Positions 1-44,673 of a DNA stretch of 44,673 nt are shown piece by piece. The DNA comes from Alphaproteobacteria bacterium MarineAlpha3_Bin7 (GTDB lineage: Bacteria; Pseudomonadota; Alphaproteobacteria; Rhodospirillales; UBA2165). The stretch's first letter is position 1. Each line of letters begins with the position of its first letter. Under the pieces are notes generated by a model. That model searched no databases. It saw only the letters and a program-made list of their open reading frames with translations, and was not told the DNA's origin. The stretch lies in assembly GCA_002937995.1 (NCBI GenBank), contig PTLG01000003.1, positions 1 through 44,673 of the forward strand. Direction: 5' to 3'. A program made the translations under genes and the position numbers.

Positions 1-498
1 CAGTTTCCAGACAATTGGATTTATATCCACTCGCCAAATATCAAAATGGCACGACTTTCAAATTACCTAAATTTTTCAAAAGAAATGTCTGAAAATCCAG
101 AGATTTGCCCTTTGACTGCAGAGTACTTTACCTTTGCTGGCGACTCCGTATCGTCACTATCGGACAGTGAATTAATCGAACTAGCTATTACTGAACTCTC
201 AGATATGAACTTAGCGCTAAGAGAGCAATTTATTGATGGCTTTGTAGTTAGGAGCCAAAAAGCTTATCCTGTTATAGATAAAGCAAGTATTGACCAGGTA
301 AATGTGATTCGAAATTGGCTTCAGCAGTTTGAAAATCTGTTGCCAATCGGAAGATCTGGTATGTTTAAGTACAACAATCAAGACCACGCAATAGCAACAG
401 GTCTGTTGTCTTCTCGCACTTTTCTGGGCTCAGGTAACTTTGACCCTTGGAACGTAAATATTGATGCTGAGTATCAAGAATCTGGCCCGATTTTATAA
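1..498 (+). CDS. 5'-truncated FAD-dependent oxidoreductase (protoporphyrinogen oxidase/UDP-galactopyranose mutase-like family)
   Basis: Frame is open from base 1 (QFPDNWIYIHSPNIKMAR...); C-terminal motifs AYPV, GRSGMFKYNNQDHAIATG and PWNVNIDAEYQE are typical of this family. Confidence 0.75.
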   Translation, partial: QFPDNWIYIHSPNIKMARLSNYLNFSKEMSENPEICPLTAEYFTFAGDSVSSLSDSELIELAITELSDMNLALREQFIDGFVVRSQKAYPVIDKASIDQVNVIRNWLQQFENLLPIGRSGMFKYNNQDHAIATGLLSSRTFLGSGNFDPWNVNIDAEYQESGPIL

Positions 499-500
499 CT

Positions 501-533
501 AAAGAAAGTTGTGGGGCTTACCTTGGACCCCAC
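501..533 (-). terminator. Intrinsic terminator-like hairpin oriented for a minus-strand transcript
   Basis: GTGGGG(511-516)/CCCCAC(528-533) stem, followed on the minus strand by AACTTTCTTT. Confidence 0.5.
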
Positions 534-660
534 TCGGATGTATTTTGGCATCACCCATTAGAAGACCTAATAAATATTAACTAATATCAAACACAAATAC
601 GCGACTTTCCGTTCTCTCATCTAGACTGTGAAAACATACTTATATGTTCACCATATTAAT

Positions 661-679
661 GCGAATGATTATTATTATC
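661..679. promoter_or_regulatory. Putative Fur box
   Basis: GCGAATGATTATTATTATC matches 15/19 of GATAATGATAATCATTATC; it overlaps the expected -10 region of a minus-strand promoter with TTGACA at 700-695. Confidence 0.55.
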
Positions 680-881
680 AATTACATTCAAATTTGTCAA
701 TAGTTATACTAATAGCAGGTCAAAAGGGCATAACTTTTATTTTTTTCAAAAATTTTGTTTTACGATACAGCTTGTTGTGATAGACGATTGCCCATTAGTA
801 AGATAGTTTATTGACTGAATATAAACTATTGTTGTGAACCGCAGATACTAGTTCGCGATTTGAATTAACAGGGAGTTAAAA

Positions 882-1865
882 ATGAAGTTCAAGAAATTAA
901 TCGTATCTCTTGGTGTAGTGTCAGCTTTCTTCTTAAGCACCGCCTCTACGCCGGTATTATCTAGCGAAGTGACTATAAAAGGTGCTAGTTGTTTTCCCAT
1001 AGGAAGTCCTCCTGGCCGCCCATTTGAGGGCGTTGTAAAGGAAATCAATTCTCGAGGTAAGGGAGTTATTCAGGTCAAACTAATGGGGGGAGCACCTGCA
1101 ATTGGCAGTCCTTTCACACTTACTCAGAAGATGTCGAGAGGGGCATACGACATTGTCGGATGTACAGAAGCATACTATGGGAACGTTATTCCTGAAGCTC
1201 CAGTAGTAAGGCTTACCAGTAAACCTGCCGCAGAATTAAGGAAAAATGGTGCTATCGCATATTTTGCTAAGCTTCTAGCGGCAAAGAACATACACTATGT
1301 TGGCCGTCACAATGACTTCGGTCCATTTCACTTGTGGCTCAGCAAGAAAATTGATAAACCAGATCTTACTGGCCTAAACCTCAGAGTAGCTCCAGTTTAT
1401 ACGGCATTTTTCAAAAAACTGGGAGCAACAGTGCAAACGGCACCTATGCCTAAAATATACACTTTGATGGAAAACAATACAGTTCAGGGCTTTGGTTGGC
1501 CAGCTGGTGCTTTTGCTCCACCATGGGTAAAAGTTACAAAATACAAAGTTAACCCAGGTTTCTATACCGCACCATTACAAACACTAGTAAATCTAAAATC
1601 ATGGGAAGCACTTAACAGCAAACAACAGGCAATAATCACCAAGGTAGTCATGGAAAAGGAGGCAGCAACTGAACCAGGAAATGCTTCCTTAGCTGCCCAT
1701 CTTAAGAAAAATGAGGCGATGTTTGCCAAGGGTGGTATGAAAACTATTGAGTTTACTGGAGCTGATAGAGAATATTGGTCAAAAACGGCCATGGACGAAG
1801 CTTGGAGAGAGGTTAAGGAAAGATCTCCAAAGCATGGGCCGGCTCTAGAAAAACTTTTTAGATAA
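882..1865 (+). CDS. dctP: TRAP transporter substrate-binding protein
   Basis: N-terminal signal peptide, DLTGLNLRV motif with conserved Arg, directly upstream of small and large TRAP permeases. Confidence 0.9.
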   Translation: MKFKKLIVSLGVVSAFFLSTASTPVLSSEVTIKGASCFPIGSPPGRPFEGVVKEINSRGKGVIQVKLMGGAPAIGSPFTLTQKMSRGAYDIVGCTEAYYGNVIPEAPVVRLTSKPAAELRKNGAIAYFAKLLAAKNIHYVGRHNDFGPFHLWLSKKIDKPDLTGLNLRVAPVYTAFFKKLGATVQTAPMPKIYTLMENNTVQGFGWPAGAFAPPWVKVTKYKVNPGFYTAPLQTLVNLKSWEALNSKQQAIITKVVMEKEAATEPGNASLAAHLKKNEAMFAKGGMKTIEFTGADREYWSKTAMDEAWREVKERSPKHGPALEKLFR

Positions 1866-1885
1866 GAAAAATAGATTTTATTATT

Positions 1886-1919
1886 AATGGACAGTGTGGG
1901 TTTTGCCACACTGTCCGTT
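1886..1919 (+). other. Intercistronic stem-loop between dctP and dctQ (mRNA stabiliser or partial terminator)
   Basis: Perfect 11-bp stem GGACAGTGTGG(1889-1899)/CCACACTGTCC(1906-1916) with a 6-nt loop. Confidence 0.7.
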
Positions 1920-1945
1920 GATATTGATTATTTTTCTCTTTAGCT

Positions 1946-2482
1946 TTGAAAAAAATGAACACTTTTCTCGATAAGTTGGAGCGTGCATCTATTAATTTAG
2001 CACAATTTTTTGCTGCCCTCGTAGCTATATCCATTGGTTTAGCAGCCATACTGATACCTCTAAACCTCTTAATAATTAAACTCAATATAGGCAGTATGTG
2101 GTGGCTTAATGGTTCCATAGAGTATGCTTTATATTTTGGAGTATTTGGAGGCGCAACCTGGGTTCTCCAACAGGGTGCTCATGTTCGCGTGGATGTAGTT
2201 ACTGCCTCCCTATCTGCAGAGGCAGGAAAACAACTCGATTTTTTCATAAATATTTTTGGTGCCGCTTTATGTGTTTTCCTATGTATTTATGGAGCTCGCG
2301 CTGGAGTAATGGAATTTATTGATGGCACAATACCCGATAAGGATTTAAGAGTTCCGAACTGGATAGTGGTCTCCTTCTTTTCGTTTTCTTTCGCTATGCT
2401 AGCAATAGAATTTTTGTTTCGAATGCGAACTAACAGAGTTCTAGGTACTAAAAGTGATAAAAGTTCCGAGGTAGGGTTTTAA
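1946..2482 (+). CDS. dctQ: TRAP transporter small permease
   Basis: Four hydrophobic segments, GAHVRVDVV motif; start could be ATG at 1955. Confidence 0.9.
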   Translation: MKKMNTFLDKLERASINLAQFFAALVAISIGLAAILIPLNLLIIKLNIGSMWWLNGSIEYALYFGVFGGATWVLQQGAHVRVDVVTASLSAEAGKQLDFFINIFGAALCVFLCIYGARAGVMEFIDGTIPDKDLRVPNWIVVSFFSFSFAMLAIEFLFRMRTNRVLGTKSDKSSEVGF

Positions 2483-2484
2483 TC

Positions 2485-3930
2485 ATGGAATGGTACTTGG
2501 CTCTATTATTAATGCTTGGGACAGTTTGTGTGGCAATGTTTCTGGGTTTGCCCGTTGCCTTGGCTTTTTTTGCTGCAAATGTCTTGGGAACTTTTTTATT
2601 TATTAATGGAGATATTGGATTGGTGTTTATGGCAATGGAGTTCAATAATGCTATAAACTTTGGACTTGCACCTATAGCTCTGTTCTTGCTAATGGGAGAA
2701 ATTTTACTTCATACTGGTGTTGCATTTAAGGCAATAGGAGCCATCGACAGAATCATTTCACGCGTCCCTGGACGCCTTTCTATAGTATCAATTGTCGGGG
2801 GAACTGTATTTTCCTCACTGTCTGGCTCCACCATAGCAAATACAGCTATCCTTGGTTCGGTTTTACTCCCCGATATGATAAAAAGAGGTTACAAACCTAC
2901 TATTGCGATGGGACCAATAATGGCTGTAGGTGGTATAGCCATGCTTATACCACCTTCCGCGCTAGCCGTACTTTTAGCCAGTATAGCAGAACAGTCAGTT
3001 GCCCAGTTACTGATAGCTGGCATTATACCTGGCATCCTTATGGCACTTCTATTTTTTGCATACGTTATAGGTAGATGTGTGATTGATCCGACTTTAGCCC
3101 CCAGCTATACACCCGATGAAAGCTATCTGAATGAACCTATTACTCTAACCATGAACTTTGGAAATAAGGGTATTTTTAATATAACATATAATGGAACCGC
3201 CAAACGAACCATTAACCGCTTATTGCCCTTCTTAATTTATATATTGCCACTTTCAATTATTTTTATTGTTGTTGTAGGGTCTATATTTTTCAAGATAGCA
3301 GCACCGACGGAAGCTGCTGCTCTTGGCTGTATTTCGGCACTAGGCGCTTGCTATTTCTTCAAACTTTTTAATAAAACCGTTAAGATTACCGGCATTGAAG
3401 GGGCTGACTTCTCCTTTAAAGAAATATGGAAAGCTTTAATAGAGACGTCAAAAATCAATGTGATGATCCTATTTATTATTGCTGGCTCTCTCGTTTTTAG
3501 CCAGGCTTTATCAAACTCTGGAGCTACCGACGGATTACTTCAAGCTGTGTCCGACATGAACTTAAATAAGTTAACAATTGTAATCATAATGGTTTTGGTA
3601 CTTTTATTTTTAGGGGCATTCATGGATCAAGTAAGTATGCTTTTACTTACACTACCTTTTTTCCTAATGGGAACTAACTCCTTCCAGGTAGCCTTTGATA
3701 TTGATGTGATATGGCTAATGGTACTAATGCTGATTACAATGGAAATAAGCCTATTAACGCCTCCTTTTGGACTGCTCTTATATGTGATGAAGGGTATAGC
3801 ACCTTTTAATGTAACCATAGGCCAAGTTGTTATTTCAGCAATGCCTTTTATTGCGATTGAAGTTGTGGTCTTAGGGTTATTAATTGCTGTGCCAGAGGTA
3901 GCTATATGGTTACCTTCTATGATCGAATAG
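2485..3930 (+). CDS. dctM: TRAP transporter large permease
   Basis: Motifs GLPVALA, SGSTIAN, MLIPPS, PTEAAALG, LTPPFG; polytopic membrane protein. Confidence 0.93.
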   Translation: MEWYLALLLMLGTVCVAMFLGLPVALAFFAANVLGTFLFINGDIGLVFMAMEFNNAINFGLAPIALFLLMGEILLHTGVAFKAIGAIDRIISRVPGRLSIVSIVGGTVFSSLSGSTIANTAILGSVLLPDMIKRGYKPTIAMGPIMAVGGIAMLIPPSALAVLLASIAEQSVAQLLIAGIIPGILMALLFFAYVIGRCVIDPTLAPSYTPDESYLNEPITLTMNFGNKGIFNITYNGTAKRTINRLLPFLIYILPLSIIFIVVVGSIFFKIAAPTEAAALGCISALGACYFFKLFNKTVKITGIEGADFSFKEIWKALIETSKINVMILFIIAGSLVFSQALSNSGATDGLLQAVSDMNLNKLTIVIIMVLVLLFLGAFMDQVSMLLLTLPFFLMGTNSFQVAFDIDVIWLMVLMLITMEISLLTPPFGLLLYVMKGIAPFNVTIGQVVISAMPFIAIEVVVLGLLIAVPEVAIWLPSMIE

Positions 3931-3975
3931 AAAATTTATACTCGCAAAAATTACTGAGAAGTTCTGCCGAAAATC

Positions 3976-5016
3976 CTAGTCCCTTTTTACTAGTGCCTTT
4001 TCACCAGTTTGAAGAGATATACCTATTGCATCAACAACCTCAATATTATGAATCATCTCTTCCGGAGAAATAATAAATTCCCCCTTCCCATTAATACTAT
4101 CTGCAAACGAAATAAAATTGTGTGACACCGAGTCGATGACTTCAAATTCATGTTCATCTTTATTCCCTTCAGAAAAAACAACTAAGTCTACTAGGGAGCA
4201 CTCCCTGTACTCAGCAAACGTATCTGGTCCACTTGACTCCACCCAAACTTCAGTTCCAAATATCTTTAAACTTGAATGAAGAGGCGTTGACACTGAATTC
4301 CCAATAAAGCCTGTGACCCCAGATTCAAACTTCAGGTTTATGGATAATGTGTCAATAAAAGTTGGATCAATTCCCTTAGAAGAACTAGCGGCGAAGACCC
4401 ACTCTATGTTACCAAACAAATGGATATACGCATCTATCCTATGAATTCCAAACTGAGAAATAGGGCCCATTGGAATTTCAGCTTCCTGCAGTCTCCAACC
4501 GCGAGCAATATTACTGTCTTTATTTGATATAAATTTTTTAAATAAATCAGCTGTAGAGCCGTGACTAAGGTTGGTCTCAGCATGTAAAATTGCGCCGAAT
4601 TTATTATCAGCAATCATTTGTCGGATGTATTTGATGACAGGATAGTGCCTCTGATCATGTCCCAAAGCTAACTTTATACCGGCCTTTTTTGCCGCACTCA
4701 CCGCAGTTCTTGCATCATCTGCAGTTAATGCAAAAGGTTTCTCCGTATACACATGTTTGCCAAATTTGGCCGCTTTAACTATTTGCTTTGTGTGCAAGGT
4801 ATGAGGCGTAGCTAGGGTAACGGCATCAATATTGGTATTTGAAAGCACACCATCTAATGACGAGTGAAGCTCCAAGCCTAACTCGTCCGCTATGGGTTGA
4901 GCTCTTTCAGTATCTGGATCAACAGCGGCTACCACTTCGAAACAACCGCTATCTCGGGCAGATCTAACATGCCTCTGCCCCCATATACCCAAACCTGCAA
5001 CCACTAATTTTAACAT
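3976..5016 (-). CDS. Gfo/Idh/MocA family oxidoreductase
   Basis: N-terminal GLGIWG Rossmann motif, ATPHTLH, KHVYTEKPFA. Confidence 0.9.
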   Translation of the reverse strand: MLKLVVAGLGIWGQRHVRSARDSGCFEVVAAVDPDTERAQPIADELGLELHSSLDGVLSNTNIDAVTLATPHTLHTKQIVKAAKFGKHVYTEKPFALTADDARTAVSAAKKAGIKLALGHDQRHYPVIKYIRQMIADNKFGAILHAETNLSHGSTADLFKKFISNKDSNIARGWRLQEAEIPMGPISQFGIHRIDAYIHLFGNIEWVFAASSSKGIDPTFIDTLSINLKFESGVTGFIGNSVSTPLHSSLKIFGTEVWVESSGPDTFAEYRECSLVDLVVFSEGNKDEHEFEVIDSVSHNFISFADSINGKGEFIISPEEMIHNIEVVDAIGISLQTGEKALVKRD

Positions 5017-5112
5017 GCAATATCCTAACTCATTAGTAAGTACAAATCATGTATAAAGTAAATTGACGAATAGTGTCTATAGTATCATTGTACTTAATTG
5101 GGAGTAATGGTA

Positions 5113-5889
5113 ATGAGCCAAACTGACATTGATAGTATTCGTGACGTTGATTGCTTGAAAAATTCTGTGTCACCAGGAGAGTGGAGTTCAAGAGTCGACC
5201 TTGCTGCCTGCTATCATATGATTAGGAGGAACGGCTGGAATATGGGAATTTTTAACCATTGTTCCATTAGAGTTCCAAATGAACCCGACTATTTTTTGAT
5301 CAAAGCACATGCCCTACTATGGGATGAAGTGACAGCATCTAACCTCATCAAGGTAAATATGCTTGAAGAGTTAGATGAAAATTCGTCTGTCAATCGACCT
5401 GGTTTTGTCCTTCACTCTGCGATACTTCGGGAAAGAAAAGATGTTAATGCAATAGTTCATATACACGAAGAATCTTCCGTTGCCGTCTCAAGTATGGAGG
5501 AAGGTATTATGCCACTTACCCAGGACGCTATTTTTCTATATGGGCAAGTTGGATACCACGAATACTCTGGAATTACGGAAAATGCTGAAGAGCGGGATGC
5601 AATAATAAAAAATCTTGGTACCAACTCCACGATGTTAATGAGAAACCACGGTTCTGTTACGGTTGGCACTAATATGAGTGAAGCCTTTTCTTGGACAGCA
5701 AGGCTAGTAAAGGCCTGCCACATCCAACTTCAACTGCTAGCAACAGGAAAGAAATTGGTAGTGCCATCTGAGGATATGTGTCGCTATGTAGCCGAACAAT
5801 ACAACCAACACACAAAGGGAAGAGCCCTGGATGATTGGCCAGCCGCACTTCGCGAATTAGAAAAACAAGACCCCACTTACAGAAATTAA
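5113..5889 (+). CDS. Class II aldolase/adducin family protein
   Basis: RVDLAACY, FNHCSIRVP, DEVTASNLIKV, LHSAI, HIH and MRNHG motifs; ATG at 5113 chosen because GGAG lies at 5101-5104 (ORF track starts at 5098). Confidence 0.88.
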   Translation: MSQTDIDSIRDVDCLKNSVSPGEWSSRVDLAACYHMIRRNGWNMGIFNHCSIRVPNEPDYFLIKAHALLWDEVTASNLIKVNMLEELDENSSVNRPGFVLHSAILRERKDVNAIVHIHEESSVAVSSMEEGIMPLTQDAIFLYGQVGYHEYSGITENAEERDAIIKNLGTNSTMLMRNHGSVTVGTNMSEAFSWTARLVKACHIQLQLLATGKKLVVPSEDMCRYVAEQYNQHTKGRALDDWPAALRELEKQDPTYRN

Positions 5890-5895
5890 CTAGAC

Positions 5896-6816
5896 GTGGA
5901 AAAACGTATAAAAATAGCTGGGTATCAGCCTGAAGGATCCATATTAAGCCAGAGCCTAAATATTTTTGGCAAGTCACTAGCTAATGAAACCCCCAACATC
6001 AAAACGGAATTTACTTTTAATATTATGGACATAGGTAAAGCACCCGAAGAAATTATCAAATTAGTATCTGACGGTGTCTACGATGTTGGCTACATATCAA
6101 GTAGCTATTTTGCAAAAAAAATACCGGAACTCTATATCTTTGATATACCTTTTTTGATTAAAAATAGACAACAAGCGTACAATCTGATTGAAAGCCCTTA
6201 CCAAGAACAAATATCAGCCGAAGTTTCAGAAAAGTACAATTTAACGCTTCTTTCCATTTGGGACTATGGGTTTCGCCATTTTTCCAACCACGAATACCCA
6301 ATAAAAACTTTGGCAGATTGTAAAGGATTACTATTTAGAACTCTTCTTAATGATTTGCATCTAAAAATGTTTGCATCGTTAGGTTTCAAAGCAGAAATGC
6401 TACAGGTAAGTGAGTATCTAAGCAGAATAAAAAGTGGGGAAAAAATTGCACAGGAAAATGCTCTCACTAATTTTTATAATTTTCAACTCCATCATTACCA
6501 TCGCTACTTATCTATAACTAATCACCTCCTTGGGGTGGCACTTCTTATATGTAACAAAAATACATTTTCCACACTAACCACTGAACAAAAGAAGCAGTTT
6601 TTTAGTGTGGCCGCCTCGTCTGCTATAACGCAACGAGAATTGGCTATAGCTGAAGAAAAAGTGGTACTGGAAAAATTAAAAAATAATGGTGTGTTAGTTT
6701 ATAATTTATCCGATAATGAGAAAGCTGCCTTTAAAAAAGCGCTTTCTAAAACGGCGTTACCTTTTCGAGACAAAATTGGTACCAAAGCTCTAGAACATCT
6801 CGAAATAACTAACTAG
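5896..6816 (+). CDS. Orphan DctP-like TRAP solute-binding protein without a signal peptide
   Basis: DIPFL, DYGFRHFSN, LADCKGLLFR and AQENAL DctP motifs; N-terminus MEKRIKIAGYQP has no hydrophobic stretch. Confidence 0.8.
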   Translation: MEKRIKIAGYQPEGSILSQSLNIFGKSLANETPNIKTEFTFNIMDIGKAPEEIIKLVSDGVYDVGYISSSYFAKKIPELYIFDIPFLIKNRQQAYNLIESPYQEQISAEVSEKYNLTLLSIWDYGFRHFSNHEYPIKTLADCKGLLFRTLLNDLHLKMFASLGFKAEMLQVSEYLSRIKSGEKIAQENALTNFYNFQLHHYHRYLSITNHLLGVALLICNKNTFSTLTTEQKKQFFSVAASSAITQRELAIAEEKVVLEKLKNNGVLVYNLSDNEKAAFKKALSKTALPFRDKIGTKALEHLEITN

Positions 6817-6826
6817 TTTTTTCATA

Positions 6827-7324
6827 TTAAGATAATTTATCAGGATTCAAGGCTACCATATTAACCCCGTCTATGGTCATAACCAAAATTCCATTTTGAT
6901 TTTTTACTTCCAAAAATGTCTTTACTACTCCGCGATCCGGCTTTGACCGTGATCGCAAAGTTTGCTTAACGGTAGCGGTTACCTTTAATTTATCTCCACC
7001 TCTTACTGGATGGAGCCACTTTAACCCATCTAAACCTGGAGAAGCCATGCTGGATACATCTGATAAATAGTGACAAACAAAAAGTTTCATAGCTAAGCTA
7101 GTAGTGAACCAACCACTTGCTATAATTCCCTTAAAAGGTCCCGCCAAGGCTTCTTTTTCATCAATATGCATAGCCTGAGGGTCAAATCTGCGAGAAAACT
7201 CAACCATTTCATCATAATCAACTGTAACCTCCCCCAACTCATATGACTTACCTTCTATATAATCTTCAAAGTAACGTTCTTTATCTAACGCAGTAAATGC
7301 CTTCTCCCCCTCTTCATTATTCAT
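6827..7324 (-). CDS. MaoC family dehydratase (hot-dog fold)
   Basis: YFEDY, FDPQAMHID, GIIASGWFT, WLHPVRGGD and RSRSKPDRGVV motifs. Confidence 0.9.
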   Translation of the reverse strand: MNNEEGEKAFTALDKERYFEDYIEGKSYELGEVTVDYDEMVEFSRRFDPQAMHIDEKEALAGPFKGIIASGWFTTSLAMKLFVCHYLSDVSSMASPGLDGLKWLHPVRGGDKLKVTATVKQTLRSRSKPDRGVVKTFLEVKNQNGILVMTIDGVNMVALNPDKLS

Positions 7325-7356
7325 AGCTCACACCCTTTAAGTCAGTTGTTTTCTCA

Positions 7357-8196
7357 TCATTTTAAAAAAAAGCCTAGAGGTCGGCCTATTCGTTTTGCCT
7401 CTTCCTCCGGTGGGTTGTTCTCATCCCAGTGAATAGCATCAAATCTCATACCAGTAATCTGTGAGGCCTGTTCAGACATTAACCAACACACCGGCGCCAC
7501 CATTTTATATGGCGCCACCATTCCCCCGACCTTCTTACCAGCCAATTCTCTATCCTCAGAGATTTCAAAACCCTCTGTGTCTGCAGCTCCTCCAGGATTT
7601 ACTATATTAACTGTAATACCTGTTCCCTCTAGATCCTTTACCCAAACCTCCGAAGCATTCTCAAGAGCTGCCTTGGAAGGACCATAAGGAGATGCACCAG
7701 GCTTAGTCATTGTCTCCAACCTGGTGGTCACATTTATCAATCTCCCAACTTTATTCTTTATTAAATGAGGAGTGATCAGGCGGGCCATTCTATCTGCCGC
7801 AATAAAATTGGTATCCAGCACATTTTGAACCACTTCATCACTCAGTTCATAAAACTTGTTTGAATAGTCTTTTTTATACCTATTAGGAGAACTATAGGTA
7901 AATGTTAGGGCTGCATTGTTTATCAATCCAAAAATATCACCAAAATGGAGAATTGTTTTCTCAACTACTTTTCTACAATCTTCTGGGTTCCTCAAATCAG
8001 CCAAAATTGAAAATAATTGCTTGCCGAGGTTCATTTCGTTAGATTGGGAGCTAACTCTATTAATATCTTCCTCTATATGGGCAGCAATACAAACGTTGGC
8101 ACCCTTTTTGGCAAGTCCGTACGCCATTTCTCTGCCGAGGCCCCGACCACCGCCAGTTACAATTATTGTCCTACCGGAAAGTTCTTGAGTATTCAT
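7357..8196 (-). CDS. Short-chain dehydrogenase/reductase
   Basis: TGGGRGLG, INNAA and YGPSK (YxxxK) motifs. Confidence 0.92.
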   Translation of the reverse strand: MNTQELSGRTIIVTGGGRGLGREMAYGLAKKGANVCIAAHIEEDINRVSSQSNEMNLGKQLFSILADLRNPEDCRKVVEKTILHFGDIFGLINNAALTFTYSSPNRYKKDYSNKFYELSDEVVQNVLDTNFIAADRMARLITPHLIKNKVGRLINVTTRLETMTKPGASPYGPSKAALENASEVWVKDLEGTGITVNIVNPGGAADTEGFEISEDRELAGKKVGGMVAPYKMVAPVCWLMSEQASQITGMRFDAIHWDENNPPEEEAKRIGRPLGFFLK

Positions 8197-8224
8197 AACT
8201 TATCTTTATATATTTCAAGCAAAA

Positions 8225-9385
8225 CTACCTAGAAATTGTCTTCAGAGCTCCTATCAGCTTGTCAACGTTTTCCAACTGTGCAGCCTCTCCCATCATACCA
8301 ATACGCCATAGCTTACCAGCAAATTGTCCCAAGCCAGCACTGATTTCAATTCCATGATCCTCTAGTAATAAGGTGCGGGACGGAGCATCTTCTATATCTG
8401 GTGGGAGAAAAACTGTGAGCAGTTCTGGCAATCTAAACTCTTCGTCAACTAACATTTCAAACCCAAGCTCCAATAAACCAGCAACCATCCGCTGTTGGCA
8501 ATCTCTATGACGAGCCCAAACTGTCTCAAGCCCCTCTTCCACGATCCTGCGAAGTGCCTCATGAAGGCCCATCAGTGAATTTACTGGAGCCGTATGATGA
8601 TAGGTTCTTGCTCCATCACTATTCCAGTATGCAGAAACTAAAGAAAGATCCAGCAACCAACTCTGAACTGGCTGCTTCCTATTTTCCACATGTTTTACTG
8701 CCGCATCACTAAATGTGACAGGTGACAGACCTGGGGGGCAAGACAAACACTTTTGACTGCCTGAGTAGACTGCATCTGCACCCCACACATCTACCTGAAC
8801 AGGAACGCCTGCTAGCGAAGTCACAGTATCCATAATAATGAAAGCCTTATTCTCTTTGGCAATCTGACATAGATTAGCAGCGTCAGATAAAACCCCTGTG
8901 GATGTTTCGGCATGGACAAACCCCATATGTTTAATATCGGGATGTTCAGAAAATGCTTTTCGTACCTTATCTGGGTCAACCGGTTTACCCCAGTCATCCT
9001 CCGTTGTTACAACCTCCGCTCCAGCCCGGCGAGTTACCTCCGCCATTCTACCCCCAAAAACACCATTGATACAAATTAGCACCTTATCTCCAGGCTCAAC
9101 CATATTATTCACGCAGGCTTCCATACCTAACGACCCTGGCCCCGATACCGGAAAGGTCATTGAGTTATTAGTCTGGAAAATATAACGGAGCATATCTTTA
9201 AGCTCATCCATCATAACAAGCATAGCTGGATCCAAATGCCCGATAGTAATGTTTGACATTACTTTTAGTACATCTGGGTGAACCTGCGATGGTCCAGCAC
9301 CCATTAGTAAGCGATTAGGTGAAGAAAAAGAATTAAAATATGGGGGTTCATTAACTAACGATGGTGATGTTTGTTCTGCTCTCAA
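8225..9385 (-). CDS. Alanine--glyoxylate/serine--pyruvate aminotransferase (class V PLP enzyme)
   Basis: LMGAGPS, VHAETSTGV, SGSQKCLSCPPG (PLP Lys), RTYHHTAP, WRIGMMG. Confidence 0.92.
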   Translation of the reverse strand: MRAEQTSPSLVNEPPYFNSFSSPNRLLMGAGPSQVHPDVLKVMSNITIGHLDPAMLVMMDELKDMLRYIFQTNNSMTFPVSGPGSLGMEACVNNMVEPGDKVLICINGVFGGRMAEVTRRAGAEVVTTEDDWGKPVDPDKVRKAFSEHPDIKHMGFVHAETSTGVLSDAANLCQIAKENKAFIIMDTVTSLAGVPVQVDVWGADAVYSGSQKCLSCPPGLSPVTFSDAAVKHVENRKQPVQSWLLDLSLVSAYWNSDGARTYHHTAPVNSLMGLHEALRRIVEEGLETVWARHRDCQQRMVAGLLELGFEMLVDEEFRLPELLTVFLPPDIEDAPSRTLLLEDHGIEISAGLGQFAGKLWRIGMMGEAAQLENVDKLIGALKTISR

Positions 9386-9494
9386 TTTTCAAGTCCTATT
9401 CATATCAAAATAAAAAATAATTAAGTGCTATACTACTTCGCAGTATTATTAGTATCTGACCACGAGACTTTCAAACGGGAAAGTATTTTTATTT

Positions 9495-10079
9495 CTAACT
9501 TGGTTTCCAATCGTCTAGACCTATTGAATCTGCTACGCGCTGGCGCCATTGATTTATTGGCTCACAAGTCCCATATTGTTTGACCATTTTTTCAGTATAA
9601 TCAGTTATTTCCTTATCCGTTAAATTAAAATTAAGGTCATCCCTAAATGGCTGCTCAACATACCAATCGGTATCTACATATAGTTCGACCCTATTATTTT
9701 CTGGATCCTTAAAGTATATACTCCAGGCAACCCCATGATTAATAGCATAAAGATCAGTAATATCCGCTCTCTTTTCAAGGATATTCCAGAATTTACGAAG
9801 ATCTGGCAGTGTTTCAACCAGAAAAGAAATTTGGTTTATCACATTGAAAGATATTTCCTCTGGTTTACCAGAAATCAAAACAATTTGATGATGAACCATA
9901 GGGTCTCGGGTTAAGAATACTAAATCTGCCTTGATGTCATGCCCCTCAATATAGCCTTCATCAGTACGATGCATCTTAAATAATTTTTGATAGAAGTCCG
10001 CCATACGTTCTATGTCTGTCACCCAAAAGCCAAAATGAGTGAAACGAGCATTTGGGGAAACAATATCTGTACTTGTCAT
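9495..10079 (-). CDS. VOC/glyoxalase family protein
   Basis: FTHFGFWVTD, HHQIVL, INHGVAWSIYFKDPENNRVELYVD. Confidence 0.88.
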   Translation of the reverse strand: MTSTDIVSPNARFTHFGFWVTDIERMADFYQKLFKMHRTDEGYIEGHDIKADLVFLTRDPMVHHQIVLISGKPEEISFNVINQISFLVETLPDLRKFWNILEKRADITDLYAINHGVAWSIYFKDPENNRVELYVDTDWYVEQPFRDDLNFNLTDKEITDYTEKMVKQYGTCEPINQWRQRVADSIGLDDWKPS

Positions 10080-10240
10080 ATATTACTCCATCTATATTTT
10101 ATCTATCTCGAACGATACAACTATATCTTGTTATGATCATTGTTTAGTTTAGGGTTTTAAGCTGTTTTTTAAAGACTACTTAAGGATAACCAACTACTAC
10201 CCAGCTGCAAATAAATTGAATAAAAACTATAAATAAAACT

Positions 10241-11152
10241 ATGCGAGAGCGTCTCAAAATTATTACTCAAAAAATCGCCTACCGAGTTGGGGTAGAACCG
10301 GGAAATTTTATGGGTGTCTGCCTAGCAATTTTGTCTGGCTTTATGCTAATGATTAATGGGGCAATCGGAAAATATCTTGGCGAAGAAATACACCCATTTC
10401 TGATCACTTTTTTTAGATCTGCAATAATTGTAGCTATTTTAATGCCCGCATTTATTTTAGCTGGATACGAAAGAATAAGGCCTGCACGTCATCAATACCA
10501 ATTTTTTAATGGCTTAGTTTTTACCGGCGCAGTGGTGGGATGGTTTTGGTGTCTTCCGAGAGTACCTTTAGACATGGTAGCCGCTATTGGCTTTACCAGC
10601 CAACTCTATGCGATGCTGGGAGCAATAATTTTTTTGGGAGAAAAAACAAAGGGTTGGAGATGGGTGGTTTTATTTATTGGATTCTTAGGTGCCATGATTA
10701 TTGTAAGGCCAGGCTTTGTCGAAATTACTCCCGGGGTGTTTGTATTAATTATTACCGCTATATTATTTTCTACAAATAGGCTTATTATCAAGTGGCTGTC
10801 CACAAAAGATAGCCCTGAAGCAACTGTTGTATGGATGTCTTTTTGGACAACAATATTTACCCTACCCCTAGCATTTTTATATTGGCAACATCCCACACTT
10901 GTACAAAGTCTGTGGTTAGTAGCTATTGCTCTAGTTACTATCATTTCTCATTATACAATGACGTGGGCTCTAAAATTGGGAGATATTGGAGCAGTTGAAC
11001 CGACTACTTTCATGAGGCTTATTTGGGGTGCGATAATTGGTTTTTTTATTTTTGAAGATATCCCAGATTTATTAACTATATGCGGTGGGCTGATTGTGTT
11101 TATAACTATTATTTACTCAGCGAGAAGAGAGAGGCGAGAGGGAAAGCAGTGA
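10241..11152 (+). CDS. DMT/EamA family transporter
   Basis: About 10 hydrophobic segments; FLGEK...RW, IIVRPG and FIFEDIP motifs. Confidence 0.9.
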   Translation: MRERLKIITQKIAYRVGVEPGNFMGVCLAILSGFMLMINGAIGKYLGEEIHPFLITFFRSAIIVAILMPAFILAGYERIRPARHQYQFFNGLVFTGAVVGWFWCLPRVPLDMVAAIGFTSQLYAMLGAIIFLGEKTKGWRWVVLFIGFLGAMIIVRPGFVEITPGVFVLIITAILFSTNRLIIKWLSTKDSPEATVVWMSFWTTIFTLPLAFLYWQHPTLVQSLWLVAIALVTIISHYTMTWALKLGDIGAVEPTTFMRLIWGAIIGFFIFEDIPDLLTICGGLIVFITIIYSARRERREGKQ

Positions 11153-11169
11153 TAACAGCTGCTTAATAA

Positions 11170-12435
11170 TCATACAGACACAGGTAAAAAAGAAAGCCCC
11201 CTAAATCTTGCCCGACCATGAAATTTCTTCTCTCCGTTCAATTTCAAATTAGGAAATCTATCAACAAATTTTCCTATCGCTTTTTGACCTTCCATTCTAC
11301 CCAAAGTATTTCCCATACAAATATGTTTACCAATTCCAAATGCTATTTGTGGATTAGGTCTCCTGCTGATATCAACCTTTTCTGGATTATTGAAGATTTC
11401 GGGATCTCTATTAGCCGCACCTAAGCAGGTGTGAAGAAATGAACCCCCAGGAATAAGTATTTTCTCCCCTTCTGGCCCAAACTCTGTATCCTCGATTACC
11501 TTCCGATTGCCAATTTGTAGTGGGCTCTGAAATCTTAGAAATTCCTCTGTTGCCGTCTTTATAAGACCTGGTTCATTTCGTAGCAACTCTAACTGATCAG
11601 GAAAATCAAGTAGAGTACCTATTCCATTACTTACTAAACTCGCTGTAGTCTCATGACCAGCATTTAAAAGAAAAATACAATTTTGCACAAGTTCAACAGG
11701 AGTTAACTTTCTTCCATCAACTTCCCCAAAAATAAGTGAAACAAGTACCTCCCCCATTTCCGCACCATATGGAGTTAATCTTCTTTTTGCTATCAAGTCT
11801 TCCAGTAACCCCCCAAATTCTTCAACAGCCTTATGACCCTCATCAATTTTTTCTGGGGATACAATAGGATCCAGAGCACCCAATATGAGTGTAGAGTAGT
11901 GATGCATTTTATTACGGTGCTCTTCGGGTATACCTAACATATCCGCAATAATTTCAGTGGGAAGTGCTAGTCCATAATCTTGCACAACATCAAATTCCCC
12001 CTTTGCCTCAACATTATCGAGTAACTTATCCACTATTCCATCTATCACCGAGTCTAACTCATTCATTTTTTTTGGTGTAAAAGCCTCAGACATAAGTTTC
12101 CTTACAATGGAGTGATAAGGATCATCATTAAAGACTAGACTAGTTGTATGGTGCACATATAAAGGTCCGTCCCCGAACCTAGGCTTAAAATCCTGAGTCT
12201 TATCAGAACTCATGTTAGGCGACTTGAAAGCTTTAACCACATCATCGTATCGGGTCAAAAAGTAAGTGCCATCAGGATTAATATGAACAGGGTCATGTTC
12301 TCTTAATATTTGATAGGTAGGGAATGGGTCGTCCAGGAACCCTTGATCAATGCTTTGGATATCAAACGCTTTTGCTTTTTCGTAATCTGAAAGTTGACTG
12401 TTCATCCGCAACGACCCTTCAGCATTCTCTATCAA
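11170..12435 (-). CDS. Cytochrome P450
   Basis: I-helix AGHETT, K-helix EEFLR, heme motif FGIGKHICMG; alternative start ATG at 12405. Confidence 0.96.
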   Translation of the reverse strand: MIENAEGSLRMNSQLSDYEKAKAFDIQSIDQGFLDDPFPTYQILREHDPVHINPDGTYFLTRYDDVVKAFKSPNMSSDKTQDFKPRFGDGPLYVHHTTSLVFNDDPYHSIVRKLMSEAFTPKKMNELDSVIDGIVDKLLDNVEAKGEFDVVQDYGLALPTEIIADMLGIPEEHRNKMHHYSTLILGALDPIVSPEKIDEGHKAVEEFGGLLEDLIAKRRLTPYGAEMGEVLVSLIFGEVDGRKLTPVELVQNCIFLLNAGHETTASLVSNGIGTLLDFPDQLELLRNEPGLIKTATEEFLRFQSPLQIGNRKVIEDTEFGPEGEKILIPGGSFLHTCLGAANRDPEIFNNPEKVDISRRPNPQIAFGIGKHICMGNTLGRMEGQKAIGKFVDRFPNLKLNGEKKFHGRARFRGLSFLPVSV

Positions 12436-12437
12436 AC

Positions 12438-15400
12438 CTACTCTGCTGGCTCTAACTCTTTGTCACTAGCAATTTGCCTAGAACTAGATTTTTCAAAAAA
12501 CAATTGTGAACTTCCATCCCACAATTCCACCTCTACTAATGAGGAACTAGTGGCCATAGAATGCGCCTGCTTTATTTGACTTCTCTTGGGAGTCAATTGA
12601 TTTAAACACCCGCCGCGATCTACTGAGTTTCCTGGTTCACCCATAGGTTCGTAAGTAGCACACGACTCATAGCCATGAACTAATCCTTTTCGTAACCTTT
12701 GCGTTGGAAAAGCGGCACAAATAACTGCACCTCGGTCATTATAAACTTTAACCAGAGATTTATATTTAATATTTCGTTCTTTGGCATCATCAGAGTTAAT
12801 ACGCAACGTCCAATAAAAGAAACCCTCAACTTCTATCCTGTGATCAATTATGTCATTAATAAAAGCATCTTTGCCATCGCCCTGGCTATGGTAACTAAAC
12901 CTTGCATGCGGTGTTAACAATTGAAGAGGGAACTTTCCTACACGCTCTTTAGCAGACGGTCCCTCCCATGATGGATTATATTTTACTATAGTGGGACGCT
13001 CAGGATCATTGGGGTCAAATCTTTTCAAGGTATTGCAATCAAACTCTATCTTTCCCGACTGCGTCTGCAATCCTCGCAGAAACTCTTCAGTATAATCTGA
13101 AGGTAGAGGGTGTGGCTCGGGGACATCTTTTTTTCTGCCTTCGGCAAACCATCTAAATGAAACTGGCGGCCTCAATTCTTCTTTTAGAGGTGGAACTACA
13201 AAATAGCCTTTTCGCAAAAACTTTTTCCATGAAATATGAAGGGGTAAATCTGAGGCTTCAAACTGCCTTTTTACCCAGTCCAACTCACTCATTCCCTCAG
13301 AAAACAACAAGCCAAGTCCTAACTTTTTTGAAATCTCAAGAAAAATTTGGTAGTCAGACTTTGACTCCCCCAGAGGTTCAATACACTTATGTTGGAAAAC
13401 TACTACCCTGTGGTTAAGTTGGTTTTGACCATGGTGTGTATATCCGCCTATGCCAGCCCACTCACTAATATCTGGCCTCTCTAGATTTGTACAGGCTGGC
13501 AAAATAATATCAGCAAATTTAGCATCACCTTCCATCCAAATTGACTGATTTACAACAAATTCTAATTTATCCGTTCTATACATCTTAACATATCTATTGG
13601 TATCACTCATGGTGCCAAATAGAGAGCTGCCGTACTTATATAACATCTTAACTGGAGCATGCCCCTTTTTGGGGTAAACTATTTTGTCAAATTGGCTCTC
13701 TATTGATTTCCCATTCCATGAATAGCCCTCAGCTTTTCCTTCTAATATAGCTTCAGGCAACTGCAGACGGGGTATTTTCTGTGTACTAGTATTAACTGTG
13801 GGTAGTTGAGGCATGCGCTGGTATAATGCAACAGACAATGCCGTACCCTGAAGGTCGCCAGACATACCACCATCGGCATACCCAGGAAAATAAAAATTGA
13901 GATCAACCGGCGTAGAGCGCTGCATATTCCCTAGATTAATGCCTGGCTTACCAATACCCTGCATAGCCATGAGACAGACCATGGTTCTAGCCCACTGAAT
14001 TCCAGTAGAATTCCTACAAGCACCACCATACCCATTTCCAGCGCCACCAGCGGATAAATAGACTTTTTTATTTCCCCACTCTCTTGCTAATGCCCTAACA
14101 TCCTTTGCTGGAACTCCAGTTTCTACCTCCTGCCACTCAGGTGTTTTTTCTATTCCATCCTCGACCCCAAGTATGTAATCTTTCCATACTTCAAAGCCTT
14201 CTGTTCGCTTGGACACATAGTCCTTATCGTAAAGATCCTCTGTTATCCATATATAGGCAATGGCTAAAGCTAGAGCTGGGTCAGTAGTGGGCTTTGGAGA
14301 GATCCATTTTCCGCCCAACATTTGCGCCGTATCATTATAATGAGGATCAATATGTACAAACTTGATATCAAGCTCTTTCAGCCACTGGCGTCTTATACTC
14401 CCTTCCTGAGATGCATAATTTCCACTTGTTGACTCGGGGTTAGAGGACCAAAAAACAACCATTTCACAGTGCTTAAGAAGGTCCTCCACTGTTCCATAGT
14501 TTTCTGACATACCAACCCTCAAAGAATGTCCCCAATGATGCAAACCACCCCAATACCACCCTTCCCAGCTATCTGGATTATGGTGTACCTCGGTATGTCC
14601 AATTAAATTCATAAATCTAAAATTAGCCGAGAGGTAATAGCCTATGTTTCCCCATGTATGGTGTGAACCATGACTGGAAGCAATAGCGCCTGTACCATAG
14701 TCTCTTTTCATGCGTTTTATTTCACTAGCAACTATATCTAGGGCTTCGTCCCAACTTATTCTCTCGTACCCATCCACACCCCTGTCTTTACAATTTCGCT
14801 CACCGTTTGGATCAAAACCAATCCTTTTCATTGGATAAAGTATTCGGTCCGGAGAATACACAGCCGACTTCCAATTTTGTCCATGCGGGGATAAGCTTGT
14901 TTTTCGAGGTGGAGTGAATTTTTTTCCTCTTGCTTTAATAGTCCATGTACTAGGATCCGTGTCATCAAATTCCATATTTGTGGTCCTTATAATTTTTTCA
15001 TCCTTTACATAGACAAAAATTGGACCGCCATTGGTCATACTTGTGTAACGAATTGACCCATCGTTTAATTTAATTCCGTATTTCCAATTGTAGCACTGGG
15101 TTAACATTATTGTTTGAGCAAACCAGTATGTGAGTTCATCTGGGCCATCCATAGACAAGTTAAACTCCTTTTGAGCGTCTATCTGCTCCTGATAATCTAC
15201 TGGAGGCATAAGTAGTCTGATGGCGAGTTGTTCTGTTTTAAAGGCTAAACAAACGTCAGGAGTTGGGTGGATCCCAGCTTCAGACTTTAATTTTCCTTTG
15301 CCAAAGATATAAAATCTACCTTTAGTATTATCTGATACCTTTATCTGCGCCACAAAACTCTTCTCTTTTAGGCGCCGTCGAAAGCTAGTATTTCTCCAAG

Positions 15401-15452
15401 CCACAAACCTTATTAAGAGGTCTAGACCAAGAAGAATAAAATATAGTCTCAT
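12438..15452 (-). CDS. Molybdopterin (bis-MGD, DMSO reductase family) oxidoreductase, pyrogallol-phloroglucinol transhydroxylase large subunit-like, with an ~130-aa N-terminal extension
   Basis: [60 protein letters not shown] and DRGGCLN match my recollection of Pelobacter AthL; no N-terminal 4Fe-4S Cys motif. Confidence 0.88.
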
Positions 15453-15461
15453 AACGTACCC

Positions 15462-16763
15462 CTATGAGGCAGGCATTATTATTGACCGACACTCACCAAA
15501 ACCAATTCGAGCCTTTCCAGCGCCAGCACACCATGCTCGCATAATTACTTCATCTCCATCTTCCAGAAATGTTCGAGTTTCCCCACTGGGAAACTCAATT
15601 TTTTCTTTTCCTCCCTTACAGGCCTCCAAAATACTGCCATACGTGTCTGAGGTTGTTCCAGAAACCGTGCCACTACCGTACAGATCGCCTGAATTTACGC
15701 TGCAACCATTACTGGTGTGGTGTGTCAACATTTGAAAAATAGTCCAGTACATATCCTTAAAGCCAGGACTACCAATCACGTGAGGGTCTAGATTACTAGC
15801 TCTCATTTTTTCCGTACTAACCGCAACTTCAATATTAATATCAATACCCCCAAAGTCCTGGTGACTGCTTGAGTTGAGATATGGAAGTGGCATTGGATCG
15901 CCATCTGGCCGCTCAAATACTTTGGTCCGAAATGGCGCTAGAGCTTCCAAAGTAACGACCCAAGGGGATATTATGGAACTAAAATTTTTTGCCATGAATG
16001 GACCTAACGGCTGATATTCCCAGGTTTGGATATCTCGAGCAGACCAGTCATTTAATATACAAAGCCCAAAGATATGGTTTTCGACTTCTCCAATATCTAT
16101 ACTGGTACCCAGTTTAGTTGAGGATCCCACAAAAATCCCCAGCTCTGTCTCGTAATCAAGGCGTTTGCATGGACCAAACTCTGGAACCTCGGCGTCTGGA
16201 GGCTTAAGCTGGCCTTTAGGTCTGATAGTCTGCTCACCACTTACCCTTATTGAAGAAGTTCGGCCATGATAGGCGATGGGTACATATTTGTAATTTGGAA
16301 GTAATGGATTATCTGGGCGAAACATACTTCCCACATTAGTAGCATGATTTATTGAAGAGTAAAAATCAGTAAAATCACCTATACTGGCTGGCAATCCCAT
16401 CTCTGCCTCCTGCATAGAAACCAGACAAGAACTAGCTTCCTCTTGAGGACCACCTAATTTTAATAGTGCTGATACATTTGCTCTAAACTCTGACCAATCC
16501 ACTGGACCCAGATCCATAAAAGAATTTAGGGTTGAAGATTTGCATGCTTCTACCCCAACGCCAGATAACAATCCAATATCTGCTGCCTTGGAAATATCTA
16601 ATATAAAATTGCCTATACCGACACCGCACCTAAATTGCTCTTTTTCATTTGCTCTGAAAACACCGAGCGGGAGGTTTTGTATAGGAAAATCTGTACTATC
16701 CTCGTTAGCCGAGTCTACCCAGCTTTTAAGGTTTACGTCGTGTGTTGAGTTTAAATCTATCAT
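15462..16763 (-). CDS. fahA: Fumarylacetoacetase
   Basis: DFPIQNLPLGVF, DFTDFYSSINHATNVG, YHGRTSS, LDYETE, NDWSARDIQ; start ATG at 16763, 1 bp after the hmgA stop. Confidence 0.95.
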   Translation of the reverse strand: MIDLNSTHDVNLKSWVDSANEDSTDFPIQNLPLGVFRANEKEQFRCGVGIGNFILDISKAADIGLLSGVGVEACKSSTLNSFMDLGPVDWSEFRANVSALLKLGGPQEEASSCLVSMQEAEMGLPASIGDFTDFYSSINHATNVGSMFRPDNPLLPNYKYVPIAYHGRTSSIRVSGEQTIRPKGQLKPPDAEVPEFGPCKRLDYETELGIFVGSSTKLGTSIDIGEVENHIFGLCILNDWSARDIQTWEYQPLGPFMAKNFSSIISPWVVTLEALAPFRTKVFERPDGDPMPLPYLNSSSHQDFGGIDINIEVAVSTEKMRASNLDPHVIGSPGFKDMYWTIFQMLTHHTSNGCSVNSGDLYGSGTVSGTTSDTYGSILEACKGGKEKIEFPSGETRTFLEDGDEVIMRAWCAGAGKARIGFGECRSIIMPAS

Positions 16764-16764
16764 T

Positions 16765-18075
16765 TTAATCCATACTTTCGTTAAAGTGTTTTTTAAGCCC
16801 TTGCCAACATTTAAAATATTCAGCCTGTAGACAGGGCGTCTGCATGGCAAATTCTGTTAGTCTATAAACGTAACGGGTCTCAAACATAAATGCCATTGAA
16901 CCATCAATATATACTGGCTCTAAATCAGCTATACTAGCAGCTTCAAAAACGTCCGCATCATTTCCATGAGGGGACATACTATTGTGAAGACTGCTGCCAC
17001 CAGGAACAAATCCCTCTTTTCGGCCATCATATTCGCCCCTGATTAGACCCATAAACTCACTCATAATATTTCTGTGATACCAAGGAGGCCGATAGGTATT
17101 ATTAGCAACTATCCAACGAGGTGGAAATATTACGAAATCTACATTGGCGACCCCCATTGTATTACTCTGGGATGTTAGTACGGTATAGACACTTGGGTCT
17201 ATATGATCGAAACTAATTGACCCAACCGCATTAAAGTTTGCTAGGTCATATTTGTAAGGTGCAAAATTTCCATGCCAGGCAACTACGTCCAGAGGAATAT
17301 GATTAATTTCCGCCTGCCATATGTTACCTCCAAATTTAGAAATTAACTTAAAGTCACCCTCCTTGTCTTCATACCTTGCCACCGGATACAAAAAATCGCG
17401 AGGGTTAGCTAACCCATTGGAACCTATTGGTCCCAAGTCCGGCAGGCGCATGGCCGAGCCATAATTTTCTAATACATACCCCCGCGATGGGCCATCAGGG
17501 AGTTTTACCTGAAATTTAACACCTCTGGGAATAACTGCTATCTCGTTCGGATTCACCTCAAGAAGACCCATCTCTGTGTAAAGCTGAAGTGCTCCCTGTT
17601 GAGGCACAAGTAACATTTCTCCATCCGCATTATAAAAATATTTATCTTCCATAGAACTATTTGCTGCGTAAATATGTATGGCAAGTCCCGCCATCCCGAC
17701 TTCACCTGCTCCCATCATTGTAACAAGACCGGAGATGAAGTCTGTTTTGTCATCAGGTATGGGTAGCGGATCCCAGCGCATTTGGTTCGGATTCGGCGGA
17801 ACATCGTTAAACGGAGCCCCCTTAATCAAACTTTTAGATAATTGCTTAAACGGCTTATGCTTAACAGAGGGCCTTATCCTATAAAACCAGGTTCTTAAAT
17901 TATGGTCCCTGGGCGCTGTAAAAGCTGTGCCGCTAAATTGCTCAGCATAAAGACCATATGGAACCTGTTGAGGCGAATTTCTGCCCTTAGGCAAAGCACC
18001 AGGCAACGCCTCTGTAGCAAACTCGTTCCCAAACCCACTCTGATATTGAGTAGTTACTGACACGGAAGTATCCAT
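16765..18075 (-). CDS. hmgA: Homogentisate 1,2-dioxygenase
   Basis: [47 protein letters not shown] and HNSMSPHG (Fe ligands). Confidence 0.97.
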
Positions 18076-18105
18076 AATCTACATCCTCAATACTTACTAT
18101 TTAAT

Positions 18106-18127
18106 AATAGTTTCATTTGAAACTATT
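18106..18127. promoter_or_regulatory. Operator palindrome, probably bound by the adjacent MarR regulator
   Basis: AATAGTTTCA-TT-TGAAACTATT, a perfect 10-2-10 inverted repeat in the 78-bp hmgA/marR divergent gap. Confidence 0.75.
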
Positions 18128-18153
18128 TACAATTATTATATAGTAAATCAAAT

Positions 18154-18624
18154 ATGTCTACATCTGAAAAGCATACCATTATACTGGATGATTTTATACC
18201 ATACAGGTTGGCTATCCTTGCGAAAGCCGTGGGGACCAGCCTATCCAAAACTTACGAGAGCCAAGTTGGTATAACCAATCAGCAATGGCGAACACTATTT
18301 TCAATAGCGCGCAAAGCTAATTGTTCAGCATCATATGTTGTAACTCATGCTGCGCTGGACAAGGTTCAAGTAAGCCGGGCTCTTACGGGATTAATTGATA
18401 TAGGTCTTGTGGTCCGCAAATATGACAACTTGGACAGAAGAAATTCCGTACTTAACTTAACAGTAGAGGGATGGAAAACTTACAGGGAAATAGCACTAAA
18501 AGCTGAAAAATTTGAGAAAAAACTGTTAGAATCACTCAACCAAGAAGAGACCCAATTTTTGAACATTATCGTGAACAAATTAATGATAAGAACACAAGAA
18601 TTAGAGATTTTAGCCAAAAAGTAG
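18154..18624 (+). CDS. MarR family transcriptional regulator (likely hmg operon regulator)
   Basis: LDDFIPYRLAIL, LDKVQVSRAL HTH, DRRNSVLNLT wing; divergent from hmgA. Confidence 0.92.
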   Translation: MSTSEKHTIILDDFIPYRLAILAKAVGTSLSKTYESQVGITNQQWRTLFSIARKANCSASYVVTHAALDKVQVSRALTGLIDIGLVVRKYDNLDRRNSVLNLTVEGWKTYREIALKAEKFEKKLLESLNQEETQFLNIIVNKLMIRTQELEILAKK

Positions 18625-19509
18625 AACTAATATGCCACCAACAATCAATACTGTTCCGAAAACCTCGTTAACCGTGACTTTTTCCTTAAAAACTATTACG
18701 GAAGTTAAAAAAGTAAATATTAGCTCTACTTGACCAACAGCACGAACATATGCAGCATTCTGTAGCGCCATTGCTGTAAACCAGCCCACAGAACCCAGCA
18801 TACCTAATAGACCAACGAGACTTCCCCTTAATTTATATTTCCAAACCAGTTTTATTTGTCCCTTTTCATAAAAATATAGATAAATTGTCATTACCAGCAC
18901 TTGGATTGTAAGAGCTACAAATAAAGTTGCCGACGCAGATAGTATCAAGTTATCACTATCCAGAGATAATGAAGCCCCCCTATAAGACACAGCAGATATC
19001 CCCAGCAACACCCCATTTCCAAGTCCCATTAATGGTCCTTTTTGGGCCCAGGAAAAAAGCAATTCTTTGGGATCAAATGAAAACTTGGCCAACGACAAAA
19101 GACAGACTCCTACAAAACTTATCAAGATTGCAATGAACGTAACTCCTGTAATAGCCTCACCCAAAATAATAATTGTGAATAAGGCTGTTTGAAGTGTCTC
19201 AGTTTTTGAATAAGCTGTACCAACAGCAAAACTTTTCAAATGGAAAGACCTCAATAATAACCACATCGCTAGAACCTGAGCAACTCCTCCCACTATTGAA
19301 AATGCAAAAAATTGTGCGCCCCAATTTAAAGGCTGGGGATCGTAGTATCGCAGTATTATCCAGTAAACAATTGCCAATGGAAGACCAAATAAGAATCGGG
19401 TATAAGCAGCCCCCGAAGTTGATAAAACGGTGTTTATAGACTTTTGGAGAGAGTTCCGAAGATTCTGAAAAAATGCAGCTGCTAATGAGAGAAGAAGCCA
19501 AGCCTCCAA
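18610..19509 (-). CDS. DMT/EamA family transporter
   Basis: AAFFQNLRNSLQK, SFAVGTAYSKTE, AYVRAVGQVEL and FKEKV motifs; hydrophobic; TTG start. Confidence 0.88.
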   Translation of the reverse strand: MEAWLLLSLAAAFFQNLRNSLQKSINTVLSTSGAAYTRFLFGLPLAIVYWIILRYYDPQPLNWGAQFFAFSIVGGVAQVLAMWLLLRSFHLKSFAVGTAYSKTETLQTALFTIIILGEAITGVTFIAILISFVGVCLLSLAKFSFDPKELLFSWAQKGPLMGLGNGVLLGISAVSYRGASLSLDSDNLILSASATLFVALTIQVLVMTIYLYFYEKGQIKLVWKYKLRGSLVGLLGMLGSVGWFTAMALQNAAYVRAVGQVELIFTFLTSVIVFKEKVTVNEVFGTVLIVGGILVLLFG

Positions 19510-19547
19510 GTTAATCCGCCTTTCTACCTTTTATGGCTACAAACCAA

Positions 19548-19652
19548 TCAAGAGATGATTAATTGATGAATACTAATTCCAATTTGCATAATACCGTAGG
19601 CAACCATACCAAAGATTAAAGCATAAAAAAAAACTTTAAGGTGATTTTTCAT
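19548..19652 (-). CDS. Small (34 aa) putative single-pass membrane protein MKNHLKVFFYALIFGMVAYGIMQIGISIHQLIIS
   Basis: Manually translated; strong RBS (GGAGTTGGAG-TATAGAA-ATG); one hydrophobic helix; upstream of and co-oriented with the DMT gene. Confidence 0.55.
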   Translation of the reverse strand: MKNHLKVFFYALIFGMVAYGIMQIGISIHQLIIS

Positions 19653-19829
19653 TTCTATACTCCAACTCCAGAAAATTCCGTATCTCAATCGTTTGCTTAA
19701 TTTAAGCCTATGGGCAAAATTAAAAAAACTATTTTATTTTATTAATTATATTTGACTGCCTTAAAGTATTGGTATCATAAATAAATATCTATTATGAAAA
19801 CCCATTTCCTACTTGGAGAATGAATTTAA

Positions 19830-20825
19830 GTGTTAGGTGGCGTATTAGCATTACTAGCGGCAGCGACATTTGGTTTTAATGCAGTTGCGATAAGGCGAGG
19901 TGTCCTTACGGGAAGTGTGGCACAAGGACTAGCAATTACTGTACCGATAGCCATACCAATTTTTTTAATTGCAGTAATTTTTACAGGCGGGCTATCCCTT
20001 ATAGCGGACTTTTCACTCTATTCTATTGTTTTGTTTAGCATTTCTGGCGCAGTACATTTTAATCTAGGGAGATATGCAAATTATAGAGCCACCAAAGCTA
20101 TGGGCGCTAATTTAGTGGGACCAATAATTTCCGCTAATTTGATTATTACTATTGGGTTAGCAATAATATTCCTAAATGAGGAAATGACACCTCTGCGAGT
20201 TATTGGAATTTTTTTAATAATTTTAGGACTACTAACTTTACTTCGTTCCCCTGGCGTAGCTGGAAAAGGTATTAGAGAGGACGAGACAAAAAATTTTCAA
20301 CCAAGACTAGTAGAGGGCTGGGTATTTTCCATACTGTGTGCAGTTATATTTGGATCTACCCCAATCCTCATACGGATGGCATTTTTAGATTCTGAAACGG
20401 AAGGACTAGGGCCGGGACTTGCTGGTGGATTAATTGCCTACATAAGTGCCACAGTTTTTCTTGGATTATACTACGCTGTAAAGCCTTCGGTCCTCAAACA
20501 CTGCCTATCAATTGATCGCCAAGCTGCCAAGTGGTTTGTTCTAACTGGATTTCTTGTGTGCGCCTCCCACATGTTTAGATTTATGGCCTTAGCTGTCGCA
20601 CCTGTTTCAGTTGTTTCTCCTCTTGTCCAAACGAGCGGGATATTTCGAACTATACTAGGCTGGTTTATCAATAGAGATTACGAGGTCTTTGATAGGTGGG
20701 TTCTCTGTGGAATTTTTATAACGATACTGGGTGCTGTAGCTCTTACGCTGAGTACTGATTTATTTTTAAGTATAGTAAATCTACCAAATAACATTGAGAG
20801 ATTTTTTCAACTTAGTTGGCCTTAA
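19830..20825 (+). CDS. DMT/EamA family transporter
   Basis: Two EamA-like halves, HFNLGRYANYRA, LNEEMTPLRVIG; GTG start. Confidence 0.85.
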   Translation: MLGGVLALLAAATFGFNAVAIRRGVLTGSVAQGLAITVPIAIPIFLIAVIFTGGLSLIADFSLYSIVLFSISGAVHFNLGRYANYRATKAMGANLVGPIISANLIITIGLAIIFLNEEMTPLRVIGIFLIILGLLTLLRSPGVAGKGIREDETKNFQPRLVEGWVFSILCAVIFGSTPILIRMAFLDSETEGLGPGLAGGLIAYISATVFLGLYYAVKPSVLKHCLSIDRQAAKWFVLTGFLVCASHMFRFMALAVAPVSVVSPLVQTSGIFRTILGWFINRDYEVFDRWVLCGIFITILGAVALTLSTDLFLSIVNLPNNIERFFQLSWP

Positions 20826-20845
20826 CTAAACTAAAAAACTTTGGA

Positions 20846-22303
20846 TTACCCACTATCCATTTTTTTTCTCAAGATCTCATTTACAGACTTAGCATCGGCC
20901 TTACCTTGAGTAGTCTTCATCACCTGTCCAACAAGCCAACCTAAAACCTTCTCGTTGCCATCTTTATACTGGCTCACCTGATCAGTGTTTTCCAAAATCA
21001 CTTTTTCAACAGCACTATCGATTTGACCTGTATCCGTAATTTGCTGGAGTCCCTTTTTCTCAACAATCGCAACCGGGTCTTCGGCAGAAGTCCACATGGT
21101 TTCTAATACACTCGTTGCAATTTGATTAGTGATGGTTTTATCTTCTATTAAATCAAGCAAACTGCCCAGACGATCAGCTTTAACTGGACTATTATCTATA
21201 TTCAAATCATCTTTTTTCAACCTAGCAAACAACTCATGTATTACCCAATTGGCAGATAATTTAGGATCCCGTCCAACAGAAAGATCTTCAAAGTAATCCG
21301 CTATTTCTTTTTCCGAGACAAGAATTTCTGCGTCCCCTTCGCTCAAGCCCATCTCACCAACAAACCTTAGTTTTTTTGCATCTGGTAATTCAGGAAGCCC
21401 TTTTCTTATTTCATCGACAAACTCAGTTGAGAGGTCAATTGGCAACAAATCTGGATCTGGAAAGTACCTATAATCATGTGCCTCTTCCTTGGATCGCATT
21501 GAACGGGTTTCGCCTTTGTCAGAATCATAAAGACGAGTTTCCTGATTAACAGTGCCACCACTATCATAGATGTCGACCTGTCTTTTCGCTTCATACTCGA
21601 TGGCATCTTCAACAAATCGAACCGAGTTAATATTCTTTATTTCGGCTCGTGTTCTTAGCTCGCTAGTACTCTTAGGCCTTACACTAACATTTGCATCACA
21701 GCGAAGCGAGCCTTCCTCCATATTGCCATCACAAGTTCCTAAATACCTCATAATCGCCCTTAATTTCCGCATATAAGCACCGGCTTCTTGGGGACTACGG
21801 AGGTCTGGCTTGGAAACAATTTCCATCAAAGCTACACCAGCTCGGTTTAAATCAATAAGTGTATTTCTTGGGTCCTGGTCATGAATTGACTTCCCTGCAT
21901 CTTGTTCTAGGTGAAGCCGTTCAACACCGATCTCCCTGATTTCGCCTGACATTTCTAATGTAACAATACCCTCTCCCACTATTGGCTGAAGATATTGAGA
22001 TATTTGATATCCTTGGGGAAGATCTGGATAAAAGTAATTTTTTCTCTCAAATACTGAATGTAAATTTATTTTTGAATTAAGACCGAGGCCAGTTCTTACT
22101 GCCTGTTTAATGCAAACCTTGTTTATAACTGGCAACATCCCTGGCATCGCAGAATCCACAAGGGAAACTTGTGTATTTGGCTTAGCTCCAAATTCTGTAG
22201 AAGCATCGGAAAATAACTTTGAATCGGAAACAACTTGAGCATGCACTTCCAAGCCAATTACAACTTCCCAATCTTCTTTTTCACCCGAGATAAAATAACT
22301 CAA
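20846..22303 (-). CDS. gatB: Asp/Glu-tRNA(Asn/Gln) amidotransferase subunit B
   Basis: [45 protein letters not shown]. Confidence 0.98.
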
Positions 22304-23781
22304 GATCCTATTTCCTCTATATAAGGTGCTTGATGGCTAAAGTTAATTTGTTTTTCTAAAATGTCGCCACACTGGAAAAGCGTTTCTTCATCAAAAGCTT
22401 TGGTTATAAGTTGCAAACCGAGGGGTAACCCCTCATCTGACAGACCGCCCGGAAGCGACAATGATGGCAAACCAGCCATGCTGGCCGGAACAGTAAAAAT
22501 GTCATTTATATACATCTGAACAGGGTCATCCATTTTCTCCCCAATCGGAAAGGCTGCAAAGGGCGTAGTGGGAGTAAGCAACACATCAACCCTGTCAAAT
22601 ATATCATTAAAATCTTGGATTATCAGAGAGCGAACTTTCTGAGCCTTCAAATAGTAAGCATCATAATAACCAGCACTCAAAACGTAGGTGCCAATCATAA
22701 TTCGTCTTTTAACCTCCTTACCAAAGCCCTCTCCCCTTGTAGCCTCATACATGTCGTTTAGATCCGATCCATCAACTCGCAAACCATATCTAACTCCATC
22801 ATATCTAGCCAAATTGGAAGAGGCCTCCGCAGGAGCTATTATGTAATAAGTTGGAAGTGCGTATTTTGTATGAGGAAGAGAGACATCAACTATTTCCGCC
22901 CCTGCCGATTTCAATAACTCAACCCCCTTTGACCAGAGTTTATCAATTTCAGGACTCATTTCGCTTATTCTATACTCTTCGGGGATACCTACTTTTAGTC
23001 CTCGAATATCCCCAGTTATTGCAGCCTCAAAATTGGGAATAACTTCTGGACTTGATGTAGAGTCTTTTGGGTCATGGCTTACCATGGACTGAAGCATAAT
23101 AGATGCGTCTCTGACTGTTTTTGTTAAAGGACCTGCTTGATCTAAACTAGAAGAAAAAGCAACCATCCCCCATCTCGAACAACGACCATAGGTAGGCTTC
23201 ATACCTACTATACCGCAAAATGACGCAGGCTGACGGATAGACCCTCCTGTATCAGATGCCGCCGCCCCTAAGCATAGATTAGCAGCAACTGCAGAAGCGG
23301 AACCACCAGATGACCCGCCCGGAACTCTGTCTTTACCGTCATTTAGATACCAAGGGTTTTTTACGGGACCATAATGACTCGTGATGTTAGCAGACCCCAT
23401 GGCAAACTCGTCCATATTTGTCTTCCCAATCATCACCGCACCACCACTTCTGAGATTACCCGAAACCGTAGACTCGTAAGGGGGAATGAAACCATCCAGT
23501 ATGTGAGATGCAGCGGTTGTTAAAACACCTTCTGTACAAAAAAGGTCTTTGATACCAATTGGAATGCCATCCATACCTCCAAGGGTTTCACCTCTTGCAC
23601 GCCTTGCGTCGGACTTCCTTGCTAAATCCAGAGCTATTTCTGGAGTAGATGTTATGAAAGCATTTAAATTTTTGCATTTTTCAACCGTAGAGATATGTTC
23701 TTTTATTAATTCTTCCGAGGAAAACTCCCCTGACTGAAGTTTATCTCGTGCCCCAGAAATAGTTAGAGAGGTTAAAGTCAT
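22300..23781 (-). CDS. gatA: Asp/Glu-tRNA amidotransferase subunit A
   Basis: Amidase signature [30 protein letters not shown]; [13 protein letters not shown]. Confidence 0.98.
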
Positions 23782-23783
23782 AA

Positions 23784-24071
23784 TTACTCGACCACCTTAG
23801 GAACCACATAAAAGTCCGAATTATCGGACGGGGAATTCGCAAGCACCTTATCTTTCTGATCGAGATTAGTTACTTTATCATCTCTTTGCGAGAGTATTTC
23901 ACTTGTAACACTAGTAACAGGTAAAACATTTTTGGTATCAACTTCATCAAGCTGTTCAATCCAATCCAATATTTGATTAAGTTCTGTAGCTAGCTCAGAT
24001 TCATCCTTATCGGCGACCTTCATTCGGGCTAGCTTGGCAATCTCTTTTACTTTAGCTTTATCTATAGCCAT
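23784..24071 (-). CDS. gatC: Asp/Glu-tRNA amidotransferase subunit C
   Basis: [22 protein letters not shown]; first gene of gatCAB. Confidence 0.96.
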
Positions 24072-24205
24072 GGACTTTTCACTAAAATCATTATTTATTG
24101 ACCTAAATTATATGAATTGTCTTATTCCGGCAAAAGGCCATTTACAACCCTAGACTCTCTTATATTTTTCTAAAGTAATTTTTTATGCCCATTATTACTA
24201 CAGTT

Positions 24206-25939
24206 CTAGCTCTCTGGTATACCTGCCCGGCGCAATCCTTCTATCATTTTAACTTTTAAATTTTGATTAGGAAAATTATAACTTTGATCCACACGGCTCA
24301 CAGATGTCTTGTTATCGAGAGTTAAAAGTTTACTGGCGATTTTCTCAGCCTCACCAATATCTCCGAGCTCTACCAAAATAGCTATTACCATTATGTGGCT
24401 AGTATCCCAACTAGGATTCATCAGTAAAGAGCTCTTGCAGTATTCTAAAGCTTTATCCAATTCCCCTACTTCGTAATAAATTAGACCAAGAATATTATAA
24501 AATGCAAACAAAAGAGGGTCCCTCGGACTTACTCTTATGGTTTTTTCTACGCTTTCTTTAGCTTTTTGAAGATCTCCGTTTCCATAAGTAAAGCTCATTG
24601 CAAGGAAACCGTTCCAGTGGCTCATATTTGGACTGATCCTTATAACCCGCTCGCAGCTTAAAATACCGAGTTCAGGATCTTCGCTAGTAATAGTTAAAAC
24701 AAAACCACAAAGTAGAAGAACCTGAGGGTCCTCCGTTTTGGTACCAAGAGCTCTTATAGCAAATTGACTAGCCTTTTCCCTATCATTTTCGGTATAGCCT
24801 TCCCAACCTCGACTAGCCCTAATTTGATATCCCCAAGCTGTATAAGCTAGTGCCTTTGCATAATCTGGTGCAGCCTCAACTGCTTTATGCAACAAGTCTA
24901 GAGCCATTTTATTTTGACCTGGATCAAAAGAATAAATTCCAGGCAAAGATTGCAAAAACAAATCGTAGGCATCCAAGTTATCTGGCGGTTTGCTTTTTGC
25001 CCTCTCTATCTCAGCACTAATCAAATTAGGCTCAATCGCACCCAAAACAGAATCGGTAATCTCATCCTGAAGATCAAATATATCCTCAAGTTCTCTATCG
25101 TATTTTTCAGCCCAAATATGATTTCCTGACAATCCTTCTAGAAGTTGGGCATTAATTCGAACCCTATTACCCGCCTTTCTAATACTACCCTCAAGCACAT
25201 ATCTGCAATTAAGCTCGTCAGCTACTTGCCTAATATCTGGCGATTGGCCTTTATAGGTAAACGAAGAGTTTCGAGCTATTACATTGAGCCACCGCAAATG
25301 GGAAAGAGCTGTAATTATGTCTTCCGTAATACCATCAGAAAAATATTCCTGGTCACTATCACCACTCATATTGTCAAATGGTAAAACTGCAATAGATGGT
25401 TTTTCATGAGAAGTAAGTGATGTTTCCTCAATTTTCTCAGTAGTAAGGGCCTTAATTCGAACGGCATAGGCTTGAACAGGTTCGGACACATTTTTTACTA
25501 CTTGTAGACCTAAGTCTTGATACTCAGCATCTATACGGTTTTTTACTTGGTTGTAAACATCCCCAGAGATACAGATGCCTCCAGGTTCAGACAATCCTTC
25601 TAATCGTGCCGCGATATTTATTCCCTCTCCGTGAATATCTCTGCCATCGTCAACTATATCACCCAGATTTACGGCCATCCGAAACTTTAAAATATTATTC
25701 GAGAGCTTATTTTGAAGTTCAATACCAGTCTCCAAAGCCTTTTGGATCGTTTTAAACTCTGCGAGAAAACCATCGCCAGTGAACTTGACAATGCGCCCTT
25801 CATTAATAGTTACCGTCGGCTCAATAATATCATCCCTTGCCTTACTCCAAGCACCAACAGTTCCATCAGTATCCACTTCCATAAGTTTGGTGTAATCTTC
25901 GATATCAGAAATTAGTACGGCAGCTAATCGATGTTCCAT
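24206..25939 (-). CDS. Class III adenylate/guanylate cyclase + TolB-N-like + TPR protein (paralog 1)
   Basis: RLAAVLISD, KFTGDG, GEGINIAARLE; KPSIAVLPFDNMSGD...EYFSDGITEDII; helical TPR-like C-terminus. Confidence 0.92.
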   Translation of the reverse strand: MEHRLAAVLISDIEDYTKLMEVDTDGTVGAWSKARDDIIEPTVTINEGRIVKFTGDGFLAEFKTIQKALETGIELQNKLSNNILKFRMAVNLGDIVDDGRDIHGEGINIAARLEGLSEPGGICISGDVYNQVKNRIDAEYQDLGLQVVKNVSEPVQAYAVRIKALTTEKIEETSLTSHEKPSIAVLPFDNMSGDSDQEYFSDGITEDIITALSHLRWLNVIARNSSFTYKGQSPDIRQVADELNCRYVLEGSIRKAGNRVRINAQLLEGLSGNHIWAEKYDRELEDIFDLQDEITDSVLGAIEPNLISAEIERAKSKPPDNLDAYDLFLQSLPGIYSFDPGQNKMALDLLHKAVEAAPDYAKALAYTAWGYQIRASRGWEGYTENDREKASQFAIRALGTKTEDPQVLLLCGFVLTITSEDPELGILSCERVIRISPNMSHWNGFLAMSFTYGNGDLQKAKESVEKTIRVSPRDPLLFAFYNILGLIYYEVGELDKALEYCKSSLLMNPSWDTSHIMVIAILVELGDIGEAEKIASKLLTLDNKTSVSRVDQSYNFPNQNLKVKMIEGLRRAGIPES

Positions 25940-25987
25940 TTACTCACCACTATTTAGCGAAAAAATATACCCAATTAAGAGACATGT

Positions 25988-27712
25988 TCATTCTAAACCA
26001 ATCTCTTTCAACGCATCTAGATATTTTTTCTTATCAGCATTATCAGAAAAAAGCAGCTGACTGCCTAGCAACTCCAAGGTCAAATCGGGGTATGTAATTG
26101 TCAGCGCCTCCAAGGATAATTTTGCTTTATCTTGCTCCCCACTCTTAAAATAACTTATAATTAACAATCCCCACCCAAAAGGGTTTAAATCAAACTCACT
26201 AAATTCTCCAAACACCCTCTCAAAATGCTCAACTGCTTCAGAATATTTTTCTAGCATACAATAAATTGCATTAAGAACTAGGGCACTTCGCCTATCAAGA
26301 GGATTCACCTTTAATGCATTAATCGCTCTATCTATAGCTATTTTACTTTTTCCTACAAAAACAGAGAGCATTGCATAAGTAATATCTGCATCTGGAACGC
26401 CTTCACAGCTGCCCAGTTTTTCCTCCATTATTCTATTGGCTTCCTCATAAGCGCCTTTTATCATTTTGCCGATGCAAACTCCAAAATATGCATCATAGCA
26501 TTGGGGATTAATACTTAGCGCTTTTTCCCCACTAGTTATAGCTTCATCAGCTAATTTTTCTCTATCCTGTTTGTTAGAAATATCATGCCAAGCTCTTGCA
26601 CCCTTTACTCTCCCAATTTCCGAATACGCTATTGCGCAATTCGAATCTATTTCAAGGGCCTTCTCAAATAGCCTTAATGCTCTTAAATAGGTTCGAGGGT
26701 TTGGTGGATAAGCAAATCTGCGCCCTTTACGCACGTAATCCTCCGCTTCTTTTCGTTCCCCCGCATCAACCCCCTTATCTATGCTAGAAGATGAAAACTC
26801 TACATTAAGCTGTTGAGCGATTTTTTCCGAAATTTCTGCCTGAAGATCAAAGATATTTTCCAATTTCCCATCAAAGCGTTCAGCCCACCTATGACTATTA
26901 TCCTCAGCATAAATTAACTGAGCTGTAATTCTGACACTATCCCCTGCCTTTCTTACACTTCCCTCAAGAACATGATTTACATTCAATTGTTTTGCCACAT
27001 CTCTTATGTCTGGAGATTTTCCTTTATAAGCAAAGGTAGAGTTTCTCGCTATCACTCGTAAGTCTTTTGAACGAGATAATTCAGTAATAATGTCCTCTAC
27101 AATTCCATCCGTGAAATATTCTTGTTCTTTGTCACCACTCATATTATCAAAAGGTAAAACTGCAATGGAGGGTTTTTCCTCAGGAGTTAATGCCTCTACT
27201 ATCCCAGGACTATCCTCTAGACTTTTAAATTTTACAGAATAGGCCTGTATAGGTTGAGTAACATTTTTTACCTCCTGGGGCCCCAGATCTTCGTACTTTG
27301 CATCAACACGGTTTTTAACCTGATTATAAACATCTCCAGAAATCACAATGCCTCCAGGTGCCGCAACCTCCTCCAAGCGCGCTGCAATATTTATTCCCTC
27401 CCCATGAATATCACGGCCATCGTCTATAATATCACCCATGTTTATAGCCATTCGGAACTCTAAAGGATTATTTTTGAGTTTATTTTGGAGGTCGATAGCA
27501 CTCTGTAACGCTTGCTGCACTGTATTAAATTCAGCGAGAAATCCGTCTCCAGTAAACTTCACTACCCGTCCGTCAACATCTTCCACTATCGGTTCGATCA
27601 CAGAGTCTCGCGCATTACTCCATGCTGCTACTGTACCTTCCGTATCTTCTTCCATACGTTTGGTGTAATCAACGACGTCGGAGATTAGTACCGCGGCTAA
27701 TCGATGTTCCAA
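25988..27712 (-). CDS. Class III adenylate/guanylate cyclase + TolB-N-like + TPR protein (paralog 2)
   Basis: Same motifs as paralog 1; TTG at 27712 aligns with the paralog start and follows GGAGG (ORF track uses 27718). Confidence 0.92.
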   Translation of the reverse strand: MEHRLAAVLISDVVDYTKRMEEDTEGTVAAWSNARDSVIEPIVEDVDGRVVKFTGDGFLAEFNTVQQALQSAIDLQNKLKNNPLEFRMAINMGDIIDDGRDIHGEGINIAARLEEVAAPGGIVISGDVYNQVKNRVDAKYEDLGPQEVKNVTQPIQAYSVKFKSLEDSPGIVEALTPEEKPSIAVLPFDNMSGDKEQEYFTDGIVEDIITELSRSKDLRVIARNSTFAYKGKSPDIRDVAKQLNVNHVLEGSVRKAGDSVRITAQLIYAEDNSHRWAERFDGKLENIFDLQAEISEKIAQQLNVEFSSSSIDKGVDAGERKEAEDYVRKGRRFAYPPNPRTYLRALRLFEKALEIDSNCAIAYSEIGRVKGARAWHDISNKQDREKLADEAITSGEKALSINPQCYDAYFGVCIGKMIKGAYEEANRIMEEKLGSCEGVPDADITYAMLSVFVGKSKIAIDRAINALKVNPLDRRSALVLNAIYCMLEKYSEAVEHFERVFGEFSEFDLNPFGWGLLIISYFKSGEQDKAKLSLEALTITYPDLTLELLGSQLLFSDNADKKKYLDALKEIGLE

Positions 27713-27972
27713 AACCACCTCCAGAACTCATTAAAATATTATCGATGCACTCAAGCTCAAAAGCTTAGAACCTTAAAAATTGTATATAAAAATTGTGATG
27801 GAATAAAGGTATAGGGGTCATTCAACGGCTCAGTATAATAAATAAAAGTGTAATAATTTGAGAGGAGACTTTAGTAGGTGTTTGATCTAAGGTAAAACTT
27901 AAATTACTTATTATAGTCAATTAGTTACTTACTATAGTAATCTGTTATGTACACATTAAAGGGCGTTATTAA

Positions 27973-28035
27973 ATGGAACGCAGACTAGCAACTATCTTAA
28001 ATTGTGTTGTGTTTATCTACACCAAAGCTTGTTAA
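27973..28035 (+). pseudogene. Degenerate 5' remnant of a third cyclase-family gene (MERRLATILNCVVFIYTKAC*)
   Basis: Aligns without gaps to the paralog N-terminus MEHRLAAVLISDIEDYTKLM, including YTK at positions 16-18; stops after 20 codons. Confidence 0.6.
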
Positions 28036-28075
28036 GTGACCAATAAATACAAATTAGATAAGGAGGGAAACAACA

Positions 28076-28654
28076 ATGGTTGGCGAAACTAGTTCTCTTG
28101 CACTACCATCTTTAAGTGAGGTCGTTTTAAAAACTGGCAACTTTGATCGGTTAAAGAATTGGTATATAACGGCTTTGGGCTGCGAGCCATTTTTCACTCG
28201 CCCCCGCCCGAAAGAAACTTCGTGGACTGGCGCTCAGCAGATTGCATTCTTCAAGCTGATGGGAGAATACCCCTATTCCCAAGTTTTGGGTATATTTGAG
28301 GTTGACGGAACTGTTGACAGCCCAAGCACAGATCCCGGACTGCACCACCTACAATTTGCTCATGCAAGCTTTGATGAGTTATTTGATCGCTACGATAATT
28401 TGAAGGCTGAAGGGATACTGCCTGCCCACACTTGGAATCACGGCGTAAGCACTAGTTTCTATTACGCGGATCCAGATGGTAATATGGCAGAAATGAACTG
28501 CGTTAATTTTGCTACCGAGGCCGAGTTTTTCGGATATTTTGAAACTGAGTCTTACAAAAAAAATGTGTCGGGTATAGAAATAGAGGCGGAAGATTATATT
28601 AGCCGTTATAGAAGCGGGACCCCGAGAGAAGAGCTTGTAAAGATAGAAGTTTAG
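28076..28654 (+). CDS. VOC family protein (extradiol dioxygenase-related)
   Basis: PGLHHLQF, WNHGVSTSFYYADPDGNMAE; strong RBS AAGGAGGG. Confidence 0.85.
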   Translation: MVGETSSLALPSLSEVVLKTGNFDRLKNWYITALGCEPFFTRPRPKETSWTGAQQIAFFKLMGEYPYSQVLGIFEVDGTVDSPSTDPGLHHLQFAHASFDELFDRYDNLKAEGILPAHTWNHGVSTSFYYADPDGNMAEMNCVNFATEAEFFGYFETESYKKNVSGIEIEAEDYISRYRSGTPREELVKIEV

Positions 28655-28660
28655 GAAGAC

Positions 28661-28969
28661 TTACTCATCAAAATCTGCTGTAAAGCCGGCATCTGTGCCC
28701 TGATAGTTTCCATGTTTATCAATGGGCTTTTTTTTCTTAGCTCGGCTATTTTTTGAGGGTGTTGGATTTTGAATAGAGTCTGAGGTAAAGCCTACATCCG
28801 TGCCGTCATAATCACCGTGCTTATCTATCGGCTTTGGCCTAGCATAAATAGGTTTTTTTCTGACCCTTGAAACCTTCTTTTTTTTCTTCTTTGCCTTGGA
28901 CTTCGTATCAAACCCAATAATTTTTTGAGCATAAGCTCGAGCATAAGGGCGATCATTTTCTTCCGTCAT
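28661..28969 (-). CDS. Lys-rich hypothetical protein with a duplicated 19-aa motif
   Basis: KPIDKHGDYDGTDVGFTSD and KPIDKHGNYQGTDAGFTAD, each preceded by a basic tract. Confidence 0.7.
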   Translation of the reverse strand: MTEENDRPYARAYAQKIIGFDTKSKAKKKKKKVSRVRKKPIYARPKPIDKHGDYDGTDVGFTSDSIQNPTPSKNSRAKKKKPIDKHGNYQGTDAGFTADFDE

Positions 28970-29024
28970 GATATAATTCCAAAAAATGAAAGTTTAAGAG
29001 AGAGTGAAACACTATGATTTAATA

Positions 29025-29429
29025 TTACCATCTCCAGCCCTGTAATTTCTCCAGCTTTCTCATACGTTCCTCACTTAATTGATCTCTCGCCAATCGTTGA
29101 CGTTCTACCCATCGATACAATTTATATCCATCGGGAGCTGTGTGTTTTACAGGCACATCTGCGTCTCCATAGGCCGCCACATATTCCTCTAGATATTCAA
29201 ACCCTTCATCCCAGCTTGTATCTTTTGGGCTCCAGGTCCAACCCTTAAGTTGATCCAACTGCCTCCTTTTTTGTAGATCCATTGAATTTTTCTGCAAGCG
29301 CTGTCGCTCAACCCATCTCCCTAATTGAAATCCATCTGGACAGACGTAATTCGCAGAAAGATCAGCATTACCATTGGCAATGATGTATTCTTCCATGTAT
29401 TCAAAACCAACTTCCCAGGAATCATCCAA
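29025..29429 (-). CDS. Stand-alone tandem helicase-associated (HA) domain protein
   Basis: Two repeats of W..GFEY.EEY....G.AD.......PDG..L.RWVERQR....L....L..L.GW.W; TTG start with GGAGG RBS. Confidence 0.85.
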   Translation of the reverse strand: MDDSWEVGFEYMEEYIIANGNADLSANYVCPDGFQLGRWVERQRLQKNSMDLQKRRQLDQLKGWTWSPKDTSWDEGFEYLEEYVAAYGDADVPVKHTAPDGYKLYRWVERQRLARDQLSEERMRKLEKLQGWRW

Positions 29430-29628
29430 AACAAATTTCCTCCGAAAAACAAAATAAACTACGTAAAATTTGGTAAATATAAAAGAATAAATTGGTACAG
29501 AAAATTATTTTTATAAACAGCTTAGTATAGCAAGGTCTGAAATGTTGTTAAAAACCAATAATTTACCACTTTCAAAAAACAGGCCTAAATATTTTTGTAA
29601 CAATTTGTTGACGGTTTTTTAAATAATT

Positions 29629-29644
29629 ATACTATATATAGTAT
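29629..29644. promoter_or_regulatory. NrdR box overlapping the nrdAB promoter
   Basis: Perfect palindrome ATACTATATATAGTAT fits the consensus acaCwAtATaTwGtgt; TTGACG at 29608-29613 and TACTAT at 29630-29635. Confidence 0.75.
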
Positions 29645-29846
29645 TTGTTATATCTTTTTAGCCAATAAAGAGATTAAAAAAATGGGTTGCTGGGGCACCT
29701 CTAAGCAGTATGTTTCAAGGGGTGATTTGGTTCCTTGGGGGTTCCAATTTGACTAGCTAGTTGATTAGCGAAGGCAGGAGACATTTGATCCTAATTGGGT
29801 TACAATAGTCTGCTCGGGGTTTGGTTTTTAATTAACGGAGATAATT

Positions 29847-31736
29847 TTGCTAGATAATACCATTCAAACAATTAAAGGTCCTAAGGTTGATGTTGATAAA
29901 AGCAGAAACGAAAAATTAACAGATTTTGGGAAAGCAACCCTCTCCGACCGATACCTCTTACCCCAAGAAGATTACCAAGATTTATTTGCCAGAGTAGCTA
30001 GCACCTATGGAGATAATTCCTCCCATGCCCAAAGAATTTATGACTATTTAAGCAATCAATGGTTCATGGCCGCTACGCCCGTTCTTTCAAACGGTGGGTC
30101 TAATAGGGGCTTGCCTATTTCTTGTTTTTTAAATGAGAGCAGCGATAGTTTGGATGGCATTGTTGACCTTTGGACTGAAAATGTCTGGCTGGCCTCCTCT
30201 GGTGGTGGTATCGGAAGCTATTGGGGAAACCTGAGGTCTATTGGTGAAAAAGTAGGAGTATCGGGAAAAACTTCTGGTGTTATCCCGTTTATCCGGGTTA
30301 TGGACTCTCTTACACTTGCCATTAGCCAAGGTTCTCTTAGACGAGGATCAGCAGCCGTTTACTTACCACTTACCCATCCAGAAATTGAAGAATTCATAGA
30401 AATCAGGAGGCCGACTGGGGGAGACCCAAACAGAAAGGCACCCAATCTTCATCATGGGGTACTTGTACCAGATGAATTTATGAGAGCAGTGGAAAATGAC
30501 CAAGAGTGGGCTTTATTAAGTCCTAAAGATCAGGCGCCCGTCAGAAAAATATCAGCTAGATCACTTTGGATACGATTGTTAACAGCTAGAGTGGAAGTTG
30601 GAGAGCCTTATATTATTTTCTCAGACCAAGTTAACCGTAAAATACCTGAGCACCATAAGTTGGCAGGACTATCGGTTAAAACTTCTAATCTATGTAGTGA
30701 AATAACTTTACCAACTGGCAAAGATCATCTTGGAGAAGATAGAACTGCTGTATGCTGTTTATCATCGCTAAATATTGAAACATTCGAAGAATGGAAAGAT
30801 AATCCTGTGTTTATTGAAGACGTAATGCTTTTTTTGGATAATGTTCTTCAAGACTTTATTGACAACGCGCCAGACAGTATGGCTCGAGCAAAATATTCTG
30901 CATATAGAGAGAGGTCTGTAGGACTTGGGGTTATGGGCTTTCATTCATTCCTCCAGGCTAACAATGTTCCGTTTGAGTCTGCCCTAGCAAAATCTTGGAA
31001 CCTAAAAATTTTTAGGCACATCCACTCTGGTGTAGAAGCAGCCTCTGAACTATTGGCCAAGGAGAGAGGGGCGTGCCCTGATGCAGCTGACTATGGTATA
31101 AATCAGAGGTTTTCTAATAAGACCGCTATCGCGCCAACTGCCAGTATTTCTATTATTTGTGGAGGGACCTCCCCAGGAATAGAGCCAATTAGTGGAAATA
31201 GCTATACCCAAAAAACATTGTCTGGCTCTTTCAATGTTAGGAATCGACACCTCAAAAAACTTTTAGCTGAAAAAGGTAAGGATGAGGAGGATGTTTGGAC
31301 ATCCATAACCGTAAATGAGGGCTCTGTTCAACATCTCGACTTTTTAACAGACGACGAAAAAGCTGTTTTCAAAACAGCCTTTGAACTTGATCAGCGATGG
31401 ATTGTCGATTTGGCTGCTGATAGAACACCTTATATAGATCAATCTCAATCAGTAAACTTATTTATTCCTGCTGACATTCACAAACGAGATCTACATCAGA
31501 TTCATCATATGGCATGGAAGAAAGGCATGAAAAGTCTCTACTATTGTCGCTCTAAATCTATTCAAAGAGCGGAAGATATTTTTACAAAGGAAAGTGGTCT
31601 AGAATCAGCTGCTAAAGGGGCTAACGTCGAAATGCCACTTCCAAGCCAAGATACCGAAGAGCTTCCTATTGCGGCAAGAATTAACGATAATACCTCCGAA
31701 AACAATGACTACGATGAGTGTCTAGCTTGTCAGTAA
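29847..31736 (+). CDS. nrdA: Ribonucleoside-diphosphate reductase class Ia alpha subunit (short form without ATP cone)
   Basis: ATPVLSN, PISCFL, SNLCSEI, AVCCLSS, AIAPTAS, SLYYCR and C-terminal CLAC; TTG start after GGAG. Confidence 0.96.
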   Translation: MLDNTIQTIKGPKVDVDKSRNEKLTDFGKATLSDRYLLPQEDYQDLFARVASTYGDNSSHAQRIYDYLSNQWFMAATPVLSNGGSNRGLPISCFLNESSDSLDGIVDLWTENVWLASSGGGIGSYWGNLRSIGEKVGVSGKTSGVIPFIRVMDSLTLAISQGSLRRGSAAVYLPLTHPEIEEFIEIRRPTGGDPNRKAPNLHHGVLVPDEFMRAVENDQEWALLSPKDQAPVRKISARSLWIRLLTARVEVGEPYIIFSDQVNRKIPEHHKLAGLSVKTSNLCSEITLPTGKDHLGEDRTAVCCLSSLNIETFEEWKDNPVFIEDVMLFLDNVLQDFIDNAPDSMARAKYSAYRERSVGLGVMGFHSFLQANNVPFESALAKSWNLKIFRHIHSGVEAASELLAKERGACPDAADYGINQRFSNKTAIAPTASISIICGGTSPGIEPISGNSYTQKTLSGSFNVRNRHLKKLLAEKGKDEEDVWTSITVNEGSVQHLDFLTDDEKAVFKTAFELDQRWIVDLAADRTPYIDQSQSVNLFIPADIHKRDLHQIHHMAWKKGMKSLYYCRSKSIQRAEDIFTKESGLESAAKGANVEMPLPSQDTEELPIAARINDNTSENNDYDECLACQ

Positions 31737-31754
31737 AGATAGAGAATCACTAGA

Positions 31755-32714
31755 ATGTCCCTTTTAGATGCCAGACCGGTTTACAAGCCCTTTAGCTACC
31801 CTTGGTGCTATGATGCATGGCTCACCCAGCAAAGATTGCACTGGCTTCCTGAAGAAGTCCCACTCGCAGACGATGTAAAAGATTGGCATAATAAGCTAAC
31901 TCCAAGCGAACAGCATCTAATGACTCAAATATTTCGGTTCTTCACTCAATCGGATATCGAAGTAAATAACTGCTATATGAAGCATTATGCACAGGTCTTT
32001 CAACCAACAGAAGTACAAATGATGCTTGCAGCTTTTTCCAATATCGAAACCATACATATAGCAGCTTATTCTCACTTACTAGATACTATTGGCATGCCCG
32101 AAACCGAATATTCGGCATTTCTTCAATATAAAGAGATGAAAGATAAGTATGACTACATGCAAGAATTTAGCATGGATTCACTTGATAACATTGCAAAAAC
32201 CTTAGCCGTTTTTGGTGCTTTCACAGAGGGCCTCCAGTTATTTGCCAGCTTCGCTATTCTTTTGAATTTTCCACGCCTAAATAAAATGAAAGGTATGGGG
32301 CAAATTGTTACTTGGTCCGTACGAGATGAAAGCTTGCACTGCGCCTCCGCTATTAAGCTTTTTCGAACTTTTCTTAACGAAAATCCAGAAGTGTGGACTC
32401 AAGAATTTCAGAGAGAATTATATAAAGCCTGTGAAACAATAGTAACCCACGAGGATGCCTTTATAGAACTTGCTTTTGAACTGGGACCTATTGAAGGGTT
32501 AGCGGCTGATGAAATCAAAGATTACATAAGATTTACTGCTAATAGAAGATTATCCCAACTTGGCTTACAACCAATTTACCAAATTGATAAGCACCCCCTT
32601 CCTTGGTTGGATACAATGCTAAATGCTGTAGAGCATACAAATTTTTTTGAAAATAGGGCGACAGAATACTCAAAAGCAGCCACCAAAGGAAGTTGGGAAG
32701 AGGCATTTGAGTAA
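31755..32714 (+). CDS. nrdB: Ribonucleoside-diphosphate reductase class Ia beta subunit
   Basis: HWLPEEV, FFTQSD, ETIHIAAY (radical Tyr), FTEG, RDESLH, NFFENRATEY. Confidence 0.96.
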   Translation: MSLLDARPVYKPFSYPWCYDAWLTQQRLHWLPEEVPLADDVKDWHNKLTPSEQHLMTQIFRFFTQSDIEVNNCYMKHYAQVFQPTEVQMMLAAFSNIETIHIAAYSHLLDTIGMPETEYSAFLQYKEMKDKYDYMQEFSMDSLDNIAKTLAVFGAFTEGLQLFASFAILLNFPRLNKMKGMGQIVTWSVRDESLHCASAIKLFRTFLNENPEVWTQEFQRELYKACETIVTHEDAFIELAFELGPIEGLAADEIKDYIRFTANRRLSQLGLQPIYQIDKHPLPWLDTMLNAVEHTNFFENRATEYSKAATKGSWEEAFE

Positions 32715-32769
32715 AATAGTTTGCTGTCTCTTCAGCTTAGTTTGACTTTACAGTAACCAACCCAAGTCA

Positions 32770-33237
32770 ATGATTTTTGAAAAAGTTTCAGAACTAATGA
32801 GGACTTTCCCCAAAGGATCAAGATTACTCGGTCTTGACGTAGGAAAAAAAAATATTGGTATAGCGATATCTGATCTGGGCTTAAAAATAGCTAGTCCAAA
32901 CTCAAACTTAAAACGAACCAAGCTAAAAAAAGATATAGAATCTCTTGAGCAAATTATTTTGGATAAAAATATTGGAGGTCTGATATGTGGCCTACCTATT
33001 AAATTAGATGGCTCAGAAGGCAAAGCCTGCCAATCTACTCGGCAGTTCGCAAAAGATGTAAACGCCGAACTTTCTATTGGTATAAGCTTTTGGGATGAGA
33101 GGCTCTCAACGGTTGCTGTTGAACGGGTATTAATTCAGGAAGCAAATCTAAGCCGGCAGCGACGATCGCAGATTGTAGATAAGGTTGCGGCTGTTTATAT
33201 ATTGCAATCAGCCTTAGATTATTTATCTAGTAATTAA
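32770..33237 (+). CDS. ruvX: Pre-16S rRNA nuclease / Holliday junction resolvase-like YqgF
   Basis: LLGLDVGKKNIGIAISD, GLP, WDERLST, VDKVAAVYILQ. Confidence 0.94.
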   Translation: MIFEKVSELMRTFPKGSRLLGLDVGKKNIGIAISDLGLKIASPNSNLKRTKLKKDIESLEQIILDKNIGGLICGLPIKLDGSEGKACQSTRQFAKDVNAELSIGISFWDERLSTVAVERVLIQEANLSRQRRSQIVDKVAAVYILQSALDYLSSN

Positions 33238-33283
33238 TTTTACCTTCACTAATAATCTCTTCCAAGGTTTGTACCCAAACCAG

Positions 33284-33724
33284 TCAGACAGCAGGTTCAA
33301 AGCCAGGTTCATATTTTGGACCGCTCATGGTTCCGTCTACGGCCATACCAATAATACTGTGGGACAAATCCTTCAGCGCCAAAAAAATCACGTCCTCCTC
33401 CTCTGTGGCTACAATTGAGTGAGGTGCATTCGCTGGTATGTAAATTAGTGAACCAGCAGGCGCAACAAATTCCTTTTCATTAATTACCCCCTTTAGTGTC
33501 CCCTTAATGACAAAGTTAAATTGCTCATTAGGGTGTGTGTGCAAGCGAGAACCTGTTCCCTTAGGCTTATGGATATAACCCACAAGCATACGCTCACCTT
33601 CCACCACACCCCCATGAGATGTTGAGTACCCTGGACCCGCATCAATAATATTTAGTTGTTCCATTTCAAAACAATAATCCCCATCCCCAGCAAGAACAGC
33701 ACCTTCAGTTTTAACCTCTCTCAT
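33284..33724 (-). CDS. Cupin domain protein
   Basis: LHTHPNEQFNFVIKG and IPANAPHS cupin motifs; ATG at 33724 with a TGGAGA RBS. Confidence 0.88.
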   Translation of the reverse strand: MREVKTEGAVLAGDGDYCFEMEQLNIIDAGPGYSTSHGGVVEGERMLVGYIHKPKGTGSRLHTHPNEQFNFVIKGTLKGVINEKEFVAPAGSLIYIPANAPHSIVATEEEDVIFLALKDLSHSIIGMAVDGTMSGPKYEPGFEPAV

Positions 33725-33884
33725 TTGCAATCTCCAAAAACCTCTAAAAAGTATTATTAGTAACAAAATTTGTCTATAAACTAGGTGACCAACATATTCA
33801 ATGTTTATAGGCAAATCTTTTATGCTAAAAACAAAATCTTTATTTTCTGGACGAAAATGATATCCAGCTCTATATTGCGGTTTT

Positions 33885-34853
33885 ATGGCTGATGAAGCTG
33901 CCAACTTAGGGTTTTATCATACCCACTTACTCGGAATAGAAGGTCTTTCTAGAACCGAGATTTCTTCTTTATTAGATAAATCGGAAGAATATGTAGAACA
34001 AAACCGCAAGGCAGACAAAAAAGTTGATTTGCTTCGTGGCAGAACGATTATTAATTTGTTTTTTGAGAATTCTACTAGAACTAGAACCTCTTTTGAACTC
34101 GCTGGTAAAAGGCTCAGCGCCGATGTAATAAATATGTCTATGGGAAATAGTTCTATAAAAAAGGGCGAGACACTCATAGATACAGCAATGACTTTAAACG
34201 CTATGCACCCGGATATATTGGTGGTGAGGCATGGTGAAAGTGGGGCAACGCAATTATTAGCAGAAAAAGTAAACTGTTCGGTTATAAATGCTGGAGATGG
34301 CAGCCATGAACATCCTACCCAAGCCCTGTTAGATGCACTTACTATTAGAAGAAGATTAAAAAAATTAGAAGGGCTCGTTATTGCTATATGTGGCGATATT
34401 GCCCATTCTAGAGTTGCTCGATCAAATATTCATCTTTTGGTAACTATGGGAGCTGAGGTTAGAGTAGTAGCACCACCCACACTACTACCCCCAGCGGTCG
34501 AACAGCTTGGTGTAACAGTTTTTCACGATATGAAAAAAGGCTTGGAAAACACTGATATAGTCATGGTTTTGAGGCTACAAAACGAGCGGATGGATGGAAA
34601 CTTTATACCTTCAATACGAGAATATTTCCTGTTTTTCGGACTAGATTACGACAAACTATCTGTAGCAAAATCTGACGCCCTCATAATGCACCCAGGGCCA
34701 GCCAATCGCGGCGTTGAAATAGACTCTATAGTTGCAGATGACTTTAGTCGCAGTGTTATTCGTGAACAGGTAGAAATGGGAGTAGCAGTGAGGATGGCTT
34801 GCCTAGAAATACTCTCAGCAAATATACAAAGAAAAAGAGCCAGTGAAGAATAA
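33885..34853 (+). CDS. pyrB: Aspartate carbamoyltransferase catalytic subunit
   Basis: [46 protein letters not shown]. Confidence 0.97.
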
Positions 34854-34880
34854 ACATAGTGATGGTCATAAGGAGCAAAA

Positions 34881-36215
34881 ATGAGTGGTAACTGGACAGC
34901 TGCTATGCCCGATAACAATTTAGGAAAACAAGTTTATATTAACGCTAGATTACTTGACCCTGCTAGCGGACTAGATGTCAAAGGTTCCCTTATTACTGAC
35001 GGGGAAACCATTAGTGACTTTGGAGAAAATATATTTCCCGACGGATTGCCAAGTGATGCAGAAATAATTGATTGCGATGGCAAGTGCCTCTCACCTGGTT
35101 TCGTAGATTTTCGAGTGCAAATAAGGGAACCAGGAGAGGAGCATAAAGAAACCATTGAAACTGCTGGTCGCTCGGCAACTGCTGGTGGCGTTACAACAAT
35201 GGTGTGTCTTCCTAATACTATACCAATAATCGAAGATATGTCAGTTGTCGGCTTTGTAGCTCGTCGCGCAAGGCTAATAGGTCTTAGTAAAATTTATCCA
35301 TATGCTGCACTTACTAAAAAGCTTGAAGGCGTGGAACTCACAGAAATGGGTGTTCTAGCTCAAGCTGGTGCTGTTGCGTTTACAGATGGAGAAAAGGTAA
35401 TTGCTAACCCTCAAGTTTTGAGAAGAGCCCTTACCTATGCTCTAACTTTTGACTTACTTATTATTCAACATCCTGAGGAACCAACTTTGGCAAGTGGCGT
35501 TATGAATTCTGGTGAAATGTCCACTCGTTTGGGACTTCCTGGAATTCCAACCGTTGCAGAGACTATTATAGTTGAAAGAGATATCCGTCTTGTCGAACTA
35601 ACAGGGGGAAAGATACATTTTGCTAACGTTTCGACAAAAGATGCCATTGATGCTATTAGAAAAGCTAAATCCAAAGGCTTGAAAATAACATGCGATACTG
35701 CGCCCCCTTATTTTTCTTTAAATGAAAACTCAGTAGGCGAATATCGCACCTTTGCTAAGCTTTCGCCCCCTCTTAGAAATGAACAGGACAGGTTAAGTGT
35801 AGTTGAAGCTTTGCAGGACGGAACAATAGATCTTATCGCAAGCAGCCATGCCCCTCAGGATGAGGACAGCAAGCGACTGCCATTTGCCCAGGCTGCCTAT
35901 GGTGGGGTTGGCCTAGAGACCTTACTTCCAGTTTGTTTGGAATTATATCATAACGGCCATATGAGTCTTCTTGAATGTTTGTCAAAAATAACGTCTGGAC
36001 CGGCACAGCTTTTAGGATTACCAGCCGGGCAACTAATTAAAGGTCAAAGAGCAGATCTCACACTTTTTGATCCCGATGAAGGCTGGCTGGTACAAGCTGA
36101 CAACTTAGCCAGTAAAGCAAAAAATACTCCATTTGATGGTAGGCCTGTCCAAGGAACGGTATTGCGAACTGTTATAGATGGAAGAGCGGTCTATCAATCT
36201 AGTAAACTTTCTTAA
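34881..36215 (+). CDS. pyrC: Dihydroorotase-like protein, probably inactive PyrC' (ATCase scaffold subunit)
   Basis: REPG, GGVTTMVCLPNT, KLSPPLR, NTPFDG; the metal-binding DxHxH reads DFRVQ and DHAPH reads SHAPQ. Confidence 0.9.
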   Translation: MSGNWTAAMPDNNLGKQVYINARLLDPASGLDVKGSLITDGETISDFGENIFPDGLPSDAEIIDCDGKCLSPGFVDFRVQIREPGEEHKETIETAGRSATAGGVTTMVCLPNTIPIIEDMSVVGFVARRARLIGLSKIYPYAALTKKLEGVELTEMGVLAQAGAVAFTDGEKVIANPQVLRRALTYALTFDLLIIQHPEEPTLASGVMNSGEMSTRLGLPGIPTVAETIIVERDIRLVELTGGKIHFANVSTKDAIDAIRKAKSKGLKITCDTAPPYFSLNENSVGEYRTFAKLSPPLRNEQDRLSVVEALQDGTIDLIASSHAPQDEDSKRLPFAQAAYGGVGLETLLPVCLELYHNGHMSLLECLSKITSGPAQLLGLPAGQLIKGQRADLTLFDPDEGWLVQADNLASKAKNTPFDGRPVQGTVLRTVIDGRAVYQSSKLS

Positions 36216-36233
36216 GTTTTTTAGGACACAACG

Positions 36234-36839
36234 ATGAATGTCGGAGATAACTTTACTTTAATTATATCTATTGCGCTTTTATCATATCTTTTTGGTTCAA
36301 TCCCATTTGGACTTGTATTAACTAAACTTGGAGGTATTTCAAATCTTAGGGAAATTGGATCAGGTAATATAGGTGCAACTAATGTTCTACGTACAGGTAG
36401 AAAAGGTCTGGCATTTTTTACCCTAGTTTTAGACATAGGCAAAGGTTTTGGCGCAGTAATAGCCACATCTATTTTTGGCATTAATTATGCTATGATAGCC
36501 TCGATTTTTGTTGTTCTAGGACACATATTTCCAGTTTGGCTCAAATTTAAAGGCGGGAAAGGTGTTGCTACTGCAATAGGTGTGCTTATAGCGATAGACT
36601 GGGCGCTAGGTTCAGTATTTATAATCACTTGGATAATTGTTGGATTAATCTCCCGTTATTCTTCTCTAGCGAGTTTATTTGCATTTATATTAACCCCTGG
36701 CTATGCGTGGTGGTCTATGGATGCACCAATATTTTATACTAGCTGTATAATTTCAGTTATAGGTATTTATCGACATACTGAAAATATAAGAAGACTGATC
36801 AGCAAAGAGGAAAGTAAAATAAGGTTAAAAAGTTTTTGA
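36234..36839 (+). CDS. plsY: Glycerol-3-phosphate acyltransferase
   Basis: YLFGSIPFG, GSGNIGATNVLR, GHIFPVWLKFKGGKGVAT, RHTENIRRL. Confidence 0.96.
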   Translation: MNVGDNFTLIISIALLSYLFGSIPFGLVLTKLGGISNLREIGSGNIGATNVLRTGRKGLAFFTLVLDIGKGFGAVIATSIFGINYAMIASIFVVLGHIFPVWLKFKGGKGVATAIGVLIAIDWALGSVFIITWIIVGLISRYSSLASLFAFILTPGYAWWSMDAPIFYTSCIISVIGIYRHTENIRRLISKEESKIRLKSF

Positions 36840-37036
36840 CTAAATGAAATTAGTTAAGATAAATTTTTGTAATTCTTCAAAAAATTTGCGCTTATTTTAA
36901 TAAAATTTATTATTTTGTTTATGTAAAGGTTGACGAAAGCCCTCGGCAATGCCAAATGTCCAATGCATAAAAGATTATTTATTAATTTGATAGTCTAACC
37001 CGTTACGCTGTGTTTTTTGCTGCAAGAGGATTGGTA

Positions 37037-39616
37037 ATGACTAACGTAGTTATAGTTGAGTCCCCAGCCAAGGCTAAAACTATAAACAAATATCTAGGCT
37101 CTGATTTCAGAGTTCTCGCGACAGTGGGTCATATCAGAGATCTCATAGGCAGAGATGGGTCGGTAAAGCCTGACTCTGACTTTGAAATGGACTGGGAAAT
37201 TTTTCCTGACTCCCAGAAGCAAATTAAAGAAATAGCGAATGCACTCAATGATGCTGATAATCTGTATTTAGCAACCGATCCCGATAGAGAGGGCGAGGCA
37301 ATATCCTGGCATCTCAAAGAGATTCTCAAAGAAAAAAACTTACTTTCTGATGTTAAAGTTCAGCGGGTCGTTTTTAACGAAGTCACTGAGGCGGCTGTAC
37401 TAGATGCATTTAATAACCCTAGGGATCTAGATAATCATTTGGTGGAAGCTTACCTCGCACGAAGAGCTTTAGACCACTTGGTCGGCTTTAAACTCTCGCC
37501 TGTTCTATGGAGAAAATTGCCAGGAAACAAATCTGCTGGTCGAGTGCAATCTGTAGCCTTAAGGCTTATTTGTGAACGAGAGCTTGAAATTGAGAAATTT
37601 GATCCACGCGAATACTGGTCGGTGTTAGTAAACTTGGAAAATTCAGAGAAAAAATCTTTCTCTGCCAAGCTTACACACCTGGCTGGTAAGAAATTAGGCG
37701 ACTATGATTTAAGTAATGAAGAGCTGGCCAAAAAAGCTGTTGCTTCAATAGAGGGCCAGCCTCTTTTTGTATTAAAAGTTGAAAAAAAACAGGTGCGGGA
37801 CTACCCAAGAGCTCCTTTTACCACCTCAACCCTTCAACAGGCAGCAGCCAACAAGTTATACTTTACTGCAAAGAAAACAATGTCTGTGGCCCAAAGTTTG
37901 TACCAGGGCGTAAACATAAATGGCGAAACTCTTGGCCTCATAACCTACATGAGGACAGATGGTGTATCCATGTCTGCGGAAGCAATTATAAGTTGCAGGG
38001 ACGAAATCAAATCACAATATGGTAAGGAGTATTTGCCAGACTCTCCTAATATTTACAAGGTAAAGGCAAAAAATGCTCAGGAGGCCCATGAAGCTATTCG
38101 ACCTACAAACATTGCCGTCAAACCCGGAGATGTTAAAATGTTGGATGAAGATCAACAAAAACTTTATGGGCTGATTTGGAACAAGGCAATCGCTAGTCAG
38201 ATGCAGCCAGCTGTGTTTGATCGAGTTGCCGTTGATTTAGGGCCTTCGACTGATACTGATGAAGAATTAACCCTCAGGGCAAATGGTTCTGTTTTAATTT
38301 TTGATGGACATAAGCGTATCTATGATGATGAAAGCGATAGTAAGAAAAAAGAAGGGGAAACAAATTTACTTCCCAAATTATTGGAAGGCGAGAAACTAAC
38401 TACAATATCCGTAAAACCTGAGCAACATTTTACCAAACCACCCGCCAGGTATTCTGAGGCAAGCTTAATCAAGCATCTTGAAGAATTAGGGATAGGACGC
38501 CCCTCCACTTACTCTTCGATTATGTCAAAACTTAAAGAGAACTATGTAAGAATTGAAAACCGCCGCTTTTTTCCTGAGGATAGATCGAGATTAGTAACTG
38601 CTTTTCTAACGATATATTTTTCAAAATACGTTCAGTATGACTTTACAGCAGACCTAGAAGAAAAACTTGATAGGATATCCGATGCTGATATCGACTGGAA
38701 AGAGGTTTTAAGAGACTTCTGGATAGATTTTAACAAGTCGGTTGAAGACACTACCGATTTGAGAAATAGAGAAATACTTGATGCTTTAAATGATATAATA
38801 GGCCCTCATTTCTTTGGGCCAGGGACGGATGGCGAAGATCCTAGAAAATGCCCAACCTGCCCTGACGGCCGTGTTTCTCTAAAAACTGGCAGACATGGTG
38901 CCTTTATTGGGTGCTCTAATTATCCAGACTGCAAATATACTCGACCCTTGAAGGTGCCAAACTCTGACGACACACACTCTTCTATTGCGGACAATGGTCC
39001 TAAAGTTTTGGGAAATGACCCAACAACAGATCTTGAAGTTACGCTCAGAAGAGGACCTTACGGTTTTTATGTTCAATTGGGTGAAGCGGAGGGAAAAACA
39101 AAACCAAAGAGAGCGTCCCTTACTAGAGACATAAATCCAGAAAATTTAAACCTACAAACTGCTATTGGTTTGTTATCCTTACCTAGAGAAGTTGGTCTTC
39201 ATACTACGGAAAATGAAATGATAACTGCTGCAATTGGTAGATTTGGACCGTATATAAAAATGGGTGGGACTTATGTATCACTTAAAGAAGATAGTGTTTT
39301 GGAAATTGGACTAAATCGTGCCATTGACCTGCTGGCCGATGCACCAAGACGCCCAGCCCCTGTGGATATTGGAAAACATCCTGATGATGGAAAACCAATT
39401 ACATTGAAAACAGGTCGGTATGGTCCTTTTGTTCAGCACGGTAGCACCAAAGCAACTTTACCAAAGGACGAAAAAGACAAAATACCAAGCCTTGAATTAG
39501 CGATAGAGTTGATTCGAAAAAAATCGTCAAAAAAGAAAACCGCCTCAAAGAAGAAGAGTTTGTCTAAAAAGAGGACTGCATCAAAGAAAAAAACTCCCGA
39601 GTATTCAAATACTTGA
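37037..39616 (+). CDS. topA: DNA topoisomerase I
   Basis: IVESPAKAKTI, ATDPDREGEAI, SAGRVQS, LITYMRTD, one Zn ribbon (CPTC..CSNYPDC), C-terminal GRF/YGP repeats and Lys-rich tail; ATG at 37037. Confidence 0.97.
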   Translation: MTNVVIVESPAKAKTINKYLGSDFRVLATVGHIRDLIGRDGSVKPDSDFEMDWEIFPDSQKQIKEIANALNDADNLYLATDPDREGEAISWHLKEILKEKNLLSDVKVQRVVFNEVTEAAVLDAFNNPRDLDNHLVEAYLARRALDHLVGFKLSPVLWRKLPGNKSAGRVQSVALRLICERELEIEKFDPREYWSVLVNLENSEKKSFSAKLTHLAGKKLGDYDLSNEELAKKAVASIEGQPLFVLKVEKKQVRDYPRAPFTTSTLQQAAANKLYFTAKKTMSVAQSLYQGVNINGETLGLITYMRTDGVSMSAEAIISCRDEIKSQYGKEYLPDSPNIYKVKAKNAQEAHEAIRPTNIAVKPGDVKMLDEDQQKLYGLIWNKAIASQMQPAVFDRVAVDLGPSTDTDEELTLRANGSVLIFDGHKRIYDDESDSKKKEGETNLLPKLLEGEKLTTISVKPEQHFTKPPARYSEASLIKHLEELGIGRPSTYSSIMSKLKENYVRIENRRFFPEDRSRLVTAFLTIYFSKYVQYDFTADLEEKLDRISDADIDWKEVLRDFWIDFNKSVEDTTDLRNREILDALNDIIGPHFFGPGTDGEDPRKCPTCPDGRVSLKTGRHGAFIGCSNYPDCKYTRPLKVPNSDDTHSSIADNGPKVLGNDPTTDLEVTLRRGPYGFYVQLGEAEGKTKPKRASLTRDINPENLNLQTAIGLLSLPREVGLHTTENEMITAAIGRFGPYIKMGGTYVSLKEDSVLEIGLNRAIDLLADAPRRPAPVDIGKHPDDGKPITLKTGRYGPFVQHGSTKATLPKDEKDKIPSLELAIELIRKKSSKKKTASKKKSLSKKRTASKKKTPEYSNT

Positions 39617-39693
39617 CACTAAATTTTAGAAGGTTATCGTGCTCGATACAAAACTAAGAGGTATTTGGGTTAAATTTATTACTGGAGTTAAAT

Positions 39694-39861
39694 ATGGCAA
39701 AACCAAGTACAATACTTATCAAGTTAGAGAGCACAGCTGACACTGGGTATTATTACGTAACTAAAAAGAACCCCAGAACTCAAACAGAAAAACTGGAAAT
39801 GCGAAAATACGACCCAGTAGCTCGCAAGCACGTGATGTTCAAAGAAGGGAAAATAAAGTAA
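39694..39861 (+). CDS. rpmG: 50S ribosomal protein L33 (Cys-free form)
   Basis: Manually translated [55 protein letters not shown]; GGAG RBS; absent from the ORF track. Confidence 0.97.
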
Positions 39862-39957
39862 AGATACTTTCTGCTAGAATATTTTAACATAAATATATGT
39901 TGAGCTCAGCGGTTGCCCAATTATAGATGCATATTTATTAAATAAGAGAGAGTTAAT

Positions 39958-40905
39958 TTGATAATTTCAGCCGTAGTTCCTTGTTATAAAGAAAAAGGCA
40001 GAATACTGGGTGTACTAGAAAAATTTGGTGATATTGTAAATCATATTATTGTAGTCGATGACGCATGCCCAGAAAATACTGGCAAATTTGTGAAGAACAA
40101 TTGCGAAGATCCCAGGGTTGAGGTTATAGAACATGACAAAAATCTTGGCGTTGGTGGTGCTACCCTCACTGGTTATGCTCGGGCGATAGAACTTAATAGC
40201 GAGATTATTGTAAAAGTTGATGGTGACGGCCAGATGGATCCAGGAATGATACCAATCTTGATTAGGCCTATATGCAATGGTATTTCGGATTACTCAAAAG
40301 GTAATAGGTTTTTCCGTCTTGATAATATTTCGACAATGCCGACTACCAGAGTAATAGGAAACCTAATACTTTCATTTACCTCAAAAATGTCGAGCGGATA
40401 TTGGAAAATTTTTGACCCAACCAATGGATTTACCGCTATACACGGAAAAGTTGCAAAACTTCTCCCAATGGAAAAAATGGCTTATGACTATTTTTTTGAA
40501 TCTGACATGCTCTACCGTCTTAATACCTTAAGGGCTGTAGTTACAGATATACCGATGGAAGCTATATATGGCGAAGAATCCAGTAGTTTAAAAATATCCT
40601 CAGTATTATTTCCGTTCGCTCTCGGTCACTTAAAAAATTTAATTAAACGCATCTTCTATCTATATTTCTTGAGAGAATTTAATCTAGCTTCATTAGAATT
40701 AATTTTTGGTATAACAATGACCCTTTTTGGAACAATCTTTGGGTCAATAAATTGGTATGATAGTATAACAACAGGAATACCCGCAACGACTGGGGTAGTT
40801 ATTTTGGCTGCCCTTCCATTCCTGATTGGTACCTTCTTGATCGTAAGTTTCTTAAATTATGATTTGCAAAATCAACCTGACTCACCTTTACATCCTAGCC
40901 TGTGA
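39958..40905 (+). CDS. GT2 glycosyltransferase (polyprenol-phosphate glycosyltransferase-like) with two C-terminal TM helices
   Basis: VVPCYKE, VVDDAC, KVDGDGQMDP, KGNRF, DPTNGF, FFESDML. Confidence 0.9.
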   Translation: MIISAVVPCYKEKGRILGVLEKFGDIVNHIIVVDDACPENTGKFVKNNCEDPRVEVIEHDKNLGVGGATLTGYARAIELNSEIIVKVDGDGQMDPGMIPILIRPICNGISDYSKGNRFFRLDNISTMPTTRVIGNLILSFTSKMSSGYWKIFDPTNGFTAIHGKVAKLLPMEKMAYDYFFESDMLYRLNTLRAVVTDIPMEAIYGEESSSLKISSVLFPFALGHLKNLIKRIFYLYFLREFNLASLELIFGITMTLFGTIFGSINWYDSITTGIPATTGVVILAALPFLIGTFLIVSFLNYDLQNQPDSPLHPSL

Positions 40906-40966
40906 CAGTCATCCATAAATTTGGTACACTAAAGAGATAGAAATTCAATCTAAAGGGCTAACTTTC

Positions 40967-42127
40967 ATGACAACCAAATCCCAAGAAGCACTTCTACCTG
41001 CTGGAATGATGGATGTACTACCCCCTAATGCAGAAATAGAGGCTGTGGCGATGGAAAAACTGATGTCAGTTTTTGGAACTAGAGGCTATGAGAGAGTAAT
41101 TCCGCCCCTGGCTGAATTTGAAGAGTTGTTGCTGTCAGGGAGTGGCGAGGCAACAAAAACTCGTAGCTTTAGAGTCATGGACCCAATATCCCAACGAATG
41201 TTGGCGCTAAGAGCCGATATGACTATACAAATAGAAAGAATAGCCTCGACCCGTTTATCTGATTTACCAAGACCCCTGCGTCTCAGTTATGCGGGACCTA
41301 TATTACGAACTAGCGGTTCAAACTTACATCCAGAAAGACAATTTTATCAAGTTGGCGCTGAATTAATTGGTTCAGATTCATCCAAATCTGATACCGAAAT
41401 TATATTTATGGCGGCTCATGCTCTATTGGAATTAGGCTTAAAGGAAATATCGGTTGACCTTGGATTGCCGAGTTTAATAACTAGCTTACTTGATGAATAC
41501 AATGTAAAGAAACTAGAAACAAGGAACATTGTCCGAACCGCCTGCAATCAAAAAGATGAAGCTATGCTATTATCATTGCATCTTCCCGAATCGAGAACTT
41601 TCATAGATTTAATGCGATGTGTAGGACCTGCTGATGAGTCTATAAAAAAACTAAAGGCATTAGACCTACCAGAAAAAGCAATTAAAGAACTAAACTATCT
41701 TATTGAAGTTATAACACTGATGAAAGACCAGGGACCAGAGCTTTCTATGACTATAGACCCTGTTGAGATTAGGGGTTATGAGTATCATAGTGGACTAACC
41801 TATACCTTTTTTAGCAAAAATTCTCGAGGCGAAATTGGGCGAGGTGGAAGATATTTGCTATCTAACAAGGCAGACCTCTCTCAAACTGAAAATGGCACGG
41901 GAATTAGTTTATACTTAAGTAAAATTGTCGAATTACTTCCCTCCCGAGAAAAACGAAAGAAAGTTATGGCATACTCTGGGATAAGTCATGAAATTGTTGC
42001 AGAATATATAAGAAATGGCTGGATAGTAATTTCACAATTGGAGACTGGTGACGATATTAAAAGTGAAGCCCAGAAATTAAACTGCACACACATCCTCAGG
42101 ACAGATGGGATAGAAGATATCAGTTAA
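40967..42127 (+). CDS. hisZ: ATP phosphoribosyltransferase regulatory subunit
   Basis: LPAGMMDVLP, LALRADMT, PLRLSYAG, QVGAELIG, RGYEYHSG, GRGGRY; upstream of purA. Confidence 0.9.
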   Translation: MTTKSQEALLPAGMMDVLPPNAEIEAVAMEKLMSVFGTRGYERVIPPLAEFEELLLSGSGEATKTRSFRVMDPISQRMLALRADMTIQIERIASTRLSDLPRPLRLSYAGPILRTSGSNLHPERQFYQVGAELIGSDSSKSDTEIIFMAAHALLELGLKEISVDLGLPSLITSLLDEYNVKKLETRNIVRTACNQKDEAMLLSLHLPESRTFIDLMRCVGPADESIKKLKALDLPEKAIKELNYLIEVITLMKDQGPELSMTIDPVEIRGYEYHSGLTYTFFSKNSRGEIGRGGRYLLSNKADLSQTENGTGISLYLSKIVELLPSREKRKKVMAYSGISHEIVAEYIRNGWIVISQLETGDDIKSEAQKLNCTHILRTDGIEDIS

Positions 42128-42157
42128 ACTAAAAAATAGAGGAAGGAATAGTAAATA

Positions 42158-43450
42158 ATGGCCAACGTCGTTGTTGTAGGTTCTCAATGGGGAGACGAGG
42201 GAAAAGGAAAAGTAGTTGATTGGCTCTCTGAGAGGGCCGATGTGGTAGTAAGGTTTCAAGGTGGACACAATGCGGGACACACACTTGTTATCAATGATAA
42301 GACATACAAGTTAAGCCTTCTGCCATCTGGTATCGTTCGAAAAAAAAAGTTGTCGATTATCGGCAATGGTGTAGTTGTTGATCCGTGGGCCTTAAAATCA
42401 GAAATAGAAATACTTAAAAATAATGGAGTAGATATTTCAACAAAAAACCTAATGATTGCTGAAAATGTGTCTTTAATCCTCCCTCTTCACCAAAACTTGG
42501 ACAAATATAGAGAAGAGGCATTAGGTAGCGCTAAAATAGGAACCACCGGCCGCGGAATTGGGCCAGCATATGAAGATAAGGTAGGAAGAAGGTCCATTCG
42601 TCTTGGTGATTTGTCAGATAAAACACTACTTGAAGAGAGGGTAGAACGGCTCCTAATGCATCATAATACCTTGTTAAAAGGTTTTGGCTTTCCAAAATTA
42701 GAAAAAAAGAAGATTTTGCACCAATTAATTGAAATAGCTCCGAGCATATTACCTTTCAAACAAACAGTATGGAAAGTATTAGATGATCAAAGAGAAAAGG
42801 GTAGCAGAATACTATTTGAGGGAGCGCAAGGAATATTGCTTGATAATGATCATGGAACATACCCTTTTGTAACGTCGTCTAACACAGTAGCTGGACAGGC
42901 CACAACAGGCTCTGGCCAAGGACCCAAAGTAGTCGACTATGTATTAGGCATCACTAAAGCCTATACGACAAGGGTCGGATCTGGCCCTTTTCCTACAGAA
43001 CAGGATAATAAAATAGGGCAAACGCTGGGAGAGCGTGGAAAAGAATTTGGGACAGTTACTGGCAGAAAACGACGTTGTGGTTGGTTTGACTCGGTCCTGG
43101 TTCGCCAGGCAATCAAGGTTTCTGGAATTAATGGAATAGCACTTACAAAATTAGATGTACTTGATGGATTTGATGAAATACTGGTTTGCACCAGTTATAC
43201 GATAGATGGAGAGAAATTTGACTACCTTCCAGCATCACAAGATTTACAAGCTAAAGCTATTCCAATTTATGAAACATTAAGCGGATGGGAAACAAAGACA
43301 GTTGGTGCCCGAACTTGGGGAGAACTCCCTGCACAAGCCATAAAATACGTGCGACGAATTGAAGAACTCATCGAGGCTCCAGTGGCATTACTATCGACTA
43401 GTCCCGAAAGGCAGGACACAATACTAGTACATGACCCTTTTTCAGACTAA
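42158..43450 (+). CDS. purA: Adenylosuccinate synthetase
   Basis: [50 protein letters not shown]. Confidence 0.98.
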
Positions 43451-43597
43451 AACAGAATATGTTTTGAGAATTTAGGGCTTTGGGCTATAACGAATCCGAT
43501 ATATAAATTTTATGTTATTCTATCTGAGTAGAACAGTTCAAAATACTTTTAGGAAAATAGTTGTCCTTCCGGCTGCTAAAAAGCGATTGTGGGACTC

Positions 43598-44673
43598 ATG
43601 GCAGAAGAACTAAACCAAGAAGATACAGAAATAGATTCAGATATTAAAGATTCCGATCGCGATTCTATAATCGATGATACTAAATTATCTGAGAACGATG
43701 AGTTGCAAGATGGGACTATTGAACCCAAGAATTTGTCAGAAATAGAGCAGCTGAATGACGCGCACGCTGAGGACTCCAGGCCATTTGAAACTCGCGAGCT
43801 AAACGATGAAAACACCGTGCAGCAATCCAATATGGAAGACCAATTAGAATACGGCGATGAAGAAGAAAATTTTAAATCAATTGACAGTCAACCTGAGGAA
43901 GACAATTTAACCAGCAATCAGCAAGAAGGCGAGGTTGAATTAGTACCGGTTCTATTGGAAGGTAGATTTGAAATTATTTCCTCCCAACCCTTACCTGAAT
44001 TTGACTCTCCTTCAGCTAAGGCGTTTGAAACGATAGATAAACGCGGAGTGTACCCCAACCTTTTTGCCCTGATTTGCATACCTGGACTTGTTACAAGAGT
44101 AGAAGAGGCGGAACAAATAGTTAGACAGAAAATACCCGGTTTAATGAGCTTAATGGCTTATGGACAAATTGATTGGCCACTAATAAGCAGAAAAACATTC
44201 GCACTGGTTTACGAAAAGCCAACTGGCGGCAGGGTAAATGAAGTCTTTAAAATAGAGGAATCAGATTATCAAAAAACAGAGTTTATACATAGTGTAGTTA
44301 GTGGAGTAGTTGAGGCGTTTGAACAATTAAGTACGCGGGGCATAGTTCATCGATCTATAAGGGCGGATAACTTGTTCTTTGTGGATGAACAAAGAGAAAA
44401 AGTAGTGATAGGAGAATTTCTAGCGTCTCCGCCAGGTTTCGACCAACCCGTTATTTATGAAACAATAGAAAATGGTATGGCCGATCCAGGAGCTCGTGAG
44501 CACGGTACGATAATGGAAGACATGTACGCATTTGGTGTGTTGCTAGCAACCTTAAGTCAGCGAGAATTGCCATGCGAAAATGACAGTACTGAGGAGATCA
44601 TAGTATCAAAAATTGCAAATTCGAGTTTCGCCACGCTTATAGGAAAGCAGCTTATAACCTCACGATTTCTTGA
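43598..44673 (+). CDS. 3'-truncated protein-kinase-like protein (probable pseudokinase) with an acidic N-terminal region
   Basis: Open frame from ATG 43598 to the window end; GIVHRSIRADNLFF, VVIGEF and DMYAFGVLL correspond to kinase subdomains VIb, VII and IX. Confidence 0.75.
   Translation, partial: MAEELNQEDTEIDSDIKDSDRDSIIDDTKLSENDELQDGTIEPKNLSEIEQLNDAHAEDSRPFETRELNDENTVQQSNMEDQLEYGDEEENFKSIDSQPEEDNLTSNQQEGEVELVPVLLEGRFEIISSQPLPEFDSPSAKAFETIDKRGVYPNLFALICIPGLVTRVEEAEQIVRQKIPGLMSLMAYGQIDWPLISRKTFALVYEKPTGGRVNEVFKIEESDYQKTEFIHSVVSGVVEAFEQLSTRGIVHRSIRADNLFFVDEQREKVVIGEFLASPPGFDQPVIYETIENGMADPGAREHGTIMEDMYAFGVLLATLSQRELPCENDSTEEIIVSKIANSSFATLIGKQLITSRFL

Follow-up and report, generated by a model that had tools for sequence, protein, structure and literature searches.

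We analyzed a window of 44,673 nucleotides, which is one whole contig of a metagenome-assembled genome (MAG) that is 92.5% complete. The initial annotation had described four minus-strand genes divergent from marR and separated by 1, 9, and 2 bp, and we found all of these genes and gaps as described. The features are the following:

18154..18624, plus strand: MarR-family regulator (PF12802/PF01047), divergent from the operon; family orthologs at E ≤ 1.4e-29
18106..18127, no strand: palindrome, likely MarR operator, with the core TAGTTnCA-nn-TGAAACTA; co-occurs with MarR in relatives
16765..18075, minus strand: hmgA, homogentisate 1,2-dioxygenase; TIGR01015 above cut-off (686.8 versus 510.75 bits)
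15462..16763, minus strand: fahA, fumarylacetoacetase; TIGR01266 above cut-off (525.2 versus 375.3 bits); ATG start at 16763
12438..15452, minus strand: alpha subunit of an AthL/RehL-family bis-MGD molybdoenzyme (Mo enzyme) without an adjacent Fe-S beta gene; assigned by domains, structure match, and trees
15078..15452, minus strand: SCP2-fold domain at the N-terminus of the Mo enzyme, about residues 1-125; predicted from a model, Foldseek, and paralog alignment
11170..12405, minus strand: cytochrome P450; PF00067 only; likely start ATG 12405, alternative start TTG 12435

The gene content and order of the hmgA-fahA-Mo enzyme-P450 run are established. The 2-bp gap between the Mo enzyme and P450 genes holds if the latter starts at TTG 12435, whereas the gap is 32 bp with ATG 12405, near which the majority of homolog N-termini align. 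In two metatranscriptome runs, 11 short contig fragments were recovered, of which 10 map to the four genes; no RNA contig in these runs spanned a gene junction by 31 bases.

A predicted MarR operator

The strong palindrome that had been noted in the marR-hmgA gap was borne out. It consists of 10-bp perfect arms with a 2-bp spacer, and arms of equal length were reached in only 8 of 2,000 dinucleotide shuffles of the 78-bp gap. Sigma-70-like boxes for both directions overlap with it; in scans, promoters and terminators were no more numerous than in shuffles (16 versus 18.4 and 5 versus 6.5, respectively). MarR orthologs are present in 26 of the 36 family genomes and the palindrome in exactly those 26, and it is therefore very likely, as predicted from sequence, that the palindrome is the operator of MarR. 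No second copy of operator strength was found elsewhere in the source genome, and none of 63 other AthL-like alpha subunit genes is preceded by such a site.

Among 28 loci with the operator motif across the Alphaproteobacteria, the site lies next to hppD in 18, to HmgA-like genes in four, and to fahA/FAH in two. In five relatives, it also precedes distal genes for catechol-dehydroxylase-like Mo enzymes, and it lies upstream of 8 of the 10 close-clade acetylene-hydratase/catechol-dehydroxylase-like genes versus 0 of 20 distant ones. These distal enzymes have the two marks of catechol dehydroxylases, i.e., acetylene hydratase as the closest solved structure (2e7z, E 3.6e-92) and adjacent small 4Fe-4S genes of about 110 aa; their Atlas neighbors score 0.98 and are mostly from Actinomycetota. 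Catechol-dehydroxylase-like genes were not found in the source genome.

Conservation of the gene run

As the initial annotation had proposed as a check, we examined the neighborhoods of Mo enzyme and P450 homologs, and their linkage to hmgA/fahA is conserved within the family. The P450 gene is located at most 8 kb from hmgA in 26 of the 30 family genomes with both genes, and in the other 4 the two genes are split across contigs. Genes of the Mo enzyme clade lie before the P450 gene in 16 genomes, with fahA directly upstream in 14 of these, while the Mo insertion is absent from 17 hmgA genomes. The constant partner of hmgA is the P450 gene rather than the Mo enzyme gene; it stays beside hmgA despite loss of fahA (G024, with a gap of 23 bp) and despite loss of marR. 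The same gene order is kept across genomes of 2.0 to 4.5 Mb in five genera, and the P450 gene is kept while the genes downstream of it differ between relatives. Because gatB or an EamA gene is also retained beside the block in most loci, the conservation is partly plain synteny. For P450 orthologs outside the family, the neighbors vary, with hmgA nearby in 0 of 20 wide loci and fahA in one; the near P450 relatives are from MAGs named Rhodospirillaceae or Rhodospirillales. A Mo gene convergent with the cluster in G007 was not counted and falls in a different, beta-linked clade, and recurring 286-aa neighbors were a mere coincidence of length, the proteins being MaoC, IclR, cupin, and SBF.

The molybdoenzyme and the P450

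The Mo enzyme (1,004 aa; PF21423, PF00384, and PF01568) matches Pelobacter AthL (4v4c) over residues 134-982 (E 6.7e-302), and the two folds agree by Foldseek (E 3e-96; TM 0.90 on target; 52% identity). It shares with AthL/PgtL the bis-MGD fold, AthL domain 1, the Ser ligand, and the His/Asp/Tyr positions: the equivalents of AthL Ser175, His144, Asp174, Trp176, Tyr404, and Tyr560 are kept, whereas Arg153, Trp354, and Cys557 are replaced by Tyr273, Tyr475, and Ile668, all invariant within the clade. We take the Ser to be the ligand, His/Asp/Tyr to be catalytic, and Arg153, Trp354, and Cys557 to line the pyrogallol pocket, and it is these pocket residues that the Mo enzyme lacks. The Mo enzymes of the operon form one clade (SH-like 98-99; SH-aLRT 100, disregarding in that tree the G420 row, a wrong-frame ORF). 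The clade has dN far below dS, the same as beta-linked paralogs in six of six matched genome pairs, and the enzyme is under purifying selection. mobA for bis-MGD is present in the source genome. Transhydroxylase-like genes number 2 to 8 per genome in this marine family, and long-form members also occur in Burkholderia, Ensifer, Paraburkholderia, and Salipiger. Likeness to a transhydroxylase from an anaerobic fermenter, as first noted, holds for AthL of Pelobacter, but the family also includes resorcinol hydroxylase, according to two reports (PMC10100899, PMC10084136). 3-Hydroxypyridine dehydrogenase HpdA was set aside as a relative; it is a member of the xanthine-oxidase family.

The initial annotation had overlooked two features of the Mo enzyme, namely, the missing beta subunit and the domain with the SCP2 fold. 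Where the downstream gene can be seen, none of 14 clade loci has a beta gene beside the Mo enzyme gene, versus 42 of 53 other paralogs, and the linked Fe-S beta gene typical of AthL/PgtL and RehL/DbhL is thus lacking; moreover, the operon clade departs from beta-linked clades at 15 positions that are conserved in the latter. Every operon genome carries one to four beta genes elsewhere, so that a beta subunit may be borrowed. The N-terminus has an SCP2 fold in the predicted model (pLDDT 81), with a Foldseek match to UbiJ-SCP2 (E 6e-6) and a VIA Z of 11.8 against human SCP2, while no Pfam SCP2 sequence match was found in the Mo enzyme. This domain is common to every aligned long-form paralog (n = 27).

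The P450 is the sole P450 of the source genome. The heme Cys (C373), the ExxR motif (E298/R301), and the acid-alcohol pair (E262/T263, AGHET) are invariant in 27 rows. With at most 421 aa and PF00067 only, it lacks the fused FMN/2Fe-2S reductase of CYP116B/OhpA. No solved P450 was near enough to suggest a substrate, the best match being a vitamin D3 hydroxylase (E 3e-64). The operon holds no redox partner gene and the source genome no Reductase_C match; candidate electron donors in this genome are two reductase-ferredoxin fusion proteins and one ISC-type ferredoxin.

Candidate routes to homogentisate

The initial annotation had found neither hppD nor maiA in the window. For hppD, this extends to the whole 92.5%-complete genome, in which no TIGR01263 match exceeded the cut-off (best, 38.8 bits), and the classic tyrosine route via HppD is accordingly not seen there; maiA, however, is present on a separate contig (TIGR01262 above cut-off). 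hppD is above the cut-off in 1 of the 16 Mo-operon genomes versus 10 of the 17 hmgA genomes without the Mo insertion, counting kin that are not independent and scoring a partial hppD-like match below the cut-off in G030 as negative.

Given the conserved run and an operator that elsewhere mostly precedes hppD, it is likely that the P450 and the Mo enzyme form an alternative entry for phenolic acids. Such a route by these two enzymes is likely undescribed; P450-fed homogentisate routes as such are already known (OhpA). In our preferred reading, to which we assign a probability of about 0.5, the P450 and the Mo enzyme replace HppD and hydroxylate hydroxyphenylacetate-type acids to homogentisate for HmgA/FahA. 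With O2, the P450 would introduce a hydroxyl in the para position to one already present; the most likely reaction is the conversion of 3-hydroxyphenylacetate to homogentisate, for which donors in trans would lend the electrons. The Mo enzyme would use oxygen from water to add a ring hydroxyl to a related phenylacetate, or to move one, much as RehL acts on resorcinol; most likely, it would borrow an Fe-S beta subunit whose gene lies behind that of a paralog. HmgA and FahA would cleave the homogentisate formed, with MaiA completing the lower pathway, and in larger relatives the same regulator may add catechol-dehydroxylase-like enzymes, which would produce the 3-hydroxy substrate from 3,4-dihydroxy acids. 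The HppD-independent upper route envisaged at the outset thus gains from the linkage, from the missing hppD in 15 of 16 Mo genomes, and from an operator that marks hppD/hmgA/fahA loci, but the P450 alone is the constant partner. The MhpA-subfamily and PRK06126 flavoprotein hydroxylases encoded elsewhere in the genome, one of each, could also feed HmgA, which counts against this reading, as do the missing catechol-dehydroxylase-like genes in this genome and the failure of any RNA contig to cross a junction.

It is possible, if somewhat unlikely, that the Mo enzyme and the P450 are a module of their own for another phenolic or lipophilic aromatic, using the MarR promoter with a product not cleaved by HmgA. 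In G035, hmgA-fahA are cleanly deleted and operator-Mo enzyme-P450 retained, but this is a single MAG, 82% complete, in which the contig breaks at the operator. In G006 (80% complete), the pair adjoins an IclR gene and hmgA was not found, and in G157 an operator-like site precedes the P450 gene with no fahA found. The P450 tree is compatible with a single group of Mo-bearing genomes (p-AU 0.54), which the HmgA tree borderline rejects (p-AU 0.04), and the modeled SCP2 fold suggests a hydrophobic ligand. Against such a module, lineages lacking the Mo enzyme still have the P450 beside hmgA, and the operator is class-wide a motif of tyrosine/homogentisate loci. G035, G006, the unlinked P450 orthologs outside the family, and the 17 Mo-less hmgA genomes count against the replacement of HppD by the two enzymes.

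We consider it improbable that the orphan Mo enzyme is a beta-free, redox-neutral transhydroxylase that moves the 4-hydroxyl of 3,4-dihydroxyphenylacetate to C6 via a 2,4,5-trihydroxy co-substrate, giving homogentisate, with the P450 supplying the catechol or the co-substrate. The beta-less loci, the 15 differing positions, the retained AthL catalytic positions, and the unchanged selection are in its favor. However, beta genes exist elsewhere in every operon genome, eight other paralogs likewise lack an adjacent beta gene, the equivalents of Arg153, Trp354, and Cys557 are altered, and Pelobacter AthL keeps its beta subunit despite a redox-neutral reaction. A fungal P450 reported to have 3,4-dihydroxyphenylacetate 6-hydroxylase activity, according to the title of a study cited in PMC9338888, also speaks for this reading.

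Unrelated genes chained through genome compaction and held by ordinary synteny are a distinctly improbable account: gatB and the EamA gene are likewise conserved and P450 neighbors differ outside the family, but the order is constant in 2.0- to 4.5-Mb genomes of five genera, the P450 stays while downstream genes vary, and the regulator has further targets among aromatic-modifying Mo enzymes encoded at distant loci. Most improbable is that the Mo enzyme hands the electrons of a water-based hydroxylation straight to the P450 heme, so that the P450 acts in place of the beta subunit, and the missing ferredoxin and reductase are replaced by the Mo enzyme; the P450 gene occupies the position of the beta gene in 12 of 14 loci, and redox partner and Reductase_C are missing as above, but 17 hmgA genomes, and others across the class, have the P450 without this Mo clade, the two fusions and the ISC-type ferredoxin are available as donors, and electrons from phenol hydroxylation are probably too high in potential for P450 reduction.

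A bolder and unlikely combination is that a beta-less, SCP2-capped Mo transhydroxylase isomerizes homoprotocatechuate to homogentisate by shifting a ring hydroxyl, together with the P450, perhaps as electron acceptor, within a regulon that has taken the place of HppD and that in relatives includes marine catechol dehydroxylases. If so, anaerobe chemistry would be wired into an O2-dependent central pathway of marine bacteria. The annotation of transhydroxylase-like genes follows their similarity to a single fermenter enzyme; the operon and operator point to tyrosine-related hydroxyphenylacetates as a candidate substrate class of one clade of these enzymes, of an orphan P450 family in Alphaproteobacteria, and of marine enzymes resembling catechol dehydroxylases. 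If the proposed entry is real, surveys that score homogentisate entry by hppD overlook a route for phenolic dissolved organic matter. The beta-less alpha subunit also offers a direct way to probe the role of the iron-sulfur subunit in this enzyme family.

Among known systems, AthL/BthL (PgtL) of Pelobacter acidigallici has the same fold and active-site equivalents as the Mo enzyme, which differs in having no linked beta gene, an extra N-terminal SCP2-fold domain, Tyr, Tyr, and Ile for Arg153, Trp354, and Cys557, and O2-dependent enzymes encoded with it. RehLS of Aromatoleum anaerobium and DbhLS, the 3,5-dihydroxybenzoate hydroxylase of Thauera aromatica, belong to the family of the Mo enzyme as judged from their descriptions, but have two subunits, come from anaerobic nitrate reducers, and form products other than homogentisate. 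RehLS is placed in the RhL/PgtL family of Ser-ligated hydroxylases (PMC10100899) and performs oxygen-independent ring hydroxylation that feeds ring cleavage (PMC10084136). HmgS, a MarR-family regulator predicted for hmgAB in Alteromonadales from three gammaproteobacterial genomes, resembles the MarR at this locus by description in regulating homogentisate genes (PMC5343134). Dadh, Hcdh, and Dodh of Eggerthella and Gordonibacter, among whose reactions DOPAC is dehydroxylated to m-hydroxyphenylacetate, share the small 4Fe-4S partner and acetylene hydratase affinity with the distal enzymes (PMC7028382), whereas the operon Mo enzyme falls in a separate transhydroxylase clade. The 3-hydroxyphenylacetate 6-hydroxylase MhaAB, which adjoins hmgABC in Pseudomonas putida U and Paraburkholderia xenovorans LB400, is likewise a peripheral hydroxylase that is encoded in a cluster with hmgA and supplies homogentisate (PMC3053370), but it is a flavoprotein, neither P450 nor Mo enzyme. 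Finally, OhpA (CYP116B) of Cupriavidus pinatubonensis JMP134, which converts 2-hydroxyphenylacetate to homogentisate without HppD, is the P450 precedent for HppD-free homogentisate entry (PMC8449657); it is self-sufficient through a fused reductase and is encoded in a separate ohp operon, whereas the P450 described here is a bare heme domain encoded in an hmgA operon.

The operon and its linkage in relatives

The gene set proposed in the initial annotation was borne out, together with its divergent regulator and palindrome:

hmgA, minus strand, TIGR01015
fahA, minus strand, start ATG 16763, TIGR01266
Mo enzyme, minus strand, 1004 aa, AthL/RehL-family molybdoenzyme alpha subunit
P450, minus strand, favoured start ATG 12405
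marR, divergent from the operon
18106-18127, palindrome with perfect arms of 10 bp, putative MarR operator

The proposed intergenic gaps of 1, 9, and 2 bp hold, except that most homolog N-termini back ATG 12405 as the P450 start, which gives a last gap of 32 bp. The palindrome arm length was matched in 8 of 2,000 shuffles. RNA contigs touched each of the four genes, but none spanned a junction. Some 4-10 kb from the operon lie the genes of a TRAP transporter (882-3930) and, separately, another DctP gene on its own (5896-6816); no operator was found at these genes. Elsewhere in the window are two tandem TPR proteins of ~577 aa (24206-27718), of which one weakly matches an adenylate/guanylate cyclase domain, and a small protein consisting of two helicase-associated (HA, PF03457) repeats (29025-29429).

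The initial annotation envisaged an HppD-independent upper route. Genome-wide searches of this MAG (2.58 Mb, 92.5% complete) found no hppD, in line with that proposal, but located maiA on contig C20. The P450 is the only one in the genome, and the MAGs that encode its close relatives carry the names Rhodospirillaceae or Rhodospirillales; mobA was also found. The likeliest reading, to which we give a probability of about 0.5, is that the operon provides a way into homogentisate that does not need HppD, the substrates being those we infer below.

Of 36 family relatives, 32 have the P450, 31 have hmgA, and 34 have AthL-like genes. The predicted linkage held within the family, with P450 within 8 kb of hmgA in 26 of the 30 genomes that have the two genes (in the remaining four they lie on different contigs), but not beyond it: P450 orthologs occur in 31 of 400 genomes across the class, and in the 20 wide loci fetched, hmgA was never nearby and fahA only once. 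Two relatives also count against a strict link. G035 retains operator, Mo enzyme, and P450 with hmgA-fahA deleted, and neither gene was found elsewhere in its genome; in G006, the Mo-P450 pair adjoins IclR. These cases suit a Mo-P450 module independent of the homogentisate pathway, a reading we regard as less likely. After the G035 deletion, ~11 codons of hmgA remain, joined to the beginning of the Mo enzyme gene (L053:4728-4829, L263:1-55).

The Mo insertion occurs in 16 genomes of five genera, including the window genome, and is absent from 17 hmgA genomes; hppD exceeded the cut-off in 1 of these 16 vs 10 of these 17, a comparison reflecting few independent events. In quick trees, Mo-bearing genomes as one group were compatible with the P450 data (p-AU 0.54) and borderline incompatible with HmgA (p-AU 0.04), so that a single gain is indistinguishable from repeated loss or module exchange. 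A gene for a beta-keto acid cleavage enzyme (PF05853) adjoins hmgA or P450 at L059, L144, and related g12/g13 loci; the enzyme, of which contig C250 of the window genome carries a close copy, could act on acetoacetate-type products.

A molybdoenzyme clade without an adjacent beta gene

Residues 134-982 of the Mo enzyme match Pelobacter transhydroxylase AthL (PDB 4v4c; E 6.7e-302), as does the fold. The AthL Ser ligand, His144, Asp174, Trp176, Tyr404, and Tyr560 are retained, and Arg153, Trp354, and Cys557 are replaced by Tyr, Tyr, and Ile, respectively. The first ~125 residues are predicted to adopt an SCP2-like fold common to the long-form paralogs. The genome encodes three long-form alphas (on C195, the contig that makes up the window; on C24; and split across C205/C157) and a single Fe-S beta subunit, behind the C157 copy; the C24 alpha runs to the contig edge.

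In trees of family alphas (70 fetched of ~120 matches), the operon copies formed one clade. Beta followed none of its 14 members with a visible downstream gene, P450 following directly in 12 and a UbiD gene and then P450 in 2. Among the other paralogs, beta lies directly downstream in 42 of 53, with 3 at a contig edge and 8 lacking it. Constraint on the orphan clade equalled that on beta-linked paralogs in all 6 genome pairs matched for the comparison (dN 0.02-0.13, dS 0.9 to saturated), and operon-bearing genomes have 1-4 beta genes elsewhere. The Mo enzyme probably borrows beta; that it is instead a beta-free transhydroxylase converting 3,4-dihydroxyphenylacetate to homogentisate would fit the missing neighbor and the retained residues, and we consider it unlikely in view of the distant beta genes.

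The intervening UbiD-family decarboxylase genes lie at L057:5624-6979 and L058:7751-9106 (G002/G014); another is close to a dehydroxylase-like gene in G003 (L260:3612-5303). Plasmids of Burkholderia, Ensifer, Paraburkholderia, and Salipiger (L218-L221) carry long-form AthL-like alpha+beta clusters with VOC and FAH-family genes, TetR, outer-membrane transporters, and, as annotated in two, an acyl-CoA synthetase; these are candidates for a second, uncharacterised aromatic pathway.

The probable operator in the family and the class

All 21 hmgA loci with marR have the motif, and none of the 6 loci lacking marR does; in whole-genome scans, the relatives with the motif were precisely the 26 of 36 that have a close MarR ortholog. 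The window genome has one strong copy, and the 10 family genomes that have hppD but no Mo insertion carry their only site at hmgA. The gene run is real and conserved, and very likely regulated. In most loci the block is also flanked by gatB or an EamA gene, as passive synteny would have it; alongside the operator distribution, we consider that explanation of the gene order very unlikely.

G002, G014, G003, G025, and G035 have extra sites ahead of genes for bis-MGD enzymes of 750 aa, whose best match is acetylene hydratase. Among 30 of 53 matches to such genes scored, 8 of 10 close-clade genes had a motif of at least 28 bits vs 0 of 20 distant ones, the exceptions being in G024, where this MarR is missing, and one G036 gene. 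At L249-L251, L253, L255, and L258-L262, the motif, often overlapping a TTGACA box, lies immediately 5' of acetylene-hydratase/catechol-dehydroxylase-like bis-MGD operons with a ~110-aa 4Fe-4S gene; no such bis-MGD genes were found in the window genome. Catechol dehydroxylases are described as sister to acetylene hydratase, and a Gordonibacter strain converts DOPAC to m-hydroxyphenylacetate (PMC7028382); by sequence, the distal enzymes are candidate catechol-dehydroxylase-like proteins. Some relatives have an operator upstream of a VOC-family gene (L257:6047-6586) or a GST gene (L252:5829-6653), and VOC beside the motif recurs in two other families (L320, L325).

Of 400 further genomes from the Alphaproteobacteria, 28 had an exact motif match vs 2 for the reversed control (MarR-hppD motif loci, L303-L330). 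With a single locus counted for each genome, the motif adjoined hppD (18), an HmgA-like gene (4), fahA/FAH-family (2), VOC (2), or an unassigned gene (2), and in most cases a MarR gene lay across from it. The hppD, HmgA-like, and FAH adjacency indicates that the motif marks tyrosine/homogentisate loci.

Proposed route and known systems

In the proposed HppD-independent entry, the P450 would act on a hydroxyphenylacetate, placing a new hydroxyl para to the existing one. On a related acid, the Mo enzyme would introduce a hydroxyl, using oxygen from water, or shift one. P450 electrons would be supplied in trans. The genome gave no match of the putidaredoxin-reductase type; possible partners that it does encode are two reductase-ferredoxin fusions and a ferredoxin of the ISC type. 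Direct electron transfer from the Mo enzyme to the neighboring P450 is scarcely credible alongside these partners. HmgA could also be fed by flavoprotein hydroxylases encoded at other loci of this genome, one of the MhpA subfamily and one matching PRK06126, each scoring above its cut-off.

The literature searched, mostly without subscription papers, contained no account of the operon, the beta-less AthL clade, or the operator, nor of the class-wide MarR-hppD motif. RhL and PgtL belong to a single family (PMC10100899), and resorcinol hydroxylation by RehLS needs no O2 (PMC10084136). Homologs of pgthAB are reported throughout SAR116 (10.64898/2026.07.17.739263), and Alteromonadales hmgAB has a predicted MarR regulator, HmgS (PMC5343134). 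In LB400, mhaAB is next to hmgA (PMC3053370), and a reference title in PMC9338888 credits the fungal P450 PhacB with 3,4-dihydroxyphenylacetate 6-hydroxylase activity. OhpA, a CYP116B, converts 2-hydroxyphenylacetate to homogentisate without HppD (PMC8449657); it is self-sufficient, unlike the window P450 with its proposed supply in trans. Peripheral routes into homogentisate are already known, and it is the enzyme set of this operon that is unusual.
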